Sequence record: PV357170.1
DNA length: 42,358 bases
From: a phage
Reading direction: 5' to 3' (one strand)
This document shows, piece by piece, positions 1-42,358 of the stretch. The notes beneath the pieces are model-generated. The model saw nothing but the letters and a program-made list of their open reading frames with translations, did not search any database and was not told the DNA's origin. Both the position numbers and the translations under genes were made by a program. How positions within the stretch are numbered: the stretch's first letter is position 1; each line of letters begins with the position of its first letter.

Positions 1-41
1 AAAAAAAAAAAAAGCCCCCGGCACCCGAAGGCACCAGGGGC
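1..41 (-). terminator. Rho-independent terminator after the capsid transcription unit (T7 T-phi-like position)
   Basis: Minus-strand RNA folds as a ~12-bp GC-rich stem (some G-U pairs) with UUCG loop, followed by U13 (plus-strand A13 at 1-13); lies directly 3' of the capsid gene and small ORF. Confidence 0.6.
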
Positions 42-46
42 GCATA

Positions 47-244
47 TTACTCTTTAGTTTCTGTACCAGCTGCTGCGTCGGCTACTGCATCAACAGCTTT
101 GCGGGTACGCTTAGTAGCTTTGCGGCCAGATTCGACCGAACCTACTTGAATGTGCTTCGCTACCTCGGAGGCGGCTTTTACCGCCTCACGTTGAGCAGCG
201 TTGGCCTTGAGAGTCTCCAGACCGAACACGGCGATTACTGCCAT
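47..244 (-). CDS. hypothetical small protein (65 aa) between capsid gene and terminator
   Basis: ATG at 244 preceded by GGAGG with ~5-nt spacer immediately after the capsid stop; no recognisable motif. Confidence 0.45.
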   Translation of the reverse strand: MAVIAVFGLETLKANAAQREAVKAASEVAKHIQVGSVESGRKATKRTRKAVDAVADAAAGTETKE

Positions 245-255
245 TTAACCTCCAA

Positions 256-1275
256 TCAGGCTTTGGTGGTGAAGGTGAACTTAGTCACTGCGGCGGTATC
301 TGGACGACGCAGACCGATGTTGTACATCGCGTAGCAGTCCAGAACGTTGTTGAACTCGCGCTGGTCATCCCAGATACGAGAAGTGAACGGTTTAGCTTCT
401 ACCGTCACCAAGGTCTTGGACTTACTGAAAGTCACCATGCGGCACTTCGCATCATCCTCAGTGACCGTGTAAGCTGTACCCAGCGGGTGTGTACCAGCTT
501 CGGTCGGGAACTCAGTGCACTCTACTACCGGCACACCGTTCATCTTCACAACTCGGCGGTTCTTGTAACCGTCGTCGTTAGTTGCGCCGAACTCAAGATT
601 TAACAGCTTTGGATGCTCCAGCAGTCGGGAGTAGGTATCCACGTCCACCAGAGTAATCATATCCATAAGCGGAGTCTTACGCTTGATGAGTTCATCAATA
701 CCAGCCTTGTGAGCCAGGTTGATGTTCATGGCGTTGGCTTCCATCTCAGCCTGAGTCAGCTGCTTATCCGGAGTACTGCCCGCTACGAGGATAGAAGCAC
801 CTACTTCGATACCGTCGTTGAACGCAGGCTTCAGGTGCGCTGGTGCAACCCAGGAACGGCCTTTGATGAGCTGAATCAGGTGCGCCTGGTCGAAGGTCTC
901 CGCGAACTCGGAACCGTTGTTCTGACCCATCTCAGAGAGGAAGTCCGGACCAGTCCAGTCATCCTGGTAGTCGATTGGGTTACGGATGTACAGCACCGTA
1001 TCCACTACGATAATCATCTTATCGTTACGGACCGGAGTGCTATCCAGCGCTTCACCAGAACGACGACCCTTCACCGCAGAGGTATTCAGGCGGTCGATAC
1101 GGTAGGTGTTAGAGCCGCTGATAGAGCGCTGGCTAGAGAGACCCAGGAACAGCGCCTGGTACTGGAAGCGGGTATCCACTTCATTCTGGTACACTTCCAG
1201 GTGAATATCTACGTCGGACGCCGCTCCACCCCAATGCGGACGAGTGTCACCAGCTTTATAAATGGTATCTGCCAT
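256..1275 (-). CDS. major capsid protein (T7 gp10-like)
   Basis: 339-aa ORF directly downstream of the scaffold and portal genes; size and position typical of T7-type capsid protein; strong terminator follows. Confidence 0.8.
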   Translation of the reverse strand: MADTIYKAGDTRPHWGGAASDVDIHLEVYQNEVDTRFQYQALFLGLSSQRSISGSNTYRIDRLNTSAVKGRRSGEALDSTPVRNDKMIIVVDTVLYIRNPIDYQDDWTGPDFLSEMGQNNGSEFAETFDQAHLIQLIKGRSWVAPAHLKPAFNDGIEVGASILVAGSTPDKQLTQAEMEANAMNINLAHKAGIDELIKRKTPLMDMITLVDVDTYSRLLEHPKLLNLEFGATNDDGYKNRRVVKMNGVPVVECTEFPTEAGTHPLGTAYTVTEDDAKCRMVTFSKSKTLVTVEAKPFTSRIWDDQREFNNVLDCYAMYNIGLRRPDTAAVTKFTFTTKA

Positions 1276-1299
1276 GTATTACTTTCCTTTTAAATGATA

Positions 1300-2172
1300 T
1301 TAAAGACCTACGCGTTTACCGGCTTCACGGCGTGCGAGTAAATCATGATAACGTTGACTGAACTGTTGAGATTCCAGGCTTCGGTTCCCTGCCTCCTGAC
1401 GCAGCTTAGCATACTCTACTTTGAAGTCCGCAGCGGACAAGGCATTGTTGCCAGGGACACCACGTACTAATGGATTTGAGGTCTTGATAAGACCCATATC
1501 ACGGCAGTAACCTGCCACTAACTCTGCTGCCTGTTTAAGCTCACCAGAATCAGCCAGGACTCGTGCAGCCTTACGCAGAGGCTCTGGGGCCTTGGAATTA
1601 AACAGCTGCGCTGCTACCTCCCAATTCTCCTTCCCGCCTACGAGGTCATACGCTTCCTGTACAGCCTTAGTGGCTTGTCCCACCTGGTCTTCAAGATACG
1701 CCTTAGCCAGCAGCTCTGCATACGCAGCGTGCTCACCGAAGCGCTCCTTGATGAAGGCCGTATCGATTAGGTTAGGGTCCTGATACTCCAGGGCCTTACT
1801 AAGTGCCCGCACCATGTCCGAGTCAGTTAACCCAGAGACTTGCTTCAACATCGCTACACCGGCATCAATCGTCGGGTTGCCTGTTTGAGCCAGCTCCTGA
1901 GGCTGCTCTTTGGCGCTTTCGCCACCCTTGTCATTAAGGGCCGCTTTTAGGGCTTCGATATCCAGAGGAATCTGTGCTGGAGCTACTGCCGGAACTACTG
2001 CAGGTGCAGGGGAATCTTTGCCCTGTTGCTGCTGCATAGAGATCTGCGCATCCTGCACACCCTGATTATTTGGGGCGTTAAGAGGAGCGCCCAGGCCCGG
2101 AATCTTAGGGCCGCCTTGGTTCTCTACCTGGGTAGTTGTTACGTTAGTTTGAGTGGTTTCTACGCCGTCCAT
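1300..2172 (-). CDS. scaffolding protein (assigned by position)
   Basis: 290-aa acidic, Ala/Gln-rich ORF between portal and capsid genes, as in T7 gp9. Confidence 0.55.
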   Translation of the reverse strand: MDGVETTQTNVTTTQVENQGGPKIPGLGAPLNAPNNQGVQDAQISMQQQQGKDSPAPAVVPAVAPAQIPLDIEALKAALNDKGGESAKEQPQELAQTGNPTIDAGVAMLKQVSGLTDSDMVRALSKALEYQDPNLIDTAFIKERFGEHAAYAELLAKAYLEDQVGQATKAVQEAYDLVGGKENWEVAAQLFNSKAPEPLRKAARVLADSGELKQAAELVAGYCRDMGLIKTSNPLVRGVPGNNALSAADFKVEYAKLRQEAGNRSLESQQFSQRYHDLLARREAGKRVGL

Positions 2173-2186
2173 TTATACCTCTGTTG

Positions 2187-3782
2187 TTAGCCCGGTAACA
2201 GGCCTAGTTGTTGTCCTGCTACGGTAGGATCCGCTGCCTGGAGATCTTGTACCTGCGACTGTGCTTGTGCTGCTGATGCCGCCGCTGCATTATCTTGAAC
2301 TTGCTGCTTCTCTTGCAGTTGCTCTTCTGTGAGCATGAACGGTCCACTTACAATACCGTATGCATCCAAGTACCAATCTACGCATGCATCCTCATTAAAG
2401 CGAGGAGTGAGCTGTTTGAGCACAGGAATAGCCAGCTGCATAGCCTGGGTAGCTTCTAGCAGTTTATCTGCTGCTGCTGCTTTAGCTAGTGCTGCAGTAC
2501 CTACCATCACGTTGATATCCACTACACCCTCGGTGAGGTACACCTTGAACTTAGGATACGCCACGATAGTATACAGGTACGCGAGCTTACGCAGCCAGGA
2601 GTCACTGAGGATGCTGAATCCACCACCCATAGCGTACTCTGCCTCTTTAGCATTCTGACGAATCTCATAAGCAGTTACACGCTCACCCTGTCGAGCATTG
2701 CCTGTGTACATAAACGCACGAGCCAGTTTCTGCTCAAGCATCTGAATGTCGCTAGCAATCCACTGAATCTTTTGAGCTGCACCACCCTCGTAAGCTGTTA
2801 CAGGGGACTTGGTGTTACCATTACTACCACCACCACCAACCTGTACTGCCTCACCAGTCTCGGCTTGGGAGAACTCATCCACATCCAGGCCAGAACTAGC
2901 ATCGACCATAGGGATAAGACGGGAGGCCTCAATCTCGTAGTTGGTCAACGCTTCGGTCAGCACAGACAGTCGCGCAAAGTCACCAGCGTAGTCTTCCACC
3001 AAACCGCGTCCATAGTGCTCACCGTTAACCAGGTTCCACACCAGTACGTTATACGGAAGTTCCAGCTCAGGATAGGTGCTGCTCTCGCCTAGGCGACGGC
3101 CATCAACTTCTTGATACACCTCATAGCTTACTGCTTCTTCTCCATTTGGAAGGTGCTTAATCTTACGACAAGCGGCAGTGTAGATATCAATGTCGCTGTA
3201 TGGGTCCCGGCCGTTGTAGTGTGTTCTTTGGATATCTTCTGGGAGGTCCTGGATGCTGGCGCGCTCTTTGATAATGAGTCGCAGCACGTTCCCGCTACCA
3301 TCCCTTCGAACGGTAAAGTTACGGACCGAGTAGATAATGGATTTCCCGGTTCTTTCATCGATATACTCCAATGCGTTCCCGGTGATAAGCAGCAACTTCA
3401 CAGCTTGAAGCTTAGCAGCATACCCATCCTTCTCAAACACCTTCTGAGAGGCGGTGTTCTCTACCTCGGATAAACGGGATTCCGCAGTGCTAGAACTTCC
3501 CAGACTACTAATAAAGTTGTCAAGAGCTGCACTCTTAGAGAACCGAAAGAAGCTAGTACCTTGCGGGAATAATGCACCTACAATTTTAGTCGCTGCTGTA
3601 TTGACCAGCTGAGCACCTGTACTCTGATAGTCTCGACTAAGCTGCATACGCCGCCCATCAGTATAGAGCTCTCGGGTAAAGATTGTAGGTAGCGTCCACT
3701 CAGCAAACTTCTCTGACGCATCCAGTACGCCAGCATCCTGGTCCCCCAGGAACAGTTCCGCTAATGTCTTTTTATAGTCCAA
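2187..3782 (-). CDS. portal (head-tail connector) protein
   Basis: 531-aa ORF immediately upstream of scaffold and capsid; size and position match T7 gp8-type portal. Confidence 0.75.
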   Translation of the reverse strand: MDYKKTLAELFLGDQDAGVLDASEKFAEWTLPTIFTRELYTDGRRMQLSRDYQSTGAQLVNTAATKIVGALFPQGTSFFRFSKSAALDNFISSLGSSSTAESRLSEVENTASQKVFEKDGYAAKLQAVKLLLITGNALEYIDERTGKSIIYSVRNFTVRRDGSGNVLRLIIKERASIQDLPEDIQRTHYNGRDPYSDIDIYTAACRKIKHLPNGEEAVSYEVYQEVDGRRLGESSTYPELELPYNVLVWNLVNGEHYGRGLVEDYAGDFARLSVLTEALTNYEIEASRLIPMVDASSGLDVDEFSQAETGEAVQVGGGGSNGNTKSPVTAYEGGAAQKIQWIASDIQMLEQKLARAFMYTGNARQGERVTAYEIRQNAKEAEYAMGGGFSILSDSWLRKLAYLYTIVAYPKFKVYLTEGVVDINVMVGTAALAKAAAADKLLEATQAMQLAIPVLKQLTPRFNEDACVDWYLDAYGIVSGPFMLTEEQLQEKQQVQDNAAAASAAQAQSQVQDLQAADPTVAGQQLGLLPG

Positions 3783-3791
3783 GCTTCCTCC

Positions 3792-4055
3792 TTACAGGCC
3801 CAGGGGGTTGCTCTGCCCTGCCCGTCGCCGTTTCTTCTGCTCAGACGTAATTGCATCTGCAGATGCAGAGGCCGCGCCGGAGGGGTTGATCTCAGCAATA
3901 TTGTCAGCTGCACTGTTCGCCTCTAAGGCTGCCTGCTGTTTTGCTGCCTCAGCCTGCTGCTCAGCCATGCGCTGCTGTTGCTCTAATCCTTCGTTATCAG
4001 TAAGGCCAAGCATATCCGTGGCCTTACCTAACAGTTTACCTAATCCACCGCTCAT
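3792..4055 (-). CDS. hypothetical protein, possible small virion protein (by position before portal)
   Basis: 87-aa ORF with basic C-terminus (KKRRRAGQ); same position as T7 gp6.7/gp7.3-type small virion proteins. Confidence 0.4.
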   Translation of the reverse strand: MSGGLGKLLGKATDMLGLTDNEGLEQQQRMAEQQAEAAKQQAALEANSAADNIAEINPSGAASASADAITSEQKKRRRAGQSNPLGL

Positions 4056-4495
4056 GCTGACCTCACTAAATGGTAAGTTGTTTTGTAAGTATTATCCGAT
4101 GTATTGCGACTAATGGCGATGCGCCCAGCTCGCATACACTTAGCGATTGCTTGCAGACCCTCCATAACTACAAGCATTGCCTCACTGTTTCCTGGTTTCA
4201 ATACGAAGAAGTCTGTGTACAACACAGGCTCTACGTAATGGCAGTCCTCTACAGCTTCTGGGTAGTAACTGACAGCGCCGACCAAGTCGCCCTGGGAGTC
4301 ATAGACTCCTAGTATATACTGTTTACCTAGTACACTTTTTAGTACTCTCCAATAGTGTTGCTCTGTGGTAAGGCCCCGACTAATGCCGTGACCAAGTTCG
4401 TGCAGAGCCCTCACTGCTTCTCTAATATCAGCGTGCTTATGCAGAACTTTTAGTGAGTAAGTATTGAGTGTTTTACTAGTGTGTTTTAACTTCAT
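4052..4495 (-). CDS. hypothetical protein (147 aa)
   Basis: ORF with ATG at 4495 directly after the RNA polymerase gene; contains an isolated HELGH motif with no further support. Confidence 0.5.
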   Translation of the reverse strand: MKLKHTSKTLNTYSLKVLHKHADIREAVRALHELGHGISRGLTTEQHYWRVLKSVLGKQYILGVYDSQGDLVGAVSYYPEAVEDCHYVEPVLYTDFFVLKPGNSEAMLVVMEGLQAIAKCMRAGRIAISRNTSDNTYKTTYHLVRSA

Positions 4496-4519
4496 TCCTA
4501 CTCCTGTAACATTAAATTT

Positions 4520-6988
4520 TTAGCAAAAGAAGAATGGAGATTCAAGCACTTGTCGGATGTCCAAAGTACCGATTGCAGGCATCTCTAAATCTGTGAGGTC
4601 TGCCCCTGCTTCGGCAGCTGCCCGGGTAATATCTCCAAGCAGATCGTGCTCCTCGTACAACTTCACAAACTGTTCACGGATATGTCGGTGCAGGGCATCT
4701 ACATCAGCCGCGTGAGTAGCCATTGAGTCGTGAATCGGGACAATATCCAGACCTTCTGCAGCACAGAGCACCATCATGAGGTGTGTGCTATCTAGGCTAT
4801 GCACAAAGTTCGGAGCAATACCGGAGGCAGCCTTGCGCTTATTACAGGTCTTAAAGTCACGGTTGTGCACCAGCACGGCAGATAGGTTCATACAATCAAT
4901 ACGTACACGCACCTCCTCTCGCTGAGAGTACCGGTTCATCACCAGCCCGCCTAGAGGAGTCTTCCACTGCAGATGCTGGCTGGCAGGTACACGCCTAGCG
5001 AGGTTCTGTAGATACCCCATAGCTGCTGCTGCTGCCGGGTTAGCTTCCTCAATAGCGCTACGCATCCTAGGGGCCAGGTAGCAGGATAAGTTCCAGAGAC
5101 TGTGCGTGTCTGTTCCTTCATACCCCTCTTCACAAGCACCTGCAAAGATGTAGTCGCTGCAGCTGCGCACCGTGGCGCTGTAGAAGTAGGTCATGCTAGG
5201 ACGCTTGGTCATGCTTCGAGTGATTTCGTTCTCTCTCCAGTACGTGCTCTGGATAACGAAATCCTCTTTGTCCAGGTCCAGTATCACCTTCTCGTCCGTA
5301 CGGCGCTTCACGTCCATATACAGGTCCGCTTTCTTGTCGTTACCCTCCCAGTACAGGTTAGTCAGGCGCCCGCCTACAGGGTCTCTCAGGAGTGCTGAGA
5401 GGTGCTGTCCACCTGAGTTCGTAGCGTCCATAGCAACCGGAGTTCTGGAGATGTACTCTTCTGGGCACGGAGAATCCAGGGCAGCCACCAGGTCGAGCAC
5501 TGCTGCCAAGAAACACCACGGTGAATCGGCCTGCTTAAAAGCGTCCGAATCAAATAGATTCTCTGCAACTGAGCGGACAACTGCCATATTTTTATCAACC
5601 CAATCTGCGCGGTCTTCGAATAGGGTTTTGTCATAACCAAAGCAAGTGGCGACGTGCACTTTGAGCCAGAACAACCCTCTCTCTCCAAGAGGTTTACCTC
5701 TACCGAATTCCAGCAGAGCCTTCTGCAAATCAGAACCCTGCGGGTGCAATGAGGACTTGAAGTACAGGCGGTAGCGCCAGTCCACACAAGTCGGGAAGTA
5801 CAGGGCTTTCTCATCTTTGAATTCCTCTGCCATCTCCAACGTAGTCAGAAGGCTGCGTAGTTGCGATACACGCTTACGGTCAGCACTGTACCACAGGGAC
5901 ATACGCGTCTTCCACTCACCGAAGCGGTCCAGTTCCTCCTCGGTGTAGTTCTCTTTTGGCACACCATCCAAGTACCACTCCGGCTTCGGCTCCGGTATTG
6001 AGCGGGGCATACCTATCCCAATACCCAGGGCCCGTGCTTCTTGCACCAGTTCCAGTATGCGCTTATTAATGCGGTATGGGGTTTCCTGCGCCTTATTAAG
6101 CGCCTTTTTGATGCCGTCCGCGGCCTTGAATGCTTCTGCTACTTCGCGGAGACGCGCGCGGTCGATGTGCGAGTTATGATAGGTCCCGCGATTGTCGATG
6201 GGAGTAAGGTACCCACCATCCCACATAGTGGTGTGCTGTACTGGTGGCACCAGCATAGGAGGCTTCATGGTTACGGTATCGGCTGACTCCACCAGTTTCT
6301 GGAAGGCCTCCATAACGTCATCAGCCGGGTAGAGCATGCTCAGGTTCCCACTACCTGTCTTCCACTGGAACAGGCCCGTCTCAAACACTGCAGCACACAG
6401 CAGACGCCCTACGGAGATGTTCTGGGCATTGGTCCAAGGCTCGTGCCCATAGTGCACGTTCTCGGCACTGGCACGGAGCGTACGCAGTATGTGCGAAGGG
6501 GACTTCGTACGGCGCTCAGTGAGGTACTCGTACACACGGTCCATGTATGCAGGGGCTACGTTACGTAACTGCAGAGCCAGTAGCTCTGACTGCACATTCC
6601 TACCCAGTGCGGACATTACTGCTTGTGCAGTCTGACGGCGACTGGCGGACTCGCCTGGGGCAACACTGAACGCCTCAAACATTGTGCACAGGCTCAGAGT
6701 AGTTAGGACATCCAAGGGGACTAAGCGTAGGAATCGGCGGTACTTTCCACCGATACCCGGGGCTTTGACATTTCGCATTTCCTCAATGGCTGCAGAGGCC
6801 ACGTCGTACGCAGAGGTTAGCATGCGCTGAGTCATTGGCAGGTTCATAATCCCGCCATTCTGCAGAGCATCGGTAATCAATTTGCGAGCACGTTCAATGC
6901 CGCGAATCTTGTAGGTCTCTTCAAGCTCCAACTGGCGTTCCACCAGTGCTTCCTCTGGTACTACAACCGTATTCAGGGCGCTAATCAT
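4520..6988 (-). CDS. single-subunit DNA-directed RNA polymerase (T7 RNAP family)
   Basis: 822-aa ORF; C-terminal region ...PNFVHSLDSTHL...IHDSMATH... matches the conserved T7 RNAP catalytic/C-terminal motifs; AAGGAGA RBS upstream of ATG at 6988. Confidence 0.9.
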   Translation of the reverse strand: MISALNTVVVPEEALVERQLELEETYKIRGIERARKLITDALQNGGIMNLPMTQRMLTSAYDVASAAIEEMRNVKAPGIGGKYRRFLRLVPLDVLTTLSLCTMFEAFSVAPGESASRRQTAQAVMSALGRNVQSELLALQLRNVAPAYMDRVYEYLTERRTKSPSHILRTLRASAENVHYGHEPWTNAQNISVGRLLCAAVFETGLFQWKTGSGNLSMLYPADDVMEAFQKLVESADTVTMKPPMLVPPVQHTTMWDGGYLTPIDNRGTYHNSHIDRARLREVAEAFKAADGIKKALNKAQETPYRINKRILELVQEARALGIGIGMPRSIPEPKPEWYLDGVPKENYTEEELDRFGEWKTRMSLWYSADRKRVSQLRSLLTTLEMAEEFKDEKALYFPTCVDWRYRLYFKSSLHPQGSDLQKALLEFGRGKPLGERGLFWLKVHVATCFGYDKTLFEDRADWVDKNMAVVRSVAENLFDSDAFKQADSPWCFLAAVLDLVAALDSPCPEEYISRTPVAMDATNSGGQHLSALLRDPVGGRLTNLYWEGNDKKADLYMDVKRRTDEKVILDLDKEDFVIQSTYWRENEITRSMTKRPSMTYFYSATVRSCSDYIFAGACEEGYEGTDTHSLWNLSCYLAPRMRSAIEEANPAAAAAMGYLQNLARRVPASQHLQWKTPLGGLVMNRYSQREEVRVRIDCMNLSAVLVHNRDFKTCNKRKAASGIAPNFVHSLDSTHLMMVLCAAEGLDIVPIHDSMATHAADVDALHRHIREQFVKLYEEHDLLGDITRAAAEAGADLTDLEMPAIGTLDIRQVLESPFFFC

Positions 6989-7129
6989 AGGCGCTTAGTC
7001 TCCTTGGTTATGTCCGGTATTTCTAACTACTGGTTTCGACTTACCCAGAGATTATACATCGCCAGGTAATCATTAGCGGAGCTTTCATCACCCCGCTCTA
7101 TTGCTGCTTGCCACATCTTGTGGCACCAC

Positions 7130-7444
7130 TCACTTGGAAGCATCTTCTCGCTGCTCTAATTCCAGAATAAACAAGGCGCAACACGCGGCGTGCGCTAGAT
7201 GCGGAAGCCCGCTCTCGGCATCCGTTAACTCCCCATTAGCATGGGCCGTTAGGTGGCGCAGAAGCGCGGCTTTGTACCGAGACCGCCCCTCCTCAACAGT
7301 GTGCCAGCTATGTGCTGCATACTTCTGAGCTCCGAATGTAAGTACATCACTAATGCGGAGCAACGCATTAGGACACCCATCCAGTAGCAGATCCATACGA
7401 GGTTTGCCTGCGTCATACTTCATACCAGTACCTACTGCACTCAT
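7130..7444 (-). CDS. hypothetical protein (104 aa)
   Basis: ORF overlapping the upstream gene by ATGA; no confident motif. Confidence 0.5.
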   Translation of the reverse strand: MSAVGTGMKYDAGKPRMDLLLDGCPNALLRISDVLTFGAQKYAAHSWHTVEEGRSRYKAALLRHLTAHANGELTDAESGLPHLAHAACCALFILELEQREDASK

Positions 7445-7935
7445 ACTGATTCCTCCACCCCATGAGATTTTAAATCGGTTCGATGTTCCGCTGCGCCGTA
7501 GTCACATACAGCGTAAGTAGTGATACCCAGTCGGCGGAAATGCTCAATCACTGCAGGACTATCGTCCCAAGCTGCTACGATATTCTCTAACCCCACCTGG
7601 TTGCGCAGGAACTCCTCTTTGATAATGATGTCCTTTCGGTTGTCGCTGTGTGACCGCATAACCAGCTCAGAGTACAAAACGGAGTTGCGCTCCAGCCAGG
7701 CCTCTGTCTCTGCTCTGACTATATCTGAGCGACCGGTCAATATGATAACCCGTAGCCCTGCTCGCGCCATGATGTTACACACGTCGATAGTGTCCTGGAA
7801 TGGAGGGTCATCCTTAGAGGCCCGGTTGAATTCGTTCCAGCTATCTGTTAGATGCAAATCCACAGTAGGCAGTAAGTGTAAGCGATGCTTACCATCAGCC
7901 AGCGTGCCATCCAAATCGAAGATCACTGCCTTCAC
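7441..7935 (-). CDS. HAD-superfamily phosphatase (polynucleotide 3'-phosphatase-like)
   Basis: HAD motif I FDLDGTL at N-terminus, motif II ILTGR, motif IV AWDDSP; ~160 aa as in the T4 Pnkp phosphatase domain. Confidence 0.6.
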   Translation of the reverse strand: MKAVIFDLDGTLADGKHRLHLLPTVDLHLTDSWNEFNRASKDDPPFQDTIDVCNIMARAGLRVIILTGRSDIVRAETEAWLERNSVLYSELVMRSHSDNRKDIIIKEEFLRNQVGLENIVAAWDDSPAVIEHFRRLGITTYAVCDYGAAEHRTDLKSHGVEESV

Positions 7936-8354
7936 TTAATAATCTCCCGTGCTTTGCGTCGTGCTCTAGCTTTTCGAGCCTTGAGCTTCTGTGCCTGCGC
8001 CTGTTCTTCCGGCGTCTTATGTGTATAGTATAGCATATCATACGGCTCTTTGCGAAGATACTCAACCATATTCTCTAAGAATTGTAGTATTCCCTCTTTA
8101 TCCTGCGTCCCGTAACCAGCCCACCTAGCCACCGCATTATACACCTTGCCTTCTGCCCCATTCGCCCCACGCGATAGGACGCCGCGTATATGACCTGTGA
8201 GGTGATCGTGATCGAGCACCATACTGCTAGCACTTCCACGGGCGGCGGAGGTATCTATAGGACGTTTAGTGAGGGCGCAAACACCTCCCTGCTCCTTTAG
8301 TATCTTTAAGGATACCGCTCTTACCTGCCCTCGAGTTATACGACGTGTCGCCAT
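7932..8354 (-). CDS. recombination endonuclease VII-like Holliday-junction resolvase
   Basis: Motif GGVCALTKRP...VLDHDHLTGHIRGVL matches the endonuclease VII zinc-binding and HDH signature. Confidence 0.7.
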   Translation of the reverse strand: MATRRITRGQVRAVSLKILKEQGGVCALTKRPIDTSAARGSASSMVLDHDHLTGHIRGVLSRGANGAEGKVYNAVARWAGYGTQDKEGILQFLENMVEYLRKEPYDMLYYTHKTPEEQAQAQKLKARKARARRKAREIIK

Positions 8355-8785
8355 GATTTCCCCACCAGCATTCTGTGGGTGCTGGACACACCCATGTTTA
8401 AGCGTTTAGCAATAGCGGATGCACCCCACTCACGATCCTGGGGAATGTACATCTGCCGAAGGTACCGCACAATACCATCATCTAGTTTAGCCCTACCGTT
8501 CTCAGTTCCACGTAGAGCTGTTGCCTCGTTGTTACCCCGCCCGCAGCTGTGCTTGTAGTCTGCGTTAGTTTTGTGTGTTCCGGCTTTTAGGTGTTCCAGA
8601 TTAACGCAGCGGGGATTGTTGCACAGATGTTCCACTACCTCCGGCATATAACCGTACGCATTGTAGAACACAACCCGGTGCTTTGTAGTACTCTTTTTCA
8701 CACCTTCCACTTTAAACCACGCAGTGGCATAACCCAATCCCATACCCTTACAGCCATGGTCTATACACGGAGTCTCCATCACCAT
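8336..8785 (-). CDS. HNH homing endonuclease (paralog 1)
   Basis: HRVV...HLCNNPRCVNLEHL HNH core; GGGGAGA RBS; paralogous to the ORFs at 12819..13253 and 15943..16392. Confidence 0.8.
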   Translation of the reverse strand: MVMETPCIDHGCKGMGLGYATAWFKVEGVKKSTTKHRVVFYNAYGYMPEVVEHLCNNPRCVNLEHLKAGTHKTNADYKHSCGRGNNEATALRGTENGRAKLDDGIVRYLRQMYIPQDREWGASAIAKRLNMGVSSTHRMLVGKSWRHVV

Positions 8786-8979
8786 ACCTCAATCTCCCCT
8801 ACTACATCCAGCAGAGCGTTGTCGTGAATGAGAGAATCCAAATGCTCAACCGTTCTTCGATGTGTTTTGGGTGCTCGTTCACGCAGCGCGTCCAGAATAG
8901 TTTCAAGTTCATCATGTTTCCCCTCGTAGTATAACTCAATCGCCCGCAGGCTCATTTCCTTCGCAGACATCTTCGCCAT
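8779..8979 (-). CDS. hypothetical small protein (66 aa)
   Basis: ATG at 8979 with AGGAGC RBS; track ORF extended upstream to a non-ATG start; overlaps the end of the exonuclease gene. Confidence 0.4.
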   Translation of the reverse strand: MAKMSAKEMSLRAIELYYEGKHDELETILDALRERAPKTHRRTVEHLDSLIHDNALLDVVGEIEVW

Positions 8980-9904
8980 TATCTGGGTGCTCCTGTATCC
9001 ACTGTATGTGCTGTTTATGGTACTCGTGCAGCGACTGCACCCAGTCACGTAGACTGGGAGTAGTCAACAGTGACATCAGATACTGATAGGCAGAATCTGA
9101 TTGGGAGCGCCGCAGGAACAGGCATTCAGCCTCTGCGAGTACATCTTGATTGTTTCGAGCATAAGCCGCTACAACGAACTCTGCAGCGTCTTGCTCTGAG
9201 GTAATAGGGTAGATAGCATCAAAGGCCGTTCGCTTGCCACAGGGCTTCCCATCAAGCAACGTGATGCCTTTGACGTTATCTGCGTCGTCCCCTGCTAGCA
9301 TCTGCCACCAGAAGAACTTCAACCCGTGTGCTCGTACAGGCATAGCCTGGGTGTCATCCCACTTAATCCATCCGAATGGGTCCTCCAGTGCAGGCCACAC
9401 TGTACCGGTTGGGATATCAAACCGGGCCATAGGGCTGAGCCAGGAATCTTTATCCTGTGACATCAGGATACCGCGCTCACCGAAGGCGTATGAATCCATT
9501 ATGAACAGATCATCCGCCTCGAAGAAGTCACTGCTAACCACCTGGATACCTTGCTCAGAATACTGGTCCGGATTGTCAATCAGGTGCCGCTTCAAAGGCG
9601 CCTTCAGTGGTAGTTCCTGCCGGTTAGCGCGCTGTCCCTGGTAGGGTTTGGCCGTAGGCAGATGCCAACGCAAGCACTTGGCACATCCTGTAGGGGTCAG
9701 ATACGCGACTGCTTCTGAGCATCCGACCAGGAACATATCCTCAAGCACTAGCTGATAGAAGCGGCGTATCGCGGTGTCCAAACGTTTCACTGTAGCAGCA
9801 GATTTATAAACTGTGAAATCCGCATCATACAGCAGAATCTTCCCCGAGTTCTGCGGAGCTAACTGCTCCCCGAGCTGGGACAAGTCAACCCCATTGATAA
9901 TCAT
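8936..9904 (-). CDS. 5'-3' exonuclease (T7 gp6 / FEN-like)
   Basis: 322 aa; N-terminal ILLYDADF... and acidic FEADD-type metal-binding clusters typical of phage 5'-3' exonucleases; position between DNA polymerase and endonuclease VII. Confidence 0.65.
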   Translation of the reverse strand: MIINGVDLSQLGEQLAPQNSGKILLYDADFTVYKSAATVKRLDTAIRRFYQLVLEDMFLVGCSEAVAYLTPTGCAKCLRWHLPTAKPYQGQRANRQELPLKAPLKRHLIDNPDQYSEQGIQVVSSDFFEADDLFIMDSYAFGERGILMSQDKDSWLSPMARFDIPTGTVWPALEDPFGWIKWDDTQAMPVRAHGLKFFWWQMLAGDDADNVKGITLLDGKPCGKRTAFDAIYPITSEQDAAEFVVAAYARNNQDVLAEAECLFLRRSQSDSAYQYLMSLLTTPSLRDWVQSLHEYHKQHIQWIQEHPDNGEDVCEGNEPAGD

Positions 9905-10068
9905 TAGACCCCCGCAACCTTCTTAGTTAACTTACGCGCCCAGGATTCCCATGCAGCGAGCGCCTTGCTGTTCTCTACCTTCTCAAACACCCAGCACAGG
10001 ATGGCTACAGGCACTAGAGGGGCCACTAACATAAAATAAAATACTTTGGCAAAAACGTTTCGCATCAT
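9904..10068 (-). CDS. hypothetical small membrane protein (54 aa; below the ORF-track cutoff)
   Basis: Hand translation MMRNVFAKVFYFMLVAPLVPVAILCWVFEKVENSKALAAWESWARKLTKKVAGV; one hydrophobic helix; ATGA overlap with upstream gene and TAATG overlap with the exonuclease start. Confidence 0.4.
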   Translation of the reverse strand: MMRNVFAKVFYFMLVAPLVPVAILCWVFEKVENSKALAAWESWARKLTKKVAGV

Positions 10069-10445
10069 TTACCTTCCAGTTCAGACAGCACCAGCACGGT
10101 GCCGAGCATGTCTCCGATTACTTCCGGAGTACGCAGGCTCTGGTCTACATCGTAGATACAGGAACCAATCTCCGCCAACCCGATACTGAGAGTACCCACG
10201 ATGCGGATAACTGCCAGATCGTCCCCCTTCAACTTATCGGCATGTGCCGCCAGGTCGTTGTGTTCCTTGAAGGCGGTAGCGGCCAGCTCCAGATCCATGC
10301 CGTATAGGGCAGCCAGTTTATCCAGCGCATCATAGAGTGTGCCCAACTCATCATCATCTACAACATAATCATGCGCCGAGTCATATACCACTGAAGCTAC
10401 AGCTTTAGCCAGATTCTTGTATGCGTCTAATACTTTATCCATCAA
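10065..10445 (-). CDS. hypothetical protein (126 aa)
   Basis: Acidic ORF in the replication module; no motif recognised. Confidence 0.5.
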   Translation of the reverse strand: MMDKVLDAYKNLAKAVASVVYDSAHDYVVDDDELGTLYDALDKLAALYGMDLELAATAFKEHNDLAAHADKLKGDDLAVIRIVGTLSIGLAEIGSCIYDVDQSLRTPEVIGDMLGTVLVLSELEGK

Positions 10446-10700
10446 TCATACCCCCAGAAAGTTTACTACTTCATCACGCTTAGCGCGCAGTTTATCAGCC
10501 TGTTCAGCGCACTTAGCTGCTTCAGCTTTGCTGTGTTTGGAGTCTTCTACTCGTGCCTCGGATTGTGCCGCCAGGCGCACTGCATCATCTGCAAACTTAA
10601 TCGACAACTGTTCATTCATTTGTGCCTTAGCGTCAGCACGTTTAGCTTCTGCTGTATAAGCTGCACTTAGGGGTTTGGTGAGAATCTTGATGATATTCAT
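10446..10700 (-). CDS. hypothetical protein (84 aa)
   Basis: Lys/Ala/Glu-rich, probably helical ORF; no motif recognised. Confidence 0.45.
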   Translation of the reverse strand: MNIIKILTKPLSAAYTAEAKRADAKAQMNEQLSIKFADDAVRLAAQSEARVEDSKHSKAEAAKCAEQADKLRAKRDEVVNFLGV

Positions 10701-10752
10701 AGGCTTCCTCTAAGGCCCCAGGCGGGGCCGTATTAGTTAGTAATAGGGTTGC

Positions 10753-11613
10753 TTAGGCTTGCGGTGCAGCAGGCGCTACAGGAGCCGCTGGAGCCACTGG
10801 TGCTGCTGGTGCTACTGGAGCACTCGGTGCCGCTGGTGCAGTGGGCGCAGCCGGGGTGGCTGGGGCTGCGGGGGCTGCGGGGGCTGCAGGAGCAGCCGGG
10901 GCCTGCATAGACTGAGGACTCGGAACCGAACCAGCATTCAGCATAATATCCAACGCACTGCCTGGGAAGTCAACAGCCTTGTACATGTCTTCCTGAATCC
11001 AGTTTTTACTCTTACCATCATCCTTGGTCCCTTCGATATACAAGCTATCCCAGGTTTCTTTGGTCGGATTGTTCCACAAGAACAGCTTAATCTCGGAAGC
11101 ATCCAGCTCAGGCATTTTAATTGGCTCGCCGGTATTTGGGTCGAACTTAGGAATCGGACGGATTGCTGCGAGGTCTACGATGTTGGACTTCTTACCCGCT
11201 GCGCTGGTGTGCTCGTCCACCGGGAACACAAACGCCTGTCCCAGTCGCTGCGCAGCGTGCTTAATGCTACCATCATAGTTGAGCTTGTCGAAGAACTTCT
11301 TGAAGCCCGCACGCTCAAAGTTGCTGATAGTCATCGGATACGGACGGATACGCTTCACCTCACCGTTCGGGCCGTACACCACAATCCCGATGCGAACGTT
11401 CGCCGCGGCAGGCTTACCGGTAGGCTTACCACCTTTAGTCGGCAGGCGCTTACCAATTTCCACGTACTCAGTAAAGTAACCGTAGTACTCACCCTTCGGC
11501 AGCAGTACATCTTCGTACGCACCACCCTGGGCAGTCTCAGTCATATCAACTTCTTGGGTTTCAATCGCGGCAGCAACCAGGGAGTTCAGAGTATCCAGTG
11601 CATTCATAGTCAT
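10753..11613 (-). CDS. hypothetical protein with C-terminal Pro/Ala-repeat tail
   Basis: 286 aa; last ~47 aa are PAAPAAPAAP... encoded by tandem GC-rich nonamer repeats; globular N-terminal domain of unknown function. Confidence 0.6.
   Translation of the reverse strand: MTMNALDTLNSLVAAAIETQEVDMTETAQGGAYEDVLLPKGEYYGYFTEYVEIGKRLPTKGGKPTGKPAAANVRIGIVVYGPNGEVKRIRPYPMTISNFERAGFKKFFDKLNYDGSIKHAAQRLGQAFVFPVDEHTSAAGKKSNIVDLAAIRPIPKFDPNTGEPIKMPELDASEIKLFLWNNPTKETWDSLYIEGTKDDGKSKNWIQEDMYKAVDFPGSALDIMLNAGSVPSPQSMQAPAAPAAPAAPAAPATPAAPTAPAAPSAPVAPAAPVAPAAPVAPAAPQA
10756..10896. repeat. in-frame tandem repeats (about 9-bp units, e.g. three copies of ggggctgcg) encoding a Pro/Ala linker
   Basis: Three adjacent near-identical nonamers around 10863-10889 plus degenerate copies upstream, all inside the 3' end of the 286-aa gene. 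Confidence 0.6.
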
Positions 11614-11664
11614 ATAATTATGTCCTCGTTTAGTTCAAATAATATTTACGTGCAGATGCAGGGC

Positions 11665-11826
11665 TTAGCTGGCTAAGGCCTTAAGACCCAATAGAATGAG
11701 CACTACTAACAGGCAGATCACTAAAGGCCCCCAGAACGGGAGCAGCACCCACAACCAAGACCAGGCGACAACGCCGGTCAGTTTCAGAGTTACAAAGATA
11801 AGACCCAGTATAGAACAGATTTCCAT
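11665..11826 (-). CDS. hypothetical small membrane protein (53 aa, two predicted TM helices)
   Basis: MEICSILGLIFVTLKLTGVVAWSWLWVLLPFWGPLVICLLVVLILLGLKALAS; GAGGTG RBS 9 nt upstream of the ATG at 11826; track ORF starts further upstream. Confidence 0.4.
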   Translation of the reverse strand: MEICSILGLIFVTLKLTGVVAWSWLWVLLPFWGPLVICLLVVLILLGLKALAS

Positions 11827-11845
11827 TTTCATCATCACCTCTATA

Positions 11846-12826
11846 TTATTTAGAACGACCAACCCAACGACCATTGTCGTCAAGTAACATCGGAATTAAC
11901 TGGGGACAACCCTCCGTGATTACCAGTACACCCAGGATTGGTTTCTTACGGGTGAGTCTGCCGTAAGCAAAGGCCATGCTCTTGCGGTCAATCAGGCACC
12001 CTGCATATGCGCCAAAATACAGTGCCGTAGAAGAAGCCGCATATTGTACTTCGAAGCGCCCATGTTCATGCCCCAAAACGAGCGACGTTCTCTCGTGGCT
12101 CGCGTTAAGCATGAAGTCGCCGCTAACCTGATGTTGAAACCGGACGGGCCCGAGAGGTGTACTAAGCACCCAAGCATCGGCCCACGACCAACCTGGAGCA
12201 CTATGCTCGGGGAATAGAATGTCCCGGTATCGCTTAATAAATTGAACTGGTAAGCCGTGAGCCTTGGCGCGGCGATATACAAGACTCCCGTGATTGGAAT
12301 CGCAAACAAGAAGGTTCGGGAATAGTTCATGCAGCTCCTCCAGCACTAGCTTAGCTTTCTCCAGTTCCACCCCGGCACTGTCTAGGTTCGGGTTACTTTC
12401 GTGGAATGATATAGCGTGGCCGTCCGTCTCATCACCAACCTGTACCACCATGTCAGGACAGTATTCATCCCGCACACTTTTTAGGAAGTCCATGGCATCT
12501 ACGTGAGTATAGGGGGCATGCAGATCACCGACAACGAGAATACGGTGGCATACTTCCGGTACGAAGGTTTTACCGATGTCATCAGTGGGGCTAGGCTGTA
12601 TGAGCTTTAGTGCCTCCTTCATGTGAGATACTGCCTTACCCTTGCTACCATTGTGGTCTAGGAAGATGCTGCGCCAGTACTTCACCATCTGGCGGTACAC
12701 CACCGGCTCAGCTAGTCCTGCCAGCTTGTTGTAGGCGGCTGCAGCGTCCACGTTAGAGCTGTGCTTGCTTAGGATATCTACGTGCTGCTCTTTGGTGAAT
12801 AGCTTGATTGTGTTTAACTTAGGCAT
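11846..12826 (-). CDS. calcineurin-like metallophosphoesterase
   Basis: Motifs VVGDLHAPY (GDxH), VQVGDETDG (GDxxD) and CDSNHG (GNH) in the canonical order. Confidence 0.65.
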   Translation of the reverse strand: MPKLNTIKLFTKEQHVDILSKHSSNVDAAAAYNKLAGLAEPVVYRQMVKYWRSIFLDHNGSKGKAVSHMKEALKLIQPSPTDDIGKTFVPEVCHRILVVGDLHAPYTHVDAMDFLKSVRDEYCPDMVVQVGDETDGHAISFHESNPNLDSAGVELEKAKLVLEELHELFPNLLVCDSNHGSLVYRRAKAHGLPVQFIKRYRDILFPEHSAPGWSWADAWVLSTPLGPVRFQHQVSGDFMLNASHERTSLVLGHEHGRFEVQYAASSTALYFGAYAGCLIDRKSMAFAYGRLTRKKPILGVLVITEGCPQLIPMLLDDNGRWVGRSK

Positions 12827-13253
12827 TCCAGCTCCTGTTACTTATCACGTCACTGATTACATGTACACCCACACCATACTTATTAGCAAAGTGTTGCCGC
12901 ATACCTTTCTTGTACGGGACATAGTTGGCCCTAATATCCCGCACGGCGTCCCAAGATAGCAGTGCTTTTGGGTTTCGCTCTCCCCGTACATCTGGGTTCC
13001 TTCCACGTTCCGCACGGTCATTCATATTATCCAAGTGCGTCCCTAGCACTAAGTGCTCTGGATTAATGCACCTAGGGTTATCGCAGGTGTGTCTAACAGA
13101 CAGCCCGGCCATTGCCCTTATGTCTATCCCGTTATGCTCAGCGTACACCACCCGGTGCAGAAGCTCCAATTGTTTAGTTGGCTTATACCATGCCCGGCGG
13201 TACCCGTTCTTATTAAGGCATTTGGTATACCCATGGTCAATGCACATCGACAT
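12819..13253 (-). CDS. HNH homing endonuclease (paralog 2), immediately 3' of the DNA polymerase region
   Basis: HRVV...HTCDNPRCINPEHL HNH core; AAGAGGA RBS; own ~160-bp AT-rich upstream spacer (13254-13416). Confidence 0.8.
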   Translation of the reverse strand: MSMCIDHGYTKCLNKNGYRRAWYKPTKQLELLHRVVYAEHNGIDIRAMAGLSVRHTCDNPRCINPEHLVLGTHLDNMNDRAERGRNPDVRGERNPKALLSWDAVRDIRANYVPYKKGMRQHFANKYGVGVHVISDVISNRSWNA

Positions 13254-13416
13254 TTGGTATCCTCTTATGTTGTTCCTACTCGTATCACATTAATTCTCGG
13301 TAAATCACAGAATCAAGTCAGAGTCAACAAATAATTTTAATTAATTATCTGCTTGACCCTAGCTAATTCTCATGCTACCCTAACCCCCTACACCACCCAA
13401 GGGTCCACCTATATCA

Positions 13417-13638
13417 TCACTCCACGATAAGTTTGTACTCTCCAGAGAAGAAGGTAATACCATCCCCAGGCTTCTCTGAGTTGTTATCTGGATTGATTAA
13501 TTCCACCTCCCAGAGTTCAGGATCATAAGATATCACACGATGCTGAGTGCCAGGTGCAAAGTAATCACGGTGTCTAGGTTCTAATGGTTCCGGCCCAAGT
13601 CCTAGTATCTCCACAATACTACCTGGTTTAATAGTCAT
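13417..13638 (-). CDS. hypothetical protein (73 aa)
   Basis: ATGA overlap with the DNA polymerase stop; no motif recognised. Confidence 0.45.
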   Translation of the reverse strand: MTIKPGSIVEILGLGPEPLEPRHRDYFAPGTQHRVISYDPELWEVELINPDNNSEKPGDGITFFSGEYKLIVE

Positions 13639-15974
13639 TCTACTTTCTCCTTACTGTACATGCTTGTACCCATTTCAGCTTCCGCTGGGAACGGGACCTG
13701 CCCAATGATACCGTAGTTAGGCCATAGCTGGTGGATACGCTTAGGTGCGTCTTCCATGCACTGCTTAACTAACAGGCTCGCTTCTCTGCCTACCTCTGGA
13801 TTGGCACTGTCAAGATACAATGCATCGTGTACGTTCGTAATCAAGCACACCTGATTGTCGAACCAGTCACGTGCCAGCATCGCACGCAGAACCATACCGG
13901 CTGCGACTGCCATCAAGAAGAACGCCTCACCTTGACACCAGTAGTTAGCCATCTCGGTTTCCTTGTAGTCCATCACCTTCTGCTTGCGCTGGCCAGGGAC
14001 TACTTCCTTCCACTGCTCCTTCTGACGGAAGCTGTAGCGGGCACCTGCTGGGCTGGTCCAGGTACCAATTCGGTAGATACGATAACTACCATCATCAGCT
14101 TGCTCCCGGTAAATGCGTCCAGCTGCCCCGGTACGCTCTACTTCTTCCTTGACAACAGCGCGGAATCCTATGGTTGTTGGGAACAGCTTAGCCTCGTTAT
14201 CCAGGAACGCCTGTGCATACTCTACGGTACATCCGGTAGCAAAGGCGATACCCTTAGCCGTAGCACCATACTGCGCAGCAAAACTAGGGGGCTTAATGTC
14301 CGTACGCTGCTGCTTCCAGTACTTGTAGTCTGGCCCGTCAGCGTTATGGCACAGGTCGTACATCTCTTCGTAGGTTTTGTTCTCCTTAAATGCTAGTCGG
14401 TAACAGTGCATGTCCGTGCCGGACTGCAGTAGCCCCAGTAGTTTAAGGTCTCCAGTGTGAACACAAGACATAACCACTTCCAGGGCCGAATAGTCAACCT
14501 CAGTGATGCGACCAGATTCTCCGAAACGAGAGGTGAACATCTGTTTAACCCGGCTCGTCCCATCGCGCGGTAGATTCTGGAGATTCGGGTTAGAACCTGA
14601 CAGTCGCCCGGTGACGGTGGCACAGGTGTTAAGACGGTGGTGGATAATACCTGAACCATCAGGGTTCTGAGGTATGACGTATTGAAGCATGCCCGAGGTC
14701 TTTTTAACTGACCCATCTTCGTTGTACTCCGTTCGTAGATAGTAGGTTCCTGTGTCCTTCTCCAGAGCACCTAGCTCGTTCACCAATCGACAGAACTCGA
14801 ACCCGTGACGGGCTAGCGCTTCCATAGCATCAGTACTGGTGCTGTAGATTGGTGTCCCATCCTGCAGATTCCGGGCTTGCCTGAACTCTCCACGCTCAGC
14901 ATACTTCTCTCGGAGTACCTCGGGCAGTTCTTGGATGTTAACCAGGCCTGGGCAGAAGTAGAGGTCCTCTTCCCATTTGAGTTTCTCTTCCGCTGTATCT
15001 ATGCGGAAGACTTTTGGTAAGCCCTTGTTCTTCCCGGCCTTGTATGTAGTCGCCCCAGGGGGAGCGGGCATATCATCCACAGCAACCCAAGTGTCGCCTA
15101 CTTGCCAGTAGTCCGCCTTGACGTATTGCGGCGGGTCGTAGGGCACCTTCTTGCGGTACTTGATAGGGCCGCCATACACCAGCGCAGACATATGAAAGTC
15201 AGAACCGAAGTTGAAATCTAGCGTCTCCGGCAAGTCCTTGGGGATATACTGCTGCAGCTCCTTCTTAATCTCCAGTATACGCTGTTCCTGCTCTTCTTGG
15301 TTCTTGCGAGCAATCGGCATATTCACGAACAGACCGAACCATTCGCAGTAGGCCCAGGCCAGTAAGGCATCCATGCGCTCCCATACGTACTGCATTTGGT
15401 TGCGCTCTGCAAAGATACCGCACTGGCCGTAGAAGCACAGGGCCGTGTTCGGTATATCCCCGTTAACTAGGTAGTCGTGCAATAGTATAGGGTCGATCTG
15501 GGAGGTTAATACACCTTGCTCCCATAGAATCTTAACACCGTCTACTTTGTGCGTACCGCCGTACTTAGGAGCTGTCTCGTCCAGTGACGGATACATACTC
15601 TGAAAGTCCGAGGCGATGTACTCAGAATGCATCGTACAGAATACGCGACCTCCCCGCTTTAGGAAGGCCTCAAACTCGGCGCGCGCAAAGGTTAGGAACC
15701 AGCTAATCTCATATGCGGCGTTGTGGGCCACAATCAGCCAACAGTCAGCTGGTATTGGGAGCCATTCTGATACAGGTGCCGCTTCAAAGTGCGCGCGACT
15801 GTTATACCGTACACTCTCTACGGGGCCTACTTCTACCGTACCGTCATCGTGCGTGCGGTCAATACGCCACGCTGATTCTACGATGTAATTATCCGGACAG
15901 TACGGGGAAGCAACACTACCGTAATATGGGTGATTTTGCGTCTCATAATCCGTTATCAGGATGCTTCTGCTCAT
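13635..15974 (-). CDS. family A DNA polymerase with 3'-5' exonuclease domain
   Basis: Exo I ITDYETQ at N-terminus; Pol motif A DYSALEV, motif B KPPSFAAQYG, motif C NVHDALYLD; GGGGAGGG RBS. Confidence 0.9.
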   Translation of the reverse strand: MSRSILITDYETQNHPYYGSVASPYCPDNYIVESAWRIDRTHDDGTVEVGPVESVRYNSRAHFEAAPVSEWLPIPADCWLIVAHNAAYEISWFLTFARAEFEAFLKRGGRVFCTMHSEYIASDFQSMYPSLDETAPKYGGTHKVDGVKILWEQGVLTSQIDPILLHDYLVNGDIPNTALCFYGQCGIFAERNQMQYVWERMDALLAWAYCEWFGLFVNMPIARKNQEEQEQRILEIKKELQQYIPKDLPETLDFNFGSDFHMSALVYGGPIKYRKKVPYDPPQYVKADYWQVGDTWVAVDDMPAPPGATTYKAGKNKGLPKVFRIDTAEEKLKWEEDLYFCPGLVNIQELPEVLREKYAERGEFRQARNLQDGTPIYSTSTDAMEALARHGFEFCRLVNELGALEKDTGTYYLRTEYNEDGSVKKTSGMLQYVIPQNPDGSGIIHHRLNTCATVTGRLSGSNPNLQNLPRDGTSRVKQMFTSRFGESGRITEVDYSALEVVMSCVHTGDLKLLGLLQSGTDMHCYRLAFKENKTYEEMYDLCHNADGPDYKYWKQQRTDIKPPSFAAQYGATAKGIAFATGCTVEYAQAFLDNEAKLFPTTIGFRAVVKEEVERTGAAGRIYREQADDGSYRIYRIGTWTSPAGARYSFRQKEQWKEVVPGQRKQKVMDYKETEMANYWCQGEAFFLMAVAAGMVLRAMLARDWFDNQVCLITNVHDALYLDSANPEVGREASLLVKQCMEDAPKRIHQLWPNYGIIGQVPFPAEAEMGTSMYSKEKVE

Positions 15975-16392
15975 TCCATACCCTCCCCTTTATGATATTA
16001 GATATGTATCCTTGACTTATCCCGAAGCGTCTCGCTATAGATACCTGGGTCTCACCGCCAGCATATGCTTCTCGTATACTGTGCACGTCTTCTGGGGTAA
16101 GTCTGGCAGCAGGGTTGCGGCTGCCCAGCAAATTACGCGCACCTTTATTTCGGTCCTGCATATTATCACTAGAAGTCCCTAGTAGCAGGTGCTCCGGATT
16201 TATGCACCGAGGATTGTCACACGAATGCCGGACTACAAGTCCCGCGATATCACTCAGCTTCAAGTTGTGGGCTATACAATACGCTTTGCGGTGGCTTCCA
16301 GTTGTCTCTCCATCAAATCTGGAGCGGCCATATCCAGCGCACTTTCCTCGGCAAGTGCTTCCCTTCTGCCCGTGGTCGATACAATCTGTCAT
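15943..16392 (-). CDS. HNH homing endonuclease (paralog 3), overlapping the DNA polymerase start
   Basis: HSCDNPRCINPEHL core plus C-terminal helix-turn-helix-like IARRFGISQGYISNI; ATG at 16392 (track ORF starts at a TTG at 16398); 3' end overlaps the first ~10 codons of the polymerase gene. Confidence 0.8.
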   Translation of the reverse strand: MTDCIDHGQKGSTCRGKCAGYGRSRFDGETTGSHRKAYCIAHNLKLSDIAGLVVRHSCDNPRCINPEHLLLGTSSDNMQDRNKGARNLLGSRNPAARLTPEDVHSIREAYAGGETQVSIARRFGISQGYISNIIKGRVWNEQKHPDNGL

Positions 16393-16697
16393 CTCCAATT
16401 AATCCTCCGCGCCTTATTGACAGCCAAGTGCACAATCAGCCGGCTGCTAATTAGCACGGGCCGTATGCTGAAAGTACCCACAGATGCAGCGTACGCCTTA
16501 ATTACCTCTTCGTCGAGATAGTTAATGTCGGACGGTTTAAGCATTCTGCCTTCTCCCACACTGGATGCACATACCACCTATAAATGTCAACCTTGCCCCG
16601 CAGTGCTTGCACTCCCAGTCTGTCAGTATAAACATAGTATATCTCCATCCATCATCTGTGTACCTACATAGCGCCCTCTAGGAAGGCGCTAGGGAAG

Positions 16698-17978
16698 TCA
16701 CTTGTTAATCTGCCCTTCGTTAAATCGGCATCTACCTGGGTCGAATGCTACCTCGAATTGCAGTAGCGATTCCTTACCCGATAGCGCCATCTTATTCTTC
16801 GGCGTACTGATACCACGAATGTTTTGCATATGCGGCTGCTCGTTCCTGTCCAAGCACCCCATCATAATTGCTAAATCCAAAGCACCTTGCACACCAATCT
16901 TACTCTGCTTCATTGCTGTGAGCGGTGGAAACAGCAGGTTATAACCTTCGAGTGAAAGCTGCATAGTACCAATAACGGCACAGTCATTCTCACACCCCAG
17001 GATTCGCAGCTCCTGCCACTTCGCCTCTAGGTTCTGGTGTTCGCTCTCCATCGTACCACCACGGATGTTAGCTACCATATCTATGATGATTACCGCCGGG
17101 CGCATCTCCTCCATTAGCGTAGAGATTTGAGCCATAGTAAGAGAGTGTGCCGCCTTGATACGGATGCGGTCAGCCCTACCTACTTTCTCCAAATAGGCCG
17201 GCACAAACTCTTGCTTACTGTGCCTGTCCTTAATCTCAGCCAGAGTCCAATGCAGCGCCGCTTGGTATACCCTCGGCACAGTGCGCGTCGCCGGGCCTTC
17301 ATTAACCAGCCATAGAATCGGACGATCCCCGTACACCTCCGGTTGCTGCTGCATCTGCTTAGCAAAGTCCACAGCAATAGCAGCGAGTAGGCTAGTTTTA
17401 CCAGAATCAACAGGGGCAGCCACAGCAATACAATCACCACCGCGAAGCCCGCGGATGCTATTAGAGAGTTGCTCAAATACGCCCAGTTTAAGACCACCAC
17501 TTTCATCAGTCGCGGCAAGTATCTCATCAACACTTCCGCTCTCCCACTCTAGTAGCGAATCATGAACAGCAGCACCATCCCCGTACTTGCGCTGGAGGTG
17601 CTTCATCTCCAGTAGATAATCAACCTCCTCACCGTCTTGGTAGCGCTGCGTGAGCGCTGCAACCTCTCCGCTGTATGCCAACTCATTCAGGGTCTGCACA
17701 ATCCCCACCACAGAATCCTGTGGTACGGCTTGTACTCCCCGCATAAGCTCATCCATAATCACCCGCTCTTCACGGGATAGATGCCCGGCCCGGAGGTTGA
17801 GCATACTCTGCATCGCATCCCACTGCACCTCTTGGTGCTCTGGGTACGTGTTCCAGTACAGCCCTACCCAGTCCAGCAGGTTCGAGGTGTCCGGCGCAAG
17901 CATAGACTTGGGTATCTGCTCTCGCAGTCGGTTCCAGACCTTCTGCGTGCACATTGCACGCACAACTATTAAGTCCAA
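16698..17978 (-). CDS. replicative DNA helicase (DnaB / T7 gp4 helicase-domain-like)
   Basis: Walker A AAPVDSGKTSLL and Walker B-like VIIIDMV; 426 aa; adjacent to primase gene. Confidence 0.8.
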   Translation of the reverse strand: MDLIVVRAMCTQKVWNRLREQIPKSMLAPDTSNLLDWVGLYWNTYPEHQEVQWDAMQSMLNLRAGHLSREERVIMDELMRGVQAVPQDSVVGIVQTLNELAYSGEVAALTQRYQDGEEVDYLLEMKHLQRKYGDGAAVHDSLLEWESGSVDEILAATDESGGLKLGVFEQLSNSIRGLRGGDCIAVAAPVDSGKTSLLAAIAVDFAKQMQQQPEVYGDRPILWLVNEGPATRTVPRVYQAALHWTLAEIKDRHSKQEFVPAYLEKVGRADRIRIKAAHSLTMAQISTLMEEMRPAVIIIDMVANIRGGTMESEHQNLEAKWQELRILGCENDCAVIGTMQLSLEGYNLLFPPLTAMKQSKIGVQGALDLAIMMGCLDRNEQPHMQNIRGISTPKNKMALSGKESLLQFEVAFDPGRCRFNEGQINK

Positions 17979-18760
17979 GTTAATGCCTCCAGTATCTCTT
18001 TGATTTCTGCGTCCTTAGGATCCGCAGCGAAGTAGTGTTCTCGGCACTGCATGAACGGGCGCAGTGCCCGGCGTGTTGCCGCTACCCCAGCATGTCCTGC
18101 CGGGTCATTGTCCAACATTAGAATCACTTCCGGGCGATTCTGAATCAGCCAGGCCCTTAGCTGCGTGGGCAAGCGTGTACCCAGCATAGCTATAGCCTGC
18201 ACGTTCAACGCACTGTAGCTCGTAACTGCGTGCTGTATCTTCAGGGCTGAGAGTAAGTCCTCTGTGAGCACGACCTTTAGAGGAGCGCCCGCAGCTACAG
18301 CCGGTGCTACGGCAGGTTCCGCGACAGCGAAAGCTATTGGCTGGCCGTACATTACCCACTTCGGTTGCTGCCGAGCATGTACTGCACGGCCCAGAGCAGC
18401 GCTTCCGACACGGAAGATTATCCGCTGTTTCTCTTTGCTCCATTCTGCATCCCCCACCATTTCAGGCATGATTCCCTTTGAAGCAAGGAATCCGTAAATA
18501 AAACTCTGCGTTTCTGCAGGCGCTTGGCTAATGCAAATTGCATCTGCAGGTGCAGAGGGCTGCACCCTCGGCTCTTCCTGTAACTGTATGCGCTGGTACT
18601 GCTTGCGCTCCTTGCCTACCTGTTTGCAGCGGTGGCAATAGTATTCCCAGGCATCCGGGTTATTATAGAGCACCCCGGCGGAGTCCCTGCCGCAGCACCG
18701 AAAGCGTGCCCTCTGCCCCACGGCCAGGCGCTTGCACGCTCTAAGCCAGGGCTGGTCCAT
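17969..18760 (-). CDS. DNA primase (zinc-ribbon plus TOPRIM)
   Basis: Cys4 cluster RFRCCGRD...YYCHRC followed by TOPRIM motifs VVLTEDLLSA and LMLDNDPAG. Confidence 0.75.
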   Translation of the reverse strand: MDQPWLRACKRLAVGQRARFRCCGRDSAGVLYNNPDAWEYYCHRCKQVGKERKQYQRIQLQEEPRVQPSAPADAICISQAPAETQSFIYGFLASKGIMPEMVGDAEWSKEKQRIIFRVGSAALGRAVHARQQPKWVMYGQPIAFAVAEPAVAPAVAAGAPLKVVLTEDLLSALKIQHAVTSYSALNVQAIAMLGTRLPTQLRAWLIQNRPEVILMLDNDPAGHAGVAATRRALRPFMQCREHYFAADPKDAEIKEILEALTWT

Positions 18761-18963
18761 TACTTAATCTCGATTCTGTTAGCGTATACTATTCCACACA
18801 ATAAAATGTCTCTTTCGGGTACATCCACCTTCCGTCCATCGTCCAGACGGTATATGTAGCCACCCTCTACCTTTATAACCCAAAAGCTGCATGATCCCCA
18901 AGTGAACGGAATGCCAACCACAATACTCTTAGGCGGCATTTTGTACGTGATAATTTTATGCAT
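18760..18963 (-). CDS. hypothetical protein (67 aa)
   Basis: ORF with stop/start overlap onto the primase gene; no motif recognised. Confidence 0.4.
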   Translation of the reverse strand: MHKIITYKMPPKSIVVGIPFTWGSCSFWVIKVEGGYIYRLDDGRKVDVPERDILLCGIVYANRIEIK

Positions 18964-19429
18964 TTGCTTTCCCCTTACGTTTGATATCCATAGCCATGCG
19001 ACGAAGGTCGTGTGCTAGTTGCAGGGCTGCATCAGGACTCATATTAATACCAATCTCCTGCTCTGCCCGGGTGCTGTTCTTTTTAGGAACTATTCCGATG
19101 TAGAGTAGGTTCTCATCAGTCCAACTGCATCTTTCTAGGACTAGCCGCTGGTCGTTGCCGCGGTCGCGCTTGGAGTTCATGTAAGCCACACTAGCTGGAA
19201 CCGGTGGCAGCTCGTCGTCCGGCTCTTGGTACAGCTCAAAGTTAGATGCATACCACGGGTACCAGTCACCATCGATAGTACAATTGTTCAACCGTAACCA
19301 GTGACCGCCTGAGGATATAGCTGTAACTGTGTAGTAATCAAAATCCCCTTGGCGCTTCTTAAACGACGAGCTGTCGTCGGGTGATTTGCGTACTACTTTA
19401 TCACCAACTTTAAACTTAGACATAATCAA
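18956..19429 (-). CDS. hypothetical protein (157 aa)
   Basis: ORF between peptidase-like gene and primase; no motif recognised. Confidence 0.5.
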   Translation of the reverse strand: MIMSKFKVGDKVVRKSPDDSSSFKKRQGDFDYYTVTAISSGGHWLRLNNCTIDGDWYPWYASNFELYQEPDDELPPVPASVAYMNSKRDRGNDQRLVLERCSWTDENLLYIGIVPKKNSTRAEQEIGINMSPDAALQLAHDLRRMAMDIKRKGKANA

Positions 19430-20460
19430 CCCTCCACAATATTATCGTATCCACCCCAGTCCTCTACAACTCGGGTGCCTAGTTCAATCAGCTCTTCTTT
19501 GAAGCCATAATCAGAATACACCATGATGTATTCCGCCGCTCTTGCTGGGTTATCTAGCACCCAGCTAATCAGTTGCTGCTTAGAAAGTTGTGACACCTCC
19601 TTAAACGCTGCTAGTAAATGCGGATCTTCCGCAGGGGGAACATCCAGAGGCATCGTTAGGGGATGCGTATAGGCAGATAACCACGCATCCGGTTCCACTA
19701 CTTTAGGATCACGCTCAATCGGCAGGTGCTTGAATGTACCCGGACTAAGTACGCGCTCCAGTACGCTACCAAGAATGCTAAGGTCCAGCACCTCATCTGG
19801 TGTATGTTCGTGCATGTACCCTACACCTACGTTAGTGCATTCGGGGATAATCTGCATGAACTCAGCAGAGTCAGTGTATACCCCTTTTTGTAAGTGCGCA
19901 TCCGTTCGTCCTAGTCGGGCCGCCAGCTCCTTTGCGAACGTATCAGAACAGCAACGCTGGTATCGTTGATGCGTAATGATCCCATCACCTCGGCGGTCAA
20001 AACTAATCATTGCCTTGACACCAGTCCAGAAGCCAGTGTCGTCCTTGGCGGATGCACTGCTGCCTTCACAGCCTACCTCTTCATCCACGAAGAAGCAGTA
20101 ACGTCCATGTACTCCCCGCTTAATCATCTCCAGCATCAAGTAGATACCAGCACCACAGTCTGCACCTAGACAATCCGCCACCTGTGGATTCCGCAGGAAC
20201 ATTACACCCTTGTTAGTGGTTGCAATGTCTGGCGCAGCACTACCAGGCCGGGCCACTGTGTCGAGGTGCGATGTAAATGCTACATCACTCTGTTCAGAGC
20301 CACCAATAAGCACAAAGTAGTTACCATGAGCATCCCTAACGTAGTGCTCTGCACCAGCAAGAGCGCTACTAAGTAGAGGTTCAAACCATTTGGTACTACC
20401 CCAGCTAGGTCGGTGCGTTGTTAGTATCTTTGTCAGTAGTTTAAGGTCAACACCATACAT
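19426..20460 (-). CDS. Zn-dependent M20/M28/M42-type metallopeptidase-like protein
   Basis: Ordered candidate metal ligands: TSHLDTV (HxD), GADCGAG (D), FFVDEEVG (EE), YMHEHTPDE (H); family cannot be resolved by eye. Confidence 0.5.
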   Translation of the reverse strand: MYGVDLKLLTKILTTHRPSWGSTKWFEPLLSSALAGAEHYVRDAHGNYFVLIGGSEQSDVAFTSHLDTVARPGSAAPDIATTNKGVMFLRNPQVADCLGADCGAGIYLMLEMIKRGVHGRYCFFVDEEVGCEGSSASAKDDTGFWTGVKAMISFDRRGDGIITHQRYQRCCSDTFAKELAARLGRTDAHLQKGVYTDSAEFMQIIPECTNVGVGYMHEHTPDEVLDLSILGSVLERVLSPGTFKHLPIERDPKVVEPDAWLSAYTHPLTMPLDVPPAEDPHLLAAFKEVSQLSKQQLISWVLDNPARAAEYIMVYSDYGFKEELIELGTRVVEDWGGYDNIVEG

Positions 20461-22160
20461 TAAGCTGCCTCCTGTTCTGCTTTAGCTTCTTTGTCTTCTT
20501 CGGCTTCTTCATTACCGAGGTAGGGCTCATCCAATATGGACGCAGCATACTCCGTGAGAATCATACCGTGCACTGGGTGCTCTTCGGCATGCACACTCAG
20601 AACATTGTACCCTTGTACGCACGCCATTGGCTCTTCATCATGCACTGTACCCTCTACAGCACAATGTTCTACGTCCCGGTCAAGTACCCAAGAGTCGTGG
20701 TAGTCAGACCATGAGCAATCCCATGATGGGTACACTATGCTGCGGCCCACTACCTGTACGTAAGTATCACCGATGCAGTGCGGGCATACATAACCACCGT
20801 CACAAGCTACGTACATGTCATCCTCGTCGAAACGTCCCCCACACTCTGCACAAGCACTGCGACCATCATCAATCCAAATGTACCCAGCAGCGTCCTGCGC
20901 TTCGTAGTCGTAGCAGTCGCAGATAACGAATGCATCCCCGCCCAATTCATCCACCCCGTCTTGGCTCCCATCCAAGTACGGCATAAGCACGGCACCTTCA
21001 TTTTCAGGGTGCGGAATACGCGCCAGTAGTACGCCATCTAAGCAGTCTGTATTGCACTCATATCCGTTAGCACGTAGGATGGCATCCGCAGCATCCCCAT
21101 ATGCACGGACATATTCATTGGTTTCGATGTTAACGATAGCACGGGCGTGCACTTCAAAGTCGTCACCAAAAAGTTCCCCAGTATACTGGATGAACAGGCG
21201 CAGATTATTGTCCGGCAAGCCGTGACTAGTCGTAGCGTATACACGCACCGGGCTATCTTCGAAGTTGTATCCGGTCATGCAGCTACGAGGACCATTCTCG
21301 TATGCGTTGTACCACTCCCGCTCGGTCTTACAAAGATATGTAGTAGGCTCCACATTCATAGCTTTGAGGTCTTCAATACATTCCCTGAAGTCTACACCGC
21401 TGCCGTAATAGTTAGCGAGCCACTTACCTACTCGCATCTCTACACAGCGATACTCAGTAACAGCGGCGTAGTCTTTGTGTAATCGCGGCTGCCCCAGCAT
21501 TACTACAGGCTCACCGTTGCGGAAGCCGAAACCTAGTGGGATTGCAAATCTAGATACTACAAATCCGTGCAACTGCATAAGCAAGGTTGCTGCCCAGTAA
21601 TCCCCATCAATTTCACTGTACCCACGAAGGTATTTGCGCCGGAGGGAGTACGTAGGTGCTAGCATAATCTCTTTGAATAACTCTATAGCCTGCTTGTGCA
21701 CCTTGTATCCGGTAAAGTATTGGACCGCTTCTACTACGCGTTCTGTAACTACGTCAGGGCCATCATAGAAGTTTCTGCTAGATAAACCGAATGCTTGGTC
21801 GCAGGTACCTGCACAGCCAAAGAGGTTATGCAGGAGAGTGTCACTAACATCAACCGTGCCCAGCGGCCCAGTATATACACTCAACTCCTCTCCTGCAGCT
21901 GTATAGTTGCCGAGTGCTACATGGTACCCCGGCAGCACCCTTGACAACATATAAAAGCCATTCAAAAGCGCACGGGTTTTGTTACTTTGCACGCGCGCAC
22001 AGCCTTGAGTTGATAGGTAGGGAAGTTGGCACCAGTAATCCCCGGAAGAGTACATACTATCCTTCAGTGGAAGAGCATTGGCCCCTTCTGGAAATTTGAT
22101 GGTCCAACCCTCGTAGGCAGGTACTTTTACGTCTACAGTTACTTTATTAGTCTCTTGCAT
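20460..22160 (-). CDS. large early protein of unknown function with C-terminal Cys-rich (zinc-ribbon-like) region
   Basis: 566 aa from the ATG at 22160 (GGAGAC RBS); C-terminal CAECGG...CPHC cluster and acidic tail; the track ORF extends upstream to 22454 without an RBS. Confidence 0.55.
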   Translation of the reverse strand: MQETNKVTVDVKVPAYEGWTIKFPEGANALPLKDSMYSSGDYWCQLPYLSTQGCARVQSNKTRALLNGFYMLSRVLPGYHVALGNYTAAGEELSVYTGPLGTVDVSDTLLHNLFGCAGTCDQAFGLSSRNFYDGPDVVTERVVEAVQYFTGYKVHKQAIELFKEIMLAPTYSLRRKYLRGYSEIDGDYWAATLLMQLHGFVVSRFAIPLGFGFRNGEPVVMLGQPRLHKDYAAVTEYRCVEMRVGKWLANYYGSGVDFRECIEDLKAMNVEPTTYLCKTEREWYNAYENGPRSCMTGYNFEDSPVRVYATTSHGLPDNNLRLFIQYTGELFGDDFEVHARAIVNIETNEYVRAYGDAADAILRANGYECNTDCLDGVLLARIPHPENEGAVLMPYLDGSQDGVDELGGDAFVICDCYDYEAQDAAGYIWIDDGRSACAECGGRFDEDDMYVACDGGYVCPHCIGDTYVQVVGRSIVYPSWDCSWSDYHDSWVLDRDVEHCAVEGTVHDEEPMACVQGYNVLSVHAEEHPVHGMILTEYAASILDEPYLGNEEAEEDKEAKAEQEAA

Positions 22161-22206
22161 TTTCTTTGTCTCCGGTGTTAGTAGTATCTCATCATGCATT
22201 AAAAGT

Positions 22207-22551
22207 TCAGCGTGCATACCACGCTGAGAGTTGTCGCTGCTTATAATACGAGCGCACAGCCGCCCTAAATCTTGTATAGGCTCCACGATACCCGTACCGT
22301 AGGAGTGCTGCAACCACATCGAACGAAATGTGCTCTTGCAATCTGCGCGCGGCAGACTCTGTATACTCTCGATAGGTTGTGAGAACAGTGCCAATACCCT
22401 CTTTTCTAACGCGGAGTAATCGGCGCTCGACTGGCACGATTTGCTTGAGTTCATCTGGAACCTCTTTGAATATTTCCCACGAGCACCCGCACTTGCCCTG
22501 CGTTTCTAGCAAGCGCCAGCACAGTAGCGCTGTTTCGTCTACTGTAAGCAT
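22207..22551 (-). CDS. hypothetical early protein (114 aa)
   Basis: ATG at 22551 with AAGGA RBS placed right after the upstream gene stop; track ORF starts earlier. Confidence 0.45.
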   Translation of the reverse strand: MLTVDETALLCWRLLETQGKCGCSWEIFKEVPDELKQIVPVERRLLRVRKEGIGTVLTTYREYTESAARRLQEHISFDVVAALLRYGYRGAYTRFRAAVRSYYKQRQLSAWYAR

Positions 22552-22553
22552 AC

Positions 22554-22757
22554 TTAATCCTTGAATACTACATTGCGAGCCACGAGTGTGCTCTTGTCGC
22601 TGGATACTATACCGCCAACTGTGTGGCTTGACTGCAACCACCGCTGCAGAGGTTTGTTATAGTGTTCAGCGTGCTCGTTCAGCGTACCATACAGCGGCAC
22701 CCGGTACAGTAACCCGTTCGGGCGCTTGTACAAGTCATATGCAACTAATTCATTCAT
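22554..22757 (-). CDS. hypothetical early protein (67 aa)
   Basis: ORF with ATGA overlap to the upstream gene; no motif recognised. Confidence 0.45.
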   Translation of the reverse strand: MNELVAYDLYKRPNGLLYRVPLYGTLNEHAEHYNKPLQRWLQSSHTVGGIVSSDKSTLVARNVVFKD

Positions 22758-22939
22758 ATTACACCTCGCACATTAAAACGGTGACAGTAACCGCGCAGGG
22801 TCATACCCAGGCGCTTTGCTTGTTTCTCATAGTGCTGGCGCAGCGCTGCTTTTGCGCTGTATTCACGCGCCAGCCCGTCGATTGTTGGTTGCTGCTTACG
22901 CATCAGCAGCACCTCTGGATTCTTTCCGTACATACCCAC
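22754..22939 (-). CDS. hypothetical early protein (61 aa)
   Basis: Short basic ORF in the early block. Confidence 0.4.
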   Translation of the reverse strand: MGMYGKNPEVLLMRKQQPTIDGLAREYSAKAALRQHYEKQAKRLGMTLRGYCHRFNVRGVI

Positions 22940-23072
22940 CTCAGATACCGTTGTTGCTTACACCGTCCACGGTCAGAGTTACAGCGATGTTGGGTTCTTG
23001 CTCTCGCACCGCCTTAAGTAGGCGAATACCTAACGCCTTGCAACCGCCCTCTGGATTTCAAAGAGGTCATAC

Positions 23073-23204
23073 TCAGGGCGTGGTTGCCGCTCTTGATGCT
23101 GCCCCCTGTTGAACGTGTACAGTGCAATAGGGCACTGGGTTATTCACATCGTTGCCTAGCACCAGCATGGCGCTGGTAACAATGATATTGACAACACTAG
23201 TCAT
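23073..23204 (-). CDS. hypothetical micro-ORF (43 aa; below the ORF-track cutoff)
   Basis: Hand translation MTSVVNIIVTSAMLVLGNDVNNPVPYCTVHVQQGAASRAATTP; GGAGA RBS 7 nt upstream; ATG overlaps the stop of the 73-aa ORF. Confidence 0.25.
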   Translation of the reverse strand: MTSVVNIIVTSAMLVLGNDVNNPVPYCTVHVQQGAASRAATTP

Positions 23205-23418
23205 AAAGTTGTCTCCAGTCGGTAATAATACCGAGATTCACGGCATCCAGCAAAGTACGCGCCGCTGCTTCGGTATGGGTGTCTACGAGATCTAAAGGGG
23301 ATTCCTGATTGGTGTCGCGGTCAGAGAATATCATCACAGTATAGTTATACTCTGCATGCACTTGATTGCACCATACGGGCCAAAGTACATGCCCCGGACA
23401 GATTAGCTTTGCTTTCAT
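23197..23418 (-). CDS. hypothetical early protein (73 aa)
   Basis: ORF in early block; no motif recognised. Confidence 0.45.
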   Translation of the reverse strand: MKAKLICPGHVLWPVWCNQVHAEYNYTVMIFSDRDTNQESPLDLVDTHTEAAARTLLDAVNLGIITDWRQLYD

Positions 23419-23606
23419 TTGAAACCTCGTTGTTAACGGTATTCACGTAGCGCCCCGCAGGACGCTATAGGCTTACCATTATACGTATTCTCCCAATCCC
23501 TCATAGTGCCACCTGTTATGGCGGCCCCGGGTTGGCACATCAAAGGCGTCAGAGTCGTTAGCTGCCGGAATCAATGCCCACCACTTGATAGCTTGAATCT
23601 TATAAA

Positions 23607-24182
23607 TCATGCCGCTACCTTCAAAGTTGCATCCAGTACAGCGCGCACATCCACGCCCTGACTGATAAGCATAGATACCAAATCAGAGTCGCTCACCCCA
23701 GTTTCTTTAGCCTTCTTGATGGCGTTTTTAACGCGCCCCAGAGCTTGTAGACGCATTGCATCGGCATCAAGGGCATCATTCTTCACTTGCTCTGCTTCAG
23801 CAGCGTACAGGGCCATACAGGCGCTATAGAAGTTGTTTACAATAACCTCACGGCCTTGCTTGTCAGCTTGTTTATAATCCAGACGCATACTGTCCAGCTC
23901 AATACCCAACTTCTCAGCCGACGCATAGCACTTCTTCGCAGCGAACTCATAGCGCTGAGTCTCTTTGTTGAACTTGATAGGCAGGAGCGTGCGCAGCACC
24001 ATATCGAAATCAGCGGCATCACTGCGCTGCATATCCACAGCCCAAGAAACGTTGCTACTAATCAGGCCGTGAAACAGTGCACTGATAGTGATGTTGCGTT
24101 TTGCTTCCACTACATCGCCCAACGCCTTGCGGATACTACCCGCAGCGGTTAACTTGAATACTTTAGCGGTTGCATTGGTCAT
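23607..24182 (-). CDS. hypothetical early protein (191 aa)
   Basis: ATG at 24182 with GAGGTG RBS (the track start at 24194 lacks an RBS); first sizeable gene after the non-coding region. Confidence 0.55.
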   Translation of the reverse strand: MTNATAKVFKLTAAGSIRKALGDVVEAKRNITISALFHGLISSNVSWAVDMQRSDAADFDMVLRTLLPIKFNKETQRYEFAAKKCYASAEKLGIELDSMRLDYKQADKQGREVIVNNFYSACMALYAAEAEQVKNDALDADAMRLQALGRVKNAIKKAKETGVSDSDLVSMLISQGVDVRAVLDATLKVAA

Positions 24183-24260
24183 GATACACCTCATCGATTG
24201 TTGATTGTTTACCTAACGAATTACTTCACATAGCACCCCATAGGATGCTATAGGCTGTAA

Positions 24261-24458
24261 TTAATACCCAAATTGGGAGTTAACAGTAGGCCACCCGTTG
24301 GGTTGCTTGCTACTACCTCTTTGTTTTTGCTTCCCTCGTACCCTAGTAGCGTCGGTTAACCCTTGTTTACTAGGTTTAACTAATAACCTCATATCATCCG
24401 TCGGGTTAGTTGACAACTCCCAATTACGCTTTAATGCTAAACGCTTTGCTTTACGCAT
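24261..24458 (-). CDS. possible first early gene: small basic protein (65 aa)
   Basis: ATG at 24458 with AAGGGG 7 nt upstream; lies inside otherwise non-coding DNA, so may be spurious. Confidence 0.25.
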   Translation of the reverse strand: MRKAKRLALKRNWELSTNPTDDMRLLVKPSKQGLTDATRVRGKQKQRGSSKQPNGWPTVNSQFGY

Positions 24459-25100
24459 AAACTTGCCCCTTAGAGAATATAATCTAGCGCAGCCTCATTA
24501 CTACTGCGCTATGTTATACACTCTTTGCGGGATACACTCCGCGCCTTGTTCCCTCGATTCAGAGGAGCGTGCTGCTCACGCCTCGGCAGTAAGGTTTGCC
24601 TCAGAACCCCGGTGATAACGTCCGGCACGTTTACTCTTTATGACTGATTATCTAGGATTGGTCGTCATCGTACCAGTCAAGGTACTGGGCCTCCCCGCAA
24701 ACCAGCTTACTACGTTGTTCGCTATCTAAGTTACTAGGTGAATCTGAACTTGTCAAGCGTTATTTCTTACTTTTAAGCCGTCCGGTTTATGTGTCCGGTC
24801 ACCTGTAGCGGCTTGCTACGTGGAGGTGTCCTAGTTAGCGGCCTGTCTTCAACTATCCTGCCGTACTACTTGGATTCAATCTAGCTTATGTTCTTCGCGG
24901 TGTCAACTCTTTTATCGAGTATCTAACCCTTCACACCATCTAGCTTTAATCCGGTGGAGTCTCCCGACTCTACCCCGGTTAGCGCCTCAGTGCCTCCCGG
25001 TGATTGAACTATAACGCTAACAAACCAAAATAAGCAAGTACTTTTTGCAATTATTTATCTCTAAGAGCAAAAAGGGTAAGCAAGGCAATGGTTTAGTCAA
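24459..25100 (-). promoter_or_regulatory. probable early promoter / leader region (no individual promoter pinpointed)
   Basis: Non-coding DNA directly upstream of the first early genes; only weak -35/-10 candidates found by eye (e.g. TTGACA near 24751-24756 with a poor -10). Confidence 0.3.
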
Positions 25101-25110
25101 TGCTTCCATT

Positions 25111-25714
25111 CTAGGGATAGCTCTAGGGATAGCCCACTACTAGCCAATGCTAACCAATACAATCTAACGCTACACAAAGCAGAACGTAGTGCCCGTACGA
25201 AGTGAAAGGGCACGTAGTGATGCGGTGACTGTGTTGGTAATGCTTACTCCCTACGGTCGTAATATAGGGCATTACTAGGGGATACTAGTGAGTAGTAGTA
25301 AGTAGTATGTATCTAGTGCCCTAAAACCCTCCTACTCGTGTAACATCATTTCAAATTAGCTTTCGAATGAAAGTAAGGGTGAAGGGATAGCTCTAGGGAT
25401 AGCGACAGAGTCCGGCAGAGTGTAGCGGATAGTGGCGGGTAGTGGATGTGCGCCCTAGTGGGGAGCGCGCAGCGTAACATATAATCGGCGCAATGTAAAG
25501 CACTAGAGATAACCTTAGAGATAGCTCTAGAGATAGCATATAGACGCACTAGCAGCGCACTGGGCGGCCCACTACGGCCCACTAGGTGTGGCACTATGGC
25601 TGCACAAAATAAGCAAGGCAGAGCGCACCCCTATGGCCCACAGGGAGCGCACAGGAAGCGCCCTAGTGAACGCACAGGCATAGCCGTAGGGTAGCACTAG
25701 CGATAGCCCTAGCG
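25111..25714. repeat. array of short direct repeats: 11-bp motif CTAG(R)GATA(G/A)C in 8 or more copies, including a 21-bp unit present three times
   Basis: agggatagctctagggatagc at ~25113-25133 and ~25383-25403 (identical) and the G-to-A variant agagatagctctagagatagc at ~25517-25537; further copies at ~25503-25513 and ~25697-25707; tandem ggcccactac/ggcccactag at ~25566-25585. Confidence 0.75.
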
Positions 25715-25809
25715 CAGCGCAGAGAGCCGCTGAGAGCGCCATAGAGGCACTGGCAGGCCCCAGGCTGCCCGCGGCCATCTAGACGTCCAGACATCCAGCC
25801 ACCTAGATA

Positions 25810-25819
25810 CCCCCCCCCC
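25810..25819. repeat. C10 homopolymer tract
   Basis: Uninterrupted run of ten C in the non-coding region, about 230 bp from a G11 run on the same strand. Confidence 0.8.
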
Positions 25820-26026
25820 TAAATTCTCCCAGGACACCCCCTATGGGGGCAATTGGGCGCGTTGAGGGTGAGGGACCCTGTCGGGTAAGTATAACAAATT
25901 TCGAGTTCAGATATACACCTGCGCAGGGGGAGAAGTCCTTGTGATGTTCCAGGCGCTTCTCTTGTACCCACTTGCAGATAACTTCGTATATGCACCTGGA
26001 ATAGTACTTATAAATACTAACCTACA

Positions 26027-26063
26027 AAAGGAAAAGCCCCCAACTACAGGGGGGGGGGGCTTT
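26027..26063 (-). terminator. Rho-independent terminator ending the late transcription unit
   Basis: Minus-strand RNA: GCCCCC...GGGGGC GC hairpin (includes the C/G homopolymer) followed by UUUUCCUUUU, directly after the stop of the last late ORF. Confidence 0.5.
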
Positions 26064-26065
26064 GT

Positions 26066-26536
26066 TTAAAACAATAAGTATTCCACTGTAGATGGAAGTT
26101 GGACACCTACTGCTACAGGCCTGTTTACTGTAATTACGCCAGCAGCGCAGGAAGCAGTATCGTTTACAGTAGCTGGATTATCTACCCATGGGCGAACGCT
26201 ATACGACTTAGTTGTATCTGCATTAGGTATAGTTAATGTTCCTGAAGTGGCCCCACTAGCAACAGCAAGTGCACCTAAGTCTACATTACCGGCAGAGTGT
26301 ACTAATACTCCGGCAGGACTAAGGCTTACAACAGTAACCCCAGAACCAATATCAGCAGGTAATGAGTAAGCACGCTGTGTCACTTTGTCATAGATGACTT
26401 TGTAACCAGCAAGCAGAGCACCCACTGAGAAGTAAACAACCTCTGATTGCTTAACTCCGAAGTGTCGAGCCACTGCTTGTTTATTAGTTAAGATTCCCGT
26501 TGAACCTTTACCATCTTGTGAGAACATTTCGTTCAT
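26066..26536 (-). CDS. hypothetical late protein (156 aa), Gly/Ala/Val/Thr-rich, encoded after the tailspike
   Basis: GAGG RBS upstream of the ATG at 26536; bracketed by a hairpin upstream and a terminator downstream; beta-rich composition resembles fibre or receptor-binding accessory proteins. Confidence 0.5.
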   Translation of the reverse strand: MNEMFSQDGKGSTGILTNKQAVARHFGVKQSEVVYFSVGALLAGYKVIYDKVTQRAYSLPADIGSGVTVVSLSPAGVLVHSAGNVDLGALAVASGATSGTLTIPNADTTKSYSVRPWVDNPATVNDTASCAAGVITVNRPVAVGVQLPSTVEYLLF

Positions 26537-26562
26537 ATAAACCTCATTGTTTTTCTAGGAAA

Positions 26563-26578
26563 CCCCGCCGAAGCGGGG
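26563..26578 (-). other. GC hairpin with UUCG loop between tailspike and the following ORF
   Basis: ccccgc-cgaa-gcgggg inverted repeat; on the minus strand followed by only UUU, so more likely an RNA-processing or stability element than a full terminator. Confidence 0.45.
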
Positions 26579-26586
26579 CTTTGCTA

Positions 26587-42358: not shown

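Follow-up and report, generated by a model that had tools for sequence, protein, structure and literature searches.

The small gene that separates the major capsid gene from its terminator is conserved, and probably translated on its own, in KP34-like phages

The 65-aa open reading frame (ORF) that follows the major capsid gene in the phage sequence PV357170.1 (42,358 nt; this whole stretch is referred to as the window) is a genuine gene, in all probability translated separately, carried by all KP34-like (Drulisvirus) phages. It is the orthologue of KP34 gp43, Minorna gp17 and fHe-Kpn01 gp43 (PHROG 7403, function unknown). The observation from which this analysis started is correct and ordinary: the gene, annotated in hundreds of Drulisvirus genomes, its PHROG family, the terminator behind it and a proteomics flag in one phage are all already known. 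As to function, the reading we prefer, with a probability of roughly 0.55, is that the capsid mRNA also yields an abundant, helical, basic late accessory protein of the head module, which attaches loosely to the particle.

All genes of the window lie on the minus strand. The features at the end of the capsid gene are as follows.

1..13, minus strand: U13 tract of the predicted terminator, from the sequence; the window begins inside the tract
14..41, minus strand: predicted terminator hairpin with a 12-bp stem (9 G-C) and a UUCG loop; fold and scanner match
47..244, minus strand: 65-aa ORF (MAVIAVFGLETLKANAAQREAVKAASEVAKHIQVGSVESGRKATKRTRKAVDAVADAAAGTETKE), from the ORF list; ATG at 244..242, stop TAA at 49..47
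245..247, minus strand: proximal TAA in the frame of the small ORF, inside the spacer, directly before the ATG
245..255, minus strand: 11-nt intercistronic spacer TTGGAGGTTAA, from the sequence, which carries the ribosome-binding site GGAGG (253..249)
256..1275, minus strand: major capsid protein gene, 339 aa, from the ORF list; stop TGA at 258..256
281..283, minus strand: distal TAA in the −1 frame of the capsid gene, which spans the capsid codons Thr-Lys and is found in only some relatives

Every coordinate of the arrangement first described, a 65-aa ORF with a GGAGG site starting 11 nt past the capsid stop, was borne out on this strand, the GGAGG lying 4 nt ahead of the ATG. The ORF is in the −1 frame relative to the capsid gene, and the two in-frame TAA codons that had been said to block this frame are indeed there, at 283..281 and 247..245. 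These start signals are shared with relatives: 60 of 61 loci have a spacer of 11 nt, and TTGGAGGTT hardly varies, being kept in nearly all 63 relatives. An Rfam search of positions 1..1400 returned nothing at E values up to 1, which means that no known RNA element explains the region. A sigma-70-like promoter has been annotated inside the ORF in phage KP-Rio/2015; it has 3 mismatches, the scanner used here did not recover it in the window, and we do not adopt it.

The DNA of the region is 95–96% identical to that of Escherichia phage Minorna, Klebsiella phage KPV811 and Shigella phage SFN6B, all members of the genus Drulisvirus (KP34-like phages; Autographiviridae, Slopekvirinae), and by sequence similarity the window is a Drulisvirus phage genome. 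Its capsid protein matches PHROG 267 ‘major head protein’ (E 1e-94), the chain ‘major capsid protein gp17’ of PDB entry 23sf (E 1e-214, ∼92% identity) and HRP29 Gp37 of PDB entry 8ELD (E 4e-173). The edge of the window falls inside the U-run of the terminator, and the small ORF and the terminator therefore stand at the extreme end of the contig. Measured against Minorna, the window's ends lie ∼1.45 kb apart, from which we conclude that the contig broke at the T-run homopolymer of the terminator. The ∼1.45 kb absent between the ends covers the gene of tail tubular protein A, which in this group comes next after the terminator, and some 280 codons at the start of the gene of tail tubular protein B; the tail tubular protein A gene is missing as a result of the contig ending in the T-run. 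The IMG/VR contig L046 also ends in the T-run and several others stop a few hundred bases past the capsid gene; the variable length of the run (5–19 T in relatives) suggests a homopolymer problem in assembly or sequencing. At the opposite end of the window, the gene of tail tubular protein B (nozzle) is interrupted by an in-frame TAA at 42159..42161 (minus strand), a TAC (Tyr) codon in Minorna, and so appears in the ORF list as two parts, 40821..42128 and an upstream piece; either an error in sequencing or a true nonsense mutation could account for this.

The strong hairpin and U13 run, described as a terminator behind the small ORF, were confirmed by fold energy, z score and a terminator scanner. 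The hairpin starts five bases beyond the TAA of the small ORF, folds at −25.8 kcal/mol (z = −3.9 against dinucleotide shuffles) and is the only terminator-like site that the scanner found in positions 1..4000. Among relatives it is nearly invariant, followed by a run of 5 to 19 T. Eriksson et al. (2015, PMC4411677) described a Rho-independent terminator between KP34 p43 and p44, common to all members of ‘Kp34likevirus’, and the hairpin of the window matches their consensus, GCCCCTGGTGCCTTCGGGTGCC(A/G)GGGGC-Tn (their Table 3). Within the variants listed there, the window has the G form (GCCGGGGGC), as does NTUH-K2044-K1-1, and the UUCG loop of KP34, SU503 and F19. We accordingly regard the hairpin and U-tract as a predicted intrinsic (Rho-independent) terminator of the Kp34likevirus type. 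In some genomes (loci L040, L048 and L002, about 3700–3800, and the phages ZH5, phiHAO78-1, IME308 and Kpp-9) extra DNA follows the small ORF in place of the terminator, and in the four named phages it is annotated as an HNH homing endonuclease gene. The junction after the small ORF thus appears, from these sequences, to be a landing site of mobile endonuclease genes.

The protein aligns with PHROG 7403 at E 1.3e-35, residues 1–59 covering profile positions 1–59 of 60. KP34 gp43, Minorna gp17 and fHe-Kpn01 gp43 are 78–98% identical to it, belong to a length class of 60–65 aa and, as in the window, lie 11 nt past the capsid stop and ahead of the same terminator. Minorna gp17 is the same ORF, annotated ‘hypothetical protein’ along with its ribosome-binding site and terminator; the equivalent arrangement is annotated in KP-Rio/2015 and fHe-Kpn01, and KPV811 also has an annotated orthologue. 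Members of the family are generally labelled ‘hypothetical’ or ‘putative structural protein’. Two more specific labels, ‘putative transcriptional regulator’ in phage KA and ‘Capsid and scaffold protein’ among UniRef names, are without domain support and we treat them as annotation noise. The window protein belongs to a 65-aa subgroup that has an acidic tail five residues longer (...AAAGTETKE) and a TAA directly before the ATG, whereas most Klebsiella members are 60 aa long and many are without that TAA.

Searches with tblastn found the ORF in 248 phage records, nearly all of them phages of Klebsiella, Escherichia or Shigella, and a large protein collection held 203 clusters of 59–65 aa on contigs of about 43 kb; within the window itself, tblastn found no paralogue. 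To follow its distribution we used 80 IMG/VR loci that had been retrieved through the capsid protein rather than through the small ORF, so that the sample is not biased towards carriers. Every locus with a capsid identity of about 89% or more carries the ORF. Pooling the IMG/VR loci with other collected loci and the window gave 64 loci that carry it, and it is intact in 63 of these, the exception being Kpn13, where the frame is disrupted near its 5′ end. Absence from close relatives had been named as the outcome that would count against the gene; the ORF is present in them.

The 50 distinct nucleotide variants, compared pairwise by the Nei–Gojobori method, gave a dS of 0.30 and a dN of 0.039 (dN/dS ∼0.13), and variable columns are distributed 15/11/43 over codon positions 1, 2 and 3. 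The antisense frame is also open in 49 of the 50 variants; it is not the selected frame, since most of the variation would then fall at the antisense first position. By these substitution patterns the small ORF is under purifying selection.

The product is a 6.7-kDa protein with 25% Ala and a pI of 9.6. Residues 1–12 are hydrophobic (MAVIAVFGLETL) and include the conserved N terminus MAVIAxFG; residues 13–34 have a high helical hydrophobic moment; residues 35–52 hold six of the eleven basic residues (GRKATKRTRK); and the last 13 residues, the only part that varies within the genus, are acidic. AlphaFold2, run on a 29-sequence alignment, returned one continuous helix at low confidence (mean pLDDT 64), a monomer model that is uninformative on helix-turn-helix dimerisation. 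A low-confidence single helix of this kind is typical of polypeptides that fold only on binding or oligomerising. Pfam gave a sub-threshold match to DUF6894 only (E 0.21), and a sequence search of the PDB gave no meaningful match either for the protein or for a profile of 13 positional analogues (described below). A profile search of 1.84 billion representative proteins recovered a single cluster, the family's own.

Evidence at the protein level comes from the relative fHe-Kpn01; over 56 residues, its gp43 shares 89% identity with the window protein. In that phage the capsid gene g42 ends at 26300 and g43 occupies 26312–26494 (60 aa), and Spruit et al. (2020, PMC7291057) scored g43 ‘yes’ as phage-particle-associated by LC-MS/MS of purified particles (their Table S2), on the basis of at least 2 unique tryptic peptides and more than 5% coverage. 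The GenBank record likewise notes g43 as ‘verified experimentally in LC-MS/MS’. Virion mass spectrometry had been proposed as one check on the ORF, with a lack of peptides speaking against it; for this orthologue peptides exist. The same particle list comprises 29 of 56 proteins, among them the early and clearly non-structural g12, g13, g14 and g24 (PMC7291057). A peptidase and a metallophosphoesterase are among its early proteins, and the authors themselves considered that some listed proteins were ‘just carried over’ (PMC7291057). With so broad a list, the co-purification of gp43 may reflect abundance only. The suggestion that the product is possibly capsid-associated is thus upheld in one part, as the orthologue co-purifies with particles, and not in the other, as the capsid models of two relatives hold no such chain and the list it stands on includes non-structural early proteins.

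These data leave room for a second reading, the main rival and in our judgement the less likely of the two, in which a non-structural late product, for instance one that helps assembly, regulates or acts on the host, is made in abundance along with the capsid protein and only contaminates particle preparations. The early proteins on the fHe-Kpn01 list are in keeping with it, as are the absence of the small protein from the solved capsid models of relatives, its fast divergence outside the genus while the capsid protein stays 63–82% identical, and the fact that phiKMV and PhiM1 do without the ORF. Moreover, the virion atlas of the phiKMV-like phage Ar-KM gives gp37 (capsid) and gp39 (adapter) but never a gp38, a possible counterpart. 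Against this reading, the gene stands in the head operon before the terminator and has a strong ribosome-binding site, a setting typical of proteins that are needed stoichiometrically. In addition, gp43 was detected in particles, which neither the primase, helicase and DNA polymerase nor many early proteins of similarly small size were, and our Pfam and PDB sequence searches found no regulator or enzyme domain or motif. An improbable third reading is that the protein is a non-icosahedral component of the virion, either a basic helix lying with the DNA or a flexible element on the shell, in both cases invisible in averaged maps, or else, in those KP34-type relatives with an open −1 frame only, that it is occasionally fused to the capsid protein.

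How the slot behind the capsid gene is filled in other phages bears on these readings. In T7 a strong intrinsic terminator (T-phi) directly follows the capsid gene 10, and a −1 frameshift yields 10B. In phiKMV, too, the terminator comes straight after the capsid gene, with the tail tubular protein A gene next and no small ORF; to call the ORF ‘inserted’ between capsid gene and terminator, as the original prediction did, is therefore fair. In PhiM1 the capsid gene is followed by a hairpin and a tRNA-like element, and the small ORF is absent; the element, an annotated 98-nt ‘tRNA-Ile’ in the small-ORF slot (5841..5938 of our locus L083), is unusually long for a tRNA. As phiKMV and PhiM1 lack the ORF, we consider it dispensable in the wider lineage. 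Relatives with 63–82% capsid identity mostly have a small ORF in the same slot, of 42–94 aa and typically starting MA(V/L/I)(L/I); most of these products are basic and many have a K/A-rich tail. Shigella phage Buco gp38 and unnamed post-capsid ORFs of VP93-like and metagenomic phages share the slot and the N terminus MA(V/L/I)(L/I)..F/I-G with the window protein, but are 20–48% identical to it over short stretches only. The profile search of 1.84 billion representatives did not recover the Buco gp38 and VP93-like analogues, and pairwise alignments among the positional analogues are collinear from residue 1 but weak. Synteny and the short N-terminal motif are what would support homology beyond the genus. 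In seven loci with distant capsids (L074, L075, L081, L076, L080, L079 and L082) the capsid gene is followed by a hairpin with a T-rich tail and only then by the small ORF, and in at least L074, L075 and L081 a second hairpin comes after the ORF; where the terminator stands with respect to the small gene thus differs between lineages.

The comparison with T7 raises the question of a C-terminal extension of the 10B type, in which −1 frameshifting would place the small ORF on a fraction of the capsid subunits. The two systems are alike in that a strong intrinsic terminator closes the capsid unit and that extra coding sequence in the −1 frame lies just past the capsid stop. The conserved 11-nt spacer keeps the small ORF in the −1 frame relative to the capsid gene in every case, and in the KP34-type loci, which are about 30 of the 63 relatives (for example L039, L028, L072, L051, L063 and L048), no TAA precedes the ATG and the −1 frame is open for 97–139 nt back into the capsid gene. 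KP34 itself shows an extra 42-kDa band beside its 39-kDa capsid band, for which frameshifting has been speculated (PMC3082699), and this band would fit such an extension. However, the open frame is not conserved: a TAA lies directly before the ATG in the window and 17 other loci, and in others 12–13 codons upstream. Furthermore, the capsid gene of the window has no slippery heptamer of the form X XXY YYZ, and none was evident by eye at the capsid 3′ end of the one KP34-type example inspected. The conserved GGAGG and ATG would also be needless for a fused extension. A 10B-type product is consequently excluded for the window, which differs from T7 in its own ribosome-binding site and ATG, its two in-frame TAA codons and its want of a slippery site, and it is most improbable as a general explanation. 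The claim that the small ORF gives a separate product rather than a capsid extension stands on these same features together with the peptides of the fHe-Kpn01 orthologue.

A further candidate role is that of an additional, third cement protein, ordered like alpha-claw and sitting as a helix-turn-helix dimer at the two-fold axes of the capsid. The small protein is of similar size (such proteins are about 6 kDa) and predicted to be helical, and relatives do use such proteins (PMC11440229; Ar-KM preprint 10.64898/2026.05.18.726046): the capsid is decorated by alpha-claw and alpha-paw in PhiM1 (PMC11440229), by Gp48 and Gp47 in HRP29 (PDB 8ELD) and by gp55 and gp54 in the phiKMV-like Ar-KM (preprint 10.64898/2026.05.18.726046). 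Yet the window has its own genes of both kinds, directly after the large terminase gene, which match the decoration chains of 23sf and 8ELD and are the real capsid decoration genes of this phage.

29485..29667, minus strand: alpha-claw-type decoration protein, 60 aa; matches 23sf gp5 (E 2e-25) and 8ELD Gp48 (E 5e-19)
29681..30058, minus strand: alpha-paw or spike-type decoration protein, 125 aa; matches 23sf gp6 (E 2e-57) and 8ELD Gp47 (E 1e-42)

The 60-aa alpha-claw-type protein begins at an internal ATG of a 93-aa ORF in the ORF list. Although alpha-claw and alpha-paw are, like the post-capsid product, small helical proteins of this phage lineage and are associated with the T=7 capsid, they differ from it in being encoded after the large terminase gene and resolved as dimers at two-fold axes, and they are without sequence or profile similarity to it. 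When the small ORF was compared with the alpha-claw family (39 Drulisvirus members and PhiM1_47), hhalign gave probabilities of 0.1–0.6%, that is, below 1% between the two families, and BLASTP gave no match. Nor do the solved capsids hold a matching chain: the models 23sf and 8ELD comprise the capsid protein and two decoration proteins only. The phage of 23sf almost certainly encodes the small ORF, since its capsid protein is 92% identical to that of the window and every locus in that range does so. The small protein is not part of the ordered icosahedral shell in these two relatives, and a third cement protein is close to refuted. Finally, one might suspect that the ORF is open merely by chance, within untranslated sequence at the 3′ end of the capsid mRNA, since it is short and Ala-rich in a GC-rich context and its antisense frame is open in 49 of 50 variants. 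This is refuted by the dN/dS of 0.13 with variation concentrated at sense third positions, by the frame being intact in 63 of 64 loci and its ribosome-binding site and ATG being conserved, and by the peptides of fHe-Kpn01.

Returning to the preferred reading, an abundant late accessory protein of the head module, we propose the following course of events. The small ORF is the last cistron of the portal–scaffold–capsid transcription unit and lies upstream of a terminator conserved throughout the genus, so that it should share the very abundant transcript of the capsid gene. Translation of the small ORF would be started either by ribosomes coming off the capsid gene or by fresh ones; coupling or re-initiation is plausible, as the capsid stop and the ATG are separated by just 11 nt, which hold the ribosome-binding site. 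The 6.7-kDa protein may in this way be made in amounts approaching those of the capsid protein. It would be an Ala-rich helical polypeptide with a hydrophobic N terminus, an amphipathic helix, a basic patch and a variable acidic tail, and could associate with the particle without icosahedral order, as a flexible or a low-occupancy, sub-stoichiometric element on the shell. Alternatively, it might lie inside the particle with the DNA, held there through its basic segment. That the basic tail contacts DNA or the capsid is something we can only infer.

The practical value of these findings is small. If fusion to the capsid protein does occur in the KP34-type relatives, it would explain the unexplained 42-kDa band of KP34. 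More generally, phages of the KP34 group are in wide use as candidates for therapy against Klebsiella, and the late mRNA that is most abundant in them gives rise to a small basic protein.

Follow-up and report, generated by a model that had tools for sequence, protein, structure and literature searches.

The window, a 42,358-nt stretch of DNA (PV357170.1), is the genome of a Klebsiella-type podophage of the Drulisvirus (KP34-like) group, and three small ORFs within it are very probably free-standing HNH homing endonuclease genes of the type known from "intronless homing," each forming a cassette with a diverged 5′ segment of the gene downstream. All three ORFs named in the original prediction were present, and these, together with every other feature of their three sites whose coordinates are given below, lie on the minus strand. 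The ORF list, Pfam, and blastp identified them as free-standing HNH_3 endonuclease genes, namely HNH1 (8336..8785, 149 aa), HNH2 (12819..13253, 144 aa), and HNH3 (15943..16392, 149 aa). They occupy variable slots of the Drulisvirus replication module, and each overlaps the start codon of the next gene. The most informative feature, which the original prediction had missed, is the linkage of each HNH gene to a divergent form of the 5′ end of the gene that follows it.

Pairwise blastp confirmed that the three ORFs are paralogous, with 30–41% amino acid identity and E values of 1e-16 to 1e-32 (HNH2–HNH3, 41%, E 6e-32; HNH1–HNH2, 33%, E 5e-18; HNH1–HNH3, 30%, E 2e-16), and tblastn detected no fourth HNH copy in the window. 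The common core H-x-C-D/N-N-P-R-C-I/V-N-x-E-H-L was, as predicted, invariant across the three-protein alignment, as were four Cys residues and the H, N, N-x-E-H-L, and distal N, which include the catalytic His and the metal-ligand Asn/His of the beta-beta-alpha-metal motif by which HNH (His-Me finger) nucleases are recognized. All three proteins exceeded the Pfam HNH_3 (PF13392) cut-off of 24.8 bits, with scores of 41.2, 39.7, and 30.3 bits, and matched PHROG HNH families at 1e-17 to 1e-25; the zf-His_Me_endon profile (cut-off, 27 bits) scored 28.3 bits on HNH2 and fell just under its cut-off on HNH1 and HNH3. The helix-turn-helix (HTH)-like C-terminal segment that had also been proposed was weakly supported, in that PHROG HTH families matched HNH3 at 8e-7, whereas all Pfam HTH matches were below cut-off. 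An AF2 model built from the 3-sequence alignment (mean pLDDT 47.5, nuclease core <50) was too poor to confirm the beta-beta-alpha-metal fold, and at low confidence it placed three helices at residues 100–134 (pLDDT 70–83). Jointly with the homing interpretation, assignment of HNH1–3 to the HNH (His-Me finger) nucleases of the T7 gp7.7/gp5.3-like HNH_3 plus HTH type is considered highly probable.

At HNH3, the linkage was sharply bounded. In agreement with the original prediction, this gene overlaps the first ~10 codons of the family A DNA polymerase gene downstream (13635..15974, 779 aa; Pfam DNA_pol_A, E 1e-26), the two sharing 32 nt with the polymerase ATG at 15974. At its other end, the HNH3 ATG at 16392 makes an ATGA overlap with a 51-aa backbone ORF (16389..16544; phrog_4548 by PHROG), which forms the left border of the slot and is also found in the HNH3-less relatives Minorna and AV102. 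A TTG at 16398 offers an alternative HNH3 start. Orthologs with 95–98% amino acid identity occurred in 26 phage records, each adjoining the polymerase, and at ≥90% identity in 27 of ~280 related records, again all adjoining the polymerase. Polymerase nt 1–355 was 98–100% identical to the window in HNH3 carriers but only 54–72% in non-carriers, and this comparison defined a linked patch (15618..15974; nt 1 to ~357, residues 1 to ~118) with a sharp edge at nt ~352–357, beyond which, past nt ~357, the association with HNH3 was absent. Past nt 900, KPV811, which lacks HNH3, was 98.2% identical to the window, whereas HNH3 carriers were only 78–82% identical. The patch includes the ExoI D-x-E motif "DYET." Across the whole database, no record demonstrably carried a >90% identical polymerase patch without HNH3 or a derivative, and ~200 other records had patches of 66–70% identity. 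HNH3-family genes at 44–100% identity (VLC4, Buco from another genus, KX1, KpV17Sklif, and the window) all lay beside the "DYET," 4-aa-shorter polymerase allele, and different occupants of the slot have the junction motif GGAGGxCTAAxTGGAAATG in common. In VLC4, the HNH-less polymerase allele supplies its first 11 codons as the opening of a related HNH ORF, and the near-identical VLC1 represents the empty site, revealing a clean cassette insertion between flanks otherwise 99–100% identical; the start of the VLC4 ORF and the empty VLC1 site together place the insertion point just after the ExoI D-x-E codons.

A comparable arrangement was found at HNH2, the last 8 nt of which overlap the start of a metallophosphoesterase gene (11846..12826, 326 aa; Pfam Metallophos), where HNH2 takes the RBS position used by the phosphoesterase gene when HNH2 is absent. 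The earlier view that two HNH genes bracket the polymerase is correct only positionally; HNH2 overlaps and is linked to the metallophosphoesterase, not the polymerase. Its orthologs (90–98% amino acid identity) were present in 17 records, every one adjoining the phosphoesterase; a database-wide search with the phosphoesterase likewise returned 17 full-length matches, with the patch at 66–69% in all others. Over nt 1–270, HNH2 carriers were 80–98% identical to the window and non-carriers 57–70%, which delimits a patch at 12557..12826 (nt 1 to ~270, residues 1 to ~90). The patch stops just short of the catalytic Metallophos domain, which starts at residue 95. Non-carrier alleles were 4–22 residues longer (22 in AttikonH2; 18–19 in KPV811 and most others), and from nt 450 onward the gene was 95–100% identical per 90-nt bin to that of the HNH2-less KPV811. 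Upstream of the slot lies an intergenic spacer (13254..13416) that had been described as ~160 bp, AT-rich, and belonging to HNH2. Its length (163 bp) and composition (38.7% GC vs 51% for the genome) agree with that description, but it is conserved backbone: HNH2-less relatives keep it, there directly upstream of the phosphoesterase gene, so that it lies outside the HNH2 cassette. The window becomes homologous to KPV811 again at 13262, with the junction at the RBS, directly after ...CATAAGAG.

At HNH1, the linkage was partial. The start of the gene overlaps the end of an upstream 67-aa backbone ORF (8779..8982; phrog_6923 by PHROG). This ORF is the left border of the slot, and every relative keeps it at 92–100% conservation as far as the ATGG start junction. 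At the other end of HNH1, the final 19 nt overlap the start of a recombination endonuclease VII gene (7932..8354, 140 aa; Pfam Endonuclease_7, E 6e-10). The closest orthologs were only 73–84% identical at the amino acid level and ≤76% at the nucleotide level, and HNH1-type genes were present in ~25 records, all adjoining endonuclease VII. Over nt 1 to ~315 of the latter gene (8040..8354), phages with an HNH gene at this site (phiHAO78-1 and VLC4) were 76–92% identical to the window, whereas HNH-less phages and VLC1 were 42–60% identical, and in the database the window-type allele of this patch occurred beside an HNH gene only. VLC1-type HNH1 genes stand beside the other endonuclease VII allele, indicating that the linked patch is not obligatory at this site.

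Comparison with HNH-less relatives showed that the three genes are not conserved syntenic core genes: all are absent from KPV811, the closest relative (~92–95% identical over the aligned backbone), and they are sporadic elsewhere, each ortholog group being present in ~6–10% of ~280 relatives and restricted to one site among the records with annotated features under the match. Each HNH gene is transferred from one phage backbone to another in a single block that includes the adjacent segment of the flanking gene. Sporadic presence, one site per group, and this block transfer accord with the homing endonucleases of the original prediction and give the three genes all the comparative hallmarks of such elements. 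Its further suggestion that the three copies serve as substrates for intragenomic recombination was not borne out; no exact run in common exceeded 9 nt, and at the DNA level the best alignment covered 72 nt at 76%, and with exact runs this short (≤9 nt), the copies are not plausible substrates for homologous recombination within the genome.

In the process we propose, a mixed infection with a gene-less relative would lead to production of the nuclease from the replication-module transcript, its C-terminal helical domain would bind within or close to the 5′ portion of the downstream gene in its "empty" allelic form, and the HNH domain would nick or cut that allele. The break would be resected and then repaired by recombination with the carrier genome as the template, copying in the nuclease gene and the patch as a single block, since the only homologous stretches would be those ahead of the slot and those beyond the end of the diverged patch. 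The carrier itself would be protected because its own patch is 30–45% different, and the linked 5′ patch is likely a cleavage-resistant allele. We infer cleavage activity, target position, and linked-allele immunity from sequence comparison, the putative target sites being deduced from linkage and one footprint in a relative.

The three proteins are all under purifying selection (dN/dS of 0.06–0.19 for HNH3, 0.05–0.17 for HNH2 with dS up to 1.1, and ~0.1 for HNH1), and the lineages of HNH2 and HNH1 show no decay despite divergence to dS of at least 1. For HNH2, a dS of ~1.1 combined with strong purifying selection points to long retention, which is not required of a purely selfish element. Such retention would suit accessory nucleases kept for their usefulness to the phage, which would act as weapons against co-infecting relatives by cutting their replication genes (interference competition) or promote useful recombination, with self-propagation being secondary. 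The embedding of the genes in the replication operon, with translational coupling, would fit this role, and an intron HNH endonuclease reportedly mediates competition of co-infecting phages (PMC11620839), as SegB of T4/T6 reportedly aids immune evasion (PMC13096335). However, carriage by only ~6–10% of close relatives, absence from the nearest one, and the existence of decayed copies (a deletion in SRD2021 and a truncated gene in Kpn13) make this alternative unlikely, and it partly coincides with homing and does not exclude it, since the same cleavage and immunity allele would be needed.

The single junction at polymerase nt ~355 in all HNH3 carriers, along with the long co-divergence of the HNH genes and their patches, could instead suggest inactive fossils, that is, old, vertically inherited alleles reshuffled by ordinary recombination without current endonuclease-driven mobility. 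One ancestral junction or homology-limited repair fits this shared right-hand junction as well as many independent homing events do. Nevertheless, we regard fossil alleles as quite improbable given the purifying selection, the invariant catalytic motif and Cys residues, and the clean VLC1/VLC4 insertion; furthermore, the HNH3 cassette is 97–100% identical on backbones that differ by ~20% in adjacent polymerase sequence, which implies recent transfer. It is extremely improbable that these HNH proteins assist the terminase in DNA packaging in the manner of HK97-like phages, a role for which the HNH motif and nothing else speaks, as the genes lie in the replication module ~14–22 kb from the ORF at 30058–31914 (called large-terminase-sized from its size and position only), most relatives lack them yet package normally, and the proteins belong to HNH_3 and have a DNA-binding tail, unlike the small HNH proteins associated with terminases.

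Among known systems, T7 gene 7.7 was recovered as a distant homolog (30–35% amino acid identity over nearly the full length). The T7 gp7.7-type proteins are likewise small podophage HNH proteins, but the genomic positions of their genes differ; gp5.3 belongs to the same group. To our knowledge, the T7 gp7.7-type genes have no defined homing sites, and no linked target-gene patch has been documented for them. In the enzymes I-HmuI, I-HmuII, and I-BasI, an HNH nuclease is joined to a DNA-binding region of the HTH type at the C terminus. The HNH genes described here resemble them in this architecture, in a phage DNA polymerase gene as the (here putative) target, and in the (here likewise putative) exclusion of a competitor's flanking markers, as described for marker exclusion in HMU phages (PMC2988022). 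They differ in that those enzymes are intron-encoded nicking enzymes of Bacillus phage polymerase genes, whereas the genes here are free-standing, and I-HmuI was not matched when PDB sequences were searched with a profile. The sole match in that search was the His-Cys box of I-PpoI, which has in common with our proteins the motif H-x-C-x-N-x-R-C-x-N-P-x-H-L with zinc-binding Cys residues, in line with the zf-His_Me_endon match in all three proteins (two below cut-off); this match was weak and local (E 0.09), and I-PpoI is a eukaryotic nuclear intron enzyme of other architecture. Terminase-associated HNH proteins were considered as a class and rejected, as the present genes neither adjoin terminase genes nor are conserved throughout the group.

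A close parallel in behavior would be the T-even phages, whose HNH endonucleases MobA and MobE and GIY-YIG endonucleases SegA–G ("intronless homing," localized marker exclusion) are also encoded by sporadic intergenic genes between conserved genes. These free-standing enzymes cleave at sites close to their own gene but not within it, and flanking DNA is co-converted (PMC2988022; for mobE, PMC2790892). As in our phage, neighbor-gene DNA is co-inherited and the carrier allele is unlike the cleaved (in our phage, putatively cleaved) one (PMC2988022, PMC2790892). The differences lie in the phage family (here Autographiviridae, Drulisvirus), in the HNH subfamily (here HNH_3 with four conserved Cys residues and an HTH tail), and in the linked segment, which here is a fixed 270–360-nt block, 30–45% diverged and running from the downstream start codon, whereas in T-even phages it is a variable tract with scattered polymorphisms.

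As mobile elements of a well-known kind, the three genes constitute a solid but ordinary finding. Variable HNH genes in KP34-like replication modules had been noted previously (PMC7013548, PMC6115819), and annotation was routine, HNH2 and HNH3 being 96–98% identical to proteins deposited as HNH endonucleases. The useful addition is the anatomy: downstream of each nuclease gene, the polymerase, phosphoesterase, or endonuclease VII gene begins with a highly diverged segment that has sharp limits and is linked to the nuclease gene. This anatomy predicts target locations and natural phage pairs usable for mapping, with the window/KPV811 and VLC4/VLC1 as natural donor/recipient pairs. A bolder and more tentative possibility, which we hold to be rather doubtful, is that the cassettes serve as weapons in phage–phage competition, each pairing a nuclease with a target allele resistant to it; they would cut essential or near-essential replication genes of co-infecting Drulisvirus relatives and force replacement of the 5′ domains of these genes, the target of HNH3 then being the polymerase region that encodes the proofreading ExoI motif. 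On that account, it would be chiefly homing endonucleases that drive the modular exchange of alleles within the replication module of Klebsiella phages used in therapy. Klebsiella phage cocktails include Drulisvirus phages, and elements of this kind would bias recombination and marker inheritance between cocktail members in mixed infections.

As judged from comparison with related genomes, each of the three HNH genes in this KP34-like genome travels with a piece of the neighboring gene, which is the main new result of our analysis. The three ORFs, at 8336-8785 (HNH1), 12819-13253 (HNH2), and 15943-16392 (HNH3), were confirmed where the original prediction had placed them and, like all long ORFs in the window, lie on the minus strand. 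In the order of that strand, the replication module begins with a helicase, DnaB-like by Pfam (16698-17978), followed by a 51-aa ORF (16389-16544), HNH3, a family A DNA polymerase (Pfam DNA_pol_A; 13635-15974), a 73-aa ORF (13417-13638), a spacer, HNH2, and a metallophosphoesterase (Pfam Metallophos; 11846-12826); after further intervening genes come a 5'-3' exonuclease named from the annotation of relatives (8936-9904), a 67-aa ORF, HNH1, and an endonuclease VII (Pfam Endonuclease_7; 7932-8354). The 7900-17000 region was matched by 277 phage records, most of which are from Klebsiella or Escherichia phages in the genus Drulisvirus (Autographiviridae, Slopekvirinae; KP34-like). Scanning 7800-17000 for promoters and terminators revealed no enrichment relative to shuffled sequence (9 promoter-like sites vs 9.1 expected; 2 terminator-like sites vs 6.3 expected) and nothing convincing that was specific to the HNH genes.

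The three proteins are homologous on pairwise alignment (30-41% identity, E 2e-16 to 6e-32), in agreement with their proposed paralogy, and tblastn detected no fourth copy within the window. All of them exceeded the Pfam HNH_3 threshold and also matched zf-His_Me_endon, and the predicted core motif (H-x-C-D/N-N-P-R-C-I/V-N-x-E-H-L) and four cysteines are invariant across the three. The C-terminal helix-turn-helix is plausible and weakly supported: PHROG helix-turn-helix families match HNH3 and three helices were predicted at its residues 100-134 (pLDDT 70-83) in an otherwise poor model, whereas the Pfam helix-turn-helix matches were sub-threshold. That model, built from an alignment of only the three window paralogs, had a pLDDT of 47.5, too low for a fold search, and querying PDB sequences with the paralog profile gave no match to I-HmuI and only a weak motif match to I-PpoI (E 0.09). 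No compositional anomaly was found in the HNH genes (49-50% GC vs 51% for the genome). The dN/dS values were low for HNH3 (0.06-0.19), HNH2 (0.05-0.17, with dS up to 1.1), and HNH1 (~0.1), indicating that the proteins are under purifying selection. The suggestion that the copies provide substrates for intragenomic homologous recombination is not credible, because they have at most 9 consecutive identical nucleotides in common and their best DNA alignment spans 72 nt at 76%. A reading of the HNH genes as terminase cofactors was ruled out by their position and distribution.

Presence among relatives was sporadic, and HNH1, HNH2, and HNH3 are therefore not conserved core genes. KPV811, the closest relative, with ~92-95% identity to the window over the aligned backbone, lacks all three, so that the alternative of syntenic genes common to all relatives falls away; IK_ECO1 has HNH2 and HNH3, and phiHAO78-1 has other HNH genes upstream of endonuclease VII (site 1) and the phosphoesterase (site 2). 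Within the phage collection, orthologs of HNH3 (at least 90% aa identity; 27 records) were found only beside the polymerase (site 3), those of HNH2 (at least 89%; 17 records) only beside the phosphoesterase, and HNH1-type genes (73-84%; ~25 records) only beside endonuclease VII. HNH2 and HNH3 have near-identical counterparts among deposited genes, and HNH1 is a variant that has diverged further. Remoter homologs (30-45%) occur in many podophages, T7 gene 7.7 among them. Small ORFs in the 'empty' slots of Minorna, AV102, K66PH128C1, and RMN1 were checked as possible HNH remnants, and none resembled HNH1, HNH2, or HNH3.

The linkage of an HNH gene to a diverged 5' segment of its downstream gene (the patch; the two together form a cassette) was evident at site 3, where the N-terminal ~118 residues of the polymerase exist in two sharply distinct forms. 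Phages carrying HNH3 all have the form MSRSILITDYETQNHPYYGSV..., shorter by four residues, and non-carriers all have the form MTTSIMHIDLETENNEYYGSK.... Over polymerase nt 1-360, identity to the window was 98-100% in carriers and 54-72% in non-carriers; beyond nt 900 this pattern was reversed, with 98.2% in the non-carrier KPV811 and 78-82% in carriers, and the switch point was sharp, at nt ~352-357. A database-wide search for the window-type patch at >90% returned no record shown to be without HNH3 or a derivative of it, with the match split or cut by record ends and the adjacent part uncheckable in Hope, Kpn BHU1, and Kpn BHU2; ~200 other records matched the patch at just 66-70%. The derivatives have a replaced 5' end (KpV17Sklif and BUCT86) or an internal deletion (SRD2021). 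In Klebsiella phage SRD2021 (~9199-9555), residues 1-119 of HNH3 run in frame into the polymerase at ~residue 52. The DNA-binding tail of HNH3 and the ExoI motif of the polymerase are lost by this deletion, and the deposited polymerase CDS has its start within sequence derived from HNH3; the fusion may represent a genuine decayed cassette or an artifact of assembly. A decayed copy is also present at site 3 of Kpn13, where the HNH gene is truncated. HNH3-family genes at 79%, 69%, 62% (Buco, of another genus), and 44% (VLC4) identity all lie beside the 'DYET' type of polymerase allele, and the linkage between gene family and allele is old. In Buco (a Shigella phage, genus Bucovirus; 2565-2826), the deposited polymerase CDS begins at an internal GTG and appears truncated by ~85 codons: the frame stays open as far upstream as MSSSILITDYET..., with an overlap onto the HNH 3' end identical to the one in the window.

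Site 2 displayed the same arrangement. Over nt 1 to ~270 of the phosphoesterase gene, identity was 80-98% among HNH2 carriers and 57-70% relative to non-carriers, whose alleles have 4-22 additional residues (22 in AttikonH2), and from nt 450 onward the window was 95-100% identical (per 90-nt bin) to the HNH2-less KPV811. HNH2 and its patch occurred together in 17 records, every other record matched the patch at 66-69%, and the patch stops just short of residue 95, where the metallophosphatase domain starts. At position level HNH2 and HNH3 do bracket the polymerase, as first described, but HNH2 belongs with the phosphoesterase gene. The AT-rich spacer of ~160 bp attributed to HNH2 fits in size and composition (163 bp, 38.7% GC) but is not its own; it is kept up to the ribosome-binding site (RBS) in HNH2-less phages and is therefore backbone. 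At site 1, the window-type first ~315 nt of endonuclease VII were found only beside an HNH gene, of either the HNH1 or the phiHAO78-1 type; VLC1-type HNH1 genes adjoin the other endonuclease VII form, and the linkage is thus partial. Window HNH1 has no close ortholog (best matches 84% aa, 76% nt). The site-1 HNH gene of Escherichia phage phiHAO78-1 (1908-2375), compared with window 8336-8490, has an N-terminal nuclease region unrelated to HNH1, has its last ~50 residues in common with HNH1 (53% identity), and overlaps the endonuclease VII start in the same way (…W-R-H-V), which suggests a nuclease-domain swap onto a conserved DNA-binding tail.

Each slot has an exact left border, situated at a translation start signal. 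At site 3, HNH3 or unrelated small ORFs come directly behind a conserved motif, GGAGGxCTAAxTGGAAATG; the conserved spacer runs up to ...CATAAGAG at site 2, where HNH2, another HNH gene, or the phosphoesterase start follows, depending on the phage; and the conserved upstream ORF runs up to ...GAGGTATGG at site 1, followed by HNH1, a small ORF, or endonuclease VII. At all three sites, the RBS and start codon of the downstream gene lie within the HNH 3' end, with overlaps of 32 nt (HNH3, the predicted overlap with the polymerase start), 8 nt (HNH2), and 19 nt (HNH1). A natural before/after pair was provided by VLC1 and VLC4, which are 94-100% identical upstream of the polymerase. In the HNH ORF of Klebsiella phage VLC4 (9566-10021), the initial 11 codons are those that open the HNH-less polymerase allele, and the rest encodes an HNH3-family protein (MTTSIMHIDLE|MGGCVDHG...); a replacement 5' end of the polymerase, ~650 nt long, comes next. 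VLC1 (~9200) has the matching empty site. This footprint places the insertion there directly behind the ExoI D-x-E codons, suggesting, purely by analogy, that HNH3-family enzymes may act on the extreme 5' end of the polymerase gene.

Several further features of the module were observed. Immediately 3' of the helicase stop codon, a GC-rich inverted repeat (16655-16695, minus strand; TAGCGCC-TTCCTAGA-GGGCGCTA), kept in all relatives inspected and without a T-run, may serve in RNA processing or as a terminator for a phage polymerase. Two CxxC pairs are present in a 32-aa mini-ORF (16537-16635, minus strand; MFILTDWECKHCGARLTFIGGMCIQCGRRQNA) that falls in a stretch (~16545-16655) that blastn left unmatched in KPV811 and IK_ECO1. 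The 7138-7928 region (minus strand), with genes for a dATP/dGTP diphosphohydrolase N-domain protein (7130-7444) and a PNKP-type HAD phosphatase (7441-7935), both missing in KPV811 and present in Minorna and AV102, is a further variable slot adjoining the HNH1/endonuclease VII region. A 286-aa protein ending in a long Pro-Ala repeat (10753-10900, minus strand; APAAPAAPAAPAAPATPAAP...) had no match in a Pfam search, and its deposited names, which conflict among relatives ('Fe-S oxidoreductase', 'SSB', 'large tegument protein'), look unreliable. In phiHAO78-1, SRD2021, VLC1, and two other relatives, additional slots of the module are taken up by HNH or endonuclease-VII-like genes, for example in the primase-helicase interval, behind the exonuclease gene, and, in AttikonH2 and VLC1, ahead of the phosphoesterase. 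The entire replication module is therefore a mosaic of endonuclease slots, three of which are filled in the window.

Descriptive reports of variable HNH genes in the replication module already exist for KP34-like and related phages (PMC7013548, PMC6115819). The proposed identity of HNH1, HNH2, and HNH3 as homing endonucleases is supported by their anatomy, in that sporadic presence, one site per group, and a linked flanking segment match, at the level of gene arrangement, the free-standing class known from T-even phages. In those phages, the endonuclease-less genome is cut near but outside the insertion site, and repair copies the gene and flanking DNA from the carrier, leading to localized marker exclusion (PMC2988022; mobE, PMC2790892). 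Compared with the T-even systems, the flanking segment in the window cassettes is unusually discrete and diverged. Such a patch would render the carrier's own allele uncuttable and would push recombination to resolve past it, which we propose as the reason why the right-hand junction is fixed. For HNH1, HNH2, and HNH3, we infer cleavage, the position of the target, and immunity. A benefit of the HNH genes in phage-phage competition, a role reported for an intron HNH endonuclease (PMC11620839), is compatible with our data and would fit long-term purifying selection on the proteins. The observation is real and well characterized. The elements belong to a class already known and are ordinary representatives of it; the linked-allele cassettes illustrate a known phenomenon cleanly and yield testable predictions of target sites.

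Follow-up and report, generated by a model that had tools for sequence, protein, structure and literature searches.

The replication gene of a Klebsiella phage studied here encodes a protein that is read, with a probability of about 0.6, as a phage SSB (a protein that binds single-stranded DNA) whose linker has become an uncharged, tip-less repeat, prone to the polyproline-II conformation. The gene lies in the window, i.e., the whole stretch of 42,358 nucleotides that was analyzed (sequence record PV357170.1), which is a phiKMV-type podophage genome of the genus Drulisvirus, reading mostly on the minus strand. The record nearest to the window is that of Klebsiella phage KPV811, with 97% nucleotide identity, and the KPV811 protein is 100% identical to the window protein over aa 1-230. 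The features of the gene are the following:

10753..11613, minus strand: complete coding sequence, 286 aa plus a TAA stop; PHROG 862 protein, orthologue of LUZ19/phiKMV Gp21
10918..11613, minus strand: conserved N-terminal region, aa 1-232, from alignments and the AlphaFold2 model
11176..11493, minus strand: predicted OB-fold core, aa 41-146, β1-β2-β3-α-β4-β5
10756..10902, minus strand: uncharged tail, aa 238-286, 16 x-Ala-Pro units and a terminal Ala, from the codon listing
10862..10888, minus strand: near-perfect triple nonamer, GCAGCCCCC twice plus GCAGCCCCA, in a shifted register, on the coding strand

The family to which the protein belongs is very large and keeps a fixed place in the genome. 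The window protein matches PHROG 862 (E 2.4e-83, with aa 3-273 aligned to positions 3-266 of the 276 in the profile), a family annotated as "unknown function" (NCBI cluster PHA02030), and the same match is found in all 36 diverse members scanned. In Pfam, neither the window protein nor any of 35 relatives hits a family at E up to 0.1, and the Xp10, LUZ19 and Aeromonas-phage orthologues have no match either. By tblastn, a homologue is present in 882 phage records, covering phages of Klebsiella, Pseudomonas, Acinetobacter, Pectobacterium, Vibrio, Ralstonia and other hosts, while a profile built from the N-domain alone retrieves 1001 clusters at 50% identity among 1.84 billion representatives. 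The gene is located between the DNA polymerase and the 5'-3' exonuclease in every genome with gene order examined (the window, KPV811, AttikonH5, LUZ19, Xp10, two Aeromonas phages and one metagenomic contig), within a replisome block that runs primase, helicase (DnaB-like), DNA polymerase, this gene, 5'-3' exonuclease and endonuclease VII. In the window, the primase is found at 17969-18760, the helicase at 16698-17978, the DNA polymerase at 13635-15974 and the exonuclease at 8936-9904. An earlier note on this DNA had called the product a replication-module protein, and its location in the window, between the DNA polymerase and phosphoesterase genes and the 5'-3' exonuclease gene, bears this out. 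When 17 ORFs from the early and replication region were compared with PHROGs, no other annotated SSB came up.

An antisense ORF of 305 aa (10759..11676, plus strand) overlaps the gene and was rejected as a gene, as the PHROG and homologue evidence is all on the minus strand. It stays open since GCN-CCN repeats yield no stop codons when read on the opposite strand, and the remainder of the gene is likewise stop-free in that direction. The antisense ORF is longer than the real one, such that a naive longest-ORF gene caller would choose the wrong strand at 10759-11676.

The fold predicted for the N-terminal region is that of an OB domain. The AlphaFold2 model, run on a 62-sequence alignment, has a mean pLDDT of 84; taken in blocks of ten residues, the value is above 90 throughout aa 41-190 and in most blocks from there to aa 220. 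Its elements comprise strands at 41-56, 70-80 and 86-89, a helix at 103-111, and strands at 127-136 and 142-146. This order of β1-β2-β3-α-β4-β5 is that of an OB fold, a feature of the ssDNA-binding class. Behind it comes a small C-terminal subdomain of high conservation (aa ~150-230), in which residues F178, P183, W188, N204, Q207, G218, S219 and L221 are invariant. The N-terminal region also includes a helix at aa 5-19 and a D-M-T-E…G-G segment at aa 20-40, ahead of the OB core. The tail has a pLDDT of 60-80 in the model and exhibits no secondary structure. The best Foldseek matches in the PDB are weak and comprise SSB, PriB, PrgE and RPA; the top seven are all PriB or SSB, at E 0.008-0.03. 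Among viral models, Foldseek retrieves family members and Xp10 37L, along with a DUF669 protein (E 9e-6) and one that bears the name SSB. Since the N-terminal domain is a predicted OB fold, the protein is a candidate SSB.

The V-D-M-T-E-x-x-x-G-G segment of aa 20-40 (window 11494-11556) shows strong conservation, at D23, G30 and G31, yet its pLDDT is below 50. The N-terminus of the N4 SSB (…TDNLGGGFG…) is alike by eye, a homology which no profile method supports.

Profile comparisons with characterized SSBs count against the SSB reading, in that no sequence or profile link to any of them was found. In hhalign, the N-domain profile gives 0.1% against T7 gp2.5 and 0.4% against the HK620 SSB; a resemblance to gp2.5 (PDB 1JE5) was detected neither in sequence nor in structure. 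The N4 SSB shows no link as a single sequence and 0.1% as a 34-sequence profile, which is shallow and makes this negative a weak one. For a verified DUF669 protein there is no link with the sequence alone and 0.8% with a 12-sequence profile, a weak test because its members are at least 70% identical and the profile is thus shallow. PF05037 (DUF669) has no HMMER match for any member tested, and the Foldseek match mentioned above is the sole link found to DUF669. The HK620 protein HkaK, assigned to DUF669 by its authors, was tried as well and has no Pfam match here. With respect to the Pfam SSB family, the window protein gives no profile match and lacks an acidic, aromatic-ended tip, and the absence of this tip likewise counts against the SSB reading.

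The literature on these families nevertheless makes a functional analogy of the protein with DUF669 and N4-type SSBs reasonable. Proteins at the same position in genomes with the phiKMV gene order, Xp10 included, have been called DUF669-containing by an HHpred-type assignment (PMC9145550), and the Xp10 protein 37L is a true homologue of the Gp21-type family (hhalign 98.1%). DUF669 and N4 SSB proteins have been argued to be divergent OB-fold SSBs (PMC4889955), and the HK620 protein assigned by its authors to DUF669 is an SSB that binds ssDNA in vitro (PMC5928155). The literature searched contained neither a published SSB assignment for phiKMV-like phages nor a published ssDNA-binding assay for the Gp21-type family.

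Xp10 gene 37L (L073 10814-11419) is annotated as a homologue of 201 aa that ends just past the conserved FLWD motif, and as annotated it lacks the C-terminal subdomain and the tail. Its shortness suggests that the 2003 record contains a frameshift or a sequencing error, or else that the gene is genuinely truncated.

The C-terminal ends of the family are diverse, and some of them are those of bacterial SSBs. Every homologue inspected, down to ~30% N-domain identity, consists of a globular domain and a low-complexity tail; the tail is conserved across the whole family and is therefore not an oddity of one isolate. Uncharged ends rich in Pro, Ala and Val up to the last residue, as in the window, occur in 154 of the 266 members. 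Tips like those of the bacterial SSB C-terminus are found in 12/266 (for example …LGDFDDDIPF, …SELDDDIPF, …IDFDDDTPF, …DDDIPY and …DSDVPF), and the member ending in …IDFDDDTPF (P0091) occupies the orthologous position of a syntenic phiKMV-like contig. In 22/266, a Lys/Ala/Pro-rich linker leads into a …D(P)LAALGL motif, and the remainder are other ends (72/266) and short fragments (6/266). The LAALGL-ended subset is found among the relatives P0213-P0263 and the loci L069 and L070, and in two proteins (P0242 and P0239) a LAALGL-type motif stands in tandem with an acidic …DDDIPF or …DEIPL tip. A globular OB domain with a disordered linker and an optional partner-binding tip is how SSBs are built.

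An SSB has to be abundant while DNA is being replicated, as for T7 gp2.5 and T4 gp32. The window protein is orthologous to Gp21 of LUZ19/phiKMV (annotated p21), with 37% identity over the N-domain. LUZ19 Gp21 is a highly abundant and toxic protein of the late-early/middle phase, to which its authors (Lavigne et al.) assigned no function (PMC3604761). When expressed alone, it brings about immediate host growth arrest and lowers transcription and translation by 20-25%, while thymidine incorporation is unchanged (PMC3604761). With thymidine incorporation unaffected and transcription and translation lowered, the phenotype points as much to a host-directed role. It thus permits the main rival reading, whereby the protein would be an OB-fold accessory or host-takeover factor, which may bind RNA or a host protein and shut down host expression, the tail serving for docking or as a spacer. 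Such a role is considered rather unlikely, in view of the fixed position of the gene inside the replisome block in the genomes with gene order examined, the bacterial SSB-Ct tips (…DDDIPF) on some family members, and the lack of another SSB candidate among the replication-module ORFs scanned. Toxicity, moreover, is also expected from an over-produced foreign SSB.

The tail itself is defined by its peptide. Residues 238-286 read APAAPAAPAAPAAPATPAAPTAPAAPSAPVAPAAPVAPAAPVAPAAPQA, which is 16 x-Ala-Pro units, where x is A, V, T, S or Q, and then a final Ala; these last 49 residues contain no acidic, basic or aromatic residue and end in …APAAPQA. The earlier note had described a Pro/Ala tail of about 47 residues with its end at 10896; the tail is indeed there on the 286-aa protein, but it has 49 residues and extends six bases further, to 10902. 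The GC content reaches 73% at 10750-10899, versus ~50% in the flanks. Tandem Repeats Finder places arrays of period 9 at 10781-10821 and 10862-10902 and adds rows of periods 18 and 27; taken together, the arrays cover 10763-10907.

At the DNA level, however, most of the periodicity follows from the peptide repeat. For the null, the peptide was kept and its codons were drawn anew among synonyms, following the codon usage of the genome. The self-identity of the complete tail at lag 9 amounts to 66%, versus 64±2% in the redrawn sequences (P=0.21). Relative to random synonymous codons, the sole unusual feature is a 17-nt perfect run at lag 9 (P=0.009). The description of the tail as near-perfect tandem nonamers thus holds for the 27-nt stretch 10862-10888 and fails over the tail as a whole. 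Within this stretch, the nonamers at 10862-10870 and 10871-10879 are perfect and that at 10880-10888 carries one mismatch, which makes the three adjacent copies of ggggctgcg seen previously nearly exact; the 27-mer has 0 matches in 100 shuffles. Only this one short segment looks like a recent duplication. The periodicity outside the local triple is only what the amino-acid repeat imposes, and it is therefore the peptide, rather than the DNA repeat, that is conserved. The use of Ala and Pro codons is almost even in the tail, whereas GCG and CCG are preferred in the rest of the gene.

The number of tripeptides varies extensively among close relatives. In a comparison set of 60 Drulisvirus relatives (IMG/VR), whose N-domains are at least about 90% identical to that of the window, the tail was counted after the conserved LDIMLN motif, which gives 60 residues for the window. 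Tail lengths by this count are 30, 36, 39, 42, 45, 48, 51, 54, 57, 60 or 102 residues, with a mode at 51-54 and a cluster at 48-57; the 60 residues of the window are near the upper end and one relative reaches 102. All lengths are whole tripeptides, and none of the 60 relatives shows an indel of 3 or 6 nt that would break the register. Among the ~810 tripeptides counted across the relatives, about 97% carry Pro as their third residue, the tail termini (…MQAPAAP and …APAAPQA) are nearly invariant among the 60, and all variants are in frame with the same …APQA end.

The same variation separates genomes which are otherwise alike. In the first 660 nt of the gene, the identity between KPV811 and the window is 97.7%. 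The only difference in length between the two is one GCAGCCCCC unit; in the alignment, the 9-nt gap of KPV811 (L003) falls exactly inside the triple 10862-10888, leaving KPV811 one nonamer short. Two pairs of contigs have N-domain DNA that is 100% identical, and in each of them the tails are one 9-nt unit apart. One such pair, L031/L034, is identical over the ~2.3 kb compared (1.5 kb upstream and the whole gene), save for one CCGGTAGCA unit, present as a run of two versus three copies. Such one-unit differences between otherwise identical contigs mean that units are gained and lost faster than point substitutions arise here. The expectation in the earlier note that slippage would alter the repeat number between isolates is thus confirmed, by the range of 30-102 residues in 60 relatives, the clean 9-nt steps, KPV811 and L031/L034. 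Whole-unit differences with clean indel boundaries identify the tail as a slippage-prone, length-polymorphic coding repeat. It is not a phase-variable contingency locus, since the unit of 9 nt allows no on/off frameshifting and the variants are all in frame.

Slippage of this kind raises a second alternative, namely that the tail is a neutral low-complexity appendage, made and resized by slippage in a GC-rich stretch and tolerated since it is disordered. The three-fold length range (30-102 residues) in close relatives, the variation even between otherwise identical contigs and the lack of predicted structure in the tail would all be compatible with neutrality. This alternative is nonetheless improbable, as a low-complexity tail accompanies every homologue inspected down to ~30% N-domain identity, Pro is third in about 97% of ~810 units, lengths cluster at 48-57 residues with no 3- or 6-nt out-of-register indel in 60 relatives, and the termini …MQAPAAP and …APAAPQA are nearly invariant. 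The codons are also diversified, the DNA being no more repetitive than the peptide demands, and this diversification indicates selection on the peptide.

Finally, the contradictory names that orthologues bear in GenBank ("Fe-S oxidoreductase", "large tegument protein", "DNA polymerase", "tail collar" and "structural protein") can hardly be correct, given that the protein lacks any cysteine and therefore cannot bind an Fe-S cluster, that its sole similarity to the herpesvirus large tegument protein is a Pro/Ala low-complexity stretch (E 8.2), that Pfam gives no match to the families behind these labels, and that the gene is in the replication block and not in the virion block. The "tegument" mislabel results from this low-complexity similarity in the profile search of PDB sequences, which returned only low-complexity noise, the herpesvirus large tegument protein included. 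In some 2024 GenBank records, the orthologue is labeled "single strand DNA binding protein".

If the protein is an SSB, as preferred here, its OB domain would coat ssDNA at the phage fork and the tail would be the counterpart of the disordered linker of bacterial SSB. Pro at every third residue would favor an extended polyproline-II conformation that lines up the prolines along one face and measures up to ~150 Å for 49 residues. The tail may then act as a stiff spacer and/or as a multivalent ligand of the PxxP type for phage replisome partners or neighboring SSB molecules. The classical acidic tip would have been lost in the Drulisvirus clade, and the …APAAPQA terminus or the repeat itself would carry any partner contact. 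Slippage by whole units would preserve the three-residue register, whereby the length may drift without destroying function. The suggestion made earlier of a flexible spacer or protein-interaction tail agrees with everything found. Partner binding by PxxP motifs in SSB linkers is disputed (PMC7145534, PMC10164576), and the contact made by the tail is thus the weakest step of the mechanism. It is doubtful, although conceivable, that phiKMV-type SSBs have given up the near-universal acidic tip and employ a register-strict, uncharged (x-Ala-Pro)n rod in polyproline-II conformation, of slippage-tuned length, that mediates cooperativity or partner recruitment through multivalent PxxP contacts.

Several additional features of the window are of note. 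A perfect 6-bp GC hairpin (GGCCCC-AGGC-GGGGCC) is located at 10714-10729, between the stop of the tail-bearing gene and the ribosome-binding site of the next gene (10446-10700). It was considered as a terminator and rejected: it does not suit the coding strand, on which no T-tract is present, and the region around it has a fold z-score of 0.05. The hairpin may serve in RNA processing or stability. The replication module also contains HNH homing-endonuclease genes, identified by Pfam and PHROG, at 8336-8785 and 12819-13253 (both on the minus strand), and a third ORF, at 15943-16398 (minus strand), resembles them in its N-terminal sequence. The HNH gene at 12819-13253, for which there is no room at the equivalent site of KPV811, overlaps the start of the metallophosphoesterase gene, whose product has 326 aa in the window versus 344 aa in KPV811. 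At 25100-25800, short tandem repeats are densely clustered (nine Tandem Repeats Finder rows, periods of 8-12), within a stretch of ~24.2-26.0 kb that has no convincing ORFs and is presumably the early regulatory or genome-end region.

In phage therapy against Klebsiella, Pseudomonas and Acinetobacter, the phiKMV-like phages (Drulisvirus, Phikmvvirus, Friunavirus and others) belong to the most widely employed. They are without an assigned SSB in their replisome, and curated libraries list the present protein, which is very abundant and toxic, as "unknown function". An SSB assignment, if true, would remove the wrong labels "Fe-S oxidoreductase" and "large tegument protein" from hundreds of genomes and would explain the toxicity of LUZ19 Gp21. 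It would also provide a natural series on the role of the SSB tail, from tip-less uncharged tails of 10 to 34 units to acidic tips and LAALGL tips. Should the more specific notion of a tip-free rod prove true, the family would offer a natural test of SSB linkers as interaction modules, with the …DDDIPF and …DPLAALGL relatives as comparators. On a practical level, the copy-number polymorphism is a marker that separates otherwise identical phage isolates, and short-read assemblies may misassemble the repeat region of the tail.

A comparison with known systems places the protein close to several of them. As in bacterial SSB of the E. coli type, its predicted OB fold leads into a disordered, Pro-rich stretch with PxxP spacing, and some members of the family have a …DDDIPF-type tip. 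The window protein differs from bacterial SSB in that it lacks the acidic tip and has an uncharged tail, and in two additions, a conserved C-terminal subdomain (aa ~150-230) and a helix at the N-terminus. With T7 gp2.5, the type SSB of the autographiviruses, it shares an OB fold and a C-terminal tail, as well as the role expected in a T7-like replisome. The DUF669 protein DLP1 gp33 is alike in its long, non-acidic, low-complexity tail. Among DLP1-like DUF669 SSBs of Pseudomonas and Stenotrophomonas siphophages (P0267-P0284; L079 424-1170), N-domains that are 98-99% identical belong to proteins of 189 to 237 aa, with non-acidic tails rich in Gln, Gly, Pro and Ala that end in …APWGQR, although some of the shorter ones could be partial genes. 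Length-polymorphic, non-acidic tails may thus be common in divergent phage SSBs.

LUZ19 Gp21 occupies the same place (DNA polymerase, small gene, gp21, exonuclease) and likewise consists of a globular domain and a Pro/Ala/Val-rich tail. Its tail of ~90 residues is less regular (…VPAVPQ…, with a few acidic residues) and forms no clean tripeptide array, whereas the Drulisvirus tail is a strict (x-Ala-Pro)16, and the 9-nt copy-number polymorphism is shown for the Drulisvirus clade only. As in other in-frame tandem-repeat polymorphisms of proteins, whole units are gained or lost by slippage between otherwise identical genomes; here, in contrast, most units are codon-diversified and the length drifts modestly around a mode. 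The tail is a conserved, register-strict and length-polymorphic extension of what is probably the SSB of phiKMV-type phages, a variation on the known SSB design rather than a new kind of system.

Follow-up and report, generated by a model that had tools for sequence, protein, structure and literature searches.

Copies of the gene described here have been annotated in the Klebsiella and E. coli phage group since 2011, when the original paper on KP34 (PMC3082699) listed KP34p11 as a 'putative peptidase'. Within the KP34-like genus, KP34p11 counts as a core gene (PMC4411677). In PhiM1-like phages, the corresponding copy was the sole ORF of the early region to be given a putative function, IPR007484 (M28) (PMC6115819). 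The annotation of KP34p11 and PhiM1_10 is the same as the one reached here, and the papers in question give a predicted function only and do not describe a link with the upstream gene. Phage records already label the gene 'peptidase' or 'peptidase M28-domain containing/Zn-dependent exopeptidase superfamily protein'. The literature we searched consisted of genome-annotation papers and contained no functional, biochemical or genetic study of the peptidase, of its homologue gp56 in Thermus phage P23-45 or of the Cys-rich protein encoded upstream; the two-gene module, its spread and the family of the partner protein were likewise undescribed in it. The peptidase call is correct and it is not new, and on its own it repeats a known annotation and changes little. 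What is new is the near-constant co-occurrence of the peptidase with an uncharacterised Cys-rich protein in very different phages.

The closest structural relatives of the phage peptidase are two-domain enzymes. In the PepT-like proteins and peptidase T (M20B; PDB entries 3gb0, 3rza, 1fno and 1vix), a lid or dimerisation domain of about 100 residues lies between the fourth metal ligand and the last His. The M42 TET aminopeptidases (PhTET1, 2cf4; PepA, 3kl9; YpdE-like, 1ylo) assemble into 12-mers and have a PDZ-like domain inserted after the first His and before the bridging Asp. A truncated DapE catalytic domain (4h2k), which is lid-less like the phage enzyme, is inactive alone, the other domain contributing to catalysis. 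The single-domain M28 enzymes AAP (Aeromonas/Vibrio proteolyticus, 1rtq) and SGAP (Streptomyces griseus, 1cp7) are secreted and have pro-regions. Clan MH, to which M28, M20 and M42 belong, also includes non-peptide amidohydrolases, so that 'peptidase' is used here as a family name and not as a demonstrated activity.

The window, that is, the whole stretch of 42,358 nucleotides that was analysed (PV357170.1), is the genome of a Drulisvirus (KP34-like) phage (Autographiviridae, Slopekvirinae) with all its genes on the minus strand. A reading made from the sequence alone had placed a 344-aa ORF at 19426-20460. The ORF call and translation match these coordinates exactly (344 codons and a stop) and put the gene on the minus strand, a detail absent from that reading; the plus-strand frame across the same interval is riddled with stops. 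The region is 94% identical to that of Klebsiella phage KPV811 and 93% identical to that of Escherichia phage Minorna, both Drulisvirus. KP34p11-type copies in Drulisvirus belong to the same family (78-99% identity) and occupy the same place, with the early genes on one side and the primase gene on the other, and the PhiM1_10-type copy of Phimunavirus (Peat1) is about 40% identical to the phage peptidase. Along the direction of transcription, small early genes are followed by the Cys-rich gene, the peptidase, the primase, the helicase, the DNA polymerase and, later, the T7-like RNA polymerase (4520-6988; Pfam RNA_pol, 2.9e-90). Placing the peptidase in the early region was reasonable, since its gene comes before those of the primase, helicase, DNA polymerase and phage RNA polymerase. 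Because it also precedes the gene of the phage's own RNA polymerase, the host polymerase is presumably the first to transcribe it, with early or middle expression.

As had been noticed from the sequence, the peptidase gene lies directly downstream of a gene for a large Cys-rich protein (20460..22454, minus strand; 664 aa, of which 23, or 3.5%, are Cys). The TAA of this gene and the ATG of the peptidase have one base in common within the pentamer TAATG (20458-20462), and an AGGAGG ribosome-binding site (20468..20473, minus strand) is found 7 nt 5′ of the ATG, within the 3′ end of the upstream gene. The Minorna record has a ribosome-binding site annotated at the equivalent place. The overlap between the peptidase start and the stop of the 664-aa gene suggests that translation of the two is coupled. 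On the other side, a 155-aa gene (18956..19423, minus strand) begins with an ATG 2 nt beyond the peptidase stop codon (TGATTATG); the longest listed ORF has a TTG start at 19429 and a 4-nt overlap with the peptidase stop. This gene is conserved in Drulisvirus and Phimunavirus only (Peat1 gp10, E 4e-22), and similarity to it was absent in a more distant locus. A promoter and terminator scan of positions 18500-26200 returned sites no more numerous than in shuffled sequence and thus does not inform the transcription unit. Searches of NCBIfam and PADLOC were uninformative for all three genes: the peptidase, the 664-aa partner and the 155-aa downstream gene.

The product had been described as an M20/M28-like zinc peptidase, and this family assignment was supported. 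Profiles and the predicted fold give a dinuclear metallopeptidase catalytic domain of clan MH (M28/M20/M42), and no non-peptidase fold was assigned, which would have spoken against the description; with the lid domain of M20 enzymes absent, the enzyme resembles M28 in architecture. Pfam gave a marginal match to Peptidase_M28 (PF04389; 22.7 bits against a cut-off of 21.3, E 8.9e-5) and sub-threshold scores for M20 (PF01546; 17.4 bits against 24.6) and M42 (PF05343; 13.5 bits against 23.2), and the NCBIfam PepT-like model was far below its cut-off (14.9 against 274). Of 73 aligned homologues, 54 matched M28, nine M20 and five M42 in Pfam at E <= 0.01, the best M28 match having an E-value of 1.1e-9. 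In PHROGs the protein belongs to phrog_4191, 'peptidase' (E 2.3e-143). When the family profile was compared with PDB sequences, the PepT-like proteins 3gb0 (3.7e-15) and 3rza (6e-15) and the M42 enzyme TET1 (2e-7) were matched with the HxD, LGADD, EE and VGYxxxHT motifs in register.

An AlphaFold model built from 73 sequences had a mean pLDDT of 83.6, with ten-residue block means of 79-97, mostly >=90, over residues 1-255, and the matches listed by a Foldseek search of PDB libraries with this model were M42 and M20 enzymes only. Residues 1-255 (19696..20460, minus strand) are predicted to form one alpha/beta domain of the MH clan. Between D155 and H219 there are only 64 residues, and no extra domain is predicted there, so the M20 lid is absent; likewise, the 35 residues between H65 and D101 leave out the M42 PDZ-like insert. 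The protein is thus a catalytic-domain-only enzyme, M28-like in its layout. Membership in clan MH is clear, and membership in M28 is marginal, with a Pfam score above the cut-off, the M28 ligand order and a single-domain architecture. With M20 the phage protein shares the catalytic-domain fold but neither the profile score nor the lid domain. It belongs to neither M20 nor M42, given scores below the cut-offs and the absence of the inserted domains that define them; their catalytic cores are nonetheless the closest structures. In contrast to the secreted AAP and SGAP, the phage protein is cytoplasmic, since its N-terminus has no hydrophobic stretch, and it ends in a helical tail (residues 256-344; 19429..19695, minus strand; pLDDT 45-78, helices predicted). 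This tail, modelled with low confidence, is kept only among closer relatives, different tails being found in other lineages, and it is possibly a docking element.

The candidate metal ligands HxD, D, EE and H that had been picked out from the sequence are all there and in the order given, together with a further one, D155. The motifs run through the protein as SH65LD67T, LGAD101CGAG, VDE127E128VG, ISFD155RRG and YMHEH219T, an order typical of co-catalytic zinc peptidases; with the PHROGs, Pfam and PDB-profile matches, the resemblance goes well past what chance would give. H65 and D67 (H65-L66-D67 codons, 20260..20268, minus strand, as are all codons that follow) are presumed to be a metal-ligand His and a second-shell Asp, and align with FTSHMDTV of 3gb0. 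D101, in the LGAD motif (20158..20160), is the presumed bridging ligand, E127 and E128 (20077..20082) the presumed general base and a metal ligand, and D155 (19996..19998), followed by R156, the presumed fourth ligand, as its position at the end of a beta-strand fits the PepT/M28 ligand order. H219, in a VGYxxEHT motif (19804..19806), is the presumed fifth ligand and aligns with VGYEEIHT of 3gb0 and 3rza.

Conservation was examined in 206 non-redundant homologues reaching down to about 31% identity, for which hits of the protein search were pooled with those in the fetched loci. H65, D67, D101, E127, E128, D155 and H219 were invariant save for one gap: H65 and D67 were found in 205 of the 206, the remaining homologue having a gap there, and D101, E127, E128 and H219 in all 206. 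Loss of ligands among homologues, which would have spoken against the sequence-only reading, was thus seen in none of them. A degenerate, inactive homologue was considered and ruled out by the invariant ligands. Since every ligand is invariant, the peptidase is clearly under selection as an active catalyst, and it is very probably a competent MH enzyme.

Seven more residues were invariant in the 206 homologues (R156, Q165, S172, D197, N210, Y215 and E223), and C131, C170, C171 and C208 were mostly conserved. These seven suggest that one specific substrate is conserved across phages of very different hosts. This substrate probably bears a carboxylate, given the invariant R156 beside the ligand D155. 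R156 sets the phage peptidase apart from AAP, in which the equivalent residue is, we presume, Met180, lining the hydrophobic S1 pocket.

The protein encoded upstream belongs to phrog_6980 (unknown function). Its AlphaFold model had a mean pLDDT of 82, with residues 1-103 below 50 except for 12-22 (block mean 65); many homologues begin near residue 99, and the real start of the protein may be M99 at 22160. Its core domain (residues ~335-530; 20865..21452, minus strand) has four invariant residues, S391, C392, R438 and D495, in the arrangement SCM ... R ... PYxD, and in alignments Y385, Y406, Y452, P492 and Y493 are nearly invariant. Downstream of the core lies a zinc-ribbon-like CxxC ... CxxC element (20775..20852, minus strand), the cysteines of which (C535, C538, C557 and C560) are nearly invariant, and which is missing from a short form of the partner found in jumbo phages. 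An exhaustive phmmer search gave a partner family of 374 clusters at 50% identity, and the names of ten distant clusters in the source were all empty or 'hypothetical protein'. Pfam returned no match for 45 members at E <= 0.01, nor for 10 isolated core domains at E <= 10. The family profile gave weak zinc-finger matches only against PDB sequences; the best, RNF31, had an E-value of 0.02, and we treated these matches as noise from the Cys pattern. The partner also showed a weak, unplaced similarity to GNAT structures, and the Q/RxxGxG/A CoA-binding motif was not visible in its consensus.

The sequence-only reading had proposed to check whether the gene pair is co-conserved in relatives, and the answer was strongly positive. 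A homologue of the partner lies directly upstream of the peptidase in Vibrio Maculvirus DE18 (4e-42), in Pectobacterium phage Peat1 (gp08, 5e-9) and in Rhizobium phage Pasto (1e-8), and in the phage collection the peptidase and the partner have equal counts per host genus in Klebsiella (232/232), Vibrio (42/42), Escherichia (10/10) and Shigella (4/4). When HMMs of both conserved cores were run on the ORFs of 99 fetched peptidase-anchored loci, the partner was found within 6 kb of the peptidase gene (<=6 kb) in 76. It was immediately upstream on the same strand in 62, with a median of 15 nt from its stop to the first aligned peptidase residue, and downstream in 14; in two other loci it was on the opposite strand. 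The loci with a downstream partner are mostly jumbo-phage contigs, in which the short form of about 325 aa, without the zinc ribbon, lies about 450 nt off. These short forms retain the SCM, the Arg and PYLD, indicating that the iterated partner profile had not drifted. In 21 of the 99 loci, some of them at contig ends, the partner was not seen within the available flank, and the peptidase may therefore act alone in some phages.

The reverse test gave the same picture. In all five contig groups picked through distant partner homologues, a peptidase homologue was found immediately downstream, four of them at E-values of 1e-43 to 1e-77 and the fifth as a recognisable N-terminal fragment at a contig end. 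In Thermus phage P23-45, the peptidase homologue gp56 has no adjacent partner; a partner homologue is instead encoded 30 kb away as gp1 (E 2.8e-12 with an un-iterated HMM), which keeps RSCMTG and YPYVD. Nothing else speaks as strongly for a functional link between the two proteins as their presence in one genome where they are not neighbours. It is probable that the peptidase and its partner make up a two-gene module.

By tblastn, the peptidase gene was found in 379 phage records, the hosts including Klebsiella (232), Pectobacterium (51), Vibrio (42), Escherichia, Thermus and Bacillus (10 each) and others; it is 93-99% identical to the genes labelled 'peptidase' in Escherichia phage AV102 and Shigella phage SFN6B. 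Some metagenomic relatives were on contigs of about 40 kb resembling podophage genomes, and others on jumbo-phage-like contigs of 100-476 kb with PhoH, Dam, NUDIX and AdoMet decarboxylase genes. When representative genomes from 185,579 species of bacteria and archaea were scanned with a pattern, only about nine true relatives came up, most of them on short MAG contigs; in three the partner was adjacent. The next-best matches were ordinary cellular PepT-like M20 proteins (E ~1e-17). Essentially, the peptidase family is almost confined to phages. The module itself has been seen in KP34-like podophages, in jumbo phages and in a Thermus siphophage.

On balance, we favour an active MH-clan hydrolase that operates as a module with the partner, a reading that we hold to be somewhat more likely than not. 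In the cytoplasm, H65, the bridging D101, E128, D155 and H219 would bind two metal ions (probably di-zinc), and E127 would act as the general base on a metal-bound water that attacks a terminal amide bond. With residue roles assigned by homology, this would be exopeptidase or deacylase chemistry. The co-occurrence of the two proteins points to a phage-specific two-component module, in which the partner could provide the substrate, the specificity or the role that the lid domain has in M20 enzymes. Counting against this reading are the marginal M28 score, the 21 loci in which no partner was seen within the available flank, the poorly modelled tail and the two-domain build of the closest structural relatives: as the DapE catalytic domain alone is inactive, a lid-less phage enzyme might be inactive without a partner or use another substrate class. 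The likeliest substrates would be a peptide or protein N-terminus, or an acyl-amino-acid-like amide; for a peptide or protein N-terminus we put the chance at slightly below even.

The tight gene linkage, and an invariant R156 that could bind a carboxylate beside the metal site, would also suit a non-peptide amidohydrolase or deacylase (ArgE/DapE/CPG2-like) that shares a pathway of two steps with its partner, the latter being a GNAT-like acyl- or aminoacyl-transferase. Their target would be a protein side chain, a nucleotide or DNA base, or some small molecule, and they would add and then trim a group or serve as writer and eraser. However, the GNAT similarity of the partner is weak and unplaced, no GNAT match appeared in Pfam even at E <= 10 and the CoA-binding motif is not visible in the partner consensus, while the phage enzyme lacks the lid domain used by M20 deacylases and its sequence profiles favour M28, the members of which are mostly aminopeptidases. 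We consider this explanation unlikely.

Improbable, in our view, is a stand-alone aminopeptidase of broad specificity that recycles host peptides for phage protein synthesis next to a functionally unrelated neighbour. The family does resemble general exopeptidases of the M28, M42 and PepT types, and in some phages no partner was detected in the stretch of contig examined, but the host is already equipped with several peptidases of this kind, one specific substrate is favoured by the seven additional invariant residues near the motifs, and the partner co-occurs with the peptidase in podophages, jumbo phages and a Thermus siphophage, even at a distance of 30 kb. Although zinc peptidases for lysis are common in phages and one record names the upstream partner a 'putative structural protein', we rejected a role as a lysis peptidase acting on the cell wall or as a protease of virion maturation as highly improbable, because the gene precedes the replication genes and is distant from the structural and lysis genes, the product has neither signal peptide nor transmembrane segment, and its MH fold is unlike the M15/M23 folds of lysis zinc peptidases and the folds of head-maturation proteases, no lysis- or maturation-protease structure being among the listed matches.

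The reading of an active hydrolase working with its partner can be taken further, to a possible, if doubtful, version in which the module is exclusive to phages and pairs a lid-less MH hydrolase with an SCM/PYxD partner, of a new and possibly GNAT-like transferase fold and either with a zinc ribbon or lacking one, the two jointly editing a universal host target early in infection. For example, protein N-termini could be trimmed and re-modified, making or removing degradation signals, or an acyl or aminoacyl mark of host defence or metabolism could be removed or installed.

The finding is useful since the peptidase ligands are invariant and the family is almost restricted to phages and tied to a single partner family of 374 clusters without a Pfam model. 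It offers a two-gene target for studying how the host cytoplasm is changed before replication in many virulent phages, among them the Drulisvirus phages of Klebsiella and E. coli, which have been evaluated for phage therapy in published papers. Should protein termini or acyl marks prove to be what the pair edits, phages would have a mechanism of host takeover or counter-defence of a new type.

The window looks like a complete Drulisvirus genome that is circularly permuted and presented in reverse-complement orientation. Its early genes occupy descending coordinates from about 26 kb, while the late genes run from position 1, wrap to 42358 and continue down to 26066. Over the 7-kb stretch that was compared (17000-24000), Klebsiella phage KPV811 showed 94% identity with the window. 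The non-coding region 5′ of the early genes (25113-25707) bears repeats, namely six copies of a 21-nt unit built of a 12-nt repeat (AGGGATAGCTCT AGGGATAGC); a tandem array at 25493-25537 accounts for half of these copies, namely three. These units might have a regulatory role, or be sites close to the end of the genome.

An ORF encoding a 151-aa HNH homing endonuclease (15943-16398, minus strand; Pfam HNH_3, 3.3e-7) separates the helicase gene from the DNA polymerase gene and overlaps the start of the latter. Its carboxy-terminus resembles an HTH or sigma-70 region 4. In contrast, the Escherichia phage Minorna harbors two small hypothetical genes at this position, and for this reason the ORF has the look of an inserted mobile element.

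For the Cys-rich gene, the partner lying directly upstream of the predicted zinc peptidase gene, the start is ambiguous over 22160-22641 (minus strand). Residues 1-103 of its product are mostly disordered in the predicted model, and many homologues, 566-589 aa in length, are called from the equivalent of about M99. A 144-aa ORF in another frame (22207-22641, minus strand) overlaps the N-terminal part of the gene, and an annotated gene is found at the overlapping equivalent position in Minorna.

Downstream of the peptidase, a 155-aa gene (18956-19423, minus strand) is kept in Pectobacterium Phimunavirus, with an E-value of 4e-22 against Peat1 gp10. Since its product matched only positions 205-357 of the 455 in the PHROG profile phrog_4317, its relatives in other phages may be longer or fused.

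In Thermus phage P23-45 (EU100883.1), the homologue of the partner core is P23p1 (gp1, a hypothetical protein; 42-1142, minus strand; E = 2.8e-12), which retains the RSCMTG and YPYVD motifs of that domain. The peptidase homologue of this phage, gp56, carries the annotation 'metal-dependent hydrolase' and is encoded 30 kb away.

In the jumbo-phage form of the peptidase-partner module, as found in the jumbo-phage-like contigs L006 and L008, the peptidase and the short partner downstream of it are always set apart by a small opposite-strand gene of about 70 aa. The neighbours of the module differ between the two: L006 has an AdoMet decarboxylase gene on the upstream side, and in L008 the partner is followed by a gene for a CoaE-like kinase. 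Two peptidase copies are present on some large contigs from uncultured phages (IMG/VR, 55-476 kb; L038/L054, L045/L058 and L078). Because L078 harbors two peptidase genes together with a row of three to four partner paralogues, duplication of the module has taken place in some jumbo phages.

Follow-up and report, generated by a model that had tools for sequence, protein, structure and literature searches.

Organization of the locus

The window, that is, the whole stretch of DNA analysed (42,358 nucleotides, record PV357170.1), is a Drulisvirus (KP34-like) phage genome with 94% nucleotide identity to Escherichia phage Minorna. On its minus strand, an ORF of 566 codons at 20460–22160 encodes a protein of ~64 kDa, rich in cysteines as the preliminary description had pointed out (20 Cys, 3.5%), and is arranged with its neighbours as follows:

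22207..22551 (-), upstream gene of 114 aa (phrog_6167) in another frame, which is under purifying selection where it overlaps the extension below
22161..22454 (-), upstream extension in the same frame (98 codons), with ATG 22454 and Shine-Dalgarno (SD) AAGAGG; many records include it in the gene
22170..22173 (-), conserved SD GGAG, 9 nt before ATG 22160
20460..22160 (-), CDS of the 566-aa protein (KP34 gp10 / PHROG 6980 family), from ATG 22160 to TAA 20462-20460
19426..20460 (-), gene for a clan-MH (M28/M20-like) metallopeptidase of 344 aa that carries HxD, GADx, EE, D and H motifs; TAATG combines the stop of the 566-aa gene with the start of this one

The early-region position originally proposed for the gene holds, because it lies between small early ORFs on one side and the peptidase and replication genes on the other, a positional feature of the PHROG 6980 family. 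The assignment to a T7-type phage had to be dropped, since the RNA polymerase gene closes the DNA-metabolism block in this genome, as in the phiKMV/KP34-like layout (cf. PMC6834552). The promoters of the phage RNA polymerase sit downstream of its gene (PMC6834552), so that the region of the 566-aa gene would depend on the host RNA polymerase; scanning the surroundings of the gene for promoters and terminators gave matches at chance level only.

Start site and upstream extension

Among seven Drulisvirus genomes, the region downstream of 22160 has most of its substitutions at the third codon position of the 566-aa frame (77 vs 34/43 and 74 vs 48/36), and these codon-position statistics support ATG 22160 as the start. 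Around this start, the residues K98-M99-Q100 are invariant in 26 homologs. A longer protein, initiated upstream, had also been contemplated; indeed, the mechanical ORF extends to ATG 22454, giving a product of 664 aa that is the form annotated in many GenBank records, but the 98 additional codons show no amino-acid constraint. Our first view, that the extension is a simple mis-annotation, was softened because its frame is nevertheless significantly stop-free, and a 664-aa long isoform from ATG 22454 is possible. The arrangement recalls the nested starts of T7 gene 4A/4B, in that there are two in-frame ATGs (22454 and 22160), each with its SD, and the intervening frame is kept open; it differs in that the upstream segment overlaps a conserved gene in another frame and is free of amino-acid constraint, the upstream start being putative. 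The analysis of the start thus corrects a common annotation problem (664 vs 566 aa).

A core gene from a large protein family

The protein matches the phrog_6980 profile over its full length (E = 0, 1178 bits, whole profile), and 50 of 50 diverse relatives match this profile too. It shares with KP34 gp10 (KP-KP34p10) and PHROG 6980 this full-length match, the genomic position and the peptidase neighbour, differing in that many records of the family carry the 664-aa form. KP34p10 belongs to the conserved core genes of Drulisvirus (PMC4411677). Members of the family occur in Drulisvirus, Maculvirus (VP93 ORF6), Phimunavirus (PP90 orf08) and Kantovirus, with phrog_13313 being more distant. Homologous proteins fall into more than 400 clusters at 90% identity and the gene is present in 306 phage records, while a profile search found the ~245-aa core of the protein in 1122 representative clusters at 50% identity; a word-indexed homology search, run in two rounds to enlarge the alignment, had contributed only 15 and 9 distant sequences. 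The codon-position pattern, the more than 400 close clusters and the near-invariant cysteines of a C-terminal zinc ribbon (see below) at 20–25% identity set the gene well apart from a chance ORF. Together, these comparisons show that the 566-aa ORF is a genuine core gene of the KP34-like phages of Klebsiella and E. coli, predicted to be expressed.

Searches of Pfam, NCBIfam, PADLOC and PDB sequences with the protein, 50 diverse relatives and 43 core segments returned only zinc-finger noise, in agreement with the initial view of a large protein without an assignable motif. Confident homology to a known housekeeping phage protein, which the preliminary description had named as evidence against its reading, was looked for and not found. 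Homologues are annotated as hypothetical proteins, save for one GenBank record labelled 'putative DNA mimic protein', and we found no functional study of the PHROG 6980 / KP34 gp10 family in the literature; with nothing functional recorded for it, membership gives no mechanism. As judged from these searches, this is a large family, with more than 1100 clusters at 50% identity and without a Pfam model, whose core, invariant residues and partner are defined here. Its linkage to an M28-like peptidase, its extreme acidity and its terminal Ala or Ala-Ala are new family-wide features. Phages of the genus Drulisvirus rank among the most used against multidrug-resistant Klebsiella, and this gene, annotated without a function, is one of their largest non-structural core genes.

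Domain architecture and conserved residues

Alignments and structure prediction divide the protein, in order, into an N-terminal part, a core of ~245 residues, a Cys4 ribbon, a beta-hairpin stack and a disordered, acidic tail with Ala-Ala at its end:

21459..22160 (-), lineage-specific N-terminal part (aa 1-234), conserved only in Drulisvirus-like phages; low to moderate model confidence
20721..21458 (-), conserved family core (aa 235-480), with AF2 pLDDT of ~85-94 from aa 270 and a weakly GNAT-like predicted fold
21276..21284 (-), invariant Ser293-Cys294-Met295 ('GPxSCM' motif), whose cysteine is a candidate for catalysis or ligand binding
21096..21107 (-), Arg352-Ala-Tyr354-Gly355, closing strand 349-355 ahead of helix 358-364, where GNAT motif A would lie
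20967..20981 (-), Pro394-Tyr395-Leu-Asp397-Gly motif, with Tyr and Asp invariant
20775..20852 (-), predicted Cys4 zinc ribbon CAEC-x18-CPHC (C437, C440, C459 and C462)
20526..20774 (-), acidic stack of short beta-hairpins (aa 463-545) following the ribbon, with extra Cys/His conserved within Drulisvirus
20463..20525 (-), disordered acidic tail ending in Glu-Ala-Ala, whose last codons (cag gag gca gct) are also the SD of the next gene

In relatives with 20–25% identity, no variation is seen at Y287, S293-C294-M295, Y308, R340, Y395, D397 and G426, and at least 90% of the sequences retain R352, Y354, G355 and the four ribbon cysteines. The CxxC...CPxC cluster recognized in the preliminary description corresponds to this ribbon, C437-A-E-C440 and C459-P-H-C462, and the two CxxC pairs, ~18 residues apart and modelled with short hairpins, are kept family-wide; Pfam zinc-ribbon matches in relatives are weak. 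The possibility that the ribbon serves in trans as the zinc-binding domain of the phage primase was rejected in view of a Cys4 motif in the primase itself.

Structure prediction with only 26 close homologs gave a poor AlphaFold model (pLDDT 50). In the AF2 model of the listing above, the core appears weakly GNAT-like. GNAT motif A (Q/R-x-x-G-x-G/A) sits at the beta4-alpha3 junction, and the segment R352-A-Y-G355-D-A357 occupies what may be the equivalent junction, between strand 349-355 and helix 358-364, with its third position varying within the family. GNAT profiles from Pfam and NCBIfam did not match the protein, the 50 relatives or the 43 core segments even at E ≤ 10, and a PDB profile search found only zinc fingers. 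Likewise, Foldseek comparison with the PDB produced no significant match, only LIM-like matches to the Cys-rich hairpins, and the matches in BFVD were uncharacterised phage proteins and one 'amidoligase' over 117 columns. The combination of a zinc finger, a GNAT-like core and an active-site cysteine is known from FemA, Ate1 and the MYST HATs. The invariance of polar residues (Ser-Cys-Met, Arg, Tyr and Asp) at less than 25% identity, along with the weakly GNAT-like predicted fold, makes it plausible that the 566-aa protein is an enzyme, one of the candidate roles suggested at the outset.

A conserved peptidase partner

The downstream gene scores 22.7 bits against Peptidase_M28 (cut-off 21.3) and matches phrog_4191 ('peptidase') with an E of 2e-143. 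The metal-ligand motifs HLDTV, GADC, DEE, FDRRG/TDS and EHT are conserved in seven partner peptidases. In 12 of the 12 lineages checked, an M28-like peptidase is encoded zero to one genes downstream of the family gene, with 36–37% identity or HMM E-values of 1e-33 to 1e-126. Given the overlapping stop and start codons, translational coupling of both genes is likely.

Variable accessory anti-defence genes usually lack such conservation and a fixed neighbour. The core-gene status in the genus and the retention of this peptidase neighbour even in phages that are very distant thus speak against an accessory anti-defence function, anti-defence being the other candidate role of the preliminary description.

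The strict synteny and the probable coupling also agree with a scheme in which the peptidase is the effector and is targeted or activated by the large protein, acting as regulatory subunit or chaperone, or processes it as a substrate, for instance by trimming its termini; the conserved residues at the end might then mark where processing occurs. Nevertheless, the pocket of invariant Cys, Arg, Tyr and Asp suggests an activity of the large protein itself, and clan-MH enzymes are mostly exopeptidases that do not need a large partner; we consider this explanation improbable.

Acidity and the C-terminal tail

The protein contains 89 Asp+Glu against 41 Lys+Arg (net charge -48), and this acidity is general, with a family median of -41 and 93% of the members below -20. 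The acidic tail noted in the preliminary description comprises 21 residues, PYLGNEEAEEDKEAKAEQEAA, of which 8 are acidic and 2 basic, and is modelled with lower pLDDT and a terminal helix.

Ocr and ArdA are acidic mimics that bind and block host nucleic-acid-binding proteins. By analogy, the 566-aa protein might be a non-enzymatic decoy or nucleic-acid mimic blocking basic DNA- or RNA-binding proteins of the host, such as restriction/BREX-type defences, RNA polymerase or nucleoid proteins. It resembles Ocr/ArdA-type mimics in its very negative net charge and in lying on the early side of the genome, where early expression is predicted, and the 'DNA mimic' label of one homolog record goes in the same direction. 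However, at 566 aa it is large, four to five times the size of those mimics, and its compact core contains invariant Cys, Arg, Tyr and Asp residues that a decoy would not need. Besides this catalytic-looking core, it differs from them in having a zinc ribbon and in being a widely conserved core gene, unlike typical anti-restriction genes; a decoy would also leave the peptidase partner unexplained, and structure comparison, including Foldseek against the PDB, found no similarity to known mimics. On balance, a decoy function appears rather unlikely, yet it is the strongest of the alternatives.

A terminal Ala is found in 88 of 131 diverse representatives (67%) and Ala-Ala in 60 (46%), when 0.6% would be expected, and 30 of the 60 relatives ending in Ala-Ala have L, I or V at position -3. 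About one third of the members lack a terminal Ala; for instance, VP93 ends in EDEDEE. The protein studied here ends in AEQEAA, with Glu at -3 and an acidic context instead of a hydrophobic -3 in a neutral or positive one. Because the EAA codons overlap the SD of the next gene, this end may be constrained in this phage for another reason. That Ala-Ala is a mere by-product of the peptidase SD is, therefore, partly true here; it was rejected as a general cause, since a terminal Ala persists in members whose gap to the peptidase gene is 30–70 nt.

Strong ClpXP C-degrons are determined above all by a terminal Ala-Ala, which dominates among them, and acidic residues upstream of it were unfavourable in the same degron screen (PMC10862746). 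In this phage and in 46% of the family, an Ala-Ala carboxylate after a flexible tail is reminiscent of the ssrA tag and other C-motif-1 ClpX degrons (...YALAA); the differences are the acidic AEQEAA context and that the tail, a putative degron, is genetically encoded rather than added by tmRNA. Such an end could make the protein a ClpXP-directed factor, either jamming or titrating the protease and so sparing phage proteins, or acting as an adaptor that feeds host proteins to it. The frequent L/I/V-Ala-Ala ends would suit this role, as would the modelled order of tail, linker and a mechanically robust, metal-stabilised beta structure. The third of the members without a terminal Ala and the acidic upstream residues, which disfavour recognition, speak against it, and both the catalytic-looking core and the peptidase partner would be left without explanation, so that we assign it a low probability.

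Acidic tails also occur in T7 gp2.5 and gp4, where they dock onto the polymerase or helicase. A replication-associated accessory protein, with its tail docking on the phage DNA polymerase or helicase and its ribbon contacting DNA, would fit the predicted combination of a disordered acidic tail and a zinc ribbon, as well as the location of the gene directly upstream of those for primase, helicase and DNA polymerase in all genomes examined. However, the whole protein is acidic, and not the tail alone, which is unfavourable for DNA contact; T7-type acidic tails end in an aromatic residue, not in Ala-Ala; the Cys4 motif of the primase counts against it as well; and the conserved peptidase has no place in a replisome. 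This role is thus very unlikely.

A possible host-takeover module

The best explanation that we can offer, and one that we put forward only tentatively as a possibility, is that the 566-aa protein and the peptidase form an early two-enzyme host-takeover module with a lifetime limited by ClpXP; it is favoured by the position of the gene, the enzyme-like conservation, the peptidase partner and the Ala-Ala tail. Under this model, the host RNA polymerase would transcribe both genes early in infection. The core of the large protein, resembling a GNAT-type acyl- or aminoacyl-transferase, would modify a basic host protein or peptide by means of its invariant Ser-Cys-Met, Arg and Tyr-x-Asp; the acidic arm of ribbon and hairpins would serve to grip this substrate, and the peptidase would trim it as well. 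Finally, owing to its ssrA-like C-terminus, the protein would be a ClpXP client, which would confine its activity to the early phase. If true, a module modifying host proteins or engaging Clp proteases would constitute a new host-takeover principle in many podophages.

Several observations run against such a module. The strongly acidic surface, with its net charge of -48, fits equally well a pure binding or decoy protein. To this we add that GNAT sequence matches are lacking, that acidic residues precede Ala-Ala and that around one third of the family does not end in Ala.

A bolder version of the two-enzyme module, which we regard as highly improbable, is that the GNAT-like acyl- or aminoacyl-transferase and the aminopeptidase make up a widespread, hitherto overlooked phage system and jointly rewrite the termini of host proteins, a form of degron writing that would rewire AAA+ proteolysis, with Ala-Ala acting as a ClpXP timer, decoy or adaptor.

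Genomic context of the gene

All long ORFs of the window are on the minus strand, and the region of the gene shows 94% identity with Escherichia phage Minorna and 93% with Klebsiella phage KPV811, both belonging to the genus Drulisvirus (Autographiviridae, Slopekvirinae). Read along the minus strand, the genome is organized as follows:

~26.0-24.3 kb, start of the order: ORF-poor stretch
next, before the gene under study: small ORFs
20460-22160 (-): the gene under study
directly after it: M28-like peptidase
after the peptidase: Toprim primase, DnaB-like helicase and family-A DNA polymerase
6988-4520 (-), after the DNA polymerase: single-subunit RNA polymerase
last, wrapping round the window ends: structural and lysis genes

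This is the phiKMV/KP34 layout and not that of T7. Because the phage RNA polymerase promoters of KP34 lie at or downstream of the RNA polymerase gene itself (PMC6834552), early and DNA-metabolism genes would rely on the host polymerase. Positions 24300-26066 probably correspond to the genome ends and early promoter region, and the window is therefore probably circularly permuted relative to the phage genome. Within this ORF-poor stretch GC and AT skew switch sign, and a sigma-70-like TTGACA-17-TAGATT occurs at 24906-24878.

A 32-nt element occurs twice (23442-23473 and 24225-24256, minus strand); it was formerly predicted as a Kp34likevirus phage promoter and is unused by the KP34 RNA polymerase in vitro (PMC6834552). 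Both copies are within long interrupted hairpins (dG -22.9 and -17.4 kcal/mol; z -3.3 and -2.9), whose inner and outer stems keep their pairing despite differing sequences, and thus resemble sites at which an RNase III-type enzyme would process the early transcript. Separately, the 1420-aa internal virion protein (33220-37482, minus strand) contains a genuine GNAT acetyltransferase domain by Pfam (aa 311-384, E 6e-7); such an ejected acetyltransferase merits its own study.

A conserved gene with a supported 566-residue product

The preliminary description of a large, Cys-rich ORF proved exact, as did its coordinates: the gene (20460..22160, minus strand) codes for 566 aa, with 20 Cys, a CAEC-x18-CPHC cluster, the tail PYLGNEEAEEDKEAKAEQEAA and 89 acidic versus 41 basic residues. 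Its product is an acidic multi-domain protein with a predicted zinc ribbon. Downstream of 22160, the substitutions seen among seven Drulisvirus genomes cluster at codon position 3 of its frame; we found more than 400 close homolog clusters and 306 phage records with the gene, and the genus description lists KP34p10 as a core gene adjoining the 'putative peptidase' KP34p11 (PMC4411677). This is, then, a real and conserved gene, probably of the essential type. The core-gene status, together with deep synteny, disfavours an accessory anti-defence role. A function as a replisome accessory, for a gene lying ahead of those for primase, helicase and DNA polymerase, appears very unlikely to us.

The mechanical ORF runs 98 codons further upstream, to ATG 22454, and this 664-aa form is annotated in Minorna, KPV811 and SFN6B, with the internal ATG being used in other records. 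The extension overlaps, in a different frame, a conserved 114-aa gene (22207..22551, minus strand, phrog_6167). Substitutions in the overlap are most frequent (73 vs 30/39) at position 3 of the 114-aa gene, equivalent to position 2 in the extension frame, indicating that the extension is without constraint at the amino acid level. Additionally, K98-M99-Q100 (664-aa numbering) are invariant, GGAG precedes ATG 22160 and the extension has a pLDDT below 30 in AlphaFold, so that the 566-aa product is the supported form. The extension frame nevertheless shows zero stops across the 82-codon overlap in six of the seven genomes, versus 3.6-4.1 expected (P 0.002-0.006, synonymous recoding of the 114-aa gene); in that phase, just 2.7% of the 82-codon windows across the genome are free of stops, and ATG 22454 is preceded by its own AAGAGG. 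A minor long isoform is possible, and the overlap may be dual coding. There is also an 8-bp GC-rich hairpin (22207-22227, minus strand; dG -15.7, z -2.6) that spans the stop codon of this small gene; ACTTTTAATG comes after it, immediately ahead of the Shine-Dalgarno of the 566-aa gene. The structure is a possible attenuator or processing site.

A superfamily core with a possible GNAT-like fold

The protein had no match in Pfam, PDB sequences, NCBIfam or PADLOC, and its PHROGs matches, phrog_6980 (full length) and phrog_13313, have no assigned function. A profile of 26 homologs retrieved 1122 clusters at E<=1e-3 from 1.84 billion representatives, which have in common only a core of ~245 residues (aa 235-480), with variable N-termini on one side and C-terminal extensions on the other. 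None of 50 diverse relatives matched a Pfam or NCBIfam family, and relaxing to E<=10 retrieved zinc-ribbon models only. Among cultured phages, the gene occurs in Drulisvirus, Vibrio Maculvirus (VP93), Pectobacterium Phimunavirus (PP90), a Pseudomonas putida Kantovirus, Shigella phage Buco and Caulobacter phage Lullwater, and the family is also found in many uncultured freshwater and marine phages. At 20-25% identity, Y287, S293-C294-M295, Y308, R340, Y395, D397 and G426 are invariant, and conservation reaches at least 90% for R352, Y354, G355, P394 and the four ribbon cysteines. The compact core holds a conserved constellation of polar residues.

A model built with 36 homologs, 22 of them distant, reached pLDDT 85-94 over residues ~270-550 and less than 50 for the N-terminal 225; in it the ribbon is followed by ~10 short strands (aa 467-535), and these by an acidic tail that is helical or disordered. 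Foldseek yielded no significant match in the PDB, the top entries being LIM domains on Cys-rich hairpins and then PatZ and MYST, and the BFVD search retrieved uncharacterised phage proteins only. In the model, Arg352-x-x-Gly355 is at a strand end and helix start, the same place as GNAT motif A. A GNAT-like core is the best available lead, not an established one; should it fail, the protein would stand further from anything known.

Strict linkage to a metallopeptidase gene

In every readable context (Drulisvirus, VP93, PP90, Pseudomonas phage C171 and eight metagenomic contigs with seven different distant members of the family, as L009 and L010 carry the same protein), a homolog of the window peptidase is immediately downstream of the gene or one small gene off. 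These neighbours match the window peptidase at 36-37% identity or with HMM E values of 1e-33 to 1e-126, and the peptidase keeps the clan MH motifs HxD, GAD, EE, D and H. In the window, the stop and start codons overlap (TAATG). Across these contexts, the gene is strictly linked to a metallopeptidase gene. That its product is simply a partner or substrate of the peptidase seems to us improbable.

In C171 (YMC11/06/C171_PPU_BP, KU310944; 4772-5574) the peptidase is annotated as two adjoining small ORFs, C171_00210 and C171_00220, both recognized by the peptidase HMM (E 1e-36 and 2e-33); this split suggests a frameshift, a pseudogene or an error in the sequencing. Two motifs that do not belong to the classical M28 signatures are shared by the window peptidase and the partner peptidases of contexts L007-L018: an invariant-looking Cys-Cys-Ser-Asp (RCCSD in the window) and PECTN-x-VGY-x-EH. 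Over their last ~100 residues, these phage peptidases show no relation to known M20/M28 lid domains.

Acidity, the Ala-Ala terminus and possible functions

Among 131 diverse family members the median net charge is -41, with 93% of them more negative than -20. We consider it unlikely that the protein is a non-enzymatic acidic decoy or DNA mimic.

The last residue is Ala in 88 of these 131 members and Ala-Ala ends 60, when composition predicts 0.6%; position -3 is Leu/Ile/Val in 30 and Glu in 12, and among close homologs 114 of 120 carry a terminal Glu-Ala-Ala. A third of the family has other C-termini. The last codons of the gene double as the Shine-Dalgarno of the peptidase gene, but this overlap is not the general cause of the terminal Ala, because the terminal Ala persists in members whose gap to the peptidase gene is 30-70 nt. 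The C-terminal Ala(-Ala) is under selection. In E. coli, terminal Ala-Ala is the critical element of the strongest ClpXP C-degrons, whereas an acidic tail, such as that of the window protein, was unfavourable in the degron screen (PMC10862746). A ClpXP decoy or adaptor is a further reading to which we give little credit, and no single one of these alternatives accounts for all the features.

Tentatively, we prefer a composite reading, which we consider possible: the core would be an enzyme, most plausibly a GNAT-type transferase, that might act early in infection, jointly with the peptidase, on a basic protein or peptide of the host, with the C-terminus tying the protein to ClpXP. Part of the probability goes to none of these readings.

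The gene itself is not new, since hundreds of GenBank entries already list it as a 'hypothetical protein'. From our literature searches and to our knowledge, the following are new: the superfamily core as defined here, the obligatory pairing with a peptidase, the acidity and Ala-Ala terminus of the family, and the start-site and dual-coding issue. Among the neighbours of distant homologs, a TROVE (Ro60-like) protein is coded just upstream in contig L011 (6306-7754), and a 377-aa protein and a DUF2201 (VWA/metallopeptidase-like) protein are coded downstream of the gene pair in L009 (4084-6413) and also in L010.

Follow-up and report, generated by a model that had tools for sequence, protein, structure and literature searches.

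Short repeat arrays lying beside the direct terminal repeat (DTR) have been visible since the first genomes of T7-type phages were sequenced. In the T7 sequence paper of Dunn and Studier they were reportedly named SRL and SRR. In T3/T7-like Yersinia phages designated fPS the repeats occupy the space between the left DTR and the first phage promoter P1, where their number ranges from 11 to 34 copies (PMC5923468). Processed by the analysis used in this study, the genomes of several T7-group phages revealed arrays built in the same manner, that is on one strand and with a spacing of 10–13 bp, but composed of different motifs: CTAAAG in T7 and T3, CTTAGT in SP6 and CCTGG(C/T) in phiKMV and LKA1.

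Here we describe an array found in phage DNA of 42,358 bases (hereinafter “the window”, which means the whole analysed stretch). Judging by the 92–94% identity of its coding DNA to that of Escherichia phages Minorna and AV102 and Klebsiella phage KPV811, the window is a contig of a KP34-like Drulisvirus phage (Slopekvirinae, Autographiviridae). An earlier reading of this DNA, made from the letters alone, had noticed in the long non-coding region a family of CTAG-containing 11-bp repeats and proposed that they serve a dimeric DNA-binding protein either as origin iterons or as a packaging/processing signal. Comparison with related phages shows these repeats to be the KP34-clade version of the one-strand short repeats that T7-group phages have in and just beyond the left DTR. 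A literature search found no published description of GCTATC repeats in Drulisvirus; the motif itself, its occurrence in four genera, the reversed array of one of these genera and the consistent placement around the DTR boundary are new here.

Results

Repeat copies in the window

Exact matches to CTAGRGATARC were registered at five positions of the 42,358 bases (25111, 25123, 25393, 25503 and 25527, all on the + strand), while shuffled sequence contained 0.14 copies on average and one copy at most, so the existence of the 11-bp CTAG family was confirmed. If one mismatch is allowed, the number of copies rises to seven due to the sites at 25515 (TTAGAGATAGC) and 25697 (CTAGCGATAGC), and all seven belong to the + strand and lie inside 25111–25707. 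The eighth copy, AAGGGATAGC at approximately 25382–25391, has the GATAGC core but lacks CTAG. The estimate of at least eight copies given by the sequence-only reading is good, therefore, for the core but not for the full 11-mer. Seven of the 18 GATAGC copies present on the + strand of the window fall in 25116–25707, and the possibility that the motif occurs at similar density across coding DNA was not borne out, as it is not spread through the coding part of the genome.

The copies are arranged as two pairs, one triplet and one single site, and the spacing of about 12 bp noticed earlier was reproduced as 12 bp from start to start. The 21-mer described as repeated is indeed identical at 25113 and 25383, but its version at 25517 carries two G-to-A changes (90% identity) rather than one. 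The tandem ggcccactac/ggcccactag repeat mentioned in the same reading was also found and is listed in Table 1 as the second family. Being read along the gene strand, the conserved core of the main family is the hexamer GCTATC. In these terms the window contains eight GYTATC copies on a single strand with 12-bp spacing; the repeat unit is 12 bp with a conserved core of 6–7 bp, and the units run head-to-tail.

All long ORFs of the window are carried by the − strand, and the sole long stretch without ORFs is 24459–26065, which makes the non-coding region 1.6 kb rather than 1.9 kb in size. Its position, with the last late gene on one side and the first early gene on the other, had been given correctly, and the collapsed DTR with the neighbourhood of the concatemer junction is found exactly there. 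Open reading frames of 40–82 codons present in this region were considered as small protein genes and rejected, since their position and length differ among 15 relatives; no ORF of the region is conserved among these relatives. The tetranucleotide CTAG is approximately 5-fold more frequent in the ORF-free gap (14.3 per kb) than elsewhere (2.8 per kb). However, over the whole window it is only weakly depleted (138 observed versus 164 expected), and the argument that its general rarity makes this enrichment more striking is therefore weak. The G+C content across 25001–26000 is 51% with no AT-rich stretch, and the search of the region against Rfam gave nothing in the repeats and one sub-threshold match at the terminator after the last gene.

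Genome end and layout of the leader

The deposited records of KpV41, phiBO1E, KpV71, AttikonH2 and KP34, with annotated DTRs of 214–246 bp, all start from a base homologous to position 25873/25874 of the window, where we infer the physical left end of the phage genome (− strand reading CCTCACCCTCAACG...). Sanger sequencing had resolved the ends of phiBO1E, while PhageTerm and ligation served to map those of fHe-Kpn01. The DTR of KP34 ends with ...CCATAGGGGTGCGCTC|TGCCTTGC, and the matching block is present in the window at 25636–25613; the inner boundary of the DTR should therefore be placed at 25621. Homology at both the end and the boundary thus implies that the contig holds a single, collapsed copy of the DTR, with the last late gene on its right and the early leader on its left. 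The palindrome that belongs to the conserved terminal sequence near the physical end (Table 1) is present in all Drulisvirus ends examined, in phiKDA1 and at nt 26–38 of T7. As to the concern that the repeat-rich region might be a product of mis-assembly, it holds for the DTR, which is collapsed to one copy, but not for the repeats, which are not an artefact because they recur in finished relatives with experimentally mapped ends.

Table 1. Features of the leader and of the candidate binding protein in window coordinates
Feature	Position	Strand	Comment
DTR, one collapsed copy	25621..25874	-	placed by homology to records with annotated ends
Palindrome CCCCCTATGGGGG	25837..25849	.	in conserved terminal sequence, near physical end
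Hexamer cluster 1	25687..25707	-	inside DTR; GCTATC (25707-25702) beside degenerate GCTACC
Hexamer cluster 2	25503..25537	-	three units, 12-bp spacing; - strand reading GCTATCTCTAGAGCTATCTCTAAGGTTATCTCTAG
Hexamer cluster 3	25383..25403	-	two units, 12-bp spacing; just upstream of phage RNA polymerase promoter
Hexamer cluster 4	25111..25133	-	two units, 12-bp spacing; downstream of phage promoter
Second family, phased short repeats GGCCCACTAC/GGCCCACTAG (+ strand reading)	25567..25586	-	between DTR and cluster 2
KP34-type phage RNA polymerase strong promoter TGATGTTACACGAGTA	25333..25348 (25348->25333)	-	one base off KP34 promoter
Host sigma-70 early promoter TTGACA-17-TAGATT	24878..24906 (24906->24878)	-	homologue annotated in KP34 at 931-959
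Terminator	26052->26037	-	after last gene
Small terminase subunit, T7 gp18 family, 100 aa	31914..32216	-	Pfam PF11123 DNA_Packaging_2, E = 2e-19

In the order of the gene strand the leader is composed of the end, the DTR with cluster 1, clusters 2 and 3, the phage promoter, cluster 4, the host promoter and the first gene, so that clusters 1–3 are upstream of the phage promoter and all four clusters are upstream of the sigma-70 promoter. Cluster 1 reads TAGGGTAGCACTAGCGATAGC on the + strand. Cluster 4, situated 205–227 bp upstream of the −35 element of the host promoter, and cluster 3 represent the first and the second copy of the exact 21-mer, respectively. Hexamers approach the inferred inner boundary of the DTR from both sides, being found 81–86 bp inside and 84–89 bp outside of it (the latter is the nearest hexamer of cluster 2, located genome-inward), which places them next to the terminase cut sites as these are positioned by homology.

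The phage promoter occupies the place of T7 phiOL. Its counterpart in KP34, TGATGTTACAGGAGTA at nt 475–490, drives transcription in vitro, and the strong promoter T(A/G)ATGTTACAGGAGTA was experimentally defined at nt 475–490, 22197–22212 and 33721–33736 of the KP34 genome (PMC6834552). Further promoters of this type were found in the window as exact copies at 4514->4499 and 36175->36160 and as a weaker one at 13292->13277. The host sigma-70 promoter is conserved in the alignment and marks where the untranscribed, array-bearing leader ends downstream. The hexamers themselves were also considered as KP34-type promoters, but they bear no likeness either to T(A/G)ATGTTACAGGAGTA or to the weak class ACTTTGGACATCCGTCAAGT, and the promoter of the leader is an element separate from them.

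Conservation of the array

For comparison within the genus we used 15 Drulisvirus left ends: nine deposited genomes, five IMG/VR contigs and the window. In its first 820 bp every end has 5–11 GYTATC hexamers, all of which belong to the gene strand, while shuffles gave 0.5–0.9. Neighbours separated by no more than 40 bp are spaced by 10 bp (5 cases), 11 bp (12), 12 bp (31), 21–23 bp (9) and 32 bp (1). The clusters occupy fixed places in the alignment: in the DTR, approximately 85 bp past its boundary, directly before a fully conserved block and further in.

Mean column agreement across the region is 73%. The aligned positions of clusters 1–3 are kept in 11–13 of the 13 relatives with a single exception: the hexamer of cluster 1 was found in 11 of the 13 other left ends, those of cluster 2 in 11, 12 and 13, and two units of cluster 3 in 11 and 6. 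For the hexamers of cluster 4 this number is only 5–7 of 13, and the whole segment is absent from KPV811, KpV71 and one of the IMG/VR contigs (L081), so that cluster 4 looks dispensable. The copy number of the second repeat family also differs across the aligned relatives. The repeat element as such is real and under selection, and we are highly confident both of its identity and of its conservation.

Outside Drulisvirus the part (G)GCTATC(C) is conserved and the CTAG part is not. Six GCTATC copies flank the DTR boundary on both sides in Pantoea phage LIMElight, and nine copies of (G)GCTATC(C), arranged in 11-bp pairs, follow the terminal-like sequence at approximately 42240–42300 in Vibrio phage VP93, the record of which appears permuted. 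In Enterobacter phage phiKDA1 and the related IMG/VR contig L125 the array in its entirety has the reverse orientation with respect to the genome end. Thus one heptamer is common to four genera, the hosts of which range from Klebsiella to Vibrio. BLAST with the region as a query aligned phiKDA1 over a terminal stretch of 62 bases only and returned no match in LIMElight or VP93. T7 and Minorna, both having E. coli as a host, differ in their motifs, and the motif tracks phage lineage rather than host.

The tandem pair GCTATCYCTAGRGCTATC was searched for in 596 Gb of bacterial genomes. It gave 32 isolated matches in unrelated taxa, none of them enterobacterial and none clustered, and we treated them as chance. 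The pattern GGATAGC-N5-GGATAGC was found at 120 loci of viral contigs, mostly as chance single matches, and useful matches came only from Drulisvirus contigs and one phiKDA1-like contig. Among the rejected candidates, the multi-copy matches L060, L019 and L026 represent tandem repeats of 12 bp (GGGATAGCGTCNGG), which are unrelated to the array and resemble repeats of coding sequence, and a further locus (L082) belongs to an intergenic region of a high-G+C phage.

Arrays of the T7 group

In all eight phages with annotated DTRs that were compared, copies of the respective motif flank the inner DTR boundary on both sides. The last copy inside, the boundary and the first copy outside are found at positions 60, 160 and 175 in T7; 154, 231 and 257 in T3; 83, 174 and 260 in SP6; 281, 414 and 468 in phiKMV; 267, 298 and 321 in LKA1; 224, 267 and 327 in phiKDA1; 247, 277 and 337 in LIMElight; 130, 216 and 321 in KP34.

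The array of the window shares with the short repeats of T7 and T3 the virus family, the place in and just past the left DTR and the manner of construction, that is a motif of 6–7 bp repeated on one strand with a spacing of 10–13 bp. The order of elements in T7 and T3 (DTR, short repeats, phiOL, promoters A1–A3) is paralleled by the leader of the window, and the number of copies differs between relatives here as well as in T7/T3 and the Yersinia fPS phages. There are also clear differences. The motif is GCTATC instead of CCTAAAG of T7, and the single long run of T7 is replaced by four separate clusters distributed over approximately 600 bp with conserved blocks between them. In contrast to T7 and T3, the window has one cluster (cluster 4) on the downstream side of the phage promoter, and in a sister genus, represented by phiKDA1, the array has the opposite orientation. 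A companion array on the right-hand side was looked for at 25875–26065 of the window, where a single GTTATC was the only match; to the right of the DTR KP34 and the IMG/VR contig L025 have a few GTATC(C/T)CT units, whereas T7 has CCTAAAG copies.

Discussion

Possible role of the array

Both the role proposed here for the array and the protein proposed to bind it are guesses. As far as one can judge from the analysis, a packaging/processing signal is the best reading of the repeats: they may be binding sites for a phage protein engaged in processing or packaging of the concatemer junction, for which we see a real chance, if somewhat short of an even one. Co-orientation of the copies at a distance of about a helical turn suits cooperative binding of several protein molecules. 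Since the motif tracks lineage and enterobacterial genomes lack the tandem pair, a phage-encoded binder is likelier than a host one, and the presence of copies on both sides of the inner DTR boundary points to a step of maturation or packaging. Of the dimeric protein suggested previously, the DNA-binding part fits well, as a strand-specific array with helical-turn spacing that is kept across genera is what one would expect of protein binding, while the head-to-tail run of the units gives no reason to assume a symmetric dimer on a palindrome.

In such a scheme the array would be a cis-acting landing pad for several copies of one phage-encoded protein. Replicating concatemers would contain a single DTR per junction, and a filament or a wrap formed by the protein on the hexamers that flank the inner boundary could mark this junction. 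The mark would position the maturation and packaging machinery, ensuring correct cutting and duplication of the DTR, with the concatemer cut at the inner boundary to produce the right end. The likeliest binder of the hexamers would be the small terminase subunit of the T7 gp18 family (Table 1).

In lambda and SPP1, phased short repeats next to the cut sites are recognised by the small terminase. In the window, the small terminase is the obvious candidate for the binder. Its identity is 74% to the homologue in phiKDA1, 61% in LIMElight and 68% in VP93, all three phages having the motif; for LIMEzero, in which an array was not seen, the value is 37%. However, RNA polymerase, DNA polymerase and the large terminase, encoded in the window at 30058–31914, show the same pattern of similarity, each core protein being closer in the motif-sharing genera than in LIMEzero, so that this pattern does not single out the small terminase. 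Primase, an internal virion protein and a 144-aa ORF gave no match in LIMEzero at all. No solved structure was found for a relative of the small terminase, and we know of no demonstration of sequence-specific DNA binding by gp18 of the T7 family. The most specific version of the proposal, according to which a clade-specific maturation/packaging protein, most likely the gp18-family small terminase, has (G)GCTATC(C) as its recognition word and the flanking arrays assemble the complex that cuts and duplicates the DTR, is offered as a doubtful one. If true, it would provide the first defined protein–DNA recognition code for processing of the concatemer junction in the T7 supergroup and would explain why each lineage (T7/T3, SP6, phiKMV/LKA1 and the KP34 clade) has a motif of its own.

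Several observations were counted against the packaging reading. Inversion of the array in Koutsourovirus is unusual for a directional packaging signal, and because of this inversion the orientation relative to the cut site cannot matter. On the opposite side of the junction the window lacks a counterpart of the array, and some viable relatives do without cluster 4.

Other explanations

Participation in replication or recombination is rather unlikely. The hexamers together with the phage promoter would then be a part of a transcription-primed origin or would load replication/recombination proteins in the vicinity of the DTR, which must be regenerated. In T7, origins are composed of a phage promoter and the sequence downstream of it, and the phiOL promoter region is a secondary origin. 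The KP34-type strong promoter inserted between clusters 3 and 4 of the window, as well as the order of DTR, short repeats, phage promoter and host promoter, which is the same in T7 and T3, comply with this possibility. But origins of the T7 type have no need of iterons, the 51% G+C region offers no AT-rich stretch, hexamers are also present in the DTR far from the promoter, and phiKDA1, LIMElight and VP93 keep them without the Drulisvirus promoter sequence. An initiator gene was found neither by the Pfam scan, which covered 20 ORFs, early and middle ones, out of about 48, nor among the annotations of Minorna and phiKDA1; what these sources revealed was primase, helicase, polymerase and homing endonucleases. 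Strict origin iterons, as suggested by the sequence-only reading, are unlikely in view of the lack of an initiator gene among the scanned ORFs and annotated relatives and of an AT-rich stretch in the region; the units of 12 bp with a core of 6–7 bp also do not favour them.

It is improbable that the array consists of sites for a host protein, DnaA (in DnaA-like boxes) or a nucleoid protein, that would affect entry, end protection or early transcription of the DNA entering first. The position of the array within the leading few hundred base pairs upstream of the host promoter is compatible with this role. Some copies, CTATCCAC, coincide with the DnaA box TTATCCACA in 7 of 9 positions, and co-oriented sites approximately 11 bp apart resemble the arrays of co-oriented low-affinity DnaA sites known in oriC. 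However, the conserved part of the sequence is G-CTATC, while the 3′ half important for DnaA is variable, the tandem pair was not found in enterobacterial genomes, and T7, T3 and SP6, which infect the same or closely related hosts, have other motifs. Direct comparison with DnaA boxes (TTATNCACA, with conserved 3′ CACA) gave 6–7 matches of 9 for the best copies, the conserved positions being G-CTATC-(C), and this candidate was rejected.

We give equally little credit to the assumption that the repeats originate from slippage or unequal recombination and persist in a change-tolerant non-coding leader without any sequence-specific role. Their copy number and spacing do differ among close relatives, with whole clusters gained or lost, and other short repeat families are found alongside. 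Such an origin would hardly leave one heptamer in four genera with flanks that BLAST barely aligns, or an absolute strand bias in 15 of 15 Drulisvirus ends, or the hexamer positions of clusters 1–3 in up to 13 of 13 relatives against a background agreement of 73%. Finally, a directional signal for a moving enzyme, that is pausing or termination of the phage RNA polymerase at the junction (the class II pause/termination signal of T7 is ATCTGTT) or primase sites fixing the start of the last lagging-strand fragment, is very improbable, because a signal that depends on the strand should not withstand the reversal of the complete array with respect to both the genome end and transcription, as seen in phiKDA1 and L125, and the hexamer is unlike either class of KP34 promoters, even though the orientation within each genus is strictly single-stranded, the variant CTATCT is like a part of the T7/T3 junction sequence CTATCTGTT, and primase is conserved in the motif-sharing genera with no match in LIMEzero.

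The heptamer shared by four genera, the absolute strand bias and the natural inversion in one genus make up a clean test case and give a handle on what binds the repeats, and they also give access to the mechanism by which the ends are recognised and duplicated in T7-type phages. In practical terms, the conserved end sequence and the arrays locate true ends in collapsed or permuted assemblies of therapy-relevant Klebsiella phages and define the DNA to be retained in phage engineering or in packaging-competent phagemids.

Comparison with other known systems

Repeats of similar form are known in systems of different function. The parC locus of plasmid R1, a partition centromere composed of direct repeats of approximately 11 bp, has the same co-orientation and helical spacing, suitable for cooperative coating by a small protein. 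The window, however, belongs to a lytic phage with linear DNA and without partition genes, and the analogy is one of form only. Iterons in the origins of plasmids and lambdoid phages are likewise direct repeats spaced by about a helical turn in a non-coding region, but they are typically 17–22 bp long, while the unit here is 12 bp with a core of 6–7 bp, its copies reach into the DTR, and the window has neither an initiator gene that we could find nor an AT-rich unwinding stretch.

Closer to the packaging reading are the R sites of lambda cosB and the pacL/pacR boxes of SPP1, where short phased repeats are also located beside the terminase cut site and are believed to bind several subunits. This likeness concerns the working principle only. 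The proteins are not homologous, as the small terminase of the window belongs to the T7 gp18 family, and maturation of the T7 type, in distinction from that of lambda and SPP1, must also duplicate the DTR, with the orientation of the array seemingly irrelevant.

Phage promoters, and repeat arrays outside the window

The strong promoter of the KP34 RNA polymerase, T(A/G)ATGTTACAGGAGTA, which has been defined experimentally, is present in four copies in the window, all on the minus strand, and the promoter positions match nucleotides 475, 22197 and 33721 of KP34. In Pantoea phage LIMElight an element GACGTTATAGAGTGAGG, similar to the annotated phage promoters of this genome (ACGTTATAGAGAG), was registered on the opposite strand at ~525-545, where it is oriented to the genome end just past the hexamer array.

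In three IMG/VR contigs of unrelated phages (L060, L019 and L026), units of GGGATAGCGTC(N)GG form long tandem arrays with a 12-bp period. These look like in-frame coding repeats; they were rejected as kin of the window repeats, with which they share the GATAGC core by coincidence. The record of Vibrio phage VP93 (NC_012662) looks permuted relative to its relatives. At 42240-42700, ~1.3 kb ahead of the right repeat as annotated, nine GCTATC hexamers come after a terminal-like sequence. This segment overlaps with ORFs 43 and 44, both annotated as hypothetical.

Coordinates of promoters, repeats and other elements in the window
Feature	Position	Strand	Remarks
KP34-type strong promoter	4499-4514	-	exact
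KP34-type strong promoter	36160-36175	-	exact
KP34-type strong promoter	25333-25348	-	one mismatch; in left leader
KP34-type promoter copy	13277-13292	-	three mismatches; intergenic
Repeat family TAGTGAGTAG/AGTAGT units	25283-25310		just downstream of phage promoter
Perfect small hairpin CTTTCATTCGAAAG (gene strand)	~25362-25375		directly upstream of phage promoter
Perfect TATAAT	25480-25485	+	in conserved block, oriented to genome end
Repeat family GGCCCACTA(C/G)	25567-25586		10-bp spacing; copy number differs between relatives
C10 run	25810-25819		inside terminal repeat
G11 run	~26048-26058		adjoins terminator after last gene
HNH homing-endonuclease ORF	12819-13253	-	
HNH homing-endonuclease ORF	15943-16398	-	

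Terminal sequence and completeness of the contig

The terminal sequence CCTCACCCTCAACGC...CCCCCATAGGGGGTG (25837-25849 and 25861-25874) is kept across Drulisvirus and in Enterobacter phage phiKDA1, and its palindrome CCCCCATAGGGGG is found also in T7 (26-38), at an equal distance from the end. Two homopolymer runs, C10 and G11, are mutually complementary. Since the length of the C10 run differs between relatives, errors of sequencing or slippage are likely to concentrate there.

The ends of the window (1 and 42358) do not close the genome: compared with the Escherichia phage Minorna ~1.46 kb is missing, so that tail tubular protein A is absent altogether and tail tubular protein B lacks its beginning. 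What is left of protein B is interrupted by an in-frame stop (42159-42161), where Minorna has Tyr347. Differences are clustered around this stop, close to the end of the contig, and this patch could be an assembly error.

Homing endonucleases and elements of the left leader

Two HNH homing-endonuclease ORFs are present in the window, one of them with a C-terminal helix-turn-helix, and in relatives, such as BUCT86 and AttikonH4, similar endonucleases are inserted in the left leader itself. Two more short repeat families were registered in the window, and the block holding the small hairpin is unchanged in all 15 of 15 Drulisvirus left ends. The perfect TATAAT has no good -35 element, and its counterpart in KP34 reads TAGAAT. 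A host promoter that faces leftward (A0) occurs at a comparable place in T7 and T3.

Follow-up and report, generated by a model that had tools for sequence, protein, structure and literature searches.

The two long G/C homopolymers that lie close together near position 26,000 of the phage DNA analyzed here (PV357170.1; the whole stretch of 42,358 nucleotides is called the window) very probably belong to the concatemer-junction region of a KP34-like podophage, where they represent two independent, slippage-prone tracts. Both the tract region and the placement of the ends are ordinary and well explained, and nothing in them overturns current understanding. On the coding strand, the order of elements would be the end of the second tailspike gene at 26066, a terminator, the remnant of an HNH endonuclease gene, a block of 45 nt, the cut at 25873, and the terminal repeat, extending to 25621. 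Late transcripts would be stopped by the tailspike terminator before they reach the junction, and a T7-type terminase would cut the left end at 25873. The origins of the two tracts are unrelated. We infer that neither has to be of a precise length, and in practice they would lead to miscalled lengths and broken assemblies.

The window was assigned by megablast to the genus Drulisvirus (KP34-like podophages; Autographiviridae, Slopekvirinae). The nearest genomes are those of Escherichia phage Minorna (92%), AV102, IK_ECO1, and Klebsiella phage KPV811 (94% over 84% of the query); the best-matching Drulisviruses, at 92-94% identity, infect E. coli and Klebsiella. The coding strand is the minus strand, with GC skew negative almost throughout and the long ORFs found in this orientation. 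Drulisvirus genomes are linear and have short direct terminal repeats, and T7-type terminase genes, as expected for ends of this type, are present in the window: the large terminase at 30058-31914 (minus strand; PF22530 Terminase-T7_RNaseH-like, 1.3e-30) and the small terminase at 31914-32216 (minus strand; PF11123 DNA_Packaging_2, 2e-19). Endolysin and tailspike proteins are encoded as well. The terminal motif has a single match in the whole window and, since the ends fall within the window, the contig is permuted. To judge by its sequence, this contig is incomplete and holds the two copies of the terminal repeat collapsed into one. The contig is not closed at its extremities either: ~1,459 nt of AV102 are absent between its end (42316-42358) and its start (1-45), and with them tail tubular protein A and residues 1-281 of tail tubular protein B. 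One contig end sits on a homopolymer, the A13 at 1-13, which is the T13 tail (minus strand) of the hairpin terminator downstream of the capsid gene; AV102 has A17 at the place where the window starts with A13.

Only four homopolymers of six or more bases occur in the window: A13 (1-13), C10 (25810-25819, plus strand; G10 on the coding strand), G11 (26049-26059, plus strand; C11 on the coding strand), and A6 (26772). The C10 and G11 tracts, already noted on the same strand in a first-pass annotation of the region and recovered at the same positions by our sequence scan, are separated by 229 bases. An iid model predicts ~0.1 C/G runs of at least ten bases in the window, and a first-order Markov model ~0.06; the occurrence of two such runs within 250 bp is far beyond chance. 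Phase variation was considered and rejected. Neither tract lies within a supported ORF or a promoter spacer, where a contingency homopolymer would be placed: both are outside ORFs and predicted promoters, and the poly-C tract is found 6 nt after a stop codon. No sigma-70-like promoter was predicted within 300 nt of the poly-G tract, and the small ORFs that cross the repeat were without support.

We mapped the physical ends by homology to seven deposited genomes, namely six isolate genomes with identical repeat copies and fHe-Kpn01 (MN380459). In the six isolate genomes, the repeat copies measure 192-282 bp and are identical at both ends. The repeat spans 222 bp in fHe-Kpn01, 216 bp in KP34, and 268 bp in SAA231, whose record carries annotated left and right long terminal repeats. 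For fHe-Kpn01, blunt ends have been proven by PhageTerm, restriction analysis, marker-fragment ligation, and Sanger sequencing (PMC7291057). The start CCTCACCCT(G/C)A(A/G)CG... is common to SAA231, JKT6, KP34, and four more isolate genomes of IMG/VR. The CCTCACCCT at 25873 of the window aligns to nucleotide 1 of fHe-Kpn01, SAA231, JKT6, and the four IMG isolate genomes, and the KP34 record begins one base ahead of it. This homology places the predicted left physical end at 25873, beginning with CCTCACCCT on the minus strand, 53 nt from C10 and 175 nt from G11. T7, in which the near-terminal palindrome described below recurs equally far from the left end, provides an independent anchor for this placement.

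At the opposite boundary, the repeats of relatives (six genomes) stop with ...GGGCC(A/G)TA(G/T)(G/A)GGTGCGC(T/C)C(TG), followed by CCTTGCTTATTTTG; the sequence after the repeat reads (C/T)CTT(G/A)C(T/C)TATTTTG in the relatives, including fHe-Kpn01. In the window, the right repeat boundary reads ...GGGGTGCGCTC, then TGCCTTGCTTATTTTG. The junction at 25621, where ...GGGCCATAGGGGTGCGCTC is followed by TGCCTTGCTTATTTTG, is an exact match to the last repeat bases of KP34 and of IMG genome 2974501056 (a shared right-end 14-mer). The right repeat end of fHe-Kpn01 aligns at 25621 with few base differences, and the repeat of SAA231 is 2 nt longer. Just inside the right repeat boundary lies a conserved TGCCTTGCTTATTTTGTGC (25602..25620, minus strand), which marks the repeat end in all relatives with deposited ends. 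The direct terminal repeat is predicted to occupy 25621..25873 (minus strand, one copy), with a length of 253 bp for the KP34/fHe-Kpn01-type boundary at 25621, or of 255 bp if the SAA231-type boundary (25619) applies. Its interior is at most 85% identical to any deposited record. The first-pass annotation had the two tracts flanking the genome-end region and proposed the span between them as a candidate for the terminus. The left end does fall between the tracts. The second boundary, at ~25621, lies 169 nt beyond the marked span, and the tracts do not flank the region, with C10 located inside the terminal repeat (positions 55-64). The 119-bp direct repeats annotated in F19 (KF765493.2) were examined as an alternative end and discarded: with 15 differences between the copies and a G11 run at the end of the right-hand one, we regarded the annotation as unreliable. 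The ends of two reference records, F19 and SFN6B (KY684082), are apparently wrong, with homopolymers as the cause.

The best conserved part of the region consists of the 45 nt directly outside the left end (25874..25918, minus strand; GTGTATATCTGAACTCGAAATTTGTTATAC...) and the first 39 nt inside it, with mean column conservation of 0.87 and 0.94, respectively, across 36 distinct relatives. The 45-nt pre-terminal block is a candidate part of the cutting or packaging signal. It is overlapped by the last codons of the HNH endonuclease gene, which is intact in SAA231, BUCT86, and others; in the window, only a frameshifted and truncated 3' remnant is present (25907..25990, minus strand), recognized by comparison with SAA231 orf053, alignment, and annotated matches. 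The overlap may be the reason why this 3' piece is always kept. Inside the repeat, comparison with T7, T3, SP6, and phiKMV revealed a near-terminal palindrome, CCCCCATAGGGGG, at repeat positions 25-37 (25837..25849, minus strand). Its predicted fold is not significantly more stable than that of shuffled sequence (z = -0.5), nor is that of the terminator hairpin described below (z = -1.2), so both elements are argued for by their position and conservation and not by their energy.

A CCCC(C)ATAGG(G) element is found 25-30 nt from the left end in T7, T3, SP6, phiKMV, and the Drulisviruses, representing five Autographiviridae subfamilies. It is likely to be a family-wide part of end recognition, and no discussion of it was found in the literature searched. 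When IMG/VR was scanned with the 14-mer CCCCCATAGGGGGT, the matches listed were mostly unrelated contigs. The repeat and the early non-coding region (25300-25810) are also dense in short CTAG repeats (GCTATCyCTAGrG and similar), with 17 CTAG in kb 25001-26000 versus ~3 per kb elsewhere. The 14-nt core of the strong promoter of KP34 RNA polymerase (ATGTTACAGGAGTA) has minus-strand matches at 25333-25346, 4499-4512, and 36160-36173; the one with a single mismatch is found ~540 nt inside the left end, and the other two are exact (~0.4 matches expected by chance).

Upstream of the left end on the coding strand, the C11 tract (26049..26059, minus strand) accounts for the inner 5' arm and for most of the loop in the tailspike terminator, as indicated by its sequence, its fold, and comparison with the phages Moonfish and SFN6B. 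The intrinsic-terminator-like hairpin (26025..26063, minus strand) was identified both in the MFE structure and in a terminator scan, which flagged the site on the minus strand. In this orientation, it is composed of a 5' arm AAAGCCCCC (26063-26055), a 13-nt loop (26054-26042), a 3' arm GGGGGCTTT (26041-26033), and a T-rich tail TCCTTTTG extending to 26025; on the plus strand, part of the G-run finds its pairing partner in the GCCCCC at 26036-26041. ViennaRNA predicts a 9-bp stem, AAAGCCCCC/GGGGGCUUU, of -14.6 kcal/mol, with six G-C pairs and U's in and after the 3' arm. The hairpin sequence, AAAGCCCCCCCCCCCTGTAGTTGGGGGCTTTTCCTTTTG, begins 3 nt past the TAA stop at 26068-26066, and the site thus has the anatomy of an intrinsic terminator, with a G+C-rich hairpin and a U-run located 3' of a stop codon. 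An Rfam scan of 24800-26700 returned sub-threshold matches only, to the terminator-like ends of unrelated sRNA models, and no known RNA family. The earlier proposal that the G11 run and the upstream GCCCCC form the hairpin of a late terminator is supported by its position 3 nt past the stop of the last ORF, by the U-run that follows, and by homologues in Moonfish and SFN6B.

A short second tailspike-like gene of 156 aa (26066..26536, minus strand; Pfam Tailspike_C) is the final ORF ahead of the genome end. Its 3' part and the hairpin are 91-92% identical at the nucleotide level to the tailspike 3' ends of the Shigella phages SFN6B (Drulisvirus) and Moonfish (Schitoviridae). Both arms and the T-run are kept in these two phages, and only the length of the C-run differs. 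Moonfish has C5 only (AAAGCCCCCGTAGTTGGGGGCTTTTTT), in a compact form, AAAGCCCCCGTAGTTGGGGGCTTTTTTGTTG, of -17.4 kcal/mol, and SFN6B has C4-T-C11. Because the Moonfish homologue has C5, we read the C11 of the window as an expansion of a C5 arm, which would have grown by slippage and would move together with a horizontally exchanged tailspike 3' module. When the tract length was varied in silico, the hairpin energy was -16.7 kcal/mol with C5 versus -14.6 kcal/mol with C11, and was almost flat from C7 to C15, since the surplus C's go into the loop. The expansion would be tolerated because the extra C's are accommodated there, at a cost of only ~2 kcal/mol. The GenBank record of SFN6B ends and begins with the same 13 nt, CTCCCCCCCCCCC, which lie inside the tract; the record was evidently cut within the poly-C, and the real end would be found 187 nt into it. 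Among the 54 motif copies tabulated from IMG/VR and early GenBank loci, only SFN6B also has the upstream tract. In phiHAO78-1, a Drulisvirus of E. coli, a G14 run (L066 63-76) is found exactly where upstream sequence meets a truncated HNH remnant, ~160 nt before the left end. The E. coli/Shigella branch may thus have long G/C runs repeatedly at the border of the decayed HNH gene.

The description of the genus includes one conserved terminator, downstream of the capsid gene (PMC4411677), which in the window is located at 1-45, with its T13 tail. The tailspike hairpin is thus not the genus-wide terminator but a predicted one, specific to its module and placed where the late region ends. KP34 RNA polymerase is reported to stop in vitro at a hairpin-type (T7 class I) terminator (PMC6834552), and thus either polymerase could use the tailspike terminator site. 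Termination at this hairpin is suggested by its anatomy.

Two tailspike genes are found at 26066-28242 (minus strand), the first of 551 aa with Tail_spike_N and the second of 156 aa (MNEMFSQ...) with Tailspike_C. The two are not a single gene split by a homopolymer frameshift: a double stop, a hairpin (26563-26578), and a ribosome-binding site lie between them, and the second starts at a new ATG. The segment 26254-26579, which comprises the sequence upstream of the second gene and its first ~94 codons, is ~91% identical to tailspikes of G7C-like and Kuttervirus phages from E. coli, Salmonella, and Shigella. In its make-up, the second gene resembles a tailspike gene whose catalytic middle has been lost.

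The G10 tract (25810..25819, minus strand; repeat positions 55-64) is the homopolymer form of a G-rich block that occurs throughout the genus at a fixed offset, 15-17 nt after the palindrome in relatives. Two forms of this block are observed in relatives: a pure G-run after AATTTA or TAAATGA, or an interrupted sequence, ATAAAAGGAGGGGG(T/C)GGGG (e.g., GGAGGGGGTGGGG). A pure run is present at the same offset in 30 of the 51 untruncated copies, with lengths of G9 (one copy), G10 (six), G11 (10), G12 (three), G13 (four), G14 (one), G15 (two), and G19-23 (three, at visibly garbled contig ends). The other 21 copies lack a long pure run, and nearly all of them have the interrupted form; F19 has neither form here. 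Length differs between relatives (G13 in Minorna, G9 in phiHAO78-1) and also between copies, as in KP-Rio/2015, which has G13 in one copy of the repeat and G12 in the other; the tract is thus a variable homopolymer within an Autographiviridae terminal repeat. Three metagenomic contigs (L015, L016, L043) end within the G-run, and two more (L009, L011) run on as nonsense after 19-23 G's. The suspicion raised in the first-pass annotation, that such tracts would be length-variable or miscalled, agrees with the range of G9-G15 among relatives, with these broken or garbled contigs, with the unequal copies of KP-Rio/2015, and with the SFN6B record cut in its poly-C.

One T-to-G change is enough to convert GGGGGTGGGG to G10, and the pure form is seen on at least four different flank backgrounds. 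These two observations suggest repeated conversion to a pure G-run, followed by slippage. For the window, we propose that G10 arose by T-to-G conversion of GGGGGTGGGG and that its length then varied by replication slippage. G-richness at this fixed offset is kept genus-wide (column conservation 0.87), which hints at some constraint that purely neutral slippage would not explain. The literature searched, including the genus-defining paper, describes no role for the Drulisvirus G-run. A G-quadruplex-forming element was rejected: the motif (four runs of three or more G's, with loops of 1-7 nt) is present in 10 of the 36 distinct relatives and absent from the window.

It is also conceivable, though unlikely, that the G-rich block at repeat positions 55-64 acts in cis, as a functional element in the processing of concatemers or the duplication of the repeat, for example as a pause or a strand-separation barrier to polymerase or terminase, with an efficiency tuned by its length. 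In all 36 distinct relatives, the block keeps a fixed position with respect to the left end and to the palindrome. It is G-rich in its pure and interrupted forms alike and on at least four flank backgrounds, and the most variable part of the repeat begins there. However, its length ranges from 9 to 15, the interrupted form is interchangeable with the pure one, and F19 is without the block at this site. Moreover, T7, SP6, and phiKMV have no equivalent, the canonical G-quadruplex motif occurs in just 10 of the 36 relatives and not in the window, and no such role is described in the literature searched. We consider quite improbable the broader proposal that the block acts in concatemer cutting or repeat duplication, that the variable run modulates packaging, and that in the lineage of the window and SFN6B it might also pair with the upstream poly-C.

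An origin of one or both tracts as sequencing or assembly artefacts (e.g., poly-G read tails) would fit the garbled extensions after the run in L009 and L011, the contigs that end in the run, and the fact that the window, itself incomplete, begins on A13. Such an origin is very unlikely for the tracts as such, which have unique homologous sequence on both sides and recur in independent isolates, the G-run in SAA231, Minorna, KP-Rio/2015, and phiHAO78-1 and the C-run in SFN6B; only their exact length (about +/-1-2) is doubtful.

We give hardly any weight to a pairing of C11 with G10, in read-through RNA or single-stranded DNA, into a long-range stem that would bracket the left cut site and aid the processing of the junction. 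The tracts are complementary to each other and make up a perfect inverted repeat of 11 nt, its arms 227 nt apart, and they occur together in both the window and SFN6B; for T7, a hairpin end near the junction was reportedly proposed by Chung, Nardone and Hinkle in 1990, with hairpin intermediates. But beyond the window, SFN6B alone among the 54 motif copies tabulated has the upstream tract, and this segment is common to the two by descent, so they do not provide an independent co-occurrence. The upstream run of phiHAO78-1 consists of G and not of C, and would not pair, and in relatives with an intact HNH gene the last terminator is located at quite different distances. We therefore treat the complementarity over 11 nt as a coincidence, confined to a single lineage. 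Next to no credence is due to the idea that the tracts mark both boundaries of the terminal repeat: the span of ~230-250 bp is near the Drulisvirus repeat lengths of 192-282 bp, but the repeat ends of seven relatives align to 25873 and 25621/25619 instead, and 25874-26048 holds the HNH remnant and the pre-terminal block, which are outside the repeat in every relative.

With the region read as a concatemer junction carrying two independent tracts, the record can be re-oriented and the second copy of the repeat restored, taking the left end at 25873 and the 253-bp repeat to 25621. The positions to be trusted least are G10, C11, and A13, and assemblies of the genus tend to break there. The terminator would be exchanged with the tailspike module between unrelated phages of Shigella and E. 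coli, its arm growing by slippage at little cost. For studies of T7-type end recognition, mutagenesis could be aimed cheaply at two targets, the family-wide CCCCATAGG element located ~25 nt from the left end and the G-rich block at its fixed position.

The closest counterparts of the region are the repeats of other Drulisviruses (fHe-Kpn01, KP34, SAA231), which share with the window the CCTCACCCT left end, the palindrome at 25-37, the G-rich block at ~55, the right boundary ...GCGCTC followed by CCTTGCTTATTTTG, and the T7-type terminase genes. The window differs in having one collapsed copy and ends placed by homology, whereas those of fHe-Kpn01 were mapped experimentally. T7 (NC_001604) and the window both have a non-coding terminal repeat followed by short-repeat arrays and early host promoters. 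The left end reads TCTCAC... in T7 and CCTCAC... in the window, and CCCCCATAGGGGGT is found at nt 26-39 of T7 versus repeat positions 25-38 of the window. The palindrome CCCCCATAGGGGG lies at nt 26-38 of T7, and related CCCCATAGG elements, of the form CCCC(C)ATAGG or CCCCCGTAGG, occur at a distance of 25-30 nt from the left end in T3, SP6, and phiKMV. The T7 repeat, of 160 bp, has no G-run, and its short repeats are CCTAAAG, in contrast to the CTAG-containing units of the window, whose arrays nonetheless recall those of T7. No T7-type class II pause sequence (ATCTGTT) was identified at the repeat boundary of the window. In T3-like Yersinia phages, poly-C stretches of variable length have been described within the terminal repeats (Salem & Skurnik 2018, PMC5923468), the only precedent found in the literature searched; features of this kind are thus known in the family. 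As in the window, these are homopolymers within an Autographiviridae terminal repeat, with a length that differs among close relatives and no assigned function; however, the phages belong to another subfamily, and their tract lies on the opposite strand, with C, not G, in the top strand. In T3, C8 occupies nt 26-33, the position of the palindrome, whereas the tract of the window is at position 55. Finally, the terminators of Moonfish (PQ613263) and SFN6B share with that of the window the stem AAAGCCCCC/GGGGGCTTT, the loop core GTAGTT, and the T-run. The Moonfish terminator has C5, a loop of 4-6 nt, and -17.4 kcal/mol, compared with C11, a loop of 13 nt, and -14.6 kcal/mol in the window, and that of SFN6B differs from the window in having C4-T-C11 and G6.
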